Source: Myxococcota bacterium
GTDB taxonomy: Bacteria; Myxococcota_A; Polyangia; Polyangiales; Sandaracinaceae
DNA length: 64,000 nt
Reading direction: 5' to 3'
Assembly (NCBI GenBank): GCA_036149055.1
Contig: JAYZQJ010000033.1
Span: 1 to 64,000, forward strand
A program made the translations under genes and the position numbers. Shown here one piece after another: positions 1-64,000 of the stretch. The notes beneath the pieces were generated by a model. The model made no database searches. It saw nothing but the letters and a program-made list of their open reading frames with translations, and had not been told where the DNA came from. Position 1 is the stretch's first letter. The number at the start of each line of letters is the position of its first letter.

Positions 1-162
1 GCCGAGTCCGCTGCCGAGTCCGCTGCCGAGTCCGCTGCCGAGTCCGCTGCCGAGTCCGCTGCCGAGTCCGCTGCCGAGTCCGCTGCCGAGTCCGCTGCCG
101 AGTCCGAGTCCGAGTCCGTGGCCGAGACCGATGCCGAGTCCGATGCCGGGTCTGTGGCCGGG
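1..162. repeat. Tandem repeat, 12-bp unit GCCGAGTCCGCT (8 exact copies, then degenerate copies); truncated by window start
   Basis: Directly visible: exact units at 1-96, decaying to about 162. Confidence 0.9.
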
Positions 163-333
163 GCCGTCTCGGACGCTGGGGGCGGCTCGGTGTCGCTCGG
201 CGCTTGCGCGGCAGCCGACAGCGGGGCGGCGAGGAGGAGCAGCGAGAGCGCGAGGAGACGCGGCACGGGGGGCTCTTAGCACATCGACGGGCCTCGACCT
301 CGCGGCTCGATTCCGCTACCCCGTCACGGTGCG

Positions 334-1065
334 ATGACCCCGCGCGCGATCTTCAACTTCATCTGGACCACCGGCGCCACCGGCGCCTGGAGCGTGTACG
401 GCGTCGGCCGGCAGATCCCCCGCAAGGACGCGGCGCTGTTCCAGCTGCACACCCGGGGATGGGCGCGCACCGTCGCGGCCGGGGTGGGGCTCGAGGTCGA
501 GGCGTACGGGACCTGGAGGCTGGACCCGCAGGGCACCTACGTGCTGATGGCCAACCACCAGAGCCACGTCGACATCCCGTGCCTCTTCCTGGCGCTGCCG
601 ATGGTGCCGGGCTTCCTCGCCAAGGCCGAGCTCCGCAGGGTCCCGCTCTTCGGGCGGGCGATGGAGGTCGGAGGGCACGTCTTCGTCGATCGGGCGCAGC
701 ACGCCCGCGCGATCGAGGCCATCGCCGCCGCCGCTCGGGACATGTCCCACGGCACCTCGATCGCCATCTTCCCCGAGGGCACCCGCAGCAGCGTGCGCGA
801 GGTCCTGCCGTTCAAGAAGGGCGGCTTCCACCTCGCCCGCCAGGCCGGCGTCTCGATCGTGCCCATCGGCATCCGGGGCACCGCCGACCTGCTGCCGAAG
901 GGCAGCAAGCAGCTCCTCCCGGGCAAGGCCGAGGTGCACGTCGGAGAGCCGCTCCCGGTCGAGACCGTCACCGGGCTCGAGCTCCCGGAGCTGATGCGCG
1001 AGGTGCGGGCTCGCATCTGCGAGCTCGCCGCGCTCCCGCCCGCCGCCGACCGCGCGAACGCCTAG
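334..1065 (+). CDS. plsC: 1-acyl-sn-glycerol-3-phosphate acyltransferase
   Basis: NHQSHVD, AKAEL, FVDR and FPEGTRS motifs. Confidence 0.9.
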   Translation: MTPRAIFNFIWTTGATGAWSVYGVGRQIPRKDAALFQLHTRGWARTVAAGVGLEVEAYGTWRLDPQGTYVLMANHQSHVDIPCLFLALPMVPGFLAKAELRRVPLFGRAMEVGGHVFVDRAQHARAIEAIAAAARDMSHGTSIAIFPEGTRSSVREVLPFKKGGFHLARQAGVSIVPIGIRGTADLLPKGSKQLLPGKAEVHVGEPLPVETVTGLELPELMREVRARICELAALPPAADRANA

Positions 1066-1904
1066 CCGCTCGAACGCCCGCCGCTCGCCGCGCGGCCGAG
1101 CTCGATCCGGAGCAGGTGCAGCCCGCGGGCGGGCGCGGTCTGACCGGCGTGGGTGCGATCCTTCTCGCGCGCGAGCAGCGCCGAGATGTCGTCGGGGGTC
1201 AGGCGCTCGCGGCCCACCTCCACCAGGGTGCCGGCGATGATCCGCACCATGTGCTGCATGAAGGCGGTGCCGCGGACCTCGATCGCGACGAGCTCCGGCT
1301 GCATCCAGCCGCGGGTCAGGCGGACGTGGTGGAGGCGCCGGACCGAATTCTCCCGGTCGTCGCGCATGCTCCGGAAGGCGTCGAAGTCGTGCTCGCCCTC
1401 CATGCGCCGGGCGGCCTCGTCCATCGCGTCGAGGTCGAGCCAGTGCTCGAGGGCGGTGCGGTGCTCGGGCCGGCCGAGCTCGCCGGGGAGGGGGCGCGCG
1501 AGGCGCGGGCCGAGGTGCCAGGCGGTGGTGCGCAGCATCGGGTCCCGCGTCGCCGCGAGGTGCAGGAGGTAGCGGTAGGTCTTGCCCAGCGCGTCGTAGC
1601 GCGGCTGATAGCCCGGGGCGCAGGGCTCGGCCGAGCGGATGGACACGTCGGCCGGCAGCTGCGAGTTCAGCCCGCGCACCCAGGCGTGCGGGGTGATGTC
1701 GCGCTCGGTGTCGAAGGCGGCGACCTGCCCGTGGGCGTGCACGCCCGCGTCGGTGCGGCTGCAGCCCCGGACCGTCGTCGGCGCGCCGGCGATCCTCTCG
1801 ATGGCCTCCTCCAGCACCTGCTGCACGGTCCGCTCCGCGAGCTGGCGCTGCCAGCCCGCGAACGCGGTCCCGTCGTAGGCGACGACGAGGCGGACGCCGA
1901 GCAC
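1062..1904 (-). CDS. truA: tRNA pseudouridine(38-40) synthase
   Basis: YDGTAFAGWQRQ, SRTDAGVHA, FMQHMVRIIAG and TAPARGL motifs. Confidence 0.95.
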   Translation of the reverse strand: MLGVRLVVAYDGTAFAGWQRQLAERTVQQVLEEAIERIAGAPTTVRGCSRTDAGVHAHGQVAAFDTERDITPHAWVRGLNSQLPADVSIRSAEPCAPGYQPRYDALGKTYRYLLHLAATRDPMLRTTAWHLGPRLARPLPGELGRPEHRTALEHWLDLDAMDEAARRMEGEHDFDAFRSMRDDRENSVRRLHHVRLTRGWMQPELVAIEVRGTAFMQHMVRIIAGTLVEVGRERLTPDDISALLAREKDRTHAGQTAPARGLHLLRIELGRAASGGRSSG

Positions 1905-1908
1905 GACG

Positions 1909-2637
1909 CTAGAAGGTGAAGCCGAGGCCGGCCGCCCAGCCCCAGCCGCTCACCGGCAGCTGGTCCTGGATGAGGTCGCCGGCCATCGAGTAGTAGAGCT
2001 CGAAGAAGATCTCGGAGTGGTTGATGCCCCACTCCTCGTCGAGCTGTCGGGCGGCGCGCGGCTCGAGGAAGTCGAGCTCGAGCGAGACCTTGCCGGCGAA
2101 GCGTGGGCCGATGCTCCAGCCGGTCGCCTCGGTCGTGCTGCCCGCGCCGGTCAGCCAGTACACGACGTCGAGGCCGATCTTCGGCGTGAGCACGATCGGG
2201 AAGTTCAGCTCCCGCGCGAAGGTGTCGAAGCGCAGGAGGAGGAAGGGCCGCATCGTGATGATCTCGAACACGTTGCGGTCGCTGTTCTCGCCTTCGCCGC
2301 CGGTCGGCACCGAGCCGGGCGAGGGGGTGTCCCACTGCGACCAGCCGAGGCCGCCGCCCGCGCCGACGAGCCCGATGTACGGGATGCGCCACGGGAAGTA
2401 GTGCAGCTCGAAGGAGAGCATCGGGCCGACGTCGCCCCCGAAGTACTGCGGGCTGCCGAAGTCGGCGCCCAGGCCCTCGAGGGTGTAGATGCCGAGCCGG
2501 AGCTCGAGCCCGAAGTGCTCGGGGCTCGCGGTGTAGGTCGAGGGCGCCGTCCAGTCCTCGGGATCCGCGTGCGCGGTGCCGGTGGCGGCCAAGAGGGCGA
2601 TCGCGCCGGCCGCGGCCGCGCTGAGCAGGGACTTCAT
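1909..2637 (-). CDS. Outer-membrane beta-barrel protein (MXAN_2562-like)
   Basis: Signal peptide, LDFLEPRAARQLDEEWGINHS segment, C-terminal GLGFTF; adjacent to a MYXO-CTERM-like gene. Confidence 0.7.
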   Translation of the reverse strand: MKSLLSAAAAGAIALLAATGTAHADPEDWTAPSTYTASPEHFGLELRLGIYTLEGLGADFGSPQYFGGDVGPMLSFELHYFPWRIPYIGLVGAGGGLGWSQWDTPSPGSVPTGGEGENSDRNVFEIITMRPFLLLRFDTFARELNFPIVLTPKIGLDVVYWLTGAGSTTEATGWSIGPRFAGKVSLELDFLEPRAARQLDEEWGINHSEIFFELYYSMAGDLIQDQLPVSGWGWAAGLGFTF

Positions 2638-3608
2638 CGGTTCCTCCGACGGAGCGTCAGGAAGAGGCCCAGGCCGAGCGCCGCGAGGGTCGCGAGCCGG
2701 AAGGGGCCGTCAGCGGGGCCGGGCTGCACGCTGCAGCCGGAGGAGGAGCACGCCTCGGAGGCGTCCGGGCCGCCGCAGTACATCTCCCACCAGGTCGTCA
2801 CCTCGATGCGGGTCACGCAGCGGGCGGTCAGCTCGCCCGGGTTGCCCGCCTCGTCGACCGCCCGGATGCCCACCGCGGCCTGACCGCCGATCGGCACCGA
2901 CGAAGGGAAGGGCGCGGTCGCCCGCGCGGCGGTGTTCGAGGGGCGGCTCACGATGAAGGTGTCGGACGGCGAGTCGCCGGCGAGCTCGCCGACCACCATC
3001 CCGTCCATGCAGCCGTTGGGGTCGACGAAGACCTGATACTCGCGGAGCATCGCGGTCGATCCGTCCCAGGTCAGCGTGGCCCCGTCCTCGCCCGCGGTGA
3101 TGCTCAGGTTGCTCACCGCGGCCGGGCCGCTGAAGTCCCAGCGCAGCGGGAACGAGAAGACCTGATCGGCGGTGACCATGTCGTTCTCGTTGTCGATCGC
3201 GAGCGCGAAGACCGTGTACTGGCTGGCGTCCATCGTGGTGCAGTCCAGCAGCGAGCTCAGGGGGATGAGCACGTCGCGCCGCGCCTGCATGTCGGTCGGC
3301 TCGTTCAGGCCGAGGGGAATGCAGGTCGACTCGGAGCTGCCCCGGGCCGGCGTGTTCGTCTGGCAGTTCGAGCCCTGGAAGAAGATCAGGCTCCCCTTCG
3401 AGGTGTCGATCCCGGTGAACCGGATGTCGAGCGACTCGTTCATGCACTCCTCGGCCGTCACCGCGAACTCGGCCATGCCGAGCTGCTCGAAGGTCGGGAT
3501 GTCCGACCGACCGGTGAAGTCCTGGAGCGTGGCGGTCAGCTGCGCCGAGGCGAGGCTCGGTGCGAGCGCGGCGAGGCAGAAGAGCGTCCCCGTGAGCAAG
3601 CGCTTCAT
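2634..3608 (-). CDS. Surface protein with FN3-like region and MYXO-CTERM-like sorting tail (MXAN_2561-like)
   Basis: Signal peptide MKRLLTG...ASA; C-terminal SSGCSV, hydrophobic helix, RRRNR; start moved to ATG 3608. Confidence 0.7.
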   Translation of the reverse strand: MKRLLTGTLFCLAALAPSLASAQLTATLQDFTGRSDIPTFEQLGMAEFAVTAEECMNESLDIRFTGIDTSKGSLIFFQGSNCQTNTPARGSSESTCIPLGLNEPTDMQARRDVLIPLSSLLDCTTMDASQYTVFALAIDNENDMVTADQVFSFPLRWDFSGPAAVSNLSITAGEDGATLTWDGSTAMLREYQVFVDPNGCMDGMVVGELAGDSPSDTFIVSRPSNTAARATAPFPSSVPIGGQAAVGIRAVDEAGNPGELTARCVTRIEVTTWWEMYCGGPDASEACSSSGCSVQPGPADGPFRLATLAALGLGLFLTLRRRNR

Positions 3609-3733
3609 GCGCGCGAGTCCAAGCAAGCGTCGTGCCCTCATCATCTCGGTGGCCTCCGCATCGAATCCAAGCCCATCGCTGACATTATGGCATCCGGGCG
3701 GCCAGAGGTCCGGGACCGCTGCCAAAACGTCGA

Positions 3734-3766
3734 GCGGCCCGCCGGTGAGCTCACCGAGCGGGCCGC
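3734..3766 (-). terminator. Probable terminator hairpin downstream of asd
   Basis: GCGGCCCGC...GCGGGCCGC inverted repeat with a short T run shortly after it on the minus strand. Confidence 0.5.
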
Positions 3767-3786
3767 CGTCGTAGCACGAATGCTCT

Positions 3787-4797
<1,011 letters not shown>

Positions 4798-4894
4798 CGC
4801 CCATCTCGGTACCACGTGCCCGGGATCCTTCAAGCGCGCTCCGGTTGCGCGCCGGCGCGGACGTGGCCAGAAAACGCCCCAGAACGGAGGCCTC

Positions 4895-6427
4895 ATGGCT
4901 CAGCGCACGACCGCGATCCTGCTCTCTCTCGTCGCCGCCTTCACCGCGTCGCTGGCTCGAGCGCAGCCGGCAGAGGACGTCCCGTCCCCCACGCCGGACC
5001 AGGTGCGCGAGATCCCGCCGCCGCCCGAGTCCGAGATCGATCTGCTCGAGGTCCTGCGGGGGGAGGGGCGCGGATGGACGGCCGAGGCGGCGGCCGCGCG
5101 CGCGGTCGAGACGGCCCCCGGCGTGGAGCGCAGCGAGGCGGCGGTGCGACAGGCGGCGGCGGGCGCCGAGCGGGCGCTCTACGGCTTCATCCCGCAGCTC
5201 ACCCTCTCGTTCCGCTACACGCGGCTCAGCGAGATCACCAACCCGAGCCTCATCCAGGGGCCGAGCATCGACCCGGACCTCATCCCCGCCATCGTCTCCG
5301 GCGTCGACGACCCGGACGCCCGCGCGCTCTGGGAGCAGACCCTGCGCTCCCAGGCCGAGCTGTCGAACTTCACCTTCCCGGTGATCCTCGACCAGCTCAC
5401 CCTGCGCGCCTCGCTCCAGTACCCGGTGAGCGACGTGCTCCTGTCGATCCTCCCGGCCTACGAGAGCGCGCGCACCAGCGAGGAGGCGGCGCGTCTGAGG
5501 GTCGAGGCCCAGCGGCAGGACGTCGCGCTCCAGGCGAGGGAGACCTTCTACAACTACGCGCGCGCCCGGGCCGCCCTCGCGGTGGCGCGGAGCTCGCTCG
5601 GGCAGGCCGAGACGCGGCACGAGCAGGTGCGCGCCTTCGTCGCCGCCGGCACCGCGGCGCCGGTCGACGAGCTGCGCATCCGCGCGCAGGTGGCGGCGGC
5701 CCGGGTCGCGGTGGTGCGGGCGGAGGCCGGCGTCGAGGTCGGCGCGACCGCGCTCCGCACGCTGCTGCACCTTCCGCCCGAGACGTCGATCGCGGTCGGC
5801 GAGGACGTGCTGGCGCCGCTCCCCGCGCTCGACGCCTCGGGCCCCGACCTGGTCTCGCGCGCCGTGCGTCAGCGCCGCGACGTCCGGGCGGTGCGCCGCA
5901 TCATCCGCGCCGCCGGCCATCAGGTCGACGCGGCCGAGGGCAGCCGCTACCCGCACCTCGCGGTGGCCGCGAACCTCGACGTGGCGAACCCGAACCCGCG
6001 CATCTTCCCGCAGACCCAGGAGTTCCGAGAGACCTGGGACGTCAGCGCGGTCATCACCTGGTCGCCCCACGACCTGCTCAACGGCGAGGCGCAGGCGAGC
6101 GAGGCGCGCGCTCAGCAGGATCAGGCCCGCGCCGATCTGCGCAGCCTCGAGGACGCGATCCGGATCCAGGTCACCCAGGCCCACGCCGACTACGAGGCGG
6201 CGCGGCTCTCGCTCGAGGCCGCCCAGCTCGGCATCGAGGCGGCCGAGGAGAGCTACCGCGTGCAGATGGAGCGCTACCGCGCCGGCGCGTCGACGGTCAG
6301 CGATCTCATCGACGCGAGCGCCGAGCAGATCCGCGCCCAGCTCGACCTGGTCACCGCGGCCATCGACGCCCGGGTCGCGCGGGCGCGCCTCACCCGGGCC
6401 CTCGGGCAGGACGGAGCGGACGAATGA
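4895..6427 (+). CDS. TolC family outer-membrane efflux protein
   Basis: GGAGG RBS, signal peptide, two OEP-like repeats (ERYRAGASTVSDLIDA). Confidence 0.85.
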   Translation: MAQRTTAILLSLVAAFTASLARAQPAEDVPSPTPDQVREIPPPPESEIDLLEVLRGEGRGWTAEAAAARAVETAPGVERSEAAVRQAAAGAERALYGFIPQLTLSFRYTRLSEITNPSLIQGPSIDPDLIPAIVSGVDDPDARALWEQTLRSQAELSNFTFPVILDQLTLRASLQYPVSDVLLSILPAYESARTSEEAARLRVEAQRQDVALQARETFYNYARARAALAVARSSLGQAETRHEQVRAFVAAGTAAPVDELRIRAQVAAARVAVVRAEAGVEVGATALRTLLHLPPETSIAVGEDVLAPLPALDASGPDLVSRAVRQRRDVRAVRRIIRAAGHQVDAAEGSRYPHLAVAANLDVANPNPRIFPQTQEFRETWDVSAVITWSPHDLLNGEAQASEARAQQDQARADLRSLEDAIRIQVTQAHADYEAARLSLEAAQLGIEAAEESYRVQMERYRAGASTVSDLIDASAEQIRAQLDLVTAAIDARVARARLTRALGQDGADE

Positions 6428-6813
6428 TCGTCGTCGCCGCCGCCGTCATCCGCGAGGCGCCCGGCGCGCCCATCCTCATGACCCGCCGCATGGAGGGCGC
6501 GCACCTCGCCGGCCTCTGGGAGTTCCCCGGCGGCAAGGTCGAGCGGGGCGAGGACCCGGAGCACGCCGTCGTCCGGGAGTGCCGCGAGGAGATCGCGCTC
6601 GACCTCGAGGTCCTCGACATCCTCGAGGTGGCCCACCACGTCTACGCAGAGAAAGAGGTCCTGCTCCTCTTCTACGACTGCCGGGTCCGCGGCGGCGCGG
6701 TCCAGCACCTCGGCGTCGCCGACCACGCCTGGGTCCTCCCCTCCGAGCTCGAGCGCTACCCCGTGCCCCCGCCCGACGCGCGCCTCATCGAGAAGCTCGT
6801 GGCCGGCCGCTGA
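6424..6813 (+). CDS. NUDIX hydrolase, MutT/NudG-like
   Basis: WEFPGGKVERGEDPEHAVVRECREE Nudix box; ATGA overlap with the TolC stop. Confidence 0.9.
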   Translation: MIVVAAAVIREAPGAPILMTRRMEGAHLAGLWEFPGGKVERGEDPEHAVVRECREEIALDLEVLDILEVAHHVYAEKEVLLLFYDCRVRGGAVQHLGVADHAWVLPSELERYPVPPPDARLIEKLVAGR

Positions 6814-6844
6814 ACGGGAGCGGCGTGAGCCGAGAGACCGACCC

Positions 6845-7453
6845 TCAGAGGAGGTCGATGGGGCCGGCGCCTTCGCGCACGACCTCGACCTCGGGGCCGG
6901 TGAGGTCGACGATGGTGGACGACTCGAGGCCTCCCCACCCGGCGTCGAGGAACATGTCGACGTGGCCGAAGTAGGACGCGATGTCGTTCGGGTCGTTGAG
7001 CATCTCGCCTTCCCAGGTGGCGGAGGTGCTCACGATCGGGTTCCCCAGCTCGCGGACGAGGCCGAGCGCGACCTCGTGGTGGGGGACCCGGATGCCGACC
7101 TGCTTGCGCTTCTTGTGGATGTGCAGGATGCGCGGGGCCTCGCGGGTGGCCGGCAGGATGAAGCAGTACGGGCCGGGGGTCAGGCGCCGCATCATCCGGT
7201 AGGTGCGGTCGTCGACGATGGCGTACTTCGACAGGTCGCCGAGGTCGGGGCAGAGGAAGGCCAGGGGCTGGTCCTTCTTCATGCGCTTGAGCTCGTAGAC
7301 GCGGTCGACCGCCTTCTTCTGCGTGAAGTCGCAGCCGATGCCGTAGACGGTGTCGGTCGGGTAGGCGATGACGCCGCCCTGGCGGAGCACGTCGACGGCC
7401 TTGCGCAGGAGGCGGGGGTCCGGGTGCTCCGGGTCGATCTGGATTCTCTTCAT
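6845..7453 (-). CDS. Sua5/YciO/YrdC family threonylcarbamoyl-AMP synthase
   Basis: YPTDTVYGIGC, LKRM, GIRVP and STSA motifs; start at MKRIQI. Confidence 0.9.
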   Translation of the reverse strand: MKRIQIDPEHPDPRLLRKAVDVLRQGGVIAYPTDTVYGIGCDFTQKKAVDRVYELKRMKKDQPLAFLCPDLGDLSKYAIVDDRTYRMMRRLTPGPYCFILPATREAPRILHIHKKRKQVGIRVPHHEVALGLVRELGNPIVSTSATWEGEMLNDPNDIASYFGHVDMFLDAGWGGLESSTIVDLTGPEVEVVREGAGPIDLL

Positions 7454-7458
7454 GGCTC

Positions 7459-8352
7459 TCAGGGGCGGGCGTGCAGCAGGCGGCGCGTGTCTCCCCCCTC
7501 GAACAGCACCATGATGAAGCCCTCGGGCGTGATCTCTTCGACTCGGCCGACGCCGAACTTGGAGTGTCGGAAGTAGTCGCCGACCGCGTATGTGCGAGCG
7601 CGGTCGTAGGTCTCGGCGGTCGCGCGGGCGCGCCCGATCTCGTCCTCGCTCAGCGTGGGGGCGACCTTGCGGGCCGGCGCCTTGCGCTTGGAGGCGGTGC
7701 CGCCCGAGGCGACGCGGCGTCGGCGCGTGGTGGTCCCGCTCGGGCTCGACGCCGGCCGGGTGGGCTCGGCGACGACCTTCACGTCGCGGCCGAGCTGACG
7801 GCGCGCCGCGCTGATCCGGCTCGAGTAGGGGTGGCAGATGAGGCACTCCTCGATCGGCGTCGCCTGCCCGGAGGAGAAGCGCTCGTCGTAGAACGCGTTC
7901 GCCGCGCGCGCGATGAGCACCAGTCGCTGCACCTCGTCGACCGCGTCGGGGCCGTCGCCGAGGGGCGCGAAGGCCACGCGCTTCACGTGCCGCTCGGCCA
8001 CGAAGGCGAGCGCGTCCTTGACCGCGCGGGTGACGATCTCGGCCTTCGGCGCGGGCGCGCGGATGCCCCGATCCTCGGGCGGGCGCGTCGCGATCCACAG
8101 CAGGAAGTCGCAGTGAAGCTTGCCGCGGTGCAGGCGCAGCATCTCGCCGATCTCGAGCTCTCCGGCGTCGAGGCGAGCGCGCTCGCGATCGAGCTGCGAC
8201 TGCAGCTCGCCGCCGTACTGCTCGGCGAGCTCGCGGTCGGGCCCGGGGCCGGGCCAGATGCGCATGTCGGTCGTACCGTCGTAGACGATGGCGTCCACCC
8301 GCTGCGACGAGGGGAGGTCGAAGACGGAGGACGCGATGAGCTGAACGTCCAT
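7459..8352 (-). CDS. Degenerate macro-domain protein with C-terminal Tudor-like domain
   Basis: VDAIVY...GKLHCDFLLW...KRVAFAPLG macro-like pattern; C-terminal VGDYFRHSKFGVGRV; start at MDVQLI. Confidence 0.6.
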   Translation of the reverse strand: MDVQLIASSVFDLPSSQRVDAIVYDGTTDMRIWPGPGPDRELAEQYGGELQSQLDRERARLDAGELEIGEMLRLHRGKLHCDFLLWIATRPPEDRGIRAPAPKAEIVTRAVKDALAFVAERHVKRVAFAPLGDGPDAVDEVQRLVLIARAANAFYDERFSSGQATPIEECLICHPYSSRISAARRQLGRDVKVVAEPTRPASSPSGTTTRRRRVASGGTASKRKAPARKVAPTLSEDEIGRARATAETYDRARTYAVGDYFRHSKFGVGRVEEITPEGFIMVLFEGGDTRRLLHARP

Positions 8353-8463
8353 GGGCCCCGTCACTAGCACGTCGGACCGCCGACGCGAATGGATTCGCGT
8401 GGCGAAACCGAGAAGGATTAATCGCCTGACTCGGGGCCGATCATCGGGCAAGCTGCGGCCCTC

Positions 8464-8967
8464 ATGAGCGAGCGAGCCGACAGCCCCTTCATCGTGGTGA
8501 CCGCGATCCTCGACGGGAGCGCGCGACCCGCGCAGATCACCATCAGCCATGGGGACGCCATGGAGAAGGCGTTCGACGCGACGACCGACAAGGACATCGC
8601 GGGCCTCGACATCGTCGAGCTCCCGGTCGCGCCGCCGGCGTTCGAAGCGCTGCGCCAGATGACCGGCCGGTCCAAGGACGCGGTCGCCGTCTACGACGTC
8701 TTCCCCCTGTCGCCGACCCTCGACGGCAGCGTCCGCACCGTGGCCGGGCAGTTCCTCGCCGCCGAGGCGCTCTGGACCCTCGAGGAGCAGGGACACCTGA
8801 AGGGCGTGCCGCTGAACCTGAAGCTCGACGTGCCGCCGGGCTGGGAGCGCGACCCGAAGGCGATCCACGAGAAGCTCGTCGGCGCCGGCGCCCTCGAGCT
8901 CTCGCCGAAGGCCATCGAGACCTTCAAGTCGATCAAGAGCGCCTGGGACGCGAAGAACGCCTCCTGA
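8464..8967 (+). CDS. Hypothetical protein
   Basis: Host-like codon usage and natural amino-acid composition. Confidence 0.75.
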   Translation: MSERADSPFIVVTAILDGSARPAQITISHGDAMEKAFDATTDKDIAGLDIVELPVAPPAFEALRQMTGRSKDAVAVYDVFPLSPTLDGSVRTVAGQFLAAEALWTLEEQGHLKGVPLNLKLDVPPGWERDPKAIHEKLVGAGALELSPKAIETFKSIKSAWDAKNAS

Positions 8968-9134
8968 TCCCGATCGCCACCGCCTCGTCGCCTCGCACTC
9001 GCGACCGCCTCGTCGCCCCCCACTCGCGGGAAACGAGGAAGGTGGGAAGCGAGGAGAGAGAGGGGATGGGGGCGCGGCTCCGCGCCGGCGCCTCGACGGT
9101 CGCCGCGGGCTCGGCTGCACGCCGAGCACGGCAG

Positions 9135-9303
9135 GCGACGAGCGCAGCGAGGTCGCCGCACGCACCACCACCTGTGTTCGATTCCGCGGCAGCGGGCGGC
9201 CAGCTCGCGCGAAGCGCGAGCGCGAGCCGCAGGGCCCCCAGCGCCCCGCGCTGGGGTCGGGGCCGAGCGGAGCGAGGTCCCGGAGTGGGTGGGGGGGCCC
9301 CGC
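9135..9303 (-). repeat. Dispersed structured intergenic element, copy A
   Basis: Reverse complement shares CCCAGCG...GGGGCGCTGGGGGCCCTGCGGCTCGCGCTCGCGC with the 49.2 kb and 63.1 kb copies, and GTGCGGCGACCTCGCTGCGCTCGTC with the 49.3 kb copy. Confidence 0.8.
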
Positions 9304-9408
9304 GGAGCCGGTGCAGCGGTCACGGCGTAGGCTGCGGAGCAGCCGGAGTGGTGACCGTTGTGCCGGCGCAGCGGGGGGGCGGGGGCGGACCCGCCCCTGC
9401 CCGACAAG

Positions 9409-9807
9409 TCAATTTAGCTCGATGGGCATCGAGAGCGCGAAGGGCGCGATCTCGGCGTCGAAGGCGGCGCCGTCGTCGCGCACCATCTGGTAGGTGCCGT
9501 GCATCGTGCCGCGCGGGGTCTGGAGGATGCAGCCGCTCGTGTAGGTGTGGCTCTCGCCGGGCTCGAGCCGCGGCTGCTCGCCGATCACGCCGGGGCCCTT
9601 CACCTCGTCCACCTTCCCGGTGGCGTCGGTGATGATCCAGTGCCGGGTGATCAGCTTGGCCGCGCGCTCGCCTTCGTTGTCGAGGCGCACGGTGTAGGCC
9701 CACACGTAGCGGCGGCCGGCCGGGTTCGACTGCTCGGCCACGTATCGCGCGGCGACGGTCACGCGGATGCCGTCGGTCAGCGCCACCGATGGGTTCTGGG
9801 CCTTCAT
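9409..9807 (-). CDS. apaG: ApaG protein
   Basis: RHWIITDATG, GPGVIGEQP and YTSGC motifs. Confidence 0.95.
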   Translation of the reverse strand: MKAQNPSVALTDGIRVTVAARYVAEQSNPAGRRYVWAYTVRLDNEGERAAKLITRHWIITDATGKVDEVKGPGVIGEQPRLEPGESHTYTSGCILQTPRGTMHGTYQMVRDDGAAFDAEIAPFALSMPIELN

Positions 9808-9824
9808 CAGCGCAGGGATAGCAG

Positions 9825-9860
9825 AAAAGAAAACGGCCCGCCTCGGAGGAGGCAGGCCGT
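9825..9860 (-). terminator. Rho-independent terminator of the tRNA operon
   Basis: Minus strand reads ACGGCCTGCCTC-loop-GAGGCGGGCCGT-TTTCTTTT. Confidence 0.8.
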
Positions 9861-9865
9861 CGAAG

Positions 9866-9937
9866 TGACCCCAAGGGGACTCGAACCCCTGTTACCGGCG
9901 TGAGAGGCCGATGTCCTAACCACTAGACGATGGGGCC
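9866..9937 (-). tRNA. tRNA-Glu(CTC)
   Basis: Cloverleaf GGCCCCATCGTCTAGTGG...CTCTCAC...GGTTCGAGTCC. Confidence 0.95.
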
Positions 9938-9966
9938 GTCTGAGGAAGTATGAGCCTGGAATGTCA

Positions 9967-10038
9967 TGACCCCAAGGGGACTCGAACCCCTGTTACCGGC
10001 GTGAGAGGCCGATGTCCTAACCACTAGACGATGGGGCC
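9967..10038 (-). tRNA. tRNA-Glu(CTC), identical second copy
   Basis: Identical to 9866-9937. Confidence 0.95.
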
Positions 10039-10093
10039 GTCTATCGGTCGAGCGCGCCGACCACGTGAACGAGGTCGTGAGCGCTCTCCGCTA

Positions 10094-10164
10094 CTCGGGG
10101 ACTAGGATTCGAACCTAGATAGCCAGAGCCAGAATCTGGAGTCCTGCCATTAGACGATCCCCGA
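10094..10164 (-). tRNA. tRNA-Gln(CTG)
   Basis: TCGGGGATCGTCTAATGG...CCAGA-TTCTGGC-TCTGG...GGTTCGAATCC. Confidence 0.95.
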
Positions 10165-10207
10165 TTGCTTGTCACTCCCGGGGGCTGTCGCCCGCTCGGG
10201 AGCCGGG

Positions 10208-10236
10208 TGTTTAGCGCCCACCGGGGGGTTGGTCAA
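10208..10236 (-). promoter_or_regulatory. Putative sigma70 promoter of the tRNA operon
   Basis: TTGACC-N17-TAAACA on the minus strand, about 45 bp upstream of tRNA-Gln. Confidence 0.55.
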
Positions 10237-10434
10237 GAGAAACGTGGGCCGGGAATCCTTCGGCTTTTCATGTACTCGACCTGAATGGTGTGGAATCTCC
10301 CTCGAATGAGCCCCTCATGGCCGCCGCGCCGCGAATAGCAGGCTGAAAAGCGCGGAGAGGATCCCCCTTGCGCTCCTCGGGAAACTGATGCAGAACTGTT
10401 CTACGGTTTTCCGATAAGGAATGTGAGAGGGCCC

Positions 10435-10758
10435 ATGGCACACTGGATCGTGACGGCGAATCGACTCTCGGACGGGGCGGTGGTCTACCTCCGCGGCGAC
10501 CGCGGCTGGACGGGCGACCTCCAGCAGGCGCGCGCGCTCGACGACACGCAGGCGGCCGACGACCTCCTGGCCTGGGCCAAGGGGCAGGAGGCGGTGATCT
10601 GCGATCCCTACCTGTGCGAGGTCGGCCTCGAGGGCGCGCGGCTGCTCCCGCTGAGCGCCCGCGAGCGCATCCGGGCCGAGGGCCCGCGCCCGACGCTCCA
10701 GCGCCTCGGATACCTCCCCCAGCGCGGGGCCGAGCCGGCGCGCGCCGCCGTGGGCTGA
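10435..10758 (+). CDS. DUF2849 family protein
   Basis: TANRLSDGAVVYL and RERIRAEGP motifs; directly upstream of the sulfite reductase. Confidence 0.85.
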   Translation: MAHWIVTANRLSDGAVVYLRGDRGWTGDLQQARALDDTQAADDLLAWAKGQEAVICDPYLCEVGLEGARLLPLSARERIRAEGPRPTLQRLGYLPQRGAEPARAAVG

Positions 10759-10761
10759 GCC

Positions 10762-12429
10762 ATGTACCAGTACGACGCGTTCGATCAGCGCATCGTCGAG
10801 GAGCGCGCCGCGCAGTTCCGCGATCAGGTCCTGCGGCGCATCGACGGTCGGCTCACCGAGGACGAGTTCAAGCCCCTGCGGCTGCAGAACGGCCTCTACA
10901 TGCAGCTGCACGCGTACATGATGCGCATCGCGGTGCCCTACGGGCTGCTGAGCTCGACGCAGGTGCGCAAGCTCGCCCACATCGCGCGCACCTACGACAA
11001 GGGCTACGCGCACCTGACGACGCGGCAGAACGTGCAGCTCAACTGGCCGAAGCTCGAGGACGTGCCGAAGATCCTCGACGAGCTGGCCGAGGTGCAGATG
11101 CACGCCATCCAGACGAGCGGCAACTGCATCCGCAACATCACCAGCGACCCGTACGCCGGCGTGGCGCAGGACGAGATCGAGGACCCGCGGCCCTACTGCG
11201 AGATCCTGCGTCAGTGGTCGACGTTCCACCCGGAGTTCGCGTTCCTGCCGCGCAAGTTCAAGTTCGCGGTGACGGGCGCCGAGACCGACCGCGCAGCCAT
11301 CGCGGTGCACGACATCGGCATCCGCGTCGTGCGGAACGAGGCCGGCGAGGTGGGCTTCGCCTACTACGTGGGCGGCGGACAGGGGCGGACGCCGCTCCTC
11401 GCCCCGTGCATCAACCCCTTCGTGAAGAGGCACGACCTCGTCAGCTACGCCGAGGCGGTCTTGCGCGTCTACAACCGGCTCGGCCGGCGCGACAACAAGT
11501 TCAAGGCGCGCATCAAGATCCTCGTGAAGCAGACCGGCGCCGAGGAGTTCGCGCGCCTGGTGGACGAGGAGCACGCGAAGATCGCCGACGGCCCGCTGAA
11601 GCTGCGCGACGAGGACATCGCGCACTTCCAGCGCTTCTTCCGCCCCCCGCCCTACGAGGTGCTGACCAACGGGGACACCACCTTCGGCGCGGCGCTGCTC
11701 GGCAAGGACCGGGACTTCGCGCGGTGGGTCGACCACAACGTCGCCGAGCACCGGGTGCCGGGCTACGCGATCGTGAACCTCTCGGTGAAGTGCCACGAGC
11801 TGCCGCCCGGCGACATCACCGACGCGCAGCTCGACCAGGTGGCGGACCTCGCCGACCGCTACGCGTTCGGGCGGGTCGTGGTCACGCACCGCCAGAACCT
11901 CGTCTTCCCCGACGTGAAGCGGAAGGACCTGCCGGCGCTGCACCGGGAGCTCGCGGCGCTCGGCTTCGCGACCCCGAACGTCGGCAAGCTCACCGACGTG
12001 GTCTGCTGCCCGGGGCTCGACTACTGCAACCTCGCGAACGCCCGCTCGATCAGCGTCGCGCAGGACCTCACCCGGCGCTTCGAGGACCTGGCGAAGGTGC
12101 ACGAGCTGGGCGACCTGCAGCTGAACATCAGCGGCTGCATCAACGCCTGCGGCCACCACCACGTCGGCCACATCGGCATCCTCGGCATCGACAAGGGTGG
12201 GGTGGAGCACTACCAGCTGATGCTCGGCGGCTCCTCGGGTGACACCGCGTCGCTCGGCAAGGTGCTCGGCCGCGCGCTGACCCACGACGAGATCGGCGAC
12301 GCGGTCGAGAAGACGGTGCTCGCCTACCTCGCGCACCGGAAGGACGAGTCGGAGAGCTTCCTCGACGCCTACCGACGCCTCGGCCCCAACCCGTTCAAGG
12401 AGGCGGTCTATGAAGCTCATCCGGCGTGA
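10762..12429 (+). CDS. cysI: Sulfite/nitrite reductase hemoprotein (CysI-like)
   Basis: RLQNGLY, TTRQN, SGNCIRN, LPRKFK, CPGLDYC and SGCINACG motifs; DUF2849/DUF934 neighbours. Confidence 0.9.
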   Translation: MYQYDAFDQRIVEERAAQFRDQVLRRIDGRLTEDEFKPLRLQNGLYMQLHAYMMRIAVPYGLLSSTQVRKLAHIARTYDKGYAHLTTRQNVQLNWPKLEDVPKILDELAEVQMHAIQTSGNCIRNITSDPYAGVAQDEIEDPRPYCEILRQWSTFHPEFAFLPRKFKFAVTGAETDRAAIAVHDIGIRVVRNEAGEVGFAYYVGGGQGRTPLLAPCINPFVKRHDLVSYAEAVLRVYNRLGRRDNKFKARIKILVKQTGAEEFARLVDEEHAKIADGPLKLRDEDIAHFQRFFRPPPYEVLTNGDTTFGAALLGKDRDFARWVDHNVAEHRVPGYAIVNLSVKCHELPPGDITDAQLDQVADLADRYAFGRVVVTHRQNLVFPDVKRKDLPALHRELAALGFATPNVGKLTDVVCCPGLDYCNLANARSISVAQDLTRRFEDLAKVHELGDLQLNISGCINACGHHHVGHIGILGIDKGGVEHYQLMLGGSSGDTASLGKVLGRALTHDEIGDAVEKTVLAYLAHRKDESESFLDAYRRLGPNPFKEAVYEAHPA

Positions 12430-12910
12430 CGCGGACGGGGCTCGGGTGGAGGACGACGGCTGGGTCGCCGTCCCCGACGAGGTCACCATCCCGGACGAAG
12501 GCGACGTGATCGTCTCGCTGGACCGCTGGCGAGAGGGCGCGGCCGCGCTGCGCGCCCGGTCCGGCCGGATCGGGCTGCGGGTCCCGGGCGATCTGCCGCC
12601 CGAGGAGCTCGCGCCGCAGCTCGACGGCGTCGCCCTCGTGGCCATCGAGCTCCCGAAATTCACCGACGGCCGCGCCTACTCCCTGGCGCGCCTGCTCCGG
12701 GACCGCTTCGCCTACGAGGGGGAGCTCCGGGCGATCGGCCACGTGCTGCGCGACCAGCTCCTCTACCTCGCGCGCTGCGGCTTCGACACCTTCGTGCTCG
12801 CCGAAGGCAAGTCGCTCGAAGACGGCGTCGCCGCCTTCGACGACTTCACGGTCGAGTACCAGCCGGCCGCCGATCACGACACGCCGATCTGGCGCCGCCG
12901 CTCTCCCTGA
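12410..12910 (+). CDS. DUF934 family protein
   Basis: FTDGRAYSLARLLR...GELRAIG...RCGFD. Confidence 0.9.
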   Translation: MKLIRRDADGARVEDDGWVAVPDEVTIPDEGDVIVSLDRWREGAAALRARSGRIGLRVPGDLPPEELAPQLDGVALVAIELPKFTDGRAYSLARLLRDRFAYEGELRAIGHVLRDQLLYLARCGFDTFVLAEGKSLEDGVAAFDDFTVEYQPAADHDTPIWRRRSP

Positions 12911-12913
12911 GCG

Positions 12914-14461
12914 TCACTCGAAGCGGGCCGGGTCCGGCTGCGGGAAGCCCATCTGCTCGGTCCAGCCGTAGCTGCCGGAGCGGCCGGCGCGGCGGAGGAT
13001 CTGGGTGCCCTGCACGCCCTCGCCCTGGGTGACCGAGAGGTAGCCGTCGGCGGTGTACTCGCCGTGGGTGTCGCCTTCGGGCGGCGTGTAGTCCTCGGGG
13101 GCCACGCCGCCGGTGCCGACGCGCCAGATCTGCTGGGTGGGCGGGTAGGTGTCGGTGACGCGGGTGCGCTCGGCCTGGTTGGCGTCGAGGTCGCGCACGA
13201 TGCGGAAGTTGGTGACCGTGAAGCCGGGCACGCCGCGCTGGCGGAGGACGCGCGCGCCGCGGGGCAGAGAGCTGTCCTCGACGTCGCGCTCGTCGTAGGG
13301 CGCGATCTCGTCGACCCGGCGCACGAAGGTGACCATGCGGCGCATCGGCGCGCCCCGGAGCTCGGCCCGGGCGACGCCGCCCTCGACGGTGAAGCCGATG
13401 GCCACCGGGGTGTCGAGGTCGTTCCGGAACCGGAAGTTGAGCTGCGGGTAGCTGACCACCGCGTCGAGGCCCATGAAGATGTAGGTGCTCGGGCGGCTGT
13501 GCGGCTGACGCTCGACGACCGGGAGGCCGGCGAAGAAGACCGCGGCGTGCAGGGTGCCGGCGACCTGGCAGGTCCCGCCGCCGACTCCGTCGACCAGCTC
13601 GCCGCCGGCGATGACCGGGGCGGGGCGGAAGCCGTTGGCCTCGCTGCGCTCACCCACCGCCTCGTTGAAGTCGAAGGTCTCGCCCGGCATCACCACGAGG
13701 CCGTCGATCTTCTCGGCGGCGACGCGGAGGTTGAAGGTGCGGTCGCGGGACTCGGCGGTGTTGGCGTAGCGGGTCTCGTAGCTCGCGAGCACGTGGCCGA
13801 GGTCGAGCCCCCCGAGGTCGTCCGCGCTGCGGTGCGCGCGCCGGATCTCCACGTCGGCCCGGGCCACCCGCTCGCCGCGCTCGAGGGCGTCGCGCATCGC
13901 GTCGAGGGTGCCGTGCACGTCGAGCAGCCGGCCGTCGCGGTGCGGCGAGACCTCGCCGGTGCGCACGTTCGCGCGCGCGTCCGAGGGGCGGCGGTCGTAG
14001 CGGTCCTTCAGGTCGGCGAGGCGCTCGAAGGTGGCGGCCTCGTCGATCCGGACGGGCAGCCGCAGCGTCAGCGGCCGGCCGCTCGCGACCGCCGCGTGGT
14101 AGCGCCGCATCGCGCTGGTGGTGTCGGTGGCCTGCCGCAGCTGCGCGGCGAGGCGCTCGACGTCCAGGGTCGCGCCGAAGCCGCGCCGCGGCCGCGTGAT
14201 CGGGTCCTCGCCCGGGACCTCGAGCGTCAGCGGCGCCGCCTCCCACTCCCGGGCCAGCGCCCGCGCGAAGGCGAGCGCGTCCTCACCCTTGTCGATCGCC
14301 GTCGCGCCGGCGCGGACCTCGACCGGCGGCGCGGCGGCGCGGGCCACCGAGGGCCCGTCGTGCTGCGCGAGCACCCAGGCGCCGAGCCCGCCCGCGGCGG
14401 CGAAGCAGGTCACCGCGCCCACGACCCGGGCGCGCTCCAGCCAGCGATGGAGTCCCTCCAT
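12914..14461 (-). CDS. VanW family protein with peptidoglycan-binding and G5-like regions
   Basis: FDFNEAVGER, GVGGGTCQVAGTL, HSRPSTY and GLDAVV motifs; N-terminal TM helix. Confidence 0.85.
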   Translation of the reverse strand: MEGLHRWLERARVVGAVTCFAAAGGLGAWVLAQHDGPSVARAAAPPVEVRAGATAIDKGEDALAFARALAREWEAAPLTLEVPGEDPITRPRRGFGATLDVERLAAQLRQATDTTSAMRRYHAAVASGRPLTLRLPVRIDEAATFERLADLKDRYDRRPSDARANVRTGEVSPHRDGRLLDVHGTLDAMRDALERGERVARADVEIRRAHRSADDLGGLDLGHVLASYETRYANTAESRDRTFNLRVAAEKIDGLVVMPGETFDFNEAVGERSEANGFRPAPVIAGGELVDGVGGGTCQVAGTLHAAVFFAGLPVVERQPHSRPSTYIFMGLDAVVSYPQLNFRFRNDLDTPVAIGFTVEGGVARAELRGAPMRRMVTFVRRVDEIAPYDERDVEDSSLPRGARVLRQRGVPGFTVTNFRIVRDLDANQAERTRVTDTYPPTQQIWRVGTGGVAPEDYTPPEGDTHGEYTADGYLSVTQGEGVQGTQILRRAGRSGSYGWTEQMGFPQPDPARFE

Positions 14462-14506
14462 GCCCCCACGGCTACCCGGGCGGCGTCACCCCGGTCAAAA
14501 AAGCCG

Positions 14507-15892
14507 CTACTTCCGGGGGCGCGGCAGGTCGTACGCGTCGAGCCGGTTGACCAGCGTGCGCCGGGAGATGCCGAGCATCTTCGCCGCCCGGGTCTGGTTG
14601 CCGCCGCACGCCTCGAGGGCCTCGACGATGCGTTGCCGGTCCAGCTCCCGCATGCGCGCCTCGAGGTGCTCCATCTTCGAGCGAGGGCGCTCGGGCGCGG
14701 GAGCGGGCGAGGAGGCCCGGCGCGCGAGGCGGGCGGGCAGGTGCTCGGGGCGGACCTCGTCGCCGTCGAGCAAGGCCACGCACTGCTCGACGACGTTGCG
14801 CAGCTCCCGCACGTTGCCCGGCCAGTCGTGCGCGGCGAGCGCGTCGAGCGCGGCCGGTGACCAGGTGGGCGCGCGCGGCCGCCGCAGCTGATGCCACGCG
14901 TGATGGGTGAAGCGCTCGGTGAGCGGCGCGATCTCCTCGACGCGCTCGCGCAGCGGAGGCACCTCGAGGGTGAGGCCGCCGACCCGGAAGTAGAGGTCTT
15001 GTCGGAAGCGCCCCGCCTCGACCTCGGCCTCCAGGTCCCGGTTGGTGGCCGACACGAAGCGCACGTCGACGTCCTTCGCCTCGCGGCCGCCCACCCGCCG
15101 CACCCGCCGGTCCTCGAGCACGCGCAGGAGCTTCACCTGCACGCTGCCCGGCAGCTCTCCGATCTCGTCGAGGAAGACCGTGCCGCCATCGGCCGCCTCG
15201 AAGAGGCCGGGCTTGTCGCCGGTGGCGCCGGTGAACGCGCCGCGCTCGTGCCCGAACAGCTCGCTCTCGAGCAGCGACTCCGCCATCGCGGCGCAGTGGA
15301 GAGGGACGAACGGGCCGTCGCGGCGAGGGGAGGCCTTGTGGATGGCGTGAGCCAGCACGTCCTTGCCCACGCCGGTCTCGCCGAGCAGCAGGATGCTGAG
15401 GTGGGTCTGGGCCGCCTTGAGCGCGCGCTCGTAGACCGCGCGCAGCCTCGTCGAGCGCACGATGGGGCGGCCCGGGCCCTCCACGTCGGGCTCCGGGGCC
15501 GGGGCGTGGGCGGCGAGGAGCTGCGCCTTGCGCTCGATGCGCGCCTCGATGGCGTCGAGCAGCTCGCGCCGCGTGAAGGGCTTGGTGACGTAGTCGTCGG
15601 CGCCCAGGCTCATGCCGGCGCGGACGTCCTCGCGCTCGGCGCGCGCGGTCAGGAAGATGAACGGCACCGCGGCGGTCTCGGGGTAGTCGCGCAGCGCGCG
15701 CAGCACGCGGTGACCGTCCATCACCGGCATCATGATGTCGCAGACGACGACGTCGGGGACGCGCGCCAGGGCGCTCGCGATGCCCGCCTTCCCGTCCGCG
15801 GCCTCGTCGACCGCGTAGCCCTCCGCGTCGAGCAGCTCGCTCACGTTCGAGCGGATCAGGGGGTCGTCCTCGATGACCAGCACGCGCTTCAT
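14507..15892 (-). CDS. Sigma54-dependent response regulator (REC-AAA+-Fis HTH)
   Basis: REC domain (IEDD, CDIMMP), [41 protein letters not shown]. Confidence 0.95.
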
Positions 15893-17478
15893 GTCTCTCC
15901 CTCCACGAACGGGACGCGAACCCGGAACGTCGTGCCGCGCCCCTCCTCCGACTCCACCTCGAGCGTCCCGCGGTGCACCTCCACCGAGCGCTGCACCACC
16001 GCGAGCCCGAGGCCGGTGCCCGGGATCCGGCTCGCGTTGCTGCCCCGGTGGAAGGCCTCGAAGAGGTGGGCCCGATCCGCCTCGGGGATCCCGATGCCCC
16101 GGTCGCGCACCTCGAGGCGCACGCCCTCCGCGTCCGTCTCCACCAGCAGGTCCACCGCGCTCTCGTCCGGCGAGTACTTGAAGGCGTTGGACAGCAGGTT
16201 GGTGAGCACGTGGCGGAGGAGCTTGTCGTCGAGCCACACCCGCTCGGCCTCGGTCCCGCGTCTCGTGATCTCGAGGGCCCGCTCGGGGCCCACCACCGCG
16301 CGCACCTCCTCGACCACCGAGTCGATCAGCGCCGGCAGCGAGAGCGGGCGCGCCTTGAGCTCGAGCATGCCGCTCTCCGCGCGCCCGATGAGGAGGACGT
16401 CGTCGAGCATCCGCGACATCGCCTTGGCCGAGCCCTGGATGCGGTCGAGGTGCGTGGCCCGCTTGGCCCGATCCCAGCGCTCTCCGTAGGCCTCGAAGAG
16501 CTCGGCCGACGAGAGGATGACGCTCAGCGGCGTCCTGAACTCGTGGGACGTCATCGAGACGAAGCGGCTCTTGAGCCGCGCGAGCTCCGCCTCTCGATCG
16601 CGCTCGAGCTCGATCTCGGTCAGGGCCACCTCGAGCTTGGCCTTCGTGTCGCGCAGCGCGGCCGCCGCCTCGCTCATGCGCACGATGATGTAGCCCGCGC
16701 CGAGCGCGAGGAGCCCGAGGCCGAACGCGTAGACGAGGAGCCACCGAGCCTCCGCGCGGTCGGTCGCCGCCGCGTGCGCGACCCCGTAGACCTCCCGGAC
16801 CGCCTCGGCCCGCTGGCTCACGGGCAGGGTCATGACGCGCCCGACCGTCTGCTCGAGTCGCTCGGTGCGCTCCAGGACGAGCCGGGCGTGGGGCGCGACG
16901 AGCGCCTCGCTGGGCGGCGTCCGCGCGAGCGCGCCGCGGGCCGCGTGGACGTGGGCGTCGCTCGGGGCGACCACCGCGAGGAGCACTGCCCGGAGGAGCG
17001 CGTCGAGCTCCTCCGCCGCGCCGGGGTCGCCGGCCTGCCGGAGCGCCTCGCTCCGGCGCGCCACGTTGCGGGGGAGGGCCCGCATCGCGTTCCGCAGCAC
17101 CGCCTGGTCGCTCTTGAAGCGCTCCACGAGGGCTCGCTTCTCGTCCAGGGTCTCCCCGTAGCGCGTGACCGCGGTCATCAGGCGCGCGCGCAGCTCCGCG
17201 TCGAGGTGCGGCGGCGGCCGCTCGAGCGCGGCGCGGTTCTCGCTCGTCTCGTCCCACACCCGGACCAGATCGTCGTAGTGGGTCACCAGCCGGAGCCGGG
17301 AGCGCGCGACCTCCTCGTCCATCCGCGCGTCGAGCTCCTGCGTCCTCCGGAGCGCGCGGGCGTAGGCCTCGTGCGCGTCGAGGTCCACCTCGGCCGCCCG
17401 CGCGCTGGCCAGCGCCGCCAGCAGCGCGACGGCCGTCAGCAGCGCGGCCAGCCCCAGCGTGCGGCTCGACCGGGTCAC
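15889..17478 (-). CDS. Sensor histidine kinase with DAHL-like periplasmic domain
   Basis: HYDDLV...[12 protein letters not shown] periplasmic motif between two TMs; [27 protein letters not shown] start. Confidence 0.88.
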
Positions 17479-18485
17479 GGCGGCTCCGGGGCGAGCGGGA
17501 CGCCCTCGTGCTCCCCGGTCAGGGTGCGGAGGAAGGCGACGATGGCCCGGACCTCGCCGTCGTCGAGCACCGCGCCGAGCTGCACCCGGCTCATGTGCCG
17601 GACCGCCGCCTCGAGCGTCGGCGCGGATCCGTCGTGGAAGTAGGGCGCGGTCACCTCCACGTTGCGCAGGCTGGGCACCCGGAACACGTGCGCGTCCTCG
17701 TCGCGGCCGGTGATCAGCATGCGGCCGTAGTCGCGCTCGGTGAGCTCGCGGTCGAACGCGTCGGCCATCACGCCGTAGCGCTGGTAGAGGTTGCCGCCGA
17801 CGTTGATGCCCTGGTGGCAGGTCGCGCAGCCCACGTCCCGGAACAGCGCGTAGCCCTCCGCTTCGAGCGCGTCGAGCTCGGCCTCGCCCCGCAGGAAGCG
17901 GTCGAAGCGGGCGTCGGGCGTGATGAGCGATCGCTGGTAGGTCGCCAGCGCGCTCTTCAGCGTCCCCTCGCTCACCCCGGGGTAGCCCGCGCTCCGGAAG
18001 GCGCCGTCGTAGGGGACGCGGAGCCGCGCGACCACGGCGTCCCAGCTGCCGGCGTCCATGACGTTTTCGTTCATCATGGGGCCGCCGAGGTGCTCCTCGA
18101 GGGTCTCGAACGGGCCCTGCCAGTTGTAGCGAAAGTTGAACGCGACGTTGAAGACGGTCGGCACGTTGTACGGGCCCGTCTCGTTCAGCGGGTGGTTGGA
18201 GCGCGCCTCGCCGGGCACCACGCCGCCCTCGTCCAGCGCGTGGCAGTCCACGCAGGCCACGTCGCCGCCGCCCGACAGCCGCGGGTCCTCGAAGAGCCGC
18301 CGCCCGAGCTCCACCCGCTCGGGGTCGAGGCCGAGGTCCTGCGGGATGGGCTCGAAGGGGTGCTCGGGAGACGCCAGCTGCCCGGGCGGGAGCCGGCGGT
18401 GCACCCGCCAGTCCTCCTCCGGCGGCGTCTGACACGCCGCCGCGAGCAGCGCGAGCGCCGCCACGAAGGACCACCCCTCCCCCAT
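17475..18485 (-). CDS. Diheme cytochrome c peroxidase/MauG family lipoprotein
   Basis: Lipobox LLAAAC; CVDCH and CATCH; NVPTVFN; FRVPSLRNV; APYFHDGS. Confidence 0.88.
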   Translation of the reverse strand: MGEGWSFVAALALLAAACQTPPEEDWRVHRRLPPGQLASPEHPFEPIPQDLGLDPERVELGRRLFEDPRLSGGGDVACVDCHALDEGGVVPGEARSNHPLNETGPYNVPTVFNVAFNFRYNWQGPFETLEEHLGGPMMNENVMDAGSWDAVVARLRVPYDGAFRSAGYPGVSEGTLKSALATYQRSLITPDARFDRFLRGEAELDALEAEGYALFRDVGCATCHQGINVGGNLYQRYGVMADAFDRELTERDYGRMLITGRDEDAHVFRVPSLRNVEVTAPYFHDGSAPTLEAAVRHMSRVQLGAVLDDGEVRAIVAFLRTLTGEHEGVPLAPEPP

Positions 18486-18564
18486 GTTTCCAGCGTACAT
18501 CAAGAAGCGTGCGAGCTGCGCAGCCCGGAGCGCGACCCGCGCATCTCCGTGCTCGCGGGGCGCA

Positions 18565-18583
18565 GATGCGCGGATTGCGCATC
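18565..18583. promoter_or_regulatory. Palindrome GATGCGC-N5-GCGCATC, candidate enhancer-binding site
   Basis: Perfect 7-bp inverted repeat about 100 bp upstream of a sigma54 motif; extra CGCATC half-sites at 18540 and 18606. Confidence 0.5.
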
Positions 18584-18683
18584 GAGGTGCGCAACGCGCC
18601 CCCCGCGCATCGCGGTGCACGAGCGGTGCGCGCGAAGCGCAGCGGGGGCCGCCGAGAGGTCGGCGCCACGGGAGAGCCCCGGG

Positions 18684-18699
18684 TGGCACGCGCGGTGCT
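18684..18699 (+). promoter_or_regulatory. Sigma54 -24/-12 promoter
   Basis: TGGCACG-CGCG-GTGCT (GG-N10-GC), about 26 bp before ATG 18725. Confidence 0.7.
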
Positions 18700-18724
18700 C
18701 GGGGTCGGGTGGGGGAGGACCGGT

Positions 18725-19033
18725 ATGAAGAACGCAATCATCGCGACCTCGTTGCTCGCGGCCGTGTTGCTCGCGGCCGTCGGCTGCGGGGCCTCGCGCA
18801 CCGTCTACGTGGTCGAGCGCCACGCGCGCGGCGGCGAGCTGCGCGTGCAGGGCGCCTACATGGAGCGGGCGGCGCAGGCGCAGATCGTCATGGCGGAGCG
18901 CTGCGGCGGGCCCTTCGGGGTCGTCGCGGAGCGCGACGGACGCACGGTCTTGTTGCGCGCGCCGGAGCCGAACCAGAGGCGCTTCCGCTTCGTCTGCGTC
19001 GATCGGGCACCCGGCCCGCTCGCGATGGAGTGA
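18725..19033 (+). CDS. Small lipoprotein of unknown function
   Basis: GGAGGA RBS; MKNAIIATSLLAAVLLAAVGC lipobox. Confidence 0.75.
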   Translation: MKNAIIATSLLAAVLLAAVGCGASRTVYVVERHARGGELRVQGAYMERAAQAQIVMAERCGGPFGVVAERDGRTVLLRAPEPNQRRFRFVCVDRAPGPLAME

Positions 19034-19050
19034 TCGGCTATCCTCCGCGC

Positions 19051-19632
19051 GTGCTCTTCCAGAAGAAGTTCTGGGCAGGCCTCGCGGACGGCTCGATCAC
19101 GCTCGCGTTCCGGCGCTGGAAGCGCCCGACGGTGAAGGCGGGCGGGACCCTCCGGAGCCCGGGCGGTCTGCTCGCCATCCACGCCGTGGAGCCCTGCGCG
19201 CTGAAGGAGATCTCCGCCGAGGACGCGTCGGCGGCGGGCTACCCGTCCAGGCGAGCGCTGCTCGACGCGCTGAAGGGGAGGGAGGGCGCGCTCTACCGCG
19301 TCCGCTTCTCCCCCGCCGGGCCCGACCCGCGGGACGCGCTCCGCCGCGACGACGCGCTCAGCGACGAGGAGTGGGCGAAGATCGACGCCGCCCTCGACCG
19401 CAGCGACTTCAGCTCGGGCTCGCCCTGGACCCGCGACGTGCTCCGGGCCATCGAGGCCGAGCCGGGGCGGCGCGCGGGGGATCTGGCGCCGCGGTTCGCG
19501 CTCCCGCTGAAGCTCTTCAAGCAGCGGGTGCGGCGGCTCAAGACGCTCGGTCTCACCGAGAGCCTGAAGGTCGGCTACCAGCTGAGCCCGCGCGGACGCG
19601 CCTACCTCGCGCGTGCTACCCATCGAGCATGA
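19051..19632 (+). CDS. ASCH-like domain plus winged-helix protein
   Basis: ITLAFRRWKRPTVKAGG N-terminus; FKQRVRRLKTLGLTESLKVGYQLSPRG C-terminus; start uncertain (19030 or 19051). Confidence 0.7.
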   Translation: MLFQKKFWAGLADGSITLAFRRWKRPTVKAGGTLRSPGGLLAIHAVEPCALKEISAEDASAAGYPSRRALLDALKGREGALYRVRFSPAGPDPRDALRRDDALSDEEWAKIDAALDRSDFSSGSPWTRDVLRAIEAEPGRRAGDLAPRFALPLKLFKQRVRRLKTLGLTESLKVGYQLSPRGRAYLARATHRA

Positions 19633-20813
19633 AGAACGCGGTCGTCGGCGTCACCGGGGGCATCGCCGCCTACAAGGCCCCGCTCCTGGTGCGGGCGCTG
19701 ATGCGCCGCGGCTACGATGTCCGGGTGGTGATGACCGAGTCCGCCGCGCGCTTCGTCGGGCCGGTCACCTTCACCGGGCTGACCGGTCGGCCGCCGGTCA
19801 CCGATCTCTGGGATCCGAGCTACGCGGGCGAGGTGCACGTGGAGCTCGCCGGCTGGGCGGACGTGATGGTCGTCGCGCCGGCCACCGCGAACGTGATCGC
19901 GCGGGCCGCGCAGGGCCTCGCCGACGACGCGCTCACCGCCACGCTGCTCTGCTGGGACGGCCCCACCGTCTACGCGCCGGCCATGCACCACCGCATGTGG
20001 GCGAACCCGGCGACCGCGCGCAACGTGGCCCACCTCGCCGAGGCGGGCGCGTCGTTCGCCGGCCCGGTCTCGGGCCCGCTCGCGAGCGGGGAGTCGGGCA
20101 TGGGGCGCATGGCCGAGCCCGAGGACATCGCCGACGTCGTCGAGGCGGCGACGGTGGCGCGCGACCTCGCGGGCCGCACGCTCCTCGTCAGCGCGGGCGG
20201 CACCCAGGAGGACCTCGACCCGGTCCGCTACCTCGGCAACCGCTCTACCGGCAAGATGGGCTACGCGCTCGCCGCCGAGGCGGCCCGTCGCGGCGCCAGC
20301 GCGCTCCTCGTCAGCGGCCCGACCGCGCTCCCCGATCCGCCCGGGGTCGACGTCATCCGGGTCCGCAGCGCGGTCGAGATGGAGGAGGCCATCGCCGCCC
20401 GGCGTGACGGCGTCGACGCGATCCTGATGGCGGCCGCGGTGGCCGACTACCGCCCGAAGGACCTCGCGGCCCACAAGCTCAAGAAGGGCGAGGGGCCGAT
20501 GACGGTCGAGCTCGTCCGCAACCCCGACATCCTCGCCGGCCTCGGCGCGTGGCGCACCGGCGCGTCGCCCGTCCTGGTCGGCTTCGCGGTCGAGACCGAG
20601 GACCTCGTCGCTCGCGCGCGCGGCAAGCTCGAGAAGAAGAAGGTCGACCTCGTCGTCGCCAACGAGGCCGCTCACTCCTTCGGCAAGGAGACCAACCGGG
20701 TGCACCTCGTCACCCGGGACGACGTCGAGTCCCTCGACGAGCTGCCCAAGCGCGAGGTCGCCCGCCGGGTCCTCGACCGCGTGGTCGCGCTGATGGCCGC
20801 GGTCAGACCATGA
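19629..20813 (+). CDS. coaBC: Phosphopantothenoylcysteine decarboxylase/synthetase
   Basis: GVTGGIAAYK, APATAN, APAMH, DPVRYLGNRSTGKMG and AAAVADY motifs. Confidence 0.95.
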   Translation: MKNAVVGVTGGIAAYKAPLLVRALMRRGYDVRVVMTESAARFVGPVTFTGLTGRPPVTDLWDPSYAGEVHVELAGWADVMVVAPATANVIARAAQGLADDALTATLLCWDGPTVYAPAMHHRMWANPATARNVAHLAEAGASFAGPVSGPLASGESGMGRMAEPEDIADVVEAATVARDLAGRTLLVSAGGTQEDLDPVRYLGNRSTGKMGYALAAEAARRGASALLVSGPTALPDPPGVDVIRVRSAVEMEEAIAARRDGVDAILMAAAVADYRPKDLAAHKLKKGEGPMTVELVRNPDILAGLGAWRTGASPVLVGFAVETEDLVARARGKLEKKKVDLVVANEAAHSFGKETNRVHLVTRDDVESLDELPKREVARRVLDRVVALMAAVRP

Positions 20814-22053
20814 GGCCGGGCGCCGGGAACTGGTCGCACAGCTCCTTGACCTGAGCCTTGATGCGCTTCTGCAGCGCGCCGTCTTCGACGTTCTCGATGA
20901 CGTCGGCGATCCAGCCCGCGACCGTCTTCATCTCGTCGGTGCCCATGCCGCGGCTGGTGAGCGCGGGGGTGCCGATGCGGATGCCGCTCGGGTCGAAGGG
21001 CGAGCGCTTGTCGAAGGGCACCGAGTTGTAGTTGCAGACGATGCCCGCGTGCTCGAGCGCCACCGCGGCCGGCTTGCCCGGGACGTCCTTGGGCGTGAGG
21101 TCGGCGAGGATGAGGTGGGTGTCGGTGCCGCCGGTCACCAGGCCGATGCCGCGGGACTTCAGCCCCTCGGCGAGCGCCTTGGCGTTGGTCACGATCTGCG
21201 CCGCGTAGGTCTTGAACTCGTCGGTCGAGGCCTCCTTGGCCGCCACCGCGAGGGCCGCGATCGCGCTGTTGTGCGGGCCGCCCTGCAGGCCGGGGAACAC
21301 CGCGCGATCGATCTTCTTGGCGTGCTTCTCGTCGCAGAGGATCATGCCGCCGCGGGGACCGCGCAAGGTCTTGTGCGTGGTCGAGGTCACGATCTCGGCC
21401 TTGCCGAAGGGGCTCGGGTGCGCGCCGCCGGCGACGAGGCCGGAGATGTGCGCGATGTCCGCGACCAGGACGGCGCCGACCTCGCGCGCGATCTCGGCGA
21501 ACTTGTCGAAGTCGACCTGCCGCGGGTAGGCGGTCGTGCCGCACCAGAGCAGCTTTGGCTTGTGCTCGCGGGCGAGGCTCGCCACCTGATCGAAGTCGAT
21601 GCGGTGGTCGTCCTCGCGCACGCCGTACTGGATGGCGTCGAAGTACTTCCCGGTGATCGAGACCTTCCAGCCGTGCGTCAGGTGCCCGCCCGCCGGCAGG
21701 CCGAGGCCCATGGTCTTGTCGCCGGGCTGCAGGAACGCGAAGTAGACCGCGAGGTTGGCCGGCGAGCCGGAGTAGGGCTGCACGTTCGCGTGGTCGGCGC
21801 CGAAGAGCCGCTTGAGCCGCGTGCAGGCGATCGACTCCACCGCGTCGATGTTGTGCTGGCCCTGGTAGTAGCGCTTGCCGGGGTAGCCCTCGGAGTACTT
21901 GTTGTTCAGCACCGAGCCGCCCGCCTCGAGCACCGCCTGGCTGGCGTAGTTCTCGCTGGCGATCAGGCGCAGGCTGTCGGCCTGGCGCGTCCGCTCGTGC
22001 TCGATGAGCTCATGGATCTCCGGGTCGATCTCGCGCAGGGAAGGCTCGGTCAT
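20803..22053 (-). CDS. glyA: Serine hydroxymethyltransferase
   Basis: LIASEN, NKYSEGYPGKRYY and TTHKTLRGPRGG motifs. Confidence 0.97.
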   Translation of the reverse strand: MTEPSLREIDPEIHELIEHERTRQADSLRLIASENYASQAVLEAGGSVLNNKYSEGYPGKRYYQGQHNIDAVESIACTRLKRLFGADHANVQPYSGSPANLAVYFAFLQPGDKTMGLGLPAGGHLTHGWKVSITGKYFDAIQYGVREDDHRIDFDQVASLAREHKPKLLWCGTTAYPRQVDFDKFAEIAREVGAVLVADIAHISGLVAGGAHPSPFGKAEIVTSTTHKTLRGPRGGMILCDEKHAKKIDRAVFPGLQGGPHNSAIAALAVAAKEASTDEFKTYAAQIVTNAKALAEGLKSRGIGLVTGGTDTHLILADLTPKDVPGKPAAVALEHAGIVCNYNSVPFDKRSPFDPSGIRIGTPALTSRGMGTDEMKTVAGWIADVIENVEDGALQKRIKAQVKELCDQFPAPGLMV

Positions 22054-22132
22054 CGGTGACTCCAACGTGCTGGAAGGGACCGGATCCATAGCACGCTTCC
22101 GGTCCGTCGCGCGCTCTGGTACCCCACCCCTC

Positions 22133-23623
22133 GTGGGTGCAATTCGTCCCGGTTTCGAGGAATTCCAGACCCTGGCGCAGGACGCCACCGTCGTCCCGGT
22201 CACCCGTGAGCTCCTCGCGGACGCCCTGACCCCCGTGCTCGCCTGGTCGACCATCGGCGGAGAGCCCGGCAGCTTCCTCCTCGAGTCGGTCGAGCACGGC
22301 GAGAAGTGGGGGCGCTACTCCTTCGTGGGCTTCCGGCCGGCGATCATCGCCCGCGGGCGGCGGGGCCGCTTCGAGACGGTGCGCGGCGGCCGGGTCGAGG
22401 CCCGGGAGGTCGACGACCCGTGGGTCCCCCTCCGGGCGCTGCTCGCCGAGTGGAAGCCGCCCGGCGAGGGCCTCGACTGGCTGCCGCGCTTCTGGGGTGG
22501 GGCGGTCGGCTACGTCGCCTACGACTCGGTGCGCACCTTCGAGCCCACGGTCGGCGAGCGGCACCACGACCCGGAGGCGTGGGACTTCGCGTTCGCCATC
22601 GGCGGCACGCTGCTGATCTTCGACGACCTGCGGCAGCGGGCGTACGCGGTGAGCCTGCGGCGCGTCGACCAGGGAGACCTGCGCGCCACCTACGACGCGG
22701 CGCTCGCCGAGCTCGAGGATCTCACCGACGAGCTCAGCCGGCCCCGCATCCCGCGGCTGCTCTCGCCCCCGACCCACCGCTTCGAGGGCGAGCTGCCCGC
22801 GTCCAGCTACGACCGGCCGACGTTCTGCGCGGCGGTGGAGCAGTGCAAGGAGCACATCCGCGCCGGCGACATCTTCCAGGTCGTCCTGAGCCAGCGCTTC
22901 GCCGCCGACGCGCGCGGCGTCGACCTCTTCGACGTCTACCGCATGCTGCGGGCGATCAATCCGTCGCCTTACATGTTCCTGCTGCGCATGCCCGAGGTCG
23001 GCATCGCCGGAGCCAGCCCGGAGACGCTGGTCCGGGTGGAGGACGGGCGCGCCGAGGTCCGCCCGATCGCCGGCACGCGCCCGCGCGGCCGCACCCCGGA
23101 AGAAGACCGGGCGCTCGCCGAGGAGCTGCTCGCCGACCCGAAGGAGCTGGCCGAGCACGTGATGCTCGTCGACCTCGGCCGGAACGATCTCGGGCGCATC
23201 AGCGAGCCGGGCACGGTCGAGATCACCGAGCGCATGATCATCGAGCGCTACAGCCACGTGATGCACGTGGTCAGCAACGTCTCCGGCCAGCTCGCCGAGG
23301 GGCGCGACGCGCTCGACGTGCTCCGGGCGACGTTCCCGGCCGGCACCCTGAGCGGAGCGCCGAAGGTGCGGGCGATGCAGATCATCGAGGCGCTCGAGCC
23401 GGTGCGCCGCGGCGTCTACGGCGGCGCGGTCGGCTACGTCAGCTTCAGCGGCAACCTCGACGTCGCCATCGCCATCCGCACCGTCGTCGAGCAGGACGGA
23501 GAGATCCGGGTGCAGGCCGGGGCGGGCCTCGTCGAGGCGAGCGATCCCGACGCGGAGTACGACGAGACGGTGAACAAGGCGCGGGCCGCGCTCAGCGCGA
23601 TCGAGGCCGCGCGGCGACGCTGA
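22133..23623 (+). CDS. trpE: Anthranilate synthase component I
   Basis: FLLESVE, GDIFQVVLSQRF, NPSPYM, PIAGT, EHVMLVDLGRND and PAGTLSGAPK motifs. Confidence 0.93.
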   Translation: MGAIRPGFEEFQTLAQDATVVPVTRELLADALTPVLAWSTIGGEPGSFLLESVEHGEKWGRYSFVGFRPAIIARGRRGRFETVRGGRVEAREVDDPWVPLRALLAEWKPPGEGLDWLPRFWGGAVGYVAYDSVRTFEPTVGERHHDPEAWDFAFAIGGTLLIFDDLRQRAYAVSLRRVDQGDLRATYDAALAELEDLTDELSRPRIPRLLSPPTHRFEGELPASSYDRPTFCAAVEQCKEHIRAGDIFQVVLSQRFAADARGVDLFDVYRMLRAINPSPYMFLLRMPEVGIAGASPETLVRVEDGRAEVRPIAGTRPRGRTPEEDRALAEELLADPKELAEHVMLVDLGRNDLGRISEPGTVEITERMIIERYSHVMHVVSNVSGQLAEGRDALDVLRATFPAGTLSGAPKVRAMQIIEALEPVRRGVYGGAVGYVSFSGNLDVAIAIRTVVEQDGEIRVQAGAGLVEASDPDAEYDETVNKARAALSAIEAARRR

Positions 23624-25676
23624 CCGGCGCGTCGCGCTCGTCGATCACGGCCTGCAGCGCCGACAGCAGCTGCTCCGGGCGGTAGGGCTTGGGGAGGAGC
23701 GCGTGCGAGTGGCCGCTCGCCTGCACCTGGTCGGGGTAGCCGGAGACGAAGAGGCAGGGGATCTCGAGGCCCCGCGCCTCGATCGTCTCCGCCAGCTCGA
23801 AGCCGACGCCGTCGAGCATCATCACGTCGGAGACCACCGCGGTCAGCGACGGGTCGAGCCGCTCGCGCGCCGACGTCACCCCGTCGGCGGTGAGGACCTG
23901 GTAGCCGCCTCGCTCGAGCATGCGCACCGTCACCCGGCGCACGGCCTCGTCGTCGTCGACCACCAGCACCCGGCCGCTCCCCGGCTCCGGCGGCGGCGGC
24001 GCGATCGGCTCCTCCGTGTCCTCCGCCGATGGGAGCCAGACCGAGAACGTCGTCCCGGCCCCCGGGGCGCTCGAGACCTCGACCCGGCCGCCGCGGCGCT
24101 CGGCGAGATCGCGCACGATGGTCAACCCCAGGCCCGAGCCGTCGCTCCCGCCGCGCGTCGTGGCGAAGGGCTCGAAGAGCGTCTCCGCGATCCCGGGGTC
24201 GAGCCCGGGGCCGTCGTCCGCCACCTGGACGCGGACCTCGCCTTCGATCGTCGCGGTGGAGACGTCGATGGTGCCGCCGGCCGCTCCGAGCGCGTCGCGC
24301 GCGTTGATGACGAGGTTGAGCACGATCTGGTCGACCTCGCTCGGCGCGGCCTGCGCCGCGCACGACGGCGACGCGTGCGACTGCCGCAGGGTGACGTTCT
24401 CGGGCAGGGTGCGCGCGAGCAGGCGGGAGAGGATCTCGATCCGGGCGACGACCTGCGCCGACTCGGCCTGGCTCTCCTGGGCGCGCGCGAACGCGAGGAG
24501 CTGCTGGGTCAGGTTCGCGGCGCGCTCGCTCGCGTGGAGGGCGTCGGAGAGGGGGCCGTCCTCGTCCTCGCCCCGCATCGCGACCGTCACGTTGCCCTGG
24601 ATCACGGTGAGCAGGTTGTTGAAGTCGTGCGCGATGCCGCCGGTGAGCCGGCCGACCGCCTGCAGCCGTCGGCTCGCGTCGAGCTGCGCCTCCATGCGCC
24701 GACGCTCGGTCATGTCGACCACGAAGCCCTCGAAGCAGGGCCCGGCGTCGCCCGCGTCGGTCAGCACGCGCCCGCTGAGGTGGACCTGGAGCCGGGAGCC
24801 GTCTCGCCGGGACCACACCGCCTCCGTCTCCAGGCTCTCGGAGGCCTCGAGCGCGGCGAGGAAGCCCGCGCGTGCGCCCGGATCGACGAAGAGATCGGCG
24901 GCGCCGCGCTCGCGCAGCGCGTCGAGGTCGTCGTAGCCGAGCATGTCGAGCAGGGCCGGGTTGGCGAGCGACGGTCGCCCCGACGCGTCCGCCCGGAAGA
25001 TGCCCACCGTGGCGTGATCGATCAGCGCCCGCTCCTGCGCGGTGGCCTCGACGAGCGCGCGGCGGCTCCGGTCGAGGTGGGCGAGCAGCAGGGCGAGCGC
25101 GGCGCCGATCTGGAGGAACGCCGAGATCGCCAGCCCGAACGGGACGAAGCCCTCGACGTCGCCCAGGAACGGGTAGTCCATCGCGTGCATGCCCCAGAGG
25201 ATCAGCATCACGCCGCTCAGCCGGGTGGCGCCGCCGCGCCGGACGAGCGCCCAGCCGCACCACGCGATCGCGAGGGCCAGCGCGCCGATCCCGGGCGCGG
25301 TCGCGAGGACCGGGTCCACGCCCGAGGCGTCGAGGGCCGCGGTGCAGGCCCCCCCGACGAGCGCGGCGAGCGTCCACCCGTGCGAGTACCTCCGCCCGAG
25401 GAACGCGTACGTCCCGCTCACCAGCAGCAGCATCGACGCCAGCGCGGCGGGCGCCGCGAGCAGGTGCACCAGGGGCACCGGCCGGCCGAGGATGTCGTTG
25501 GCGATCAGCAGCTCGGCCCCCGTGATGCCGGTCCAGCCGAGGCCCCACCGCCTCAGCCACACCTCGGGCTCACGGCGCGCGAGGAAGAAGAAGAGCGCGG
25601 CGAGCGAGGCCGACGCGGCGACGTCGAGGCCGCAGATGGCGAGGAGCGCTAGATCTCTCGGGCTCGCGACATCCAT
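23592..25676 (-). CDS. Hybrid sensor kinase (multi-TM, PAS, HisKA, HATPase, REC), paralog 1
   Basis: HDFNNLL, NLVINARDA, GSGLGL and REC domain; hydrophobic N-terminus with HAMDYPF. Confidence 0.9.
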   Translation of the reverse strand: MDVASPRDLALLAICGLDVAASASLAALFFFLARREPEVWLRRWGLGWTGITGAELLIANDILGRPVPLVHLLAAPAALASMLLLVSGTYAFLGRRYSHGWTLAALVGGACTAALDASGVDPVLATAPGIGALALAIAWCGWALVRRGGATRLSGVMLILWGMHAMDYPFLGDVEGFVPFGLAISAFLQIGAALALLLAHLDRSRRALVEATAQERALIDHATVGIFRADASGRPSLANPALLDMLGYDDLDALRERGAADLFVDPGARAGFLAALEASESLETEAVWSRRDGSRLQVHLSGRVLTDAGDAGPCFEGFVVDMTERRRMEAQLDASRRLQAVGRLTGGIAHDFNNLLTVIQGNVTVAMRGEDEDGPLSDALHASERAANLTQQLLAFARAQESQAESAQVVARIEILSRLLARTLPENVTLRQSHASPSCAAQAAPSEVDQIVLNLVINARDALGAAGGTIDVSTATIEGEVRVQVADDGPGLDPGIAETLFEPFATTRGGSDGSGLGLTIVRDLAERRGGRVEVSSAPGAGTTFSVWLPSAEDTEEPIAPPPPEPGSGRVLVVDDDEAVRRVTVRMLERGGYQVLTADGVTSARERLDPSLTAVVSDVMMLDGVGFELAETIEARGLEIPCLFVSGYPDQVQASGHSHALLPKPYRPEQLLSALQAVIDERDAPVSVAARPRSR

Positions 25677-26357
25677 CCGGTGGCCTTCATGATGGCACAT
25701 CGGCCCGCGTACGATGGGCCGGTGACCTTCCAGCTACGCGCCCAGCGCTTCGCGGTCCACCGCGCGCCCGTCCCGCACCTCGTGATCGACGACGTCTTCG
25801 GAGCGGATGCGAGCCGCGCGATGCTCGACCACCTCGTGGCGCTCGAGCCGGCCTTCGTACCCGCCGCGGTCGGCGGCCGCGCGGAGCGGGCGGACTTCCG
25901 CGCGAACCTCGTGTTCGGCCCCGACGCGCACTTCCACGATCCGGCGGAGGACACCTTCGAGGCGACCATCGCGGGCCGGGCCGCGCGCTCCCCGCTCCTC
26001 GCCGGCGTCGACGCCCTCCTGTTGAGCCGCGAGCTCCGCGAGCTGATGGAGTCGGCGCCGGCCCCGCTGCACGCCCTGGCGCGCGCCAACCGCTGGGAGA
26101 CACAGGTCAGCCGCTACGGCGCCGGCGACCGCTACGGCTGGCACCTCGACCGGCTCGGCGACGACGCCCGGCAGGTCTCCATCGTCTACTACCTCTTCGA
26201 GGAGCCCGCGCGCTTCGAGGGAGGGCGGCTCGAGCTCTCCGACGGCCTCGCCCGCGGCGGCCGGCTCCTCTGCGGCGAGCGCCGCGAGGTGGAGCCGCGG
26301 CACGACCGCGCGGTGATCTTCTCGTCCCGGGCGGTGCACCGGGTCACCGAGACCGAG

Positions 26358-28457
<2,100 letters not shown>

Positions 28458-28503
28458 CCCCCGCCCTCATGATGACACGAGCACGGGGAGCCAGAGCGGA
28501 CGA

Positions 28504-29643
28504 TCAGCCGCCGGGCGGGGGCATCGCCGGCCCGCAGTCCACCGGCTCCATCTCGGCGATCCAGCGGTAGAGCAGGGCGCTGCCGGCGGTGTGCTCCAGG
28601 CTGCGCCCGAGCTGCGGCATCATCGCGCCGACCTCTTCGGTCTGCACGCGGAGGTAGAGGATCGAATTCTCGGGGTCGCCGGGCACGATGTCGTAGGTGC
28701 GCCCGAAGGTGCCCCCGCCCGCGCTCCCGGGGCGCTTGCAGACGCCGAGGCGGAAGTCGTCCTCGTTGTCGTGATTCAGGAAGAGCTGCGAGGTGACGCC
28801 GGCCGTGCCGTCCGGGGCGTGGCAGTGCGCGCAGTTCGCGTCGAGGTAGCTGCGGGCCGCGAAGTCGAGCTCGTCGGCGGGGATCGCGTCGACGCCGTCG
28901 GCCTCGACGCGGCGGAAGTCGAAGGCCGCCGGGGTGAAGGCGGGGAGGGCGTCGATCATGCCGAGCTCCAGCAGGTGCCCGAGCTGGCTCTCCGGCCCGT
29001 CGCCGTAGTCGTACTCGCGCTCCATGTGCCGCGCGGCCGGGCCGATCGGCGTCAGCACCGCCTCGCCGCCCTCGCCGACGTTGCGCTGATGGCAGCTGCT
29101 GCACTGGTTGCGCTGCGGCACCAGGTAGCTGGCCTCGCGCGGCTCACCCTGCGGATCGATGAAGCTGAGCGTCCGCGTCTCGCCGCTGGGCGACAGGATC
29201 GCGTCGGTCTGCGCCTCGTTCCAGATGTACGGCCAGGCCTCCCAGCCGTCCGCGGTGTGGATCAGCACCCGGGTCTCGATGAGCTCGCGGTCCACCTCGG
29301 GCTGCCGCATGTCGGGCGCGAAGTAGAAGGTCTTCACGATCACCGATCCGACCGGGAAGCGGAAGACGCCCTCCGCGTCGTAGGCGATGGTCTCGCCCTC
29401 GGGCACGTAGATCGCCCGCTCCTTGAGCGCGTAGTCGCTGAAGAGCGGGGTGTTGAGCTCGTAGGGGACGACGCGCTCGTTGTAGATGAAGCCCTCGCCC
29501 GGATCCCAGGTGAACAGCCGCATCTCGCTGAGCCGCTCGGGCGGATCCTCGAGGTCGATGTTCGGCGGGCCGTCGAGGCCGCCGCTCTCACACGAGACGA
29601 GCAGCGCGGCCAGGGCACACAGGGAGCGGGCGAGGCGGTTCAT
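28504..29643 (-). CDS. SO2930-like diheme c-type cytochrome lipoprotein
   Basis: Lipobox; PYELNTPLFSDYALKER, IETRVL, CSSCH, CAHCH and MPQLGR motifs. Confidence 0.85.
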   Translation of the reverse strand: MNRLARSLCALAALLVSCESGGLDGPPNIDLEDPPERLSEMRLFTWDPGEGFIYNERVVPYELNTPLFSDYALKERAIYVPEGETIAYDAEGVFRFPVGSVIVKTFYFAPDMRQPEVDRELIETRVLIHTADGWEAWPYIWNEAQTDAILSPSGETRTLSFIDPQGEPREASYLVPQRNQCSSCHQRNVGEGGEAVLTPIGPAARHMEREYDYGDGPESQLGHLLELGMIDALPAFTPAAFDFRRVEADGVDAIPADELDFAARSYLDANCAHCHAPDGTAGVTSQLFLNHDNEDDFRLGVCKRPGSAGGGTFGRTYDIVPGDPENSILYLRVQTEEVGAMMPQLGRSLEHTAGSALLYRWIAEMEPVDCGPAMPPPGG

Positions 29644-29655
29644 GCGGTCGGCTCC

Positions 29656-31014
29656 TCAGAGATCCGTGGGGACCTGGATCGGGTCGCCCATGATCGAGTC
29701 GCACCCGAAGGGGCCGAAGTCGCTGCTGTCGAGCAGCAGGATGGGCGAGCCCGGCATCGAGAGCTGCGCGGTCACGTTGAGGCTGGCGAAGTCGCCCTCC
29801 GTGTTGCCGCCCACGCAGATGTGGTTGTTGTTGGTGTGCATCGTCGCGTCCTCGCTGAACGTCTCGCCGAGCGCGTCGTAGAGCACCGAGGCGGACGGCC
29901 GGTCGGTGAAGAGGAAGGCGATGAGCACGCCGAAGTCGCCGTGCGGCTCGGGCCGCTCCGTCGAGGGCTCGTGGGTGTTGTTGGCGATCACCACGTTCTC
30001 GGTGCGGAAGTTCGTGATGGTGCCGGGGGTCTCGCCCTCGAGCAGGCCGAGGTCCTCCCAGTCGCCGACCAGCGAGGCGGTGTCGAGCTCCCACACGGAG
30101 GGCTCCTCGATGACCGCGCCGCTGAGGATCGCGATGTCCCCGGTCTTGTTGTTCATGTAGGTGTTGCCGGTGATCTCCACCCGGCGCGAGGCCAGCGCGA
30201 AGGTGCCGGTGCCCGGGGGGATCAGCGCGACCGTTCCGCCCGGCGCGAAGTTCGGGTGGTTGTTGTTGATGATCATGTTGTCGCGGAGCCGCACGTCGCG
30301 GCCCACGATCGGGTTGCCCGGCAGATCGAAGGTCACGATGCCCGCCGTGTTGTTCTCGGCGAGGTTGTCGTACACGTCGGCGTACTGCGTGTTCTCGATC
30401 TCGAGGCCGGCGACGTTCTCGCGCACGACGTTGTTGCGCACGATGACGTTGATGCACTGTCCGACGTAGAGGCCCGCGTCGGAGCTGCGCTCGGCGATGC
30501 TCTCCTCGACCAGCACGTTGCGGCTGCGGACCGGGTAGATGCCGTAGGCGCCGTTGGTCATGAGGCCGGGCTCCGACCAGGTCGCCTTGATGCGGCGGTA
30601 GGTCACCCCGTCGCTGTCCTCGACCCGGATGCCGTCCTTGGGCGCGTCGAGCACCGTCAGGTCCTGCACCAGGAAGTTGTCCGCGACGACGTCGATGCCG
30701 TTGATCTGCGCGGTGGCGCTGGTGAAGGCGAGCACCGTCACGTCGATGCCCTGGCCGACGAGGTTGATGTCGTTCACCCCGCGGATGGTCACCTGATTGG
30801 AGAGGTCGAAGGTCCCCTCGCCGAGCACGATGGTCGTGTCGGAGTCGATGGTGTTCACCGCGTCGAGCAGCCCCTGGCTGTCGCCGCCCTCGACCCGCAC
30901 GCAGTTGGCCGTGTCGAAGTCGTCGCAGTCGACGTTCTCGAAGCCCGGCATCTCGCCGCCGTCACAGCCCCAGACCGCGAGGGCCAGTCCCAGAATCCAA
31001 GTCTTGTTCCTCAT
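29656..31014 (-). CDS. Parallel beta-helix repeat lipoprotein
   Basis: NGAYGIYPV, SDAGLYVGQ, NVAGLEIEN and NNHPNFAP motifs; lipobox AVWGC. Confidence 0.85.
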   Translation of the reverse strand: MRNKTWILGLALAVWGCDGGEMPGFENVDCDDFDTANCVRVEGGDSQGLLDAVNTIDSDTTIVLGEGTFDLSNQVTIRGVNDINLVGQGIDVTVLAFTSATAQINGIDVVADNFLVQDLTVLDAPKDGIRVEDSDGVTYRRIKATWSEPGLMTNGAYGIYPVRSRNVLVEESIAERSSDAGLYVGQCINVIVRNNVVRENVAGLEIENTQYADVYDNLAENNTAGIVTFDLPGNPIVGRDVRLRDNMIINNNHPNFAPGGTVALIPPGTGTFALASRRVEITGNTYMNNKTGDIAILSGAVIEEPSVWELDTASLVGDWEDLGLLEGETPGTITNFRTENVVIANNTHEPSTERPEPHGDFGVLIAFLFTDRPSASVLYDALGETFSEDATMHTNNNHICVGGNTEGDFASLNVTAQLSMPGSPILLLDSSDFGPFGCDSIMGDPIQVPTDL

Positions 31015-31102
31015 CACCGCTCCCGTCGCCCGATGGATGGATTGAGCGGCTGAAAGATAGCCGCACGGGCGTGGTTGGACCAACAGGAGTAGGTTGCTCG
31101 CG

Positions 31103-32770
31103 ATGCGACCGATCCGTCCCCTCCTCCTCGGCCTCCTCCTCCTGGCGTGCGATGGCGGCGAAGAACCGTCCGACGCGGGCCCCCTCGACGACGCGGCCGC
31201 CGCCGACTCCGGCCCCGCCGACGCGGGCCCGTCGGACGCTGGCCCTCCGCCGCTCCCCGACGTCTGCGACGAGCTCGGCCTGCCCAAGCGCCCCTTCGAG
31301 CCCGGCGGTGACGGATCGACCTGGGAGGAGACGGCGGGCGACTTCACCGTCCAGACCCTCGACGGCCCCTGGACGCTGAGCGAGCAGTGGAGCGGCTGCG
31401 AGAGCTACGTCTTCTTCAACTACTTCGAGAGCGGCTACGGCGACGGCCTGTGGGGCACCGCGCCCGACGAGCTCTTCTCGATGGGCCCGCGGAACGTCCA
31501 CTACTTCTTCACGTCCTACGAGACCGACCCCGCCGCCGCCCGGGCCCGGGTGGAGGGCGTGCGCGACGCGCTCGAGGAGGGCTTCGACTTCCTGAGCGTC
31601 CCGGAGGAGGAGCGCCGCTTCTGGCGGGCGCGCTTCCACTTCGTCGTCGAGCCCCTGCAGACGGTCGGCGGCTCGATCGGCCAGCTCGTCTCGGGCACCC
31701 GGAGCGTGCTCTTCGGCTTCGCGATCACCCGCCAGCAGCGCTTCGACCCGGTCGGCGTCCTCTCCGAGCTCCGGGGCGGCGGCTGGGCGCCGAACCTCCG
31801 CATGGCCCGCTACCTCGGCCCCTACTACGACTACCTGCACGACCTCGACGCGCGCCTCGAGGCGGACACCGACGCCACCGTCCTGCCCATCCTGGAGGAG
31901 ACGGGGGTGACCGAGCGCATCCTCGACCGGACGGTCACCCTCCCGGACGCGGCCACCATGGCCGGCTTCGACGAGATGCAGATCGACCTCGAGGTCATCT
32001 GCCGCGCGGACAACCTCGGCGACTGCTCCGAGTGGGACCGGATCGGCAGCATCCAGCTCTGCGTCGCGAGCGACTGCGCCGAGCGCGACGAGATCGCGCG
32101 GTGGATCACGCCCTACGCCCGCAACGGCCGCCGCCGCTGGATCCTCGACGTCACCCCCTTCCTCGGCCTGGTCCAGGACGGCGGCGAGCGCACGATCCGC
32201 GTCGCCATGGGCCCGCCCTGGGAGGAGCCGACCGTGCGCGACGTGAACGTGCGCCTCCGCCTCGCCACCCGCGGCGCCGACGACCGCCCCTTCGCCGTCC
32301 AGCGCGCCTTCCGGGGCGGCGCCTGGAACGCCGACTACAACACCCGCGAGCCGGTCACCTTCACCCCGCCGGCGGGCGCGACCCGGGTCGAGCTGGTCAG
32401 CATCATCAGCGGCCACGGCCAGGGCGGCGGCACCAACTGCGCCGAGTGGTGCGACCACGTGCACGACTTCGCGCTGAACGGCGGCGCGCCCCACACCGTC
32501 AGCTTCCCGGGCGAGGCGGGCACCCGCGACGGCTGCGCCGACCGCACCGGGGAGGGCGTCGTCCCGGCCCAGGGCGGCAACTGGGCGCCGCTCCGCGCCG
32601 GCTGGTGCCCGGGCCTCCCGGTGCCCACCCGCCGCATGGACCTCACGAGCGAGCTCGACCTCGGCGCCGAGAGCAGCCTGACCTACACGAGCAGCTACCG
32701 CGGGGGCGAGCCGCCGGGGGGCGAGAACGTGATGGTGGATCTCAGCAGCTACCTCGTCTTCTACCGCTGA
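31103..32770 (+). CDS. Peptide-N-glycosidase F-related lipoprotein
   Basis: Lipobox LLLAC; EWDR, EIARWITPY, SGHG, CAEWC and RAGWCPG motifs. Confidence 0.8.
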   Translation: MRPIRPLLLGLLLLACDGGEEPSDAGPLDDAAAADSGPADAGPSDAGPPPLPDVCDELGLPKRPFEPGGDGSTWEETAGDFTVQTLDGPWTLSEQWSGCESYVFFNYFESGYGDGLWGTAPDELFSMGPRNVHYFFTSYETDPAAARARVEGVRDALEEGFDFLSVPEEERRFWRARFHFVVEPLQTVGGSIGQLVSGTRSVLFGFAITRQQRFDPVGVLSELRGGGWAPNLRMARYLGPYYDYLHDLDARLEADTDATVLPILEETGVTERILDRTVTLPDAATMAGFDEMQIDLEVICRADNLGDCSEWDRIGSIQLCVASDCAERDEIARWITPYARNGRRRWILDVTPFLGLVQDGGERTIRVAMGPPWEEPTVRDVNVRLRLATRGADDRPFAVQRAFRGGAWNADYNTREPVTFTPPAGATRVELVSIISGHGQGGGTNCAEWCDHVHDFALNGGAPHTVSFPGEAGTRDGCADRTGEGVVPAQGGNWAPLRAGWCPGLPVPTRRMDLTSELDLGAESSLTYTSSYRGGEPPGGENVMVDLSSYLVFYR

Positions 32771-32824
32771 AGCGCCCGAAATCGTTGAAGACGAGACGAC
32801 TTCGCGATTCCGTCGCGTTTTCTT

Positions 32825-32853
32825 TTGACACCCCCAAATCGCTGCGCTACATC
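32825..32853 (+). promoter_or_regulatory. Putative sigma70 promoter of tRNA-Asp
   Basis: TTGACA-N17-TACATC. Confidence 0.55.
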
Positions 32854-32895
32854 ACCGGTCCCTCGGCGCTGAGGCGCCACGGGAACTGAAAATCT

Positions 32896-32969
<74 letters not shown>

Positions 32970-32971
32970 AC

Positions 32972-33008
32972 CGAAAGCCCTCTGCTCACGCAGAGGGCTT
33001 TCGCTTTT
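32972..33008 (+). terminator. Terminator of tRNA-Asp
   Basis: CGAAAGCCCTCTGC-TCAC-GCAGAGGGCTTTCG-CTTTT. Confidence 0.85.
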
Positions 33009-33089
33009 CCGTCCCCTGAACGTCGCCAAGGAGCAGCTCATCGCGGGGCGATCGGGGGCTCTGGTACGCTACGACGCGGCGGCGCGTGC

Positions 33090-34295
33090 ATGCGGGAGCG
33101 ATTCGCACACCTCGAGGGGCGCTACTGGGTCGCCGCGCCGAGCACGGAGGCCGAGCGGGGCCGGTTGGCGGAGATGATTGGCCACCCGATCCCGGACGCG
33201 ATCTGGGAGGTAGTCCGGGGCCTGGGCGGGATGGAGCTCCGGAGCTGCTTCGTCGAGATCGAGGGTGCCTACCGGGACCGAGACGAAGCCCGCCGACTCG
33301 ATCTGGGTCGCTTCTACGTCGCATCGACGATCCTCGATCTGCTCCACCGCGCTCCGAAGGACGTGGACCCTGCGTACCACCCCTTGCCGCACGGGTTGCC
33401 GTACGGCGAGGCGGGAGGGAGCCAGCTCTGGACGCCGCTCGGCGGTCCCCTGGAGGGGGCCGTGCTCTACCACTCGGCGCGCACGGGACCCGACTCTGTC
33501 GGCTACGTGCTCGGGCCCGAGTCGGCCCGTCGCGTCGGCGAGGCGGTCCGCGCCTACGGGCCCGAGTGGCGGTACGTGTGGCCGATCGCTCGGTCCATCG
33601 ACGAGCTCATCGAGCGGATCCGGTTCCGGCCCACACCGCGCTTCGAGAGCGCGCGCGTCCGCGAGATCGCGCGAGCCGTGATGAAGGGGGCCGAGTGCAC
33701 GATGACCGAGGTCGCGGGGCGGTCGGCCGCGCGGCTCACGGTCTCGTTCGCCGCCAGCACCGGTCGGCAGATCAGCGTGCTCGACGACGACGAGGCCGCC
33801 CGCCTCGAGGCCTTCCTCGCGTGGCACCGCGACTACGCCGAGGACGACGGGGCCGAGCTTCCGAGCTTCGTCGGGCCGCGCGGCATCGAGGAGCGGTACA
33901 TCGGGCGTCCTCCAGCGACCCGTGAGATCCTGGACGCGGTGAGCGACGCGCTGGCGGGGGAGCCGATCGCGCGGCTCGAGGCGCGGCTGCAGGCGGAGGC
34001 GCAGGCGGCGGTGATCTGGCTCATCCACCTCGACGGAGCCGCGCGGCGCGTCGGGCGCGTGGTCCTCTTCGAGGGCGCGCGAGCGAGGTTTCGGGGGCGT
34101 CCCCTCGAGGACGACGTCGAGGGCGATGAAGGGCGGGCTGAGCGTCTCCACGACGCACCGGCCGCCTTCGCCGACCTGATGATGAGCGGCACCGTCGCGC
34201 AGGCGGTCCGGAGCGCGTCGGAGCGCGAGCGCGCGTTCCGCTGCGTGGTGGTCGGCGACGACGGCACCGAGGTCGTGCTGCCGCCGCCGCGCTGA
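33090..34295 (+). CDS. Hypothetical protein, possible SMI1/KNR4-like N-terminus
   Basis: RLAEMIGHPIPDAIWEVVRGLGG...IARSIDELIE pattern. Confidence 0.5.
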   Translation: MRERFAHLEGRYWVAAPSTEAERGRLAEMIGHPIPDAIWEVVRGLGGMELRSCFVEIEGAYRDRDEARRLDLGRFYVASTILDLLHRAPKDVDPAYHPLPHGLPYGEAGGSQLWTPLGGPLEGAVLYHSARTGPDSVGYVLGPESARRVGEAVRAYGPEWRYVWPIARSIDELIERIRFRPTPRFESARVREIARAVMKGAECTMTEVAGRSAARLTVSFAASTGRQISVLDDDEAARLEAFLAWHRDYAEDDGAELPSFVGPRGIEERYIGRPPATREILDAVSDALAGEPIARLEARLQAEAQAAVIWLIHLDGAARRVGRVVLFEGARARFRGRPLEDDVEGDEGRAERLHDAPAAFADLMMSGTVAQAVRSASERERAFRCVVVGDDGTEVVLPPPR

Positions 34296-34346
34296 GCTTC
34301 CCCGCGCGGAGCATCCCTTCGCCGGCGTCGTGTAGGCTCGCACACC

Positions 34347-35045
34347 GTGAGCCTCACGGACGACATCGCAGACCTCGAAGAGCGGGCCGCCAACGACCTG
34401 GGGCTCGACCCGGCGGCCTTCGTGCGTAGCGAGCTCCGCGAGAAGGACGAGGTCGTCGCGGTCGGGACCGCGTTCGACGCCGGCCTGCAGGAGGTCCTGT
34501 CCCTCGCGGGGGAGGGTGGGGATCATGGTTTCTACGCGAGCGTGTGCGCGTGCTGCTTCGGCGCGTCCGGCTCGACGACGGTCGAGGTCGACCCGGCTTC
34601 GCTCCATCCGGGGACCGCGCCCATCGCGGCGAAGATGCTCGCCCGCGCGCTGGACCTCGGTGGCCCGACCGACGGTGTGCTCGTCCCGGAGTGGGCCGAC
34701 CTCATCGGCGGGCGCGAGGACTTCGCGCATCTCGGGCAGCTGCGCGCGCACTGGACGGTCGACGCCACCCGGAGCCGCTTCGCTGGCGCGTGGCTCGCTC
34801 CCTTGCCGGGCGGACGAGACGCGCCTCGGGTCGCGCGCGCCTTCTACGAGACCCGGCTCCGGCGGTCCGCCGCTCGCTACCAGCGCCTGATCGCGATGCA
34901 GGTTCCGGCGGTGCTCATGGAGAACGAGCTCCGGATCCTGCGAGGCAATGTCGAGCAGCTGCGAGCGCGCGGGTACCTGGACGCGGTGGTCCAGAGCCTG
35001 CCGGAAGAGCTGCTCGCGACCGTGCGCGAGCACGCTGCGGTCTAG
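34347..35045 (+). CDS. Hypothetical protein
   Basis: Natural composition, most plausible frame. Confidence 0.6.
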   Translation: MSLTDDIADLEERAANDLGLDPAAFVRSELREKDEVVAVGTAFDAGLQEVLSLAGEGGDHGFYASVCACCFGASGSTTVEVDPASLHPGTAPIAAKMLARALDLGGPTDGVLVPEWADLIGGREDFAHLGQLRAHWTVDATRSRFAGAWLAPLPGGRDAPRVARAFYETRLRRSAARYQRLIAMQVPAVLMENELRILRGNVEQLRARGYLDAVVQSLPEELLATVREHAAV

Positions 35046-35131
35046 GAGCGACAGCACCATCGTCAGAGGCGACGCCGCGCGCGGGGGCGATGGCGGACGC
35101 CGGACGCTCTCGCCGACGAAGCTCGGCCCGG

Positions 35132-35836
35132 CTACCGCCCGGGCGGGGGCGGAGGAACCGGGATCGGAATCTGGGCCGTCGGCATCTTCACCTCGAACCC
35201 CCAGATCACCAGCGCCGTCGACCGGCTCGGCACGACGGTCATCCCGACGGCCACGCGCCCGAGGCCCTGCAAGTCGTCCTCGACGGAGACCACCGGCTCC
35301 CCGTCGACGTGGACCCGGAGCCGTTGTCCGATCATCGAGACGCGCAGGACGGTCGGACGCATGCGCGAGCGAGCCCCGAACGTCTCGAGACGCTTGCGGG
35401 CCAACCAGCTCAGCTCGGCCCCGCTCGCCGAGGGCATTGCCTTCTCGACCGCGATGCCGCCAGCGTCCATCAAACGGACGCCGATCCGGCCGGCCGTCGA
35501 CTGGCGCACGTTGACCACCAGCTCGGCTCCAGGGAGCAGGGTGGCGTGGACTTCGGCGTGGAAGTCGATCAGGGGGACCCGCGCCGCGAGCGCGACGCTC
35601 GCCGAGGGGCCCTGGCCGAGCACCGACTGCGCGTGCACGCATCCGAAGGTGTCGGTCGCGCGGAGCTCCTCGACGTGGAGCGCCGCCTTGGAGACGAGGT
35701 CGAGCCCGACGTGCTCGCGGGCCGCGAAGTCGAGCCACGCCACACGGCTCATGCCGTGCCGCGGGGGCCGCGCCGCGCCGCACGCGTGGCACACCACGTC
35801 GTCGTCGAGCGGGCTGCCGCACTCTCCGCACGTCAT
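35132..35836 (-). CDS. Hypothetical protein with N-terminal zinc ribbon
   Basis: CGECG...CHACG followed by a beta-rich domain. Confidence 0.55.
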   Translation of the reverse strand: MTCGECGSPLDDDVVCHACGAARPPRHGMSRVAWLDFAAREHVGLDLVSKAALHVEELRATDTFGCVHAQSVLGQGPSASVALAARVPLIDFHAEVHATLLPGAELVVNVRQSTAGRIGVRLMDAGGIAVEKAMPSASGAELSWLARKRLETFGARSRMRPTVLRVSMIGQRLRVHVDGEPVVSVEDDLQGLGRVAVGMTVVPSRSTALVIWGFEVKMPTAQIPIPVPPPPPGR

Positions 35837-35882
35837 GACGCGTTCTACCACTCCGCGGATCTCGCCGGATAGGGTATGCGCC

Positions 35883-36974
35883 ATGCCCACGCTGCAGCCC
35901 GGCGACGGTCCGGTTCGCTTCGACAAAGACGACCCCTTCGCGCTCGCGCTCGCCGAGAACGGCTACCGACCCACCGACTGGTGCGCGCTCTTCGCGGGGC
36001 GGGGGCCTTGGCTGCGTCGGGGCGACGTCGATGACGCGCCGGCCGTCGTCCCGGCGGCGCGGGTCGAGCACGTCGGCGCGCTGTCGGTCACCGACGGCTC
36101 CCTGTCTGCGCTCGACCCGTTCCTGCCCCCGAGCCTTCGCTCGGTCGGCACTCTCGCCCACGCCCTCTCGAACGGCGAGCACCCGGTGTTCGCGGCGCGC
36201 GGGGAGCGAGGCGAGCTCTATGCGATCTGGGTGGACCTGACCGGGGCCGCCGGGGTCCGACGCTGGATCCCCGCACACCTCGACGGCGCGGAGCTGCCGC
36301 CGCCGGGCGCCCACACCGCCCTTCCGGGGCGGCACGCCACGCTGCTCACGTCGTCACCGTCGCGCGAGTGGGCCCCGAAGGGGATGCAGGACGCGTTGAA
36401 CGATGCGGGGTTGTACGCGAAGGACGGAGTGGTCGTGGTGAAGACGCCGGCCGGCCCGCCGCACGCCGCCGTCGGCTTCGACGCGGCGGACGCGCCCGCC
36501 GCGCTCGTCGTGGACGTCCACCGTCTCCGAACGCCGCGGCAGGAAGTGGACGACATCGACCTGGGTGAGACGCCCAGCCTCTTTCTGCGCGAGCACGGCT
36601 TCCTCTCGCTGGACACGATGGTGAGCGTGAGCGTGCCCGACCCCCGGACCTCCGCGCTGGACGCCGTGGTGGCCATCGACTCGGGCTCCGAGATTCCCCC
36701 GCGCCGCAGCGACTGGACCGTCGGGGCGGGCGGAGCCCGCAACCTCCAGCTCGTCTTCGACCCGCATCGCGGAGCCGCCCCCCGTCGCTTCCGCGTGCGT
36801 TGGCGGGCTCCGAGCCACCCCCCGGTCCTGCTCGACGAGGCCCACGTGCGCCGCGCGCTCGTCGACCTCGGCGTGATGCCGTTCATCGCGGAGCACGAGG
36901 CGCGCGCCCTCGTCGCCGACGCGGCGGCCCCCGGGTGGGAGCCCTCACCGCTCGTGGCCGAGCTGCTCCTCTAG
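35883..36974 (+). CDS. Hypothetical protein with DUF4241-like region
   Basis: VGALSVTDGSLSALDPFL...GEHPVF pattern. Confidence 0.5.
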   Translation: MPTLQPGDGPVRFDKDDPFALALAENGYRPTDWCALFAGRGPWLRRGDVDDAPAVVPAARVEHVGALSVTDGSLSALDPFLPPSLRSVGTLAHALSNGEHPVFAARGERGELYAIWVDLTGAAGVRRWIPAHLDGAELPPPGAHTALPGRHATLLTSSPSREWAPKGMQDALNDAGLYAKDGVVVVKTPAGPPHAAVGFDAADAPAALVVDVHRLRTPRQEVDDIDLGETPSLFLREHGFLSLDTMVSVSVPDPRTSALDAVVAIDSGSEIPPRRSDWTVGAGGARNLQLVFDPHRGAAPRRFRVRWRAPSHPPVLLDEAHVRRALVDLGVMPFIAEHEARALVADAAAPGWEPSPLVAELLL

Positions 36975-37139
36975 CAATGTTCGGCAAAGACGGTGGCGTT
37001 GGCCGAGGGGAGCGCCCCAAGTGCGCCCGCAGCGCTGCAAGGTCGCGTGTTACGGCGACACTGCGTCGTCGTAGCGAACGGCGGGCGCAGGCGCAGGTCC
37101 AGGTGGACGGAACCATGTTCGCCTCACTGCGCCTCGCGC

Positions 37140-37515
37140 TCGACGCTGCGGACGAGGTGCTCGAGGAGAAGCTCCACGTGGTCAAGGAGCACCAGCGCCG
37201 TCGCGTGGTTCGCCGCACCACGTGTCGCTGCCGCGACTGCGGAGGCCGCACGACGCCGCGGTCGCTGCCCTCCCGATCGACAACTCCCCCACCGAGCGCG
37301 AGCTCCAGAACGTCGCCAAGCTCCGCCTCAACATGCTCTTCGCCGGCAGCACCGAGGGGGCCCATCGCGCCTGCGTGCTCCGCGGCATCGTCGCCACCTG
37401 CCGCGCGATCGGCGTACCCGCTCAGGCCTACCTCGCGTGGGTCTACGACCGGCTCGGCACCCACCGCGACGTCTTCGCCCTGCCGCTCGAAGACATGCGC
37501 CTGCGCCCTTCAATG
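37140..37515 (+). pseudogene. Internally deleted IS66-family transposase (TnpC) remnant
   Basis: Zinc-finger segment (EVLEEKLHVV...CRCRDCG) joined out of frame to the C-terminal segment PIDNSPTERELQNVAKLRLNMLFAGSTEGA...IVATCRAIGV. Confidence 0.8.
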
Positions 37516-37771
37516 AGGCGACCTTCAGCTGAGCGCGAGCTCCGCGTCGACGGCGTCCCTCGCGGTCGCGCGCTCTGCATCCGCCTTCGCTGAACGGTCA
37601 CGATGTGACGCGACGAAGGCGTAGGTGACGTCCTTCACCAACGCGCTCGCGGAGGAGCTACACGAGATGGACGAGACGGTCACCGCGCTCGGTCGTCGGC
37701 TCGAGCGGCTCCGCTCTCGAGGGGGGCGGGCTCCCGGTCGCGGCGACCGGGAGCCTGTCCGTCTTCGAGCG

Positions 37772-39631
37772 TCAGGGGCCCGTCCAGCCCCCGATGAAGC
37801 GGTGGCCCGCGGCGTCGAAGTTGGGCGGCGGGCTGGCGCTCGTCGCGATGATCAGATCGTCGACGAAGCAGTGGTTGGCCGGCGGCGACTCGTTGTTCCA
37901 GTAGGTGAAGAGGTAGAGCGCGTCGATGTCGCCGCCGCTGTCGGGGATCGTGGGCACGTCGGCACGGTCGAAGATGAGCTCACCGTCACGCCAGATCCGC
38001 ATGCGACCGCCGCCGCCCCGGCTCGCCGGCACGTCGTCGATGGAGAGGTACATCTCGTAGCGCTCCCAGCGCCCGCGCGGGATGGGGGCGCCGTCGTACA
38101 CCTCCCAGACGTGGTGGCCTTCCTTGATGGTGCGGAGGACGCTCGAGGAGGAGTCCGCCTGGTCGATGTAGAGGTCGTTGTAGCCACCGTTGCCCCCGCT
38201 GGAGGTGCGCGAGTGCAGGCGAATGAACTTCATCCACGGCGACGCCGAGAACTGGAAGCTGCTCGGCCAGTACACGTCGAACCGCACCCAGACTTCCTCG
38301 CCCGCGCGGAGCCTCGGACGGATGGGGACGATGCCCCCCCAGCGGCCGAATCCCCCGTTGTCGCCCGGCTCGATGGCCATGCGGGCGCTCTGGAGCCCGC
38401 GCGCGGCGCGCTCCCGGCTGGCGGTGGTGCGCCCGGCCGAGCCGAAGGGCGAGCCGCCGTTCAGCGAGGCTCCTGCCGAATACGACTCGAAGCCGTCCGC
38501 GAAGTACGGCTCGAAGGAGCCGCCGCCGCCCGGGACGCCGCCGCCGCCCGGGGCGCCGCTGGCGTCCGTGCTGAACCACTGCTCGTTGGAGACGCCGGAA
38601 CGGCCGATCCGGTTGCGAGCCCGCACGCGGAGGCCGTATCGGGTGTCGGGGTCGAGCCCGGTGAGCGTCCAGGTCGTGAGGTTCGCGGCGGGAGCGGCGA
38701 GCTCGACCCAGCTCGTGCTCGGCGAGTCCCATCGCTCGATGACGAAGTCCTCCTCGTTCGAGCTGTTGTCCGTCCAGGTGGCGATCGCCTCGGTCGCCGT
38801 CACGCCGCTGATCCGGAAGGCGCCGGGCACGCCGTCGGGAGCGGTGGTGGGCACGGTCACGGGCGCCGCCTCGGTGCGGAACCACACCTCGTTGCTCGGC
38901 GTGGTCAGCCCCAGCGAGTTCCGGGCGCGGACGCGGATGCCGTAGCGGGTGTCGGGATCGAGTCCGCTCAGCGTCCAAGACGTGCTGTTCGCGCCGGGGG
39001 CCGCGATCTCGACCCAGCTCGTGCTGGGCGTGTCCCATCGCTCGATCGTGAAGTCGGTCTCGTTGGAGCTGTTGTCGGTCCACTGCGCGCGGGCGCCCGT
39101 GTCGGTCACCGCGTCGACCGCGAGGCCGCTCGGATCGCCGTCGGGCGGCGTCGGGCTCGAGGGCACGCCGATCGTGAGATCGCCGCACGCCCACTCGCGG
39201 GTCCCGCCCGCGTTCCAGTTCGTCCAGACGTAGTAGTCGCCGTCGGCCAGGTCGATGCGGTGCTCGTCGATGCCACCCCCGGACACGGCGATCTCGCCGT
39301 CGGGCGGCGCCATGAAGCAGGCCGTGCCGGTCGAGCTCGCGCGCATCGAGCCCGTGATCACGGTCTCGTAGAGGGTCGGGGTCCCCCGCCATGGGTAGCC
39401 GTAGGTGAAGTCGACATCGGGAGGCAGCCCGGTCAGGCAGACCTCCAGCCGGTCCTCCGGATAGATCGGCGAGGTGGTGACGCTCCGGCTGACCGTCACC
39501 GCGACGCTCCCATGGGGGCTCGCGCACTCCGCCCCGATCCGCGCCGTGAGCTCGGCGGCCGCGGGGTCGCCCACTTGCTCCGAGCACCCGACGGCGAGCG
39601 CCAGGGTGAGAATTCCGAGTCGAGTTCGCAT
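37772..39631 (-). CDS. Lipoprotein with two FN3 repeats and a C-terminal polysaccharide-lyase-like jelly-roll domain
   Basis: Lipobox LAVGC; duplicated WTDNSSNE...YG(I/L)RVRARN; FADGFESY...WERYEMYL...FVDDLII. Confidence 0.7.
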   Translation of the reverse strand: MRTRLGILTLALAVGCSEQVGDPAAAELTARIGAECASPHGSVAVTVSRSVTTSPIYPEDRLEVCLTGLPPDVDFTYGYPWRGTPTLYETVITGSMRASSTGTACFMAPPDGEIAVSGGGIDEHRIDLADGDYYVWTNWNAGGTREWACGDLTIGVPSSPTPPDGDPSGLAVDAVTDTGARAQWTDNSSNETDFTIERWDTPSTSWVEIAAPGANSTSWTLSGLDPDTRYGIRVRARNSLGLTTPSNEVWFRTEAAPVTVPTTAPDGVPGAFRISGVTATEAIATWTDNSSNEEDFVIERWDSPSTSWVELAAPAANLTTWTLTGLDPDTRYGLRVRARNRIGRSGVSNEQWFSTDASGAPGGGGVPGGGGSFEPYFADGFESYSAGASLNGGSPFGSAGRTTASRERAARGLQSARMAIEPGDNGGFGRWGGIVPIRPRLRAGEEVWVRFDVYWPSSFQFSASPWMKFIRLHSRTSSGGNGGYNDLYIDQADSSSSVLRTIKEGHHVWEVYDGAPIPRGRWERYEMYLSIDDVPASRGGGGRMRIWRDGELIFDRADVPTIPDSGGDIDALYLFTYWNNESPPANHCFVDDLIIATSASPPPNFDAAGHRFIGGWTGP

Positions 39632-39720
39632 GAAGCCTCCTTCGCCTCGGTTCTAGCCGTGGAGCCGGTCGCAGCGTCCTGATGCCCGCTGAGACGCGCT
39701 TAGCCGGGCGGGCCGAGGGC

Positions 39721-39786
39721 GTTCGAGTCCCGTCCGTCCCGACCCGAAAGCCCTCTGCTCACGCAGAGGGCTTTCGCCTTTCCGTC
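39721..39786 (+). repeat. attR-like duplicate of the tRNA-Asp 3' end and terminator
   Basis: GTTCGAGTCCCGTCCGTCCCGACCCGAAAGCCCTCTGCTCACGCAGAGGGCTTTCGCCTTTCCGTC. Confidence 0.9.
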
Positions 39787-39814
39787 TACCGCGCCGTCGA
39801 TCCAGCAGCGCCGC

Positions 39815-40630
39815 TCAGGCCAGAGGACCGCGAGGCGTCGCCAGCACGGCGGTGGCTCGCTCCGCCGTGCAGAGCGGTCGCAGAGCTGGGTCGATCAAGA
39901 GCGCGACGGGGGCGACCTGGGCATGGTCGACCGGATACCAGCGGGGGACCTGGGCCTCGAGGACCGACCACGCTCGCTCGGGGTCCTCCGCGGCGAGTCC
40001 ACGCGCCACCTTGACCGCGCATTCGAAGTCCATGGCCGCGGGATGCGAGAAGTACTGCTCGATCATGGCCGCGGGCACCGCGTAGCAGACCGCCAGCGAG
40101 AAGATGTGCCGGGCCATGCCCGCCGGGTCGTCGACGAGGTCGGGGCGCACGTCGGGCGCCTTGGCGACCGCCGCCTCGAAGGCCTCGGTGTCGGTGCTCC
40201 GGCTGGCCCGGCTCCAGCTCCAGGCGGGCCAGTCGACCAGCCCGCTTCCCTGGTCCCGGGCCAGCGCGCGCAGCGCGCGGAGCCACTTGGCATGTCGATC
40301 CACCAGGCGAGCAGCCCTTGCCCGCAGCGCGCGGCTCGCGGCCTCTTCGATCTCGTCCCACGGTCGACCTCTCTCGCCCGCGAGCGCGAGCAGCCTGACC
40401 ATGTCGTCGAAGACGTTGCCGGCGTACACGGCGCCAGGCTCGGCGGCCAGCCGAGCGGCGTGCTCGACGACCACGTCCCATTCGCCTCGAACGGCCGCGA
40501 GCTCTGCCAGGGAAGCGGAGGCCGAGACGCTCCCCGCCTCGGCGAGCTCCCTCAGCAGACCGAAGGCCTGGTCGGAGTCTCCCGCGAGAGCCAGCTCGCG
40601 CGCTCGCCTGAGTGCCTGTTTCGTCGTCAC
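39815..40630 (-). CDS. Hypothetical alpha-helical protein
   Basis: Natural composition, helical-repeat-like. Confidence 0.6.
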   Translation of the reverse strand: MTTKQALRRARELALAGDSDQAFGLLRELAEAGSVSASASLAELAAVRGEWDVVVEHAARLAAEPGAVYAGNVFDDMVRLLALAGERGRPWDEIEEAASRALRARAARLVDRHAKWLRALRALARDQGSGLVDWPAWSWSRASRSTDTEAFEAAVAKAPDVRPDLVDDPAGMARHIFSLAVCYAVPAAMIEQYFSHPAAMDFECAVKVARGLAAEDPERAWSVLEAQVPRWYPVDHAQVAPVALLIDPALRPLCTAERATAVLATPRGPLA

Positions 40631-40674
40631 CGGTCGTCTTCGCTCCCTCGTGTGTCGTAGGCTAGATCGCGCCG

Positions 40675-41205
40675 ATGTCCTCGGTCTCGATCGCAGTAGC
40701 CGACCCGTGGACCGGGTCTTTCGACGAGCGCGAGCCCGTCAGGGCCGTGGGCGACGGCCACGTCCACGCGCGGCTGACCCTCCGGGTCGCCGGTCGACCC
40801 TTGCCGGGCCTGGGCTTCTTCGGCCCGGACGACGTGTGTCTGGACCACTGGCTCGCGGCGTTCTGCGAGCTTCGCGAGACGTTCGAGGGTCGAGCGTCCG
40901 CGGAGTGCGTCATCGACGACCACGAGCAGGGATCTAACAAGTACCGGTTCCGTCGCGAAGGCGCGCGCGTCTTCGTCTCCGTGATCCCATACGGGTCGTC
41001 GCAACCCGACCCTGGCTTCCACGACGTCGAGTGCCTGACTGCTGACCTGTTCACGGAGATCGACGCGGCCCTGGCTGCGATCGAGGCGCTGGCGATCCGG
41101 GAGGGGGGCGACGCCGGTGAGCACTGGTGGCGCGATCTCGCGATGGGCGCTCACCTCGATCGCGACCGTGTTCTCCAGGTGAGCTCGGCGGACGAAGAGG
41201 AATGA
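40675..41205 (+). CDS. Hypothetical acidic protein
   Basis: Most plausible frame. Confidence 0.55.
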   Translation: MSSVSIAVADPWTGSFDEREPVRAVGDGHVHARLTLRVAGRPLPGLGFFGPDDVCLDHWLAAFCELRETFEGRASAECVIDDHEQGSNKYRFRREGARVFVSVIPYGSSQPDPGFHDVECLTADLFTEIDAALAAIEALAIREGGDAGEHWWRDLAMGAHLDRDRVLQVSSADEEE

Positions 41206-41917
41206 CACGCGGCCAGCAGGCAAGCTCGCCCTCGAGGTCGCCGGGATGCACGGCCAGCTCGACCGGCTCGTCCGCCTGCACCGCGGCCGCGTGAGACGAC
41301 AGGTCGGGCGCCGTCAGCGAGCCTCGCTCGCTCGGGGGGCGGCCGGGGCGCGACCACTCGATGCGCATGTCCGGGTGGAGGAGCATGCGCGGGAAACGGA
41401 AGGCGCCGGCCTCGTCGGTGACTGCGCGGACGCGTCGACACGCACCTGCCAAGCACGTCTCCGCCAGGAGCGGCGGCGCCACGACGACCACGTGGTCGGG
41501 GAGCGGCTGACCTCGGGGGTCGAGGAGGCGTCCACGGAGGACCGCGCCGCGCCGCAGCGCGAGACGCACCGGCGCGTCCGGGGGAGGGCCTGCGTATCGA
41601 TGGCGGTGTGCGTTAGGGTTCGTCCACTGGAGGCCGAAGTCGTCGTGCGCGGCTCGGAGCTCCATCCAGTCGCCGCCAGGCACGCAGAATCGGAACCCGC
41701 CCCGAGCGTCCGTGCGGCCACGTCCCTCCCACGGGTCGAGGCGGTCGCCATGGCCCGACGCCACGACCTCGGCCGACGCCACTCCAGTGCCGCTGTCGGC
41801 GTCGACCACCCGGCCGCGCACCTCGGCGGCGCAAGCCGAGTGGGTTCCCGGCCTGCGTGGGGCCGCGCCGCAGCCGAGGACCAGGGCGCAGAGCACGGAG
41901 ACCTGCTTCGCGTTCAC
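41051..41917 (-). CDS. Lipoprotein with carboxypeptidase-regulatory-like repeats; 3' end doubtful
   Basis: LVLGC lipobox; VRGRVVDADSG...TDARGGFRF and LRGRLLDPRG...TDEAGAFRF; 155-bp overlap with the opposite gene. Confidence 0.55.
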   Translation of the reverse strand: MNAKQVSVLCALVLGCGAAPRRPGTHSACAAEVRGRVVDADSGTGVASAEVVASGHGDRLDPWEGRGRTDARGGFRFCVPGGDWMELRAAHDDFGLQWTNPNAHRHRYAGPPPDAPVRLALRRGAVLRGRLLDPRGQPLPDHVVVVAPPLLAETCLAGACRRVRAVTDEAGAFRFPRMLLHPDMRIEWSRPGRPPSERGSLTAPDLSSHAAAVQADEPVELAVHPGDLEGELACWPRVIPLRPPSSPGEHGRDRGERPSRDRATSAHRRRPPPGSPAPRSQPGPRRSP

Positions 41918-41975
41918 GAGAGCCTCGACGCCGGCCGCCCCGCGAGCGGCTCATGGCACCGTGCACGGCGCGGGC

Positions 41976-42023
41976 TGGTAGTCGAGGGGCGTGGTAGTCG
42001 AGGGACGTGGTAGTCGAGGGGCG
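41976..42023 (+). repeat. Three tandem copies of 16-bp TGGTAGTCGAGGG(G/A)CG
   Basis: Units start at 41976, 41992 and 42008. Confidence 0.9.
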
Positions 42024-42970
42024 TGGCCGGCGGAGAGGCGGAACGGGCGCGCGTGCGGTTCCGGGAGGGGACGGACGACGGCGAGGGGCTGACGTTCGAG
42101 GTGGAGCGCGGGCCGTCTGCGCTGCGTCTCGAGGTCTCGCCGTCCCGGCGGCTTCGGCTGGTGGCGGGTGAGCGCTGGCTGATGTGGGCGGAGCTCTGGA
42201 GCGGACACTACGGGGTGACGCTCGTCCGGAGCGACGACCCGCGGAGCCCGGAGATCCTGCCTCCGATGCGCTCGGCCGATGTGCGCCGCGTCTCCACGCG
42301 CGAGGCGTGGCTGCGGCGGCTGGCGCGATCGCTCGCGGAGAGCTCGCGCGCTCCGCTGCGGTCCGGGACGTGGCGCCTCGTCGCGCTGAAGCCTGACGGC
42401 GCGGGCAGGTTCGCGCCGAGGAGCGGCGAGGTCGGGCTCGCGGCCGTCGACCTCTTCGACGCGCTGACCGCGCCGCGGGCGCGCGAGGACGACTTCGGCG
42501 CGCAGGGCTCGTGGTCGGTGTGGCCGCTGCGGCGGCCTCCGGAGCCGGACGCGCCGCGGGTGAAGGCGTGGCGCAAGCACGCGCGGGACGGGACGCTGCC
42601 CCCGGTCGTGCTCGCGGCGGTCTCCGGTCTGAGCACGCACCTCCTCGTCGACGGCCACGACCGGCTCGCGGCCGCGCACGCGGAGGGCGTCACCCCGGAG
42701 CTGTTCGTGCTGGCGCCCGTTCGCGAGGTGGCGCCGGACGAGGGGGCGCGAGCGCGGGTCGCCGAGGCCTACGCGCGCTCCTTCGAAGCGGTGCCCGAGG
42801 CCGGGCGCGCCGCGCTCGGGGAGGCGCTGGTGCGCGCGTTCTCTCCGCTCCTGGTCGGCGCGCCCAGCGTCGCGTCCTTCCGTTCGGGGCTCGACGCGGA
42901 GTGGGAGGAGGAGGTGCGCGCGGTGCTGGGGGAGCCCGCGTTCCGGGCGCTGTTCGTCGACGCGACCTGA
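42023..42970 (+). CDS. Hypothetical protein with ParB/Srx-like DGHxR motif
   Basis: LPPVVL...LLVDGHDRLAAA. Confidence 0.6.
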   Translation: MAGGEAERARVRFREGTDDGEGLTFEVERGPSALRLEVSPSRRLRLVAGERWLMWAELWSGHYGVTLVRSDDPRSPEILPPMRSADVRRVSTREAWLRRLARSLAESSRAPLRSGTWRLVALKPDGAGRFAPRSGEVGLAAVDLFDALTAPRAREDDFGAQGSWSVWPLRRPPEPDAPRVKAWRKHARDGTLPPVVLAAVSGLSTHLLVDGHDRLAAAHAEGVTPELFVLAPVREVAPDEGARARVAEAYARSFEAVPEAGRAALGEALVRAFSPLLVGAPSVASFRSGLDAEWEEEVRAVLGEPAFRALFVDAT

Positions 42971-42976
42971 TCTCGG

Positions 42977-43906
42977 TCAGAAGACCTTCGGGGCGCGCTC
43001 GGCGTGCTCGGGGTGCCAGCGCCGGCTCCAGCGCGCGAGCCCGGGGATGAGCCAGGTGCGGCCGCGGTGGGCGTTCACGCAGGCGTAGATGCGCACGACG
43101 ACTCGCACGAGCTGCAGCAGGCCGACGAAGCAGAGGAACGCCACGAGCGGCAGGCTGGCGGTCTCGGCGGGCGCGATCGAGACGGCGACGACGACGAGCG
43201 CGAGGGCGAGCACGACCAGCCCGAGGGAGACGGCGCCCATGAGCGCGCTCTGCCGCGCGTGGAAGCGGATCCACGGGTCGCGGCTCCGGACGTTGAAGAG
43301 CGAGACGAAGAGAAAGATGCCGCCGAAGGGCAGGTAGCAGAGGACCGCGAGGCCCGTGTTCTTCGGCGCGGCGGCGCTCTCCTGGCCGTCCGCGCGGGGC
43401 AGGTCGAGGGCGTCGGCGATCGCGCGGGCCAGCCGCTCCCAGCGGGCGCGGCGACGCGGGTGCAAGGGGCGCAGGAGATCCAGGCGGCCTCCGCCCTCGC
43501 GGAGGAGGCTCACCGTGAGCCAGCCCGAGCGCGAGGCCACCAGCGCGACCGAGGTGATCCCCGCGAGCGACTCGACTCGCCCGTCGGCCCGCCGGAGCGT
43601 GCCCGCCGCGAGGTCCAGCTCGAGCTCCGTCCGGCGCGCGCGCATCGGCGCGAGCGCCAGCTGGACGAACCCCACCAGCAGCGGCAGCGCGGTCGCGACG
43701 GCGATGATCGCGCCGGCCGCGAAGCGCGCCGTCGGGCCCTCGTGGAGCGCGCCGGCGCGGAGCGCGAGCAGGCCGGTCAACAGGCCGGTCGCGACGGGCA
43801 GGAGCAGCGCGACGACGAGCGCCTGCCGCACCAGGTCGCCCACCGGCTTCCGGACGCGTAGCCCGTGCGCGGTCTTCTCGAGGTAGCTGTCGATCTCGGT
43901 GGTCAC
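42977..43906 (-). CDS. Membrane protein with C-terminal DUF4870-like domain
   Basis: LAVLCYLP...WIRFHARQS...WLIPG. Confidence 0.65.
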   Translation of the reverse strand: MTTEIDSYLEKTAHGLRVRKPVGDLVRQALVVALLLPVATGLLTGLLALRAGALHEGPTARFAAGAIIAVATALPLLVGFVQLALAPMRARRTELELDLAAGTLRRADGRVESLAGITSVALVASRSGWLTVSLLREGGGRLDLLRPLHPRRRARWERLARAIADALDLPRADGQESAAAPKNTGLAVLCYLPFGGIFLFVSLFNVRSRDPWIRFHARQSALMGAVSLGLVVLALALVVVAVSIAPAETASLPLVAFLCFVGLLQLVRVVVRIYACVNAHRGRTWLIPGLARWSRRWHPEHAERAPKVF

Positions 43907-43978
43907 GTCGGCCCGGCCGAGTCTCTGCGCCGCGCCGCGCGAGCGCAAGGCGCGTCAGGTAGAGGTATCAGGTCGGGC

Positions 43979-45436
43979 TCACGGCGCGCGAACGTGGAGC
44001 ACTCGCTCGCGCACCAGGAGGTCCGGGTCCGGCGCGGTGGCGTGGCCTGGCTCGACGTAGACGCGGAACACGACGGTGAGGAGCTGGAGCAGGCCGGCGC
44101 CGCTCGGGCAGGTCCCCGTCGGCACCTCGAGGCAGTAGGCGTCGCCGGCGCAGTCTCGGGCCACGCGCCAGGCGAAGAGGGCGCTCGCGTCGGGGTCGCC
44201 CGGAAGGAAGCGCTCGGCGCTGCCGGACCAGTCCTCGCTGGTCACCGCCGCCACGCCCACCAAGTGGGAGAGGGCGTACACGCTCGCGCTCGCGTAGGTG
44301 GCCTTGCCGGTCGCCACGTGGTCGACGCCGATGACGTAGACGGAGTCTCGGTTCAGGATCGTGAACGCCTCCGCGCCGAGGCTCGGATAGAGCGCGTCAC
44401 GGTTGTCCCCCAGGCATGGTGCGCCGGTCTCGATGCACGCCTCGGGGTCCGCGGTGCCTTCGTTGGCCGGGTACGACCGGATCGCGTCGCCGGGGTGCGC
44501 TGCGCGGATCGCGGCTTCCAGTCGGTCGAGCGCCGCCGGGAGGCCATCGCGGGTCTCGTCCACGGTCGCGTCCTTCGGGCGGGCGGGCGGGGACGCGAGC
44601 GGATCGGGGGCGAGCGGCGTGCTCGGGGTCACCCGCAGGAGCGTCGCGCCCGGGTCGGTCACCCAGGCGGCGCCGGCCGCTCGGTCCGCGAAGAGCGCGA
44701 CCCGCGCGAGCAGGGAGAGGGTATCGGCCGGCTCGTCGAGGCCGAAGGCGACGACGCTCGGATCGAGCGTCACGAGGTTGATCGCCTCGTCCGGCACGCC
44801 GGACGCGACGAGCGCCGAGCGCACCCGCGCCTCCGTGGTCGCGTTGCCGGTCATGACGAGCGCGAACGGTCGGTCGTACACCTCGGGCCCGCCCTCGACG
44901 CGGATCGTCTCCGGGTTGAGCGTCTCGTCGAGGCTGGCGAAGGGCACGCGCCTCGTGCCGTCGTAGTCGCGCTCCAGGAGGTACGGCGTGAAGCCGAAGT
45001 AGCGGACGTCGGGCGGCGTGCGCCCGACCAGAACGACCGCCTCGTCCTGCCGCATGCGGAAGCCGGGGGAGGTGCCGTCGGAGGCCTCGTCGAAGTTCGG
45101 CGCCGTCTGCCCCGGACCCCGCGGCAAGTAGAAGCTGAGGTAGGGGCTCGAAGGGTTGTTCCCCGAGCAGCTCCGACCCATCTCGCAGCACATCGAGAGA
45201 TCGACCGCCTCGAAGCGGCCGTCGAGCGTATCGAGCCCCTCGGCCGCCATCGTCTCCCGCAGCCCGGGGAGGCTCGCGTCGAGCTCCGAGCTGGCATCCG
45301 TCGGGGTCGCCGCGTCCGGGGCGGCCGTCCCGGCGTCGTCGGTCGCGGCGTCCATCGAGCCGGAGCCCCCGTCGACCCCGGGGCTCCCCGAGCAGGCGGT
45401 GAGGGCGAGCCCGAGCGACAGAAAGGCGTGTCTCAT
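43979..45436 (-). CDS. Lipoprotein of unknown function
   Basis: Lipobox LTAC; long natural ORF. Confidence 0.75.
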   Translation of the reverse strand: MRHAFLSLGLALTACSGSPGVDGGSGSMDAATDDAGTAAPDAATPTDASSELDASLPGLRETMAAEGLDTLDGRFEAVDLSMCCEMGRSCSGNNPSSPYLSFYLPRGPGQTAPNFDEASDGTSPGFRMRQDEAVVLVGRTPPDVRYFGFTPYLLERDYDGTRRVPFASLDETLNPETIRVEGGPEVYDRPFALVMTGNATTEARVRSALVASGVPDEAINLVTLDPSVVAFGLDEPADTLSLLARVALFADRAAGAAWVTDPGATLLRVTPSTPLAPDPLASPPARPKDATVDETRDGLPAALDRLEAAIRAAHPGDAIRSYPANEGTADPEACIETGAPCLGDNRDALYPSLGAEAFTILNRDSVYVIGVDHVATGKATYASASVYALSHLVGVAAVTSEDWSGSAERFLPGDPDASALFAWRVARDCAGDAYCLEVPTGTCPSGAGLLQLLTVVFRVYVEPGHATAPDPDLLVRERVLHVRAP

Positions 45437-45567
45437 TCGGTGTAGATGGCTCTATCAGCATCGGTGTTCAAGTGACGGGGCGCGCCGCGCTGACGAGGGC
45501 CGGAGAGACGGACGGTGTGGCGTGAACATGGGTTGCGGATGGACGTTGGCCGCGAGAGAGTCTGCGC

Positions 45568-46602
45568 ATGGCCGGCAGCGCTCGCGTCGTGATCCGAACC
45601 CCCCAGCCGGTGCGCTCCCTGGTCTGGGCCGGCGACGAGCTGGTCGACTGGGTGTCGGGCGGGCAGCGCTACGCGCTCGATGGGAGCCACACACCGCGAG
45701 CGAGATTCTTCGCCTTCCGGTTCGATGCGGCGGTGGGCTCGTCCGACGGCACGATGGCGGTCGTGTACGAGCGCGGCGGCACCAAGGGGCTCGTCCTCCA
45801 GCACGGTGAGCACGTCCGCGAGATCGACCGCAGCTACTACTGCGCCAACTCCTACGCCTATCCGGTCTGCTTCTGGTCGCGGGGCGGGCGCCACCTGCTG
45901 GTCCATTGCCCGGACGAGTACAACCGGCTCGAGATCGAAGACGCGCTGACCGGCGAGCGGCTGACGCCTCGCGCGGAGGGCGTCGAGCCCGAGGACTTCT
46001 TCCACTCCCGGCTCGAGGTGAGCCCCGGAGGCGCGCGACTGCTCAGCGCAGGCTGGGTGTGGCATCCGTGGGACGCGGTGGCGCTCTACGAGCTCGAGGA
46101 GGCTCTGCGCGACCCGGCCCGCCTCGACGTCCCCGCGTACCCCGACGCCCCTCACGTGGGGGCGATCGAGGAGGCCTCCGCGACCTGGCAGACCGACGCG
46201 CGCGTGATCCTCACGGCGTCCGGCGACGAAGCCGACGACGACTCCGACGACGACCCGGAGGGCGACGGTGAGCTCCGCCTCCGGCCGCGCGGCGTGGCCG
46301 TCTACGACGTGCCGGAGCGGCGCTGCGTCAGCGCGTGCAAGCTCGACCGGCCGGCGGGGCGAGTCATGGCCGTCGGCACCGAGCACGGGCTCGCGCTGTA
46401 CGAGCACCCCCGCCTGCTCCGCCTCTCCGACGGCGTCGAGCTCGAGTCGTGGCCCGATCTTCCGAGCGGCACCGAGATGTCGAGCATCTTCCGGCAGGAC
46501 CCGGCGCCGCCTCCGATGGCGCTCGACGCCGCCCACCGCCGCGTCGCCATCGCCCGCGGCGACGAGATCCACGTGCTCCTGCTTCCGCCCGACCTCCGGT
46601 GA
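45568..46602 (+). CDS. Hypothetical protein, possibly a beta-propeller
   Basis: Natural composition; FHSRLEVSPGGARLLSAGWVWHPW. Confidence 0.7.
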   Translation: MAGSARVVIRTPQPVRSLVWAGDELVDWVSGGQRYALDGSHTPRARFFAFRFDAAVGSSDGTMAVVYERGGTKGLVLQHGEHVREIDRSYYCANSYAYPVCFWSRGGRHLLVHCPDEYNRLEIEDALTGERLTPRAEGVEPEDFFHSRLEVSPGGARLLSAGWVWHPWDAVALYELEEALRDPARLDVPAYPDAPHVGAIEEASATWQTDARVILTASGDEADDDSDDDPEGDGELRLRPRGVAVYDVPERRCVSACKLDRPAGRVMAVGTEHGLALYEHPRLLRLSDGVELESWPDLPSGTEMSSIFRQDPAPPPMALDAAHRRVAIARGDEIHVLLLPPDLR

Positions 46603-46656
46603 CTGCCATCCCGGTTCTCGCATGACCCCTCCGAAGACCGGCGGTAGGCTGGCCGC

Positions 46657-47328
46657 ATGCGCATCGGTTCCGTGGCGTGGCTGGCGCTCGCGCTCGTCAG
46701 CGCGCCGGTCCTCGCGGAGGACGTGCCGGTCGGCGACGATCCGGACCCGGCGGCCTCCCTCGGGCTCGAGGTGGATCGGTGGCGCGCCGACCCTCGCTCG
46801 CCGGCCTGCCAGGCGGCCGTGGCCGCGTCGGCCCGGGTGACGGAGCTCGAGCGCGCGGTGCGGGCGCGCTCGCTCGCGCCCCCTGGAGGAGCCCGGAGCG
46901 TCGAGCTCGAGCGGTGGGCTGCGGGGGAGCTCTCGGCCTACTTCGAGGCCGCGGCTGCGGACCTCCGCGCGCTCGAGCGCGCGGTCCGAGAGGTGCACGA
47001 ACACGGCTGCCTGCTCGCGAGCCTCGACGCGCTGCGTGCCCTCGGCGACGCCCACGACGCGGTGGCGCGTCGCGTCGACGACGCGGCGCCCACCCAGGAC
47101 CCAGGCTGCGCTCCCGACCTCCTCGCGTCGCTCCGGTGGACGGCACGGCGGGCCTGGCTTCGGTGCCACACGCTCGCGGTCCGGGAGCGCGCGTACACGC
47201 CCGCGGTCCGCGCCTGTCTCGACGGCCTCGATCGCACGGGGCTCGACGCGCCCCCGGCCGAGCTCGTCCCGAGCGGCTCGTGGCGCGGGGGAGGCGCCGC
47301 GCCGCCGCCGCCTCAGAACGCGAAGTAG
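46657..47328 (+). CDS. Secreted hypothetical protein
   Basis: Signal peptide MRIGSVAWLALALVSAPVLA. Confidence 0.55.
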   Translation: MRIGSVAWLALALVSAPVLAEDVPVGDDPDPAASLGLEVDRWRADPRSPACQAAVAASARVTELERAVRARSLAPPGGARSVELERWAAGELSAYFEAAAADLRALERAVREVHEHGCLLASLDALRALGDAHDAVARRVDDAAPTQDPGCAPDLLASLRWTARRAWLRCHTLAVRERAYTPAVRACLDGLDRTGLDAPPAELVPSGSWRGGGAAPPPPQNAK

Positions 47329-48257
47329 CAGGGCATGCAGAGCACGACGCGCTCGGCGGCGTCGAAGCGGAGCTCGGTCTCGCGCTCGCAGGCGGGGCAG
47401 ATCCCGGGGACGCGCGCGCCGTCCTTCCGGAGGGCGTGCCGCGCGATCGTGGCGGCCGAGCGCTCCCGGAGGTCTCCGCGCTGCCCGTCTCGGCGCGCCT
47501 CGCGCGCGGCGTGGCGCTCGGCTCTCTCGGCGGCGGCTCGGGCCGCGGCGGCGCGCTCCTCGCGGCGCCTCCGGAGGTCGGCGAGCGGGTCCGGGGCGGC
47601 CCACGGCGGGAGGCGAGGAGCGCCGCCCAGCCGGGCCTCTTCGAGCGCGCGGTCGAGCCAGTCGCCGTACCACGCCAGGAAGCCGGAGTCGGAGGGGAGC
47701 GGGCCCCCGACGAAGTCCCGAGCCCAGTCGCGGAACGGCATCACGCCGCACTCGTTCGCGCGGTCGTCGATCCAGACCTCGCCGGCGAAGGGGCCGTCGA
47801 GCACGAGGAGCGAGCGGGTGGCGCAGCCGAGGTCGCCGAGGTCCCAGGTGCCGTGCCCGAGGTCGATGCCTTCGGCCTCCGACGGCCCGGTGAGCGGGAA
47901 GGGGAGCGAAGGGCCCTGCGGCCCGGAGAGCGCGCGCCGCACCGCGCCGTCGTAGAGGAACGGGGCGGTGTCGTCCTCGGGTCGCGGGAGCACCTCGCCG
48001 CGCGCGTCGTCGACGAAGGCGAACGCGACGAGGCCGAGCTCCGGGCCCGCCCCGCCGTTGCCCGCGGTCGTCACGAAGCGACGGTAGGGCTCGGGCAGCC
48101 GCACGCCGTAGCGGGCTTCGATCCGCGCGAGCATCGCGGGCGCGAGCGGCGGCGCGAGCCGGTGGCGATGCTCCAGCGCGCCGTACACCTGGAGCGCGGG
48201 GTCGGCCCTCCGGAGCCGCGCCAGCCGGTGCAGCAGCGATTCGATCTCTGCGTCCAT
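47313..48257 (-). CDS. SMI1/KNR4 (SUKH) family protein with C-terminal zinc ribbon
   Basis: IEARYGVRLPEPYRRFV...GNGGAGP, DLGC, GEVWID, FLAWYGDWL; CPAC...CMPC. Confidence 0.75.
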   Translation of the reverse strand: MDAEIESLLHRLARLRRADPALQVYGALEHRHRLAPPLAPAMLARIEARYGVRLPEPYRRFVTTAGNGGAGPELGLVAFAFVDDARGEVLPRPEDDTAPFLYDGAVRRALSGPQGPSLPFPLTGPSEAEGIDLGHGTWDLGDLGCATRSLLVLDGPFAGEVWIDDRANECGVMPFRDWARDFVGGPLPSDSGFLAWYGDWLDRALEEARLGGAPRLPPWAAPDPLADLRRRREERAAAARAAAERAERHAAREARRDGQRGDLRERSAATIARHALRKDGARVPGICPACERETELRFDAAERVVLCMPCYFAF

Positions 48258-48322
48258 CCTCGCCAACGCCGACGGGATACCACGGGCTTGCAATCCGGTG
48301 GACGGAGCGGCACCTCGGGAGG

Positions 48323-49144
48323 GTGCGGGTCGAGACCACGCGAGGGGAGGGGGACTGGGTCTACGCGCGGGCGCGGCCGGAAGCGCTGACCCCGTGGGTG
48401 GACCATCTCTGGACGTTCCGGGGGCCGACCGCGGACCGGTTCAAGCGCGTCTTTCCGAACGGGTGTCTGGAGCTGATCGTCAGCTTCGAGGGGGCGTACC
48501 GGGTGGAGGGCTTCTCGCTGGAGGCGGCGGCGGTGAGCGGGCTCTCGGCGGGGCCGCTGGTGGTGGAGCAGCCGCCAGCGCAGGACGTGATGGCCGCGCG
48601 GCTGACGCCGGCCGGCGCCCGGGCGCTCCTCGGGGTGCCGATGGAGTCGCTCGCGCATCGGCACCTCGCCCTCGAGGACCTGATCGGCGCCTCGGCGCGA
48701 GAGCTGCGTGAGAGGGCCGCGGGGCTCGGCGTGGAGCGGCGCCTGCACGCGCTGGCCGGCTGGCTCCGCGCGCGCCTCTCGCCGCCGCCGCGGGACGCCG
48801 CGAGCTGGATGGTGGAGGCCCTGGTGGAGAGCCGCGGCTGCGCGTCGATCGAGGCGCTGCGGCTCGAGGCGGGCTTCTCCAAGCGGCGGCTGCTGGCGTC
48901 GTTCCGGGAGCGGGTGGGGCTGACGCCGAAGCGGTACGCCCGGGTGCTGCGCTTCCACCGGGCGCTGACCACGCTGCAGGGCGCCGCGCCGGGCGCGCGG
49001 CTCATCGAGGTGGCGCACGCGGCCGGCTTCTACGACCAGGCGCACATGAACGCCGAGTTCCGGGCCCTCGGCGGGCTGACCCCCTCGGCGTTCCTCGACG
49101 CGCGGCACCCGGTCGGCGACGGATCGACCGCCGCCGACCGCTGA
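48323..49144 (+). CDS. AraC family transcriptional regulator
   Basis: VGLTPKRYARVLRF...AGFYDQAHMNAEFRALGGLTP. Confidence 0.9.
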   Translation: MRVETTRGEGDWVYARARPEALTPWVDHLWTFRGPTADRFKRVFPNGCLELIVSFEGAYRVEGFSLEAAAVSGLSAGPLVVEQPPAQDVMAARLTPAGARALLGVPMESLAHRHLALEDLIGASARELRERAAGLGVERRLHALAGWLRARLSPPPRDAASWMVEALVESRGCASIEALRLEAGFSKRRLLASFRERVGLTPKRYARVLRFHRALTTLQGAAPGARLIEVAHAAGFYDQAHMNAEFRALGGLTPSAFLDARHPVGDGSTAADR

Positions 49145-49148
49145 GCTT

Positions 49149-49378
49149 GCTGGAGGGTTTGGTGCAAACCCTCCCCCCATTGGGCAAAGCGCCAATGGGG
49201 CCCCCCTCCCGACTCCGCCGGCGCCTCGCGCTGCGCGCTCGCGCCGCGAGCCCAGCGACGGGGCGCTGGGGGCCCTGCGGCTCGCGCTCGCGCGCCGCGC
49301 GAGCGGGCCGCCCCCGGCCCCGGGCACGAACCCCGGTGGTGGTGGTGGTCCGTGCGGCGACCTCGCTGCGCTCGTCCC
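49149..49378 (+). repeat. Dispersed structured intergenic element, copy B
   Basis: Hairpins GGAGGGTTTG/CAAACCCTCC and CCCCATTGG/CCAATGGGG; homologous to copies A and C. Confidence 0.85.
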
Positions 49379-49497
49379 CGCCGCCGTTTCGGGTCCGTCG
49401 ACGTGAAAGGCGGCGGTGCTGCGGCTCGACTTGCAGCAAACTGGACGGGCACGGGGCCGATGGGGCACCCCCGAGACAGACGCTCTCGGAGGCACCC

Positions 49498-49977
49498 ATG
49501 CAGATGGAACGAACCCGACTCTTCGTCGACGGCGTCCGCGCGCCGCTCAAGGCGGACGTGACCCGACGACGCGACGACGGCCTGGTGGTGTCGCAGCCCC
49601 TGCCGTTCCTGCGGCTCGACACGCCGGTGACCGAGCACGGCCGCCGGGCCCGGATCTCCCGGGTCGCGATCGCGATGGACGGAGACGTGCCGCGGCTCTT
49701 GCTCGAGCTCTCGCACGACGCCGAGCAGCCCGCGGAGCCGGCGCCCACGGGCGACGACACGCTCGTGGGGTTCACGCCCGGCGTGAGCACGCGGCCGGCG
49801 CGCACCGACGGGACGGTGCCCTACGAGTTCCAGTCGGAGCCGCCGCCTCGCCGCGAGGTCGTGCTCTCCGATCCGCCGCCGGCCCTCGCGCAGCCTCGCC
49901 CGAGCCTGGCGAGCCGCGTCTGGCAGGCCTTCGTCGGCCTCGCGCTGCTCCTGATCGGGCGCGCTCAGCCCAGCTGA
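49498..49977 (+). CDS. Small protein with C-terminal hydrophobic helix, possibly PilZ-like fold
   Basis: GGAGG RBS; beta-rich N-terminal domain, Pro-rich linker, hydrophobic tail. Confidence 0.6.
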   Translation: MQMERTRLFVDGVRAPLKADVTRRRDDGLVVSQPLPFLRLDTPVTEHGRRARISRVAIAMDGDVPRLLLELSHDAEQPAEPAPTGDDTLVGFTPGVSTRPARTDGTVPYEFQSEPPPRREVVLSDPPPALAQPRPSLASRVWQAFVGLALLLIGRAQPS

Positions 49978-52193
49978 GGCCCGCCGAACTCGCGCGCCCA
50001 GCCGACGAAGTCGGAGGGGCGCATCGGCCGCCCGAAGAAGAAGCCCTGCACCTCGTCGCAGGCGTGCGCACGGAGGAAGGCGAGCTGCGCCTCCGTCTCC
50101 ACGCCCTCGGCGACGATGGTGGCGCCGAGCGCGTGGCCGAGCGCGATGACCGCGCCGGTGATCGCGGCGCTCGTCTCCTGCTCGCAGACCTTGGAGACGA
50201 AGGATCGGTCGATCTTGATGACGTGGATCGGGAAGCTCGCGAGGTAGCTCAGCGAGCTGTACCCGGTGCCGAAGTCGTCGACGGTGACGAGCACGCCGAC
50301 CTCCTCGAAGCGCTCGAGCAGCGCCCGATGCCGATCGGTCCGCTCGAGGATCGTGCGCTCGGTGATCTCGAGCTCCAGCCGCTCGGGGGCCAGCCCGCTC
50401 TCGGCGAGCGCGTCGACCACGACGTCGACGAACTCCGGCGCGAGCTGCACCGGGGCCACGTTGACCGAGACGGTGAGCGGCAGGCCCGCGTCCGCCCAGC
50501 CCTTCGCCTCGAGGCACGCGCGGCGCAGCACGCGCTCGCCGAGCGGCACCACCAGCCCGGTGTCCTCGGCGACCGGGATGAACTCGGCCGGAGAGATGAA
50601 CCCCTCCTCGGGGTGCTCCCAGCGCACCAGCGCCTCGGCGCCGACCACCGTGTCGTCCTCGAGGGAGACCCGCGGCTGATAGAACACGGTGAGCGCGTCC
50701 TCTTCGATCGCGAGCCGCAGCTCCTTCTCGATCCAGGCGCGGCGGCGCGCCCGCTCGCTCAGCTCGTCGGTGAAGAAGCAGTAGCCGTTCCGGCCGCTCG
50801 CCTTGGCGTGATAGAGCGCCGCGTCGGAGTGGCGGACGAGCGTCTCGTGGTCGTCGCCGTGCTCGGGGTAGACCGCGATGCCGATCGACGCGCCGACGTG
50901 ATAGGCGGTGCCCTCGATGACGTAGGGCTCGCCGACCTTCTCGATCAGGCGTGACGCCACCAGGCCCGCGTCTTCGGGCGCGCGCACGTCGGTCAGCACG
51001 ATCATGAACTCGTCGCCGCCGAGCCGCGCCACCTGGGAGTCGCCGGTGCGACCGACCCAGTCGGTGGCCCGCAGCGCGCCGGAGAGCCGCTCGGCGGTCA
51101 TGCGGAGCAGCGCGTCGCCGACGCCGTGACCGCCCGCGTCGTTGACCTGCTTGAAGCGGTCGAGGTCGATCGAGAGCACCGCGAGCGGCCGGCCGGTGCG
51201 CTTGGCGCCGAAGAGCATGCGCCCGGTCAGCGACTCGATGTAGCGGCGGTTGGCCAGCCCGGTGAGGTGATCGAAGTTGGCGAGGCGGGTGATGCGGTCC
51301 TGCGCGGCGAGCAGGTCCGACGTCTCCTTCGCGAGCGCCGCGTGGGCGCGCTCGAGCTCGGCGACGGCGTGCCGACGCTCGGTCACGTCGCGGAGGATGG
51401 TGGCGACGAGCCGCCGGCCCTCGACCGCGGCCTTCGCGATCTCGACGTGCCGGATCGCGTCGCCCATCCGCAGCGTCAGCTCGCCGCGGCCGTCACACGC
51501 GCTCCAGCCCGGGACGCGCGCCTCGAGCCGATCGCCGACGGAGAGCGGCGCCAGGAGCGCCTCCGCGGCCGGGTTCAGCTGCTCGACCCGCCCGGCCTCG
51601 TCGCAGACGACGACCGCGTCGGCGAGGTTGGCGAGGATCGCGTCGAGCCTGCGCTCTCGGTCCACGACCTCGGCGCGCAGCCGCCTCCGCTCCTTGACGT
51701 CCGGGGTCGGCTCCGCGCGCAGCACCACCGCGTGGGCCGTGTGCTCGCCGACCTGGAGCGCGCGCGCGGCGGCGACCGGCAGGGCCGGCCCGTGGATGCG
51801 CGCCTCGGCGTAGAGGGGCAGGCCGAGCTCGAGCTCGATCTCGTGCCCCGCCGCCGCCATCGTCGTCTTGGCCGCGCCCGCGACCACGTTGGCGAGCTCG
51901 AGGAGCAGCTCGCGGGCGCCGTCCGCGCCGCCGTCGAGCCCGACCCGCTCGGCCATCCAGCCGGCGGCGTCGACGCTCGCCGACACGCCGATCATGTAGG
52001 TCTGCGCGTCGCACGCGAGCGAGAGGTAGGCGCCGGGGCGGTCCGGGGGACCCACCGGCTCGGCGACCGTCGGCGCGGGCAGCCCGAACATCTCGGCGCT
52101 GTCCACGAAGGCCTGAACGACGGCCCCGAGCCACTCGGCCACGTCCTCGTCGAGGTCGCGGCGCGGTGGCCCGGCGAGGGCGGTGGCTTCCAT
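49965..52193 (-). CDS. CheX-like/PAS/GGDEF/EAL c-di-GMP enzyme
   Basis: ELANVVAG; RLGGDEF; EALVRW; DDFGTGYSS. Confidence 0.9.
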   Translation of the reverse strand: MEATALAGPPRRDLDEDVAEWLGAVVQAFVDSAEMFGLPAPTVAEPVGPPDRPGAYLSLACDAQTYMIGVSASVDAAGWMAERVGLDGGADGARELLLELANVVAGAAKTTMAAAGHEIELELGLPLYAEARIHGPALPVAAARALQVGEHTAHAVVLRAEPTPDVKERRRLRAEVVDRERRLDAILANLADAVVVCDEAGRVEQLNPAAEALLAPLSVGDRLEARVPGWSACDGRGELTLRMGDAIRHVEIAKAAVEGRRLVATILRDVTERRHAVAELERAHAALAKETSDLLAAQDRITRLANFDHLTGLANRRYIESLTGRMLFGAKRTGRPLAVLSIDLDRFKQVNDAGGHGVGDALLRMTAERLSGALRATDWVGRTGDSQVARLGGDEFMIVLTDVRAPEDAGLVASRLIEKVGEPYVIEGTAYHVGASIGIAVYPEHGDDHETLVRHSDAALYHAKASGRNGYCFFTDELSERARRRAWIEKELRLAIEEDALTVFYQPRVSLEDDTVVGAEALVRWEHPEEGFISPAEFIPVAEDTGLVVPLGERVLRRACLEAKGWADAGLPLTVSVNVAPVQLAPEFVDVVVDALAESGLAPERLELEITERTILERTDRHRALLERFEEVGVLVTVDDFGTGYSSLSYLASFPIHVIKIDRSFVSKVCEQETSAAITGAVIALGHALGATIVAEGVETEAQLAFLRAHACDEVQGFFFGRPMRPSDFVGWAREFGGPQLG

Positions 52194-52282
52194 CGGCCGG
52201 ATCCAACGGAGGCCACGTCCACTTTTGAACGTGTTGTTGTACAGTCGGAGCGTGGTGCGGTGAGGTATGCTCGTGCGCTAGC

Positions 52283-53215
52283 GTGATGAAAACGATGCTT
52301 GGACTCTCCGATCGCCTCCTGGGGGTGATCGCCCTCTGCTCGTGCTTGCTCGGCGCGTCCGTGACCGCCGCGCAGGACGAGCCCCCCGCCGCCTCGCTGC
52401 TCCGCACCTCGACCGCCGAGGGCGTCCGAGGCGGCTTCGGCGGCGCCATCGACCGCATCGTGCGCACGCGACTCGACGCCCTCGAGGTGGTGCGCATCCG
52501 CGGCAGCGTCGCGCTCGACGTCTCCGAGGTGCAGCTCGCGCTCGGGTGCGTGGGCGAGACGCCGGAGTGCCTCGGCCAGGTCGCCCAGCAGCTCGACGTG
52601 CAGGTCCTGCTCCTGCCGAACCTGGACCGGGCGGGCGACGAGCTCATCCTGAGCGTCGCGGTCTTCCGCGCCTCCGACGGCGACCTCAGCCGGGTCGTGC
52701 GGCGGGCCAGCGGGTCGGACGCAGAGACCCAGCTCCTCGACGCGGTCGACGGGCTGCTCCGCGAGCTGTTCGGGCTCCCGCCGGCCGAAGAGGAGGAGCC
52801 GGGCCTCGAGGTCGGGCAGGGATCGGGCGAGGGGACCGCGACCCCGGTGACCCCCGCGCCTGCGGAGCCGGCGATCGCCGGGCCCGCGATCGTGCTCGGC
52901 GTCGGCGCGGCCGCGCTGATCGGCGGGATCGTGACCGGGGCGCTCTTCCTCGGCGAAGAGGAGGGCTACCGCGAGGTGCCGCAGACGCCGGCCGACGTGG
53001 CCGACCGCGACGCCCACCGCGAGAGCGCCGAGACGCTGGCGCTCACCACCAACATCCTGCTCATCGGCGGCGGCGCGGTGGCCGCGGCCGGCGTGGTCTG
53101 GCTGGCGATCGAGCTGGCCGGCGCCGGCGGCGACGGTGACACCGCGCTCGTGCCGATCCTCGGGCCCCAGACGGCCGGGCTCTCCCTCTCGGGCACGCTT
53201 CCGGAGATCCGATGA
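52283..53215 (+). CDS. Secreted or envelope protein of unknown function
   Basis: Signal peptide; C-terminal hydrophobic hairpin; ATGA overlap with the next gene. Confidence 0.75.
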   Translation: MMKTMLGLSDRLLGVIALCSCLLGASVTAAQDEPPAASLLRTSTAEGVRGGFGGAIDRIVRTRLDALEVVRIRGSVALDVSEVQLALGCVGETPECLGQVAQQLDVQVLLLPNLDRAGDELILSVAVFRASDGDLSRVVRRASGSDAETQLLDAVDGLLRELFGLPPAEEEEPGLEVGQGSGEGTATPVTPAPAEPAIAGPAIVLGVGAAALIGGIVTGALFLGEEEGYREVPQTPADVADRDAHRESAETLALTTNILLIGGGAVAAAGVVWLAIELAGAGGDGDTALVPILGPQTAGLSLSGTLPEIR

Positions 53216-55512
53216 ACCGCGCTCTCGCACTCTCGCTCTGCGCCTTCGCCCTCGGCGGCTGCTCGCTCGGCCTCGACGGCAACCCCGCCTACTGCGAGTC
53301 CGACGACGACTGCGCCGCCGGCCAGCGCTGCGAGCGCTTCGAGGGCCGCGACGACGGGCTCTGCGTGCCCGACACCGCGCCGATGGACGGCGGCCCCGAC
53401 GCGGGGCCCGACGGCGGGACCGACGGGGGCCGCTGCGTCGACGGGGCGCCCTGCTACTCGGGCCCGGACGGCACCGAGGGCGAGGGCGTCTGCGTCGCCG
53501 GCATGGTCGAGTGCCGGGACGGAGTCGCGTTCTGTCGCGACGAGGTCGTGCCGAGCGACGACGACAGCTGCGACGGCGTCGACCAGGACTGCGACGGCGC
53601 GACCGACGAGGAGGCCCCGGCGATGATGGCCTGCCCCATCTCGCAGCCCGGCGTCTGCGCAGCCGGTGAGTTCCGCTGCGTCGACGCGGAGTACCGCTGC
53701 CGCCCGATCGAGGAGGCCTCGCCCGAGACCTGCGACGGCAACGACGAGGACTGCGACGCCATCGTCGACGAGGACACCGACACCGAGTGCTACGGCATGG
53801 CCCCGGTGGGCTGCCGGCTCGAGGGAGGCCGCTTCGTCTGCACCGGCGTCTGCGCGCCCGGCCGCACCCTCTGCGAGGGCGGGACGGGGACCTGCGTCGG
53901 AGAGCGGATCCCGAGCGCGATGGACGGCTGCACGACCAGCGGCACCGCGTTCGACAACGACTGCGACGGCATGATCGACGAGGACTGCGCCGAGGCGTGC
54001 ACCGACGGCGAGACCCGCGACTGCTACACCGGGCCCTCCTCCGCCGCCGCGCGCGGTCAGTGCGCGCTGGGCTCCCAGACCTGCAGCGGCGGGGTCTTCG
54101 GCGCCTGCACCGGCTCGGTGCTGCCGACCGACGAGACCTGCGCGAACCCGGGTCAAGACGACGACTGCAACGGCGAGGTCGACGACATCGACGGCGAGGG
54201 CGAGGGCTGTGTCGACGAGATGGCGATGGGCGCGTGCCGACGCGGCGTGCTGACCTGCGTGGCCGCCGCCCTGGACTGCGTGACCCCGTCCCCGGCGCCG
54301 ATGGAGGCCTGCGACGGCCGCGACGACGACTGCGACGGCACCGTCGACGAGGGCTTCGACTTCATGGCCAGCGAGGACCACTGCGGCGGCTGCGGACTGA
54401 GCTGTGGCCCGATGCAGACCTGCTGCATGGGCACCTGCACCGACACCGAGAGCGACGAGATGGCCTGCGGCAGCTGCGGCAACGCCTGCGGCGCGGGTGA
54501 GGGCTGCTGCGACGGCGGCTGCCTCGATCTGCAGAACGACGCGATGAACTGCGGCGCGTGCGGCAACGTCTGCCCCGGCACCCAGTCGTGCTGCGGCGGC
54601 ACCTGCGTCGACACCCGGAGCGACACCGGGAACTGCGGCACCTGCGGCACCGCCTGCACGGGCGGCGACGCCTGCTGCGACGGAAGCTGCGCCGACCCGC
54701 TCAGCACCGCCTGCACGATGTGCGCGATGGACTGCATGCCGGGCCAGACCTGCTGCGCCCCCACCTGCACCGACACCTCGACCGACCCCGCGAACTGCGG
54801 CGGCTGCGGCACCGCGTGCGCGATGGGGGACGCGTGCTGCGGGAGCAGCTGCGCGGACACCGACACCGACCCGGCCAACTGCGGCACCTGCGGCACCGCC
54901 TGCAGCGGGGCGACCGACACCTGCTGCGACGGCGGCTGCGTCGACGTCGACACCGACGAGATGAACTGCGGCGGCTGCGGCGTCACCTGCGGCATGGACG
55001 AGACCTGCTGCGGCGGGGCGTGCGTCGATCTCGACGACGACGCGGCGAACTGCGGGGCGTGCGGCACGGCGTGCACCACCGGCAGCCGCACGAGCTGCAC
55101 CAACGGCGAGTGCTGCCAGCCCGGCGACACCTACTGCGCGGGCGCGGGGCGCTGCACCGACCTGGACACCGACGCCCTCAACTGCGGCGGCTGCGGAGTG
55201 ACCTGCGGGGCGGGCCAGAGCTGCTGCGGCGGCGCCTGCATCAACCCGCTCAACGACGAGCTGAACTGCGGCGGCTGCGGGGTCACCTGCGCGGCCGGCG
55301 AGACCTGCTGCGGCGGCAGCTGCGAAGATCTGCGGAGCAGCGACACCGACTGCGGCACCTGCGGCAACAGCTGCGGTGTGAACGAGGCCTGCTGCGCCTC
55401 GGCCTGCCGCAACACCCAGACCGACGAGGACTACTGCGGCGACTGCGACACGTCCTGCGGCGGCTTCCAGATCTGCTGCCGCGGCAGCTGCCAGGGCGGG
55501 CTCTGCTTGTAG
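53212..55512 (+). CDS. Cys-rich repeat lipoprotein
   Basis: Lipobox LGGC; 5 CDGxDxDCDGxxDE-type motifs; about 12 DxxNCGxCGxxC...CC repeats. Confidence 0.85.
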   Translation: MNRALALSLCAFALGGCSLGLDGNPAYCESDDDCAAGQRCERFEGRDDGLCVPDTAPMDGGPDAGPDGGTDGGRCVDGAPCYSGPDGTEGEGVCVAGMVECRDGVAFCRDEVVPSDDDSCDGVDQDCDGATDEEAPAMMACPISQPGVCAAGEFRCVDAEYRCRPIEEASPETCDGNDEDCDAIVDEDTDTECYGMAPVGCRLEGGRFVCTGVCAPGRTLCEGGTGTCVGERIPSAMDGCTTSGTAFDNDCDGMIDEDCAEACTDGETRDCYTGPSSAAARGQCALGSQTCSGGVFGACTGSVLPTDETCANPGQDDDCNGEVDDIDGEGEGCVDEMAMGACRRGVLTCVAAALDCVTPSPAPMEACDGRDDDCDGTVDEGFDFMASEDHCGGCGLSCGPMQTCCMGTCTDTESDEMACGSCGNACGAGEGCCDGGCLDLQNDAMNCGACGNVCPGTQSCCGGTCVDTRSDTGNCGTCGTACTGGDACCDGSCADPLSTACTMCAMDCMPGQTCCAPTCTDTSTDPANCGGCGTACAMGDACCGSSCADTDTDPANCGTCGTACSGATDTCCDGGCVDVDTDEMNCGGCGVTCGMDETCCGGACVDLDDDAANCGACGTACTTGSRTSCTNGECCQPGDTYCAGAGRCTDLDTDALNCGGCGVTCGAGQSCCGGACINPLNDELNCGGCGVTCAAGETCCGGSCEDLRSSDTDCGTCGNSCGVNEACCASACRNTQTDEDYCGDCDTSCGGFQICCRGSCQGGLCL

Positions 55513-55575
55513 GCAGTCCGACGAGGCAGCACCGGCGCTTCCTGCTATCCTGCGCCCATCCACGCGGTGTGGAAG

Positions 55576-57300
55576 ATGGTTGCGCGACCTACCGAGCCCG
55601 AGATGCCCACGACCGGAAGCGGTCGGGAGGCGGCGCGGCCCCCCTCGTCGGGGCCCGCCTCCACGCGCCCGGGCTCCGGCCTGGTGGGCCGGGTCGTGGC
55701 CGGCCGCTACCGCATCCTCCGGGAGATGGCCCGCGGCGGCCTGGGCCGGGTCTACGAAGCCCGCCACGTCGAGCTCGAGCGACGGGTGGCGATCAAGGTC
55801 CTCTCCGAGGAGGTCGCGCGGAACGCCGAGGCCATCAAGCGCTTCCAGCGCGAGGCGCAGACCGCGAGCCAGATCGGGCACCCGAACATCATCGACGTGC
55901 ACGACCTCGGCCGGACCGACACCGGCGCGCCGTTCCTCGCCATGGAGCTGCTCGACGGCGAGGACCTCGACGATCTGCTCGGCGCGGAGTCGAAGCTGCC
56001 CCCCGAGCGCACCCTCGAGATCCTCCGCCCGGTGGCCAGCGCGCTCGACGCGGTGCACGCGCGCGGCATCGTGCACCGCGACGTGAAGCCGGCGAACATC
56101 TTCCTCGCCCAGCGCGTCGACGGCAGCGAGGAGGTGAAGCTCCTCGACTTCGGCCTCGCCGCCTTCCAGGAGAACAGCGACCGGCTCACCCAGCTCGGCA
56201 GCGTGGTCGGCACCCCGCACTACATGCCGCCGGAGGCCGCGGAGGGAGAGCTGAGCGGACCGCAGGGCGACGTCTACTCGCTCGCCGCGGTCGCCTACGA
56301 GTGCCTCTGCGGCAAGCTGCCCTTCGACGCCGAGCAGTCGACCGGCGTGCTGGTGAAGAAGGTGGCGCGCGCGGCCCCGACGATGAGCGCCCGCACCGGC
56401 GAGGCCTACCCGCAGGCGGTGGAGGACGTGCTCGCCCGCGCCCTCGACCGGAGCCCCGCGATGCGCCAGGAGACCTGCCTGGGCTTCATCGACGCGCTCG
56501 CGGAGGCGATCGAGAAGCACTGGGGCGCGGAGCCCCTCGCCGCGCCGGCCCCGGCGCCCGACCTCGCGCCCGCCCCGGCGCCCGACATCCTCGAGTCGGG
56601 GACCTTCGAGGGGCCCCCACCCCGCAAGCCGATGGGGCGCTACGTCGCCCTCGGGCTGGTGGCGCTGCTGGCGATCGGCGGCGGCGCGTGGGCGCTCACC
56701 CCGGCGTCGACCCCGCCGACCGCCGATCCGGATCCCGAGCCGGTGGCGGAGGCCCGCCCGCCCGAGGCGACGACCGAGCCGACGACCGAGGCGACGGAGG
56801 CGGCCGAGACCACCGAGCCCACCGAGGCGCAGGCGGCCCCGGAGGGCGCGGCGACCGAGGAGGCGCCGGTCGAGGAGGCCTCCGCGCGCCCGGGTCGACG
56901 GGGGACGCGCCGCGCCGGATCGTCGACCGCGAGGGGCCGCCGTGGCTCGTCCACCGAGCAGGCCTCGTCCACCGAGCAGGCCGTGTCGGGCTCGGCGCCG
57001 ACCGTGACCGGCACCCGCGAGCCGGACCCGCCCGCCGCCGACACCGCGCGGGCCGAGCGCCTCGCCTCGCAGGCGGGCACCGAGCTCATCCGGGGGCAGG
57101 TCGCCGAGGCGGCGCGGCACGCGCGGCAGGCCACCATGGCCGATCCCGGGCACGGCCCCGGGTGGCGCATCCTCGGCATGGCCGAGGAGCGGCTCGGCCG
57201 GAACCCCGAGGCGGCCCGCGCCTACCGACGCTACCTGCGCATCGACGGCTCGTCGCCCGCGGCGGCGCAGGTCCGGCAGCGCCTCGCCGGCGTCGAGTGA
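55576..57300 (+). CDS. Membrane Ser/Thr protein kinase with C-terminal TPR-like domain, paralog 1
   Basis: VAIKVL, HRDVKPAN, DFG, GTPHYMPPE; TM helix; C-terminal AARAYRRYL. Confidence 0.93.
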   Translation: MVARPTEPEMPTTGSGREAARPPSSGPASTRPGSGLVGRVVAGRYRILREMARGGLGRVYEARHVELERRVAIKVLSEEVARNAEAIKRFQREAQTASQIGHPNIIDVHDLGRTDTGAPFLAMELLDGEDLDDLLGAESKLPPERTLEILRPVASALDAVHARGIVHRDVKPANIFLAQRVDGSEEVKLLDFGLAAFQENSDRLTQLGSVVGTPHYMPPEAAEGELSGPQGDVYSLAAVAYECLCGKLPFDAEQSTGVLVKKVARAAPTMSARTGEAYPQAVEDVLARALDRSPAMRQETCLGFIDALAEAIEKHWGAEPLAAPAPAPDLAPAPAPDILESGTFEGPPPRKPMGRYVALGLVALLAIGGGAWALTPASTPPTADPDPEPVAEARPPEATTEPTTEATEAAETTEPTEAQAAPEGAATEEAPVEEASARPGRRGTRRAGSSTARGRRGSSTEQASSTEQAVSGSAPTVTGTREPDPPAADTARAERLASQAGTELIRGQVAEAARHARQATMADPGHGPGWRILGMAEERLGRNPEAARAYRRYLRIDGSSPAAAQVRQRLAGVE

Positions 57301-57322
57301 CGCCGCGCGCCCGCCTCGAGCG

Positions 57323-58657
57323 CTACCTCAAGCCGTTGCGGCGGAGCAGCGAGAACAGGTAGCTGCGGTCGAGCCCGGCGTCGCGGGCGGCCTGCGAGAC
57401 GTTGCCGTCGGCGCGCCCGAGGAGGTGGTCGAGGTAGAAGCGCTCGAAGTCGCCGAGCGCGCGCTTGCGCGCCTGCTTGTAGGGCAGCGTGAGGATCGAC
57501 GCGTCGTAGGAGCTCGGCGCGGCCGGGCTCTCGGCGCCCTCCGGGACGGCCATCACGTCCACCGGCGGCAGCGCGCCGAGCGCGAGGGTCGCGTCGACGA
57601 GGTTGCGCAGCTCCCGCACGTTCCCCGGCCAGCGGTGCGACTCGAGCTCCGCCAGGTCGGCCTCGGTGAAGAGGGAGTGGATGTCGGTGTCCTCGCCGCG
57701 CTCCTCGAGGAAGTGCTCGATGAGCACCCGCACGTCGCCCTCCCGCTCGCGCAGCGCCGGCAGCTCGAGGCGGAGGACCGCGAGCCGGTAGTAGAGGTCG
57801 AGCCGGAAGTCGCCCGAGTTCACCTCCGCGCGGAGATCGCGGTTGGTCGCCGCGACGATGCGGACGTCGACCGGCACCTCGGTCTGCCCGCCGACCCGGC
57901 GGAAGCTGCGGCGCTCGAGGGCGCCGAGCAGCACCGGCTGGAGCTCGCGCGGCAGCTCGCCGATCTCGTCCAGGAAGAGGGTGCCGCCGTGGGCCTGCTC
58001 GAGCGCGCCCACCCGCTGCCGCTCGGCGCCGGTGAAGGCGCCCTTCTCGTGCCCGAAGAGCTCGCTGGCCACGAGGGTGGGCGCGAGCGCGCCGCAGTCC
58101 ACGGTGACGAAGGGCTCCTCGTTGCGCTTGCTCGACTCGTGGACCGCCCGGGCGACGAGCTCCTTGCCGGTCCCCGACTCGCCGACGAGCAGCACCGACG
58201 CGTCCGAGCGCGCGGCCCGCTTCACCCAGGCCATGACCCGGCGCATCACCGGGCTCGCCCCGACCAGCGGGCCGAGCCGATCGGTGTCGTGCACCTCGAC
58301 GTCGATGGGGTTGCCGTCGCGGACCACCAGCCGGGTCCGGCCGAGGGCCAGCGTCGTGTCGGGGGCGACGACCGCCCGCCCGAGCCGCGCCGGGCCCACG
58401 TAGGTCCCGTTCGTCGATCCCTGATCGACCACCTCGACCCCGTCGGCGGTGCGCCGGAGCTCGAGGTGATAGCGGCTGACCGTCTCGTCGCCGAGGATGA
58501 GATCGTTGCCCTGGGCGGTGCCCACCGTCAGGCGCTCGCGCTCGCCCCACACGGACCGGCCAACGTCCGTCCCCTCCGTGACGTCGACGCGCAGCGTCTG
58601 GACCGCGGCCGCGGCCTGGCTGTCGCCCCACTTTCTGGTTCGCCTGTCCGACACCAT
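57323..58657 (-). CDS. FHA-domain sigma54 enhancer-binding protein
   Basis: FHA (VSRYH, GSTNGT), GESGTGKE, GAFTGA, Fis HTH GNVSQAARDAGLDRSYL. Confidence 0.93.
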   Translation of the reverse strand: MVSDRRTRKWGDSQAAAAVQTLRVDVTEGTDVGRSVWGERERLTVGTAQGNDLILGDETVSRYHLELRRTADGVEVVDQGSTNGTYVGPARLGRAVVAPDTTLALGRTRLVVRDGNPIDVEVHDTDRLGPLVGASPVMRRVMAWVKRAARSDASVLLVGESGTGKELVARAVHESSKRNEEPFVTVDCGALAPTLVASELFGHEKGAFTGAERQRVGALEQAHGGTLFLDEIGELPRELQPVLLGALERRSFRRVGGQTEVPVDVRIVAATNRDLRAEVNSGDFRLDLYYRLAVLRLELPALREREGDVRVLIEHFLEERGEDTDIHSLFTEADLAELESHRWPGNVRELRNLVDATLALGALPPVDVMAVPEGAESPAAPSSYDASILTLPYKQARKRALGDFERFYLDHLLGRADGNVSQAARDAGLDRSYLFSLLRRNGLR

Positions 58658-58698
58658 CGCTCACATTACCTCGGATCGCGGTCAGATGGGGGAGATTG

Positions 58699-58785
58699 CT
58701 GTGGGCATACACCCCACAGATGTGGGCGGCCGCTCCCCAAGCTAGCCTTCACCGCGGCACGGTGAGCCTTCGGAACGGTGCTTGC
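58699..58785 (+). promoter_or_regulatory. Tandem 21-bp palindromic sites plus sigma54 promoter upstream of kinase 2
   Basis: CTGTGG-N9-CCACAG (58699), ATGTGG-N9-CCCCAA (58720), GGAACGGTGCTTGC (58772-58785). Confidence 0.75.
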
Positions 58786-58815
58786 CTCATATCGAGACCG
58801 AAGGGACGTGCGAAC

Positions 58816-60462
58816 ATGGTCGCGGAGGCAATGCCGATGGAACGAGAGGAGGGCGTGGATCCGCTCGTCGGCTCCGAGATCGCGGGTCGATACCGCGTCG
58901 ACCGGCGCGTCGCGTCCGGCGGCATGGGCGACGTCTACGAGGGAGAGCACATCGAGCTCGGCCGTCGTGTCGCGATCAAGGTGCTGTCACAGAGCTACTC
59001 GCGGAACGAGGAGGCCGTCGCGCGGTTCCTGCGGGAGGCGCGGTCCGCGAGCCGGATCGATCACCCCGCGATCGTCGACATCATCGATCTCGGGCGGCTC
59101 GACGCCGGCGAGCCCTACCTCGTCATGGAGCTGCTCGAGGGCGAAGATCTGGCCGACGTCATCGCCCGCGAGGCGCCGGTCCCCGCGTCTCGGGTGGTGG
59201 AGCTGCTCGAGCCGGTGGCCAGCGCGCTCGACGCCGTGCACCAGCAGGGCATCCTCCACCGCGACATCAAGCCCGCGAACATCTTCCTCTCGGTGCGCTC
59301 CGACGGAAGCGTGCGCCCCAAGCTGCTCGACTTCGGCCTCGCCGCGCTCCGGGAGGCGCCCGACGAGGAGAAGCTCACCCGCGACGGCATCGTCGTCGGC
59401 ACGCCGCACTACGTGTCGCCGGAGGCGGCGGAGGGCGAGCACGTCGACCAGCGGACCGACGTCTACTCGCTGGGTCTCGTCGCGTACGAGCTGCTCGCCG
59501 GCGGCCTGCCCTTCGACGGCGAGAAGCCGATGTCGCTGCTCTACGCGAAGGTGCGGCGCCCGGCGCCCACCCTGAGCGCCAAGACCGGCCGCACCTTCGA
59601 CTCCGACGTGGAGCGCCTGATCGGGCGCACCCTGAGCCGCACCCCGAGCAAGCGCCCGGAGACCTGCGGCGAGCTCATCGGCGAGCTGAAGCGCATCGCG
59701 GAGTCCCTCCCGGCCGACTCGACCCAGGTCGACCTCCCCGAGACGGCGCCCGCCCCGGTGGACGATCGCCCGGAGCACGAGCGGCCGATGATGCCGTCCG
59801 AGCTCGAGATCCCCGGTCACGGGATGCCGTGGAAGAAGCTCGGGCTGGCCCTCCTGCTCCTGCTCCTGCTCGGAGGCGGCCTCTACGCGCTCCGCGCCGG
59901 TGACGGCGAGGCCGAGGCGCCGACCGATGGCCCCGAGGTCGCCGACGGAGAGGAGACCGAGGCGACCGAGGAGACGGCGCCCGAGGGAGAGGCGCCCGAG
60001 CCCGCGATTCCGGAGGCGGAGGGGCTCGCCGCGCCCGAGACTCCGGTCGAGCCCGCCGCCGAGGAGCCCACGCCGGAGGCGGAGATCGCCGCCGCTCCCC
60101 CGCCCCGCCGCGGTCGCGCGCCCCGCCGGCCCGCCGCCGAGGAGACGCCGCCGCCGCAGGCGCCGGCCGCGACGCCCACCCCGCCGGTCGAGGCGGAGTC
60201 CGACCCGGAGCGCGCCGCCTCCCTCGCGCGCGAAGGCGGCACCGCGATCCTCCGGGGCCAGTTCCCGCGGGCGCGGCAGCTCTACCGCCAGGCCACCTAC
60301 GCCGACCCCAGCCACGCCGGCGCCTGGCGCGGCCTCGGGCTGGCGAGCGAGCGCATGGGCCTCGGCCCGGAGGCGGCCACCGCCTACGAGCGCTACCTGC
60401 GCCTCGCGCCCACCGCCTCGGACGCGGCCCAGGTCCGCGAGCGCCTCTCGCGCCTGCGCTGA
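58816..60462 (+). CDS. Membrane Ser/Thr protein kinase with C-terminal TPR-like domain, paralog 2
   Basis: GGMGDVY, HRDIKPAN, DFG, GTPHYVSPE; TM helix; start may be 58837. Confidence 0.93.
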   Translation: MVAEAMPMEREEGVDPLVGSEIAGRYRVDRRVASGGMGDVYEGEHIELGRRVAIKVLSQSYSRNEEAVARFLREARSASRIDHPAIVDIIDLGRLDAGEPYLVMELLEGEDLADVIAREAPVPASRVVELLEPVASALDAVHQQGILHRDIKPANIFLSVRSDGSVRPKLLDFGLAALREAPDEEKLTRDGIVVGTPHYVSPEAAEGEHVDQRTDVYSLGLVAYELLAGGLPFDGEKPMSLLYAKVRRPAPTLSAKTGRTFDSDVERLIGRTLSRTPSKRPETCGELIGELKRIAESLPADSTQVDLPETAPAPVDDRPEHERPMMPSELEIPGHGMPWKKLGLALLLLLLLGGGLYALRAGDGEAEAPTDGPEVADGEETEATEETAPEGEAPEPAIPEAEGLAAPETPVEPAAEEPTPEAEIAAAPPPRRGRAPRRPAAEETPPPQAPAATPTPPVEAESDPERAASLAREGGTAILRGQFPRARQLYRQATYADPSHAGAWRGLGLASERMGLGPEAATAYERYLRLAPTASDAAQVRERLSRLR

Positions 60463-60481
60463 TCTCGAACGGATCGCCCAC

Positions 60482-60515
60482 CGAACGCCCGCGGCCCCCC
60501 AGCCGCGGGCGTTCG
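60482..60515 (+). terminator. Hairpin downstream of kinase 2
   Basis: CGAACGCCCGCGGC/GCCGCGGGCGTTCG inverted repeat. Confidence 0.6.
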
Positions 60516-60545
60516 TGCGTCTGTCCCTGGATCGGGTGTCGGAGC

Positions 60546-60642
60546 CTATGGTCGAGCCGACCACAGCTGTGGGGTGGGATCCCATAGGTGCCGCCCTCCG
60601 GCGCGCGAAAACGGGGCGGCGCGGAGTGGGAACGGTGTTTGC
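60546..60642 (+). promoter_or_regulatory. Tandem 21-bp palindromic sites plus sigma54 promoter upstream of the Ig-like lipoprotein
   Basis: CTATGG-N9-CCACAG (60546), CTGTGG-N9-CCATAG (60567), GGAACGGTGTTTGC (60629-60642). Confidence 0.75.
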
Positions 60643-60694
60643 GAACCATCGGCCCGAGTGTCGGACCCTGGGATGCGCTGGGAGGACTAGAACG

Positions 60695-62914
60695 ATGAGA
60701 CTCGGATCCCGACTTACTTGGACTGGTGTCGCGCTCGCCGCGCTCGTCTGCGTGGGCTGCGATGGCGGAGACGCCCCGGCCGCGCCGAGCGTCGACGCGC
60801 TGCCCGAGGTGACCAACCAGAACCCGCTGACCGTGACCGGCAGCGCCGAGTCCGGCGCGCTGGTCCAGATCCGCGTCGGCTCGGGGAGCCCCACCGAGGG
60901 CACCGCCGGCGACGACGGCGCCTTCTCGATCGACGTGACGCTGAACGCCGAGGTGGAGAACACCTTGCTCGTGTCGCAGACGGTCGGCGGCGTCGAGAGC
61001 GAGGCCACCATGGTGACCGTCACCCACGACGGCACCCCGCCCAACGCGCCGCAGCTCGACCCGATCGTCACCCCGACGCGCCGCTCGATGCAGCGCCTCC
61101 GGGGCCAGTCCGAGGCGGGCGCGACCATCACCGTCACCGGCGGGACCGAGGACGCCGAGGCCACCGCCGACGCGGACGGCCGCTTCGAGGTGACCGTCTC
61201 GCTCGCGACCAGCGACACGATGGCCGTCGACAACGCCATCGCCGTCGTCGCCACCGACGTGGCGGGCAACGAGGGCCCGGCGACCGACGTCACGATCGTC
61301 TACGACCCGACCCTCCCGCTCGAGGCGCCGGTGCTCGACGACTTCCCGGGCTTCACCAACAGCGCCACGATCACCCTCACCGGTGAGGCGGAGGCGGGCG
61401 TCGGGATCAGCGCGGTCGGCGCGGGCACCGACGGCATGACGACCGTCGGCGACGACGGCACGTTCTCGGTCGAGATCGGCCTGCGCCCGAACCAGCGCAA
61501 CGAGGTGCTGCTCTTCGCCGTCGCCGGCGGCGAGACGAGCGCGGCCGCGAGCGCGGTCATCGTGCACGACGACGTGGCGCCCAACGCGCCGAGCCTCGAC
61601 CCGCAGGCGTCGCCCACCGGCGCGGAGACCATCCGCATGACCGGCGAGGCCGAGCCCGGCGCGACCGTCGACGTCACCGGCGGCATGGCCGACGCGAGCG
61701 GCGCCGCCGACGACGAGGGCTTCTTCTCGGTCGACGTGATGCTGAACCTCGACACCGACAACACGCTCAGCGTGACGGCGACCGACCCGGCGGGGAACGC
61801 GAGTGACCCGACCGAGCTGATGATCACGCAGGACAGCAGCCTCGAGGAGCCGGTCATCGTCGACCCGGTCAGCTCGCCGACGAGCGACCCGACCGTGACC
61901 CTCACCGGGCGCGCCCAGGCGGACAGCGCCATCGAGATCACCGGCGGCGCGGACACCGTCAGCGCGATGAGCGACGCGAGCGGTGACTGGACGGCGATGG
62001 TCACCCTGCGGGCCAACACCCGCAACGAGCTGCGCATCACCCGCCCCGGCAGCGGCGTCGACACCATCGTCACCATCGAGCACGACGACGTGGCGCCGAT
62101 GGCCCCGGAGCTGAACGACCTCGCGAGCCCGACCGGGAACACGACGATCGACGTCACCGGCACCTCCGAGCCCCGCGCGCGCATCAGCGTCAGCGGCGGC
62201 GTGATGCCGGCGAGCGGCACCGCGGGCATGGACGGCCGATTCAGCGTGCCCACCCAGATCGCCGAGGACAGCGAGACGACCCTGAGCGTCATCGCCACCG
62301 ACCGCGCGGGCAACTCGAGCGCGCCGAGCATGGCGACCGTGACCCACTCCAGCTCGACGCCCCCGGCGCCGCGCGTGGACCAGGCCAACCCGGCGCCGAC
62401 CAACATGCCGACCCACGTCGTCACCGGTCGCGTCGAGATGCCCGGCGCGGGGATCGAGATCGTGATCCGCGGCGGCATGGCCGAGGCGACCGGCCCGACC
62501 GACCCGAGCAGCGGCACCTTCTCGGTCGAGGTCACCCTCAACCCGAACACCGAGAACACCCTCATGGTGGTCTCCCGCGAGGGCTCCATCGAGAGCCCGG
62601 CGACCCCGGTCACCATCACCCACGACGACATCGCGCCCGCGACGCCGAACGCCTCGAACATCACGGCGTCGGCCGGGGGCTGCGTGCTCGGCGTCCCCAC
62701 CGGCGGGAACGTCTCGGGCATGATGATGAGCGTCGAGGCGCGCTCGACGGTCCGCGTCGAGAACGTCACCCGGAGCACCAGCGCGACGTCGACCGCGACC
62801 GACGCCGGCTCCTTCAACGTGTCCCTCGGGGCGTGCAACGGAGACGTCATGCGCGTCACCGCCAGCGACGCCGCGGGGAACACCAGCGACTTCGTGGAGG
62901 TCAACGCGAGTTGA
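60695..62914 (+). CDS. Lipoprotein with about 8 bacterial Ig-like repeats (adhesin-like)
   Basis: GGAGG RBS; lipobox CVGC; repeated TGxAExGAT...ATDxAGN units. Confidence 0.85.
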   Translation: MRLGSRLTWTGVALAALVCVGCDGGDAPAAPSVDALPEVTNQNPLTVTGSAESGALVQIRVGSGSPTEGTAGDDGAFSIDVTLNAEVENTLLVSQTVGGVESEATMVTVTHDGTPPNAPQLDPIVTPTRRSMQRLRGQSEAGATITVTGGTEDAEATADADGRFEVTVSLATSDTMAVDNAIAVVATDVAGNEGPATDVTIVYDPTLPLEAPVLDDFPGFTNSATITLTGEAEAGVGISAVGAGTDGMTTVGDDGTFSVEIGLRPNQRNEVLLFAVAGGETSAAASAVIVHDDVAPNAPSLDPQASPTGAETIRMTGEAEPGATVDVTGGMADASGAADDEGFFSVDVMLNLDTDNTLSVTATDPAGNASDPTELMITQDSSLEEPVIVDPVSSPTSDPTVTLTGRAQADSAIEITGGADTVSAMSDASGDWTAMVTLRANTRNELRITRPGSGVDTIVTIEHDDVAPMAPELNDLASPTGNTTIDVTGTSEPRARISVSGGVMPASGTAGMDGRFSVPTQIAEDSETTLSVIATDRAGNSSAPSMATVTHSSSTPPAPRVDQANPAPTNMPTHVVTGRVEMPGAGIEIVIRGGMAEATGPTDPSSGTFSVEVTLNPNTENTLMVVSREGSIESPATPVTITHDDIAPATPNASNITASAGGCVLGVPTGGNVSGMMMSVEARSTVRVENVTRSTSATSTATDAGSFNVSLGACNGDVMRVTASDAAGNTSDFVEVNAS

Positions 62915-63004
62915 TCGGCCATGGAGCGGCGGTCCCGTCCGCGGGACCACCGTCCCCCCAACCCAGCCGTCGGGGAGACCCGACGGTCCCACACCGCACC
63001 ACTC

Positions 63005-63038
63005 GGGCCCGGTAGAGGTTTCGGCCTCTACCGGGCCC
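63005..63038. terminator. Perfect 14-bp hairpin after the Ig-like gene
   Basis: GGGCCCGGTAGAGG-TTTCGG-CCTCTACCGGGCCC. Confidence 0.6.
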
Positions 63039-63049
63039 ACTAAATTCTG

Positions 63050-63320
63050 GCTGGAGGGTTTGATGCAAACCCTCCCCCCATGGGGCGAAGCGCCCATGGG
63101 GCCCCCCTCCCGACTCCGTCGGGACGTCGCGCTTCGCGCTCGTTCCGCGACCCCAGCGCGGGGCGCTGGGGGCCCTGCGGCTCGCGCTCGCGCTTCGCGC
63201 TCGCTGGCCGCCTTGTCCGGGTGGCGCCCCACTCGCGCTTCGCGCTCGCTGGCCGCCTTGTCCGCCCGCGCTTCGCGCTCGCTGGCCGCCTTGTCCGGGT
63301 GGCGCGCCGGCCCCTCCCGA
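63050..63320 (+). repeat. Dispersed structured intergenic element, copy C, with an internal 31-bp triplication
   Basis: Homologous to copy B; CGCGCTTCGCGCTCGCTGGCCGCCTTGTCCG at 63189, 63234 and 63267. Confidence 0.85.
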
Positions 63321-63482
63321 CGCCTCCTCCCGAACCGATCGCAGGCTGGTGAGCGGGGACGATCCTATTCGTTTCATCGATCTCCGCCGGGCTGGGGGCG
63401 AATTCGACGCCCTCGTGGTCAACGCAGATCAGGGGAGGAAGGAGGCGGGAGGCGAGGAGGAATAGCTAGGCCCGCTCTCGGC

Positions 63483-63685
63483 CCGCTGCCGCTGCCGGCC
63501 TCGCTGCCGCCACCGCTGCCGGTCTCGCTGCCGCTACCGCTGCCGGTCTCGCTGCCGCTACCGCTGCCGGTCTCGCTGCCGCTGCCGGACTCGCTGCCGC
63601 TGCCGGCTTCGCTGCCGCTGCCGGTCTCGCTGCCGCTGCCGCTGCCGGCTTCGCTGCCGCTGCCGGTCTCGCTGCCGCTGCCACT
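63483..63685. repeat. Hexamer-periodic tandem repeat (CCGCTG/CCGGTC/TCGCTG)
   Basis: Directly visible, about 200 bp. Confidence 0.85.
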
Positions 63686-63808
63686 AAACGATCCCATTCG
63701 TTCATCGAGCAGCGGCGGCGACTCGGCGGGTCAGCTCGTGTTCGAACCGGCGGGGAGAGTCCTCGAAAGGCACTTGGATGATGGCGAAGGTTGGCCATAT
63801 TGAACCCC

Positions 63809-64000
63809 ATGCGACGACTTGGATTCGGAAGACTCAGCGCGCCGTGGAGCCTCTCGGTGGTGGCGCTCGCGCTCACTGGCTGCTCGAACCTCTTGGCCTT
63901 CGATCTCTCCGTGCAGCTCGCGGAGCAGCGGGTGGAGGGGAGCCCGATCGGGGGGCTGCTCGGAGGGTTCTTCGAGCTGCCCATCCCGCTCGACGTGGAC
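63809..64000 (+). CDS. Lipoprotein, partial (runs off the window)
   Basis: MRRLGFGRLSAPWSLSVVALALTGC lipobox. Confidence 0.65.
   Translation, partial: MRRLGFGRLSAPWSLSVVALALTGCSNLLAFDLSVQLAEQRVEGSPIGGLLGGFFELPIPLDVD

What the first reader, a model, noticed from the sequence alone, without database searches (positions are those of the whole stretch)
57323..62914. Sigma54 regulon readable in the DNA: FHA activator, twin promoters and helically phased tandem operators
Seen: kinase 2 and the Ig-repeat lipoprotein are each preceded by a near-identical -24/-12 element (GGAACGGTGCTTGC at 58772, GGAACGGTGTTTGC at 60629). Each also has two abutting 21-bp palindromes of consensus CTGTGG-N9-CCACAG (58699/58720 and 60546/60567). 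The gaps to the GG are 31 and 41 bp, a difference of one helical turn. The first site pair lies about 40 bp upstream of the divergent FHA-EBP start. Known: sigma54 EBPs bind tandem palindromic sites and FHA domains bind phosphothreonine. Inference: the FHA-EBP binds these sites, autoregulates, and induces both a kinase (feedback) and a surface Ig protein. I do not recognise this motif from any described regulon.
Basis: partly seen in the sequence, partly recalled or inferred. Interest (0 to 1): 0.85.

Follow-up and report, generated by a model that had tools for sequence, protein, structure and literature searches.

The report
Kinase-linked sigma-54 regulon with threonine switch
A marine myxobacterium carries a conserved, helically spaced DNA code in front of a membrane kinase and surface-protein genes that is likely read by the neighbouring FHA-type sigma-54 activator, and this activator family shares a threonine in a flexible tail that is predicted to be the kinase-controlled switch.

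Summary
Both promoters and the four sites are at the stated coordinates (site 58720 is weak) and are the only such pairs in the 9.9-Mb genome. The motif, refined to STGTGGG-N7-CCCACAS, precedes a sigma54 element at the activator locus in all 17 family genomes carrying this activator clade (one weak). It follows relocated targets and sits at background level in 14 family genomes without the clade. Site-to-promoter gaps cluster at about 31, 41 and 51 bp (R=0.80), confirming helical phasing. Three further targets outside the window are conserved in the sister species. Autoregulation is plausible, not universal.

Correction: the FHA lacks the first phosphate-binding arginine, as in nearly all FHA activators examined. 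Instead they share one threonine at a fixed distance in a flexible N-terminal tail (54/61, 41/41, 66/94), as in GarA/OdhI. Best model: a kinase phosphorylates this tail, switching the activator, which induces surface proteins and a kinase. Binding, start sites and phosphorylation are untested. The scan noted similar kinase-FHA-activator modules twice on other DNA, without this motif or tail in the lines shown.

The parts
52283..53215 (+). Membrane protein with CsgG/LpoB-like domain (P310), first gene of the P310-Stig1-kinase 1 operon
   Evidence: ORF; no Pfam hit; Atlas look-alikes CsgG/LpoB, a lead only. The operon carries site + sigma54 element in G004, G006, G008, G015, G017 and G037 but not here.
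53212..55512 (+). Cys-rich Stig1-repeat lipoprotein-like protein
   Evidence: PF04885, 6 stretches; next to P310 in several relatives
55603..57300 (+). Kinase 1: membrane Ser/Thr kinase with C-terminal TPR, convergent on the activator
   Evidence: PF00069 + TPR; VAIK, HRD, DFG, GTPHY motifs and one TM segment; start
57323..58657 (-). FHA-AAA+-HTH sigma54 activator, 444 aa, GAFTGA intact
   Evidence: PF00498 + PF00158; model pLDDT 93; AAA+ domain matches NtrC/PspF/FleQ family
57338..57400 (-). Helix-turn-helix, recognition helix LDRSYLFSLL, shared by the clade that co-occurs with the motif
58517..58522 (-). FHA G46-T47: Thr in place of the canonical G-R arginine
   Evidence: alignment to GarA/OdhI; G-R in 1/102, 0/96 and 5/126 relatives
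58637..58639 (-). Thr7 codon: conserved threonine in the flexible N-terminal tail, predicted phospho-acceptor
   Evidence: residues 1-10 mean pLDDT 55, no secondary structure to residue 15
58663..58668 (-). TAATGT -10-like hexamer 5 nt before the activator start (predicted leaderless sigma70-type promoter)
   Evidence: TAnnnT 5-8 nt before the start in 12 of 16 orthologues; 368 vs 56 control in 3827 upstream regions
58699..58719 (.). Strong palindromic site, distal to the kinase 2 promoter
   Evidence: 19.5 bits; conserved in G001, G005, G010, G018
58720..58740 (.). Weak abutting site
   Evidence: 3 mismatches; 5.9 bits
58772..58785 (+). Sigma54 -24/-12 element for kinase 2; predicted start about 58797
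   Evidence: 12.8 bits on the genome-derived sigma54 matrix
58816..60462 (+). Kinase 2: membrane Ser/Thr kinase with C-terminal TPR
   Evidence: relocated best-hit homologues in G008 and G017 keep site + promoter
60483..60514 (+). 13-bp GC-rich inverted repeat after kinase 2, likely terminator separating it from the Ig promoter
   Evidence: read directly from the sequence; not folded or tested
60546..60566 (.). Palindromic site, distal to the Ig promoter
   Evidence: 12.6 bits
60567..60587 (.). Palindromic site, proximal to the Ig promoter
   Evidence: 20.4 bits; site + promoter upstream of 9 of 10 Ig orthologues
60629..60642 (+). Sigma54 -24/-12 element for the Ig gene; predicted start about 60654
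60695..62914 (+). Ig-repeat (Big_6) lipoprotein, 739 aa
   Evidence: PF17936, 5 stretches; orthologues in 9 of 31 other family genomes

Best explanation
The FHA activator likely binds the paired 21-bp palindromes as two dimers and, from sites held on one face of the helix, would switch on sigma54 promoters for kinase 2, the Ig lipoprotein and a few other surface proteins; it is predicted to be switched when a neighbouring membrane kinase phosphorylates Thr7 in its own flexible tail. Shown: the sites, the promoters, their conservation with this activator clade, the 31/41/51-bp spacing, the conserved tail threonine and the lost FHA arginine. Inferred: direct binding (about 0.85); phosphorylation of Thr7 (about 0.6); the phosphorylated tail contacting an FHA domain of the same or the adjacent subunit and so controlling AAA+ assembly (about 0.45); feedback through the induced kinase; weak self-repression where the distal site lies next to the activator's -35 region. 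The signal is unknown. The kinase TPR ectodomain and the P310/Stig1 proteins point to a cell-surface cue.
For: Ig orthologues: site + GG-N10-GC in 9 of 10. The exception, G019, is from another family, had no activator match at 1e-120 (70% complete) and has no site or sigma54 element there. In G004, G006, G012 and G015 the activator is directly divergent from the Ig gene and shares the sites. A 14-row clade (SH-aLRT 93, quick tree) shares helix LDRSY[LF]F[ST]LL; G010, G012 and G037 have the same helix. All 17 carry site + sigma54 element at the activator locus or a neighbouring operon, G040 only weakly. Composite pattern: 20 hits away from the activator/Ig/P310 loci against 4 reversed-pattern controls in these 17 genomes; 4 against 4 in 14 genomes without the clade; 15 against 25 in 220 genomes of other families. 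Phasing: 39 rows in 16 genomes, R=0.80 at 10.5 bp, 0 of 20,000 simulations. Tail Thr: 54 of 61, 41 of 41 and 66 of 94, above every shuffle. GarA/OdhI are the best solved sequence matches of the FHA and work by self-binding of a tail phosphothreonine (PMC5448819, passages). rpoN and an IHF-like gene are in the genome.
Against: No binding, start-site or phosphorylation data. RNA contigs were inconclusive. Assigning a site to the neighbouring activator can fail: in Desulfovibrio only one of two co-located activators bound (PMC4641369). The genome has over 60 activator-like ORFs and 146 kinase-motif proteins, so the kinase link rests on gene neighbourhood and the regulon. The lost G-R arginine argues against canonical phosphothreonine binding (PMC3162421). 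The model does not place the tail confidently. Two of five testable distal targets lack the site in orthologues. The training sites were first found with a matrix seeded on the window's own four sites, so the matrix ranking is not fully independent. Related genomes are not independent samples.
Confidence: 0.7

Rival explanations
1. Same regulon, classical input: the FHA docks on a phosphothreonine of the autophosphorylated kinase, and the tail threonine is structural or only a docking motif.
For: S61, H64, N83 and G84 are invariant and R62 is in 95 of 99 aligned proteins. Both kinases have activation-loop and juxtamembrane threonines. FHA docking on kinase phosphosites is known for PknG-OdhI/GarA (PMC8546545).
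Against: The first arginine is lost specifically in the activators, whereas 28 of 30 non-activator FHA domains of this genome keep G-R (after moving four mis-binned activators). The tail is predicted flexible. Docking and tail phosphorylation are not exclusive: GarA does both.
Confidence: 0.3
2. The sites are bound by a different activator or transcription factor encoded elsewhere, and the FHA activator is only a neighbour.
For: Many other sigma54 activators are present. One good site + promoter occurs in G031, where the clade was not found (86% complete, 1370 contigs).
Against: The motif stays with the activator locus through five different gene arrangements in 17 of 17 genomes. It is at background level in 14 family genomes without the clade. 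Paralogues with other recognition helices lack it upstream.
Confidence: 0.1
3. The repeats are chance or a relic of a duplicated promoter with no present function.
For: Single sites are not enriched under the plain consensus. The two -24/-12 elements are nearly identical, which suggests duplication.
Against: Half-sites are conserved across genera while spacers diverge. 7 of the 12 strongest sites are non-coding in a genome that is 8% non-coding. Spacing is quantised.
Confidence: 0.02

Closest known systems
FHA-domain enhancer-binding proteins of Myxococcus xanthus (Jelsbak, Givskov and Kaiser 2005; MXAN4899, Nla18)
   Same: FHA-AAA+-HTH architecture next to Ser/Thr kinases. I saw only the title in reference lists; the kinase link and the membership of Nla18 are recalled. 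MXAN4899 binds promoter fragments (PMC7910581, passage).
   Different: No binding motif, regulon or activating phosphosite for an FHA activator turned up in 10 literature searches. I could not read the 2005 paper, which may mention the lost arginine. Orthology to a named M. xanthus protein was not tested.
Characterised myxobacterial sigma54 regulons: NmpR (GCGCA-N5-TGCGC) and Nla28 (CT(C/G)CG(C/G)AG repeats)
   Same: Paired sites upstream of -24/-12, small regulons, a site near the activator's own operon (PMC11841059; PMC7910581; passages)
   Different: Different sequence. The sites mostly abut (21-bp repeat) rather than lying 14-15 bp apart. The input is FHA/Ser-Thr kinase rather than receiver/His kinase. 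The proximal site ends 30-52 bp from the -24, closer than the 80-150 bp quoted as typical.
Desulfovibrio activator motifs TGT-N9/11/12-ACA (PMC4641369, passages)
   Same: TGT...ACA half-site class, divergent activator gene, regulons of 1-4 operons, found by the same footprinting logic
   Different: Here TGT-N13-ACA with an invariant inner G-C pair, in tandem
GarA / OdhI of actinobacteria
   Same: Unstructured N-terminal extension with a phosphorylatable Thr ahead of an FHA domain (PMC5448819); best solved sequence matches of this FHA
   Different: GarA keeps the G-R arginine, has an ETTS motif and is a stand-alone enzyme regulator. Here the FHA lacks that arginine, there is no ETTS, and it is fused to an AAA+ activator. 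Self-binding is untested.

Membership tests
Sigma54 enhancer-binding protein | AAA+ domain with GAFTGA loop | tested here: met
   PF00158 E 4.7e-68; GAFTGA; fold matches NtrC/PspF/FleQ
Sigma54 enhancer-binding protein | C-terminal HTH | tested here: met
   Helices 420-427 and 431-440 in the model; PF02954 on several close homologues, though not on this protein
Sigma54 enhancer-binding protein | Binds palindromic sites upstream of a -24/-12 promoter and activates it | not testable with these tools
   Co-conservation only
Sigma54 promoter | GG-N10-GC matching the genome's consensus, with rpoN present | tested here: met
   Learned consensus TGGCACG-N4-TTGCT; 12.8 and 10.7 bits; RpoN-box protein at C249
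Sigma54 promoter | Transcription start about 12 nt after the GC | tested here: inconclusive
   Only assembled contigs were available. Three RNA contigs begin at 60664, 60690 and 60714, but one spans the Ig promoter and one spans the divergent region.
Canonical phosphothreonine-binding FHA | G-R dipeptide after strand 3 | tested here: not met
   G46-T47; definition from PMC3162421
Canonical phosphothreonine-binding FHA | S-x-x-H and N-G motifs | tested here: met
   S61-R-Y-H64 and N83-G84; S, H, N and G invariant in 99 of 99
GarA/OdhI-type tail switch | Conserved Thr in a flexible N-terminal extension before the FHA | tested here: met
GarA/OdhI-type tail switch | ETTS motif | tested here: not met
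   The tail reads RRTRKW; across relatives +1 is often V and +2 often P
GarA/OdhI-type tail switch | The Thr is phosphorylated and binds the protein's own FHA | not testable with these tools
Active Hanks-type membrane kinase (kinases 1 and 2) | VAIK lysine, HRD, DFG and a transmembrane segment | tested here: met

The most novel reading that the evidence does not exclude
Myxobacterial FHA-type sigma54 activators are one-protein phospho-switches. A cognate membrane Ser/Thr kinase phosphorylates a single threonine in the activator's own tail, and a remodelled, arginine-less FHA pocket reads it in cis or from the neighbouring subunit to control AAA+ ring assembly. This would be a Ser/Thr counterpart of the receiver-domain aspartate, used by a large activator family. 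This locus supplies the first predicted operator and regulon with which to assay it.
Probability: 0.45. Interest if true: 0.82.

Novelty: new variant of a known kind. Interest (0 to 1): 0.62.

Why it matters
How Ser/Thr kinases control sigma54 activators with FHA domains is, to my knowledge (recalled, and not contradicted by 10 searches), still unresolved; no operator or phosphosite for such an activator was found in the library. This locus gives both halves of an assay. One is a defined operator-promoter cassette whose natural variants step in whole helical turns. The other is a single candidate phospho-acceptor shared by activators down to 50%-identity representatives. One T-to-A change would test the mechanism in any myxobacterium. 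The regulon itself (rapidly exchanged surface proteins plus a kinase) is a new member of a known kind.

Tried and rejected
RNA evidence: only contigs were available, some up to 29-54 kb in RNA libraries, so DNA carry-over is likely; no conclusion on starts or expression. First genome scan dropped the window's own promoters because its sigma54 filter was over-fitted; it was redone. A T-x-x-aromatic tail motif, suggested by five orthologues, does not hold family-wide (+3 is H, L, R, Q, Y and others); only the Thr is kept. An IHF-like AT tract at a fixed place in the spacers: no clear position. Distal candidates not supported by orthologues: C155 and C160 (site absent in 1 of 1 and 3 of 3 orthologues) and the C41 astacin gene (no clear orthologue). 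The phylum search scored only 18 candidates per genome and cannot show absence. The careful tree did not finish; the quick tree is used. Look-up by place in earlier findings returned nothing. PMC549468, PMC3429621 and PMC1426557 were not held.
Full report
Observation. In the 9.9-Mb, 73% GC genome these are the only two pairs with at most 4 mismatches in total at spacings of 19-44 bp. Single sites are no commoner than with other spacer lengths, so pairing and position are the signal. Pfam confirms an FHA + sigma54 activator, two kinases with TPR tails, a Big_6 repeat protein and a Stig1 repeat protein. The closest named homologue records are Sandaracinaceae, and the DNA occurs in marine samples.

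Footprinting. The Ig gene has orthologues in 10 other genomes of 30 searched and in 9 of 31 within the family. Nine of the 10 have the site and a GG-N10-GC element upstream. The exception, G019, belongs to another family, gave no activator match at 1e-120 (70% complete) and has neither site nor sigma54 element there. In four genomes the activator is directly divergent from the Ig gene. From 26 sites of 14 promoters outside this genus the motif is STGTGGG-N7-CCCACAS, with an invariant inner G and C. That matrix ranks the two window promoters first and second of 656 sigma54-like elements (32.9 and 25.4; best of 12 shuffled matrices 21.9). Those training sites were first located with a matrix seeded on the window's sites, so this ranking is a consistency check, not an independent test.

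Which protein. A quick maximum-likelihood tree of 51 FHA activators gives a 14-row clade (SH-aLRT 93) sharing the recognition helix LDRSY[LF]F[ST]LL. G010, G012 and G037, which are frameshifted or cut by contig ends and were left out of the tree, have the same helix. All 17 genomes have a site and a sigma54 element at the activator locus or a neighbouring operon, in different arrangements: before kinase 2, before the Ig gene, before a Cys-rich lipoprotein that is divergent or upstream in line, or before the P310-Stig1 operon. G040 is weak at the locus (7.8 bits) but has a strong hit elsewhere. Paralogues with other helices show no pair upstream. A composite site-promoter pattern gave 32 hits in these 17 genomes, 20 of them away from the activator, Ig and P310 loci, against 4 reversed-pattern controls; in 14 family genomes where the clade was not found it gave 4 against 4. 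A stricter pattern gave 20 hits against 1 control in the family and 15 against 25 in 220 genomes of other families. Related genomes are not independent, and incomplete genomes may hide the clade: G031 has one good hit without it.

Phasing. A rescan without any phase assumption (gaps 22-60 allowed) gave 39 site-promoter rows in 16 genomes: 9 at 30-32 bp, 20 at 38-43, 9 at 50-52 and 1 at 56; R=0.80 at 10.5 bp, reached by 0 of 20,000 simulations. Two promoters at 44 and 49 bp fell under that scan's sigma54 cut-off. They are in an earlier set of 22 (R=0.76, p=5e-5; 14 values after collapsing kin, p=1.5e-4). In this genome, 7 of 8 non-window candidates lie within 1.5 bp of 31+10.5k, against 43% of control hits (p=0.013). 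The site centres fall at about -67/-88 and -77/-98 from the predicted starts, closer than the 80-150 bp quoted as typical (PMC7910581, passage). Dependence of sigma54 promoters on helical phase is known (PMC13682980, passages); what is shown here is that natural variants of one regulon keep it.

Regulon. Beyond the window, 14 site-promoter rows were found against a control mean of 5.1 (maximum 10 of 30 shuffles). Three targets keep the site in the sister species: a 473-aa lipoprotein (C9), an OmpA/TSP3 protein (C73) and a 100-aa lipoprotein (C83). Two do not (C155, C160), and an astacin lipoprotein (C41) has no clear orthologue. Most targets look exported, but 26% of genes behind strong sigma54-like elements here have a lipobox-like start anyway (49 of 190), and I did not test the enrichment formally. 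A kinase is a recurrent target. Kinase 2 is behind the sites in five genomes. Kinases whose best hit here is kinase 2 have moved elsewhere in G008 and G017 and kept site and promoter at 41 and 42 bp. The P310-Stig1 operon, which usually ends in kinase 1, carries them in six genomes but not in this one.

Autoregulation. A TAnnnT hexamer 5-8 nt before the activator start in 12 of 16 orthologues suggests a leaderless sigma70-type promoter. The nearest site edge is 13-51 bp upstream of the start in 11 of 16, 156 bp in one and absent in four. Self-repression is therefore plausible here (41 bp) but not a fixed feature.

The FHA and its tail. The FHA's best solved sequence matches are GarA and OdhI, and the alignment shows G-T where they have G-R. 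G-R, S-x-x-H and N-G are the three motifs described as crucial for phosphothreonine binding (PMC3162421, passages). G-R is kept in 1 of 102, 0 of 96 and 5 of 126 parsed FHA activators from three searches, but in 30 of 34 assignable FHA domains that my script binned as non-activators in this genome, or 28 of 30 after moving four mis-binned activators. The second arginine (S-R) is kept in 98 of 102. The same proteins carry a threonine 19-22 residues before a fixed anchor, in an otherwise variable tail. It is present in 54 of 61 dereplicated sequences with a long enough tail (97 of 102 parsed; best-window shuffle maximum 42 of 5000). With the window fixed beforehand it is present in 41 of 41 new sequences (of 98 given; shuffle maximum 26) and in 66 of 94 representatives at 50% identity (of 148 given; maximum 49). 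A window widened to 18-24 after seeing the data gives 91 of 94 (maximum 67). The last two sets were chosen with a profile that includes this column, a small bias. In the second set serine never stood in for it. The model leaves residues 1-15 without secondary structure, with pLDDT 55 over residues 1-10. In GarA, phosphorylation of a threonine in an unstructured N-terminal extension leads to self-binding by the FHA and switches the protein (PMC5448819, passages), and the FHA also docks on kinase phosphosites (PMC8546545, passages). I infer a related switch here. Phosphorylation, self-binding and the direction of the effect are all untested, and the lost arginine could equally mean a non-phosphate ligand.

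Literature. Ten searches found no binding motif, regulon or phosphosite for an FHA-type sigma54 activator, and no sigma54 regulon in this family. I read passages only, no whole texts and no supplements; the supplements of PMC4641369 list further motifs that I did not see. Passages of PMC2887360, PMC4880591, PMC2875238, PMC11980068 and PMC12288465 added nothing on mechanism. The founding paper (Jelsbak et al. 2005) was not held, so I cannot exclude that it notes the arginine or the tail. Known myxobacterial motifs differ (NmpR; Nla28).

Verdict. The regulon is real, phased and very probably read by the adjacent activator; by itself it is a new member of a known kind. The family-wide pairing of a tail threonine with an arginine-less FHA makes the whole a new variant and gives a one-mutation test of how these activators are switched. 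Interest 0.62.

Noticed in passing
window 52283-57300; L066, L070, L072, L073, L078, L079: A CsgG/LpoB-like membrane protein, a Stig1-repeat protein and a TPR-tailed membrane kinase recur together in several relatives. In G019 they lie beside the Ig gene with an ECF-like sigma gene (judged from its N-terminal sequence only) instead of the FHA activator, as if the same sensor block had a different output.
   Followed up: partly
G000 genome-wide: TAnnnT 4-8 nt before predicted starts in 368 of 3827 upstream regions against 56 at a control distance: leaderless transcripts look common in this organism.
   Followed up: partly
L032, L033, L034, L035, L036, L037, L047, L049: Many paralogous FHA activators with other recognition helices (MDRSHL, MDRTYL) are divergent from a gene for a membrane sensor-like protein across a short spacer with no sigma54 element; their operators remain to be found.
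   Followed up: no
L080 (G018:C274) and L220 (G010:C7): In both genomes of genus g10 a site and a sigma54 element precede a globin-coupled-sensor-like signalling gene (annotation from the sequence, not scanned), a possible second conserved target there.
   Followed up: partly
L125 (G000:C240:3635-6019), L126 (C149), L127 (C228), L124 (C198): Weaker in-phase single sites (9-13 bits; gaps 41, 41, 32, 52) precede a VgrG-like gene, a PP2C-like phosphatase, a pilin-like gene and a PAS-GGDEF-EAL gene; not tested in orthologues.
   Followed up: partly
L068 8945-8990, L285, L118: In G003, G041 and the G000 C9 promoter the strong site is followed by a shorter palindrome (GTGGGG-AT-CCCAC-like) rather than a second 21-bp site.
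   Followed up: no
window 63044-63330 and 48900-49250: A repeated intergenic element with GCTTCGCGCTCG units occurs at both places and drew very high depth in read laying; it looks like a multicopy REP-type repeat.
   Followed up: no
window 63490-63690: Low-complexity tandem array of GCTGCC-based units, also seen in G001 near L066:5477; not examined.
   Followed up: no
window 49416-49805; L087: A short gene is kept just upstream of the module in G000, G001 and G005; separately, a PilZ-like gene in G010 has a site pair and a sigma54 element at 52 bp.
   Followed up: no
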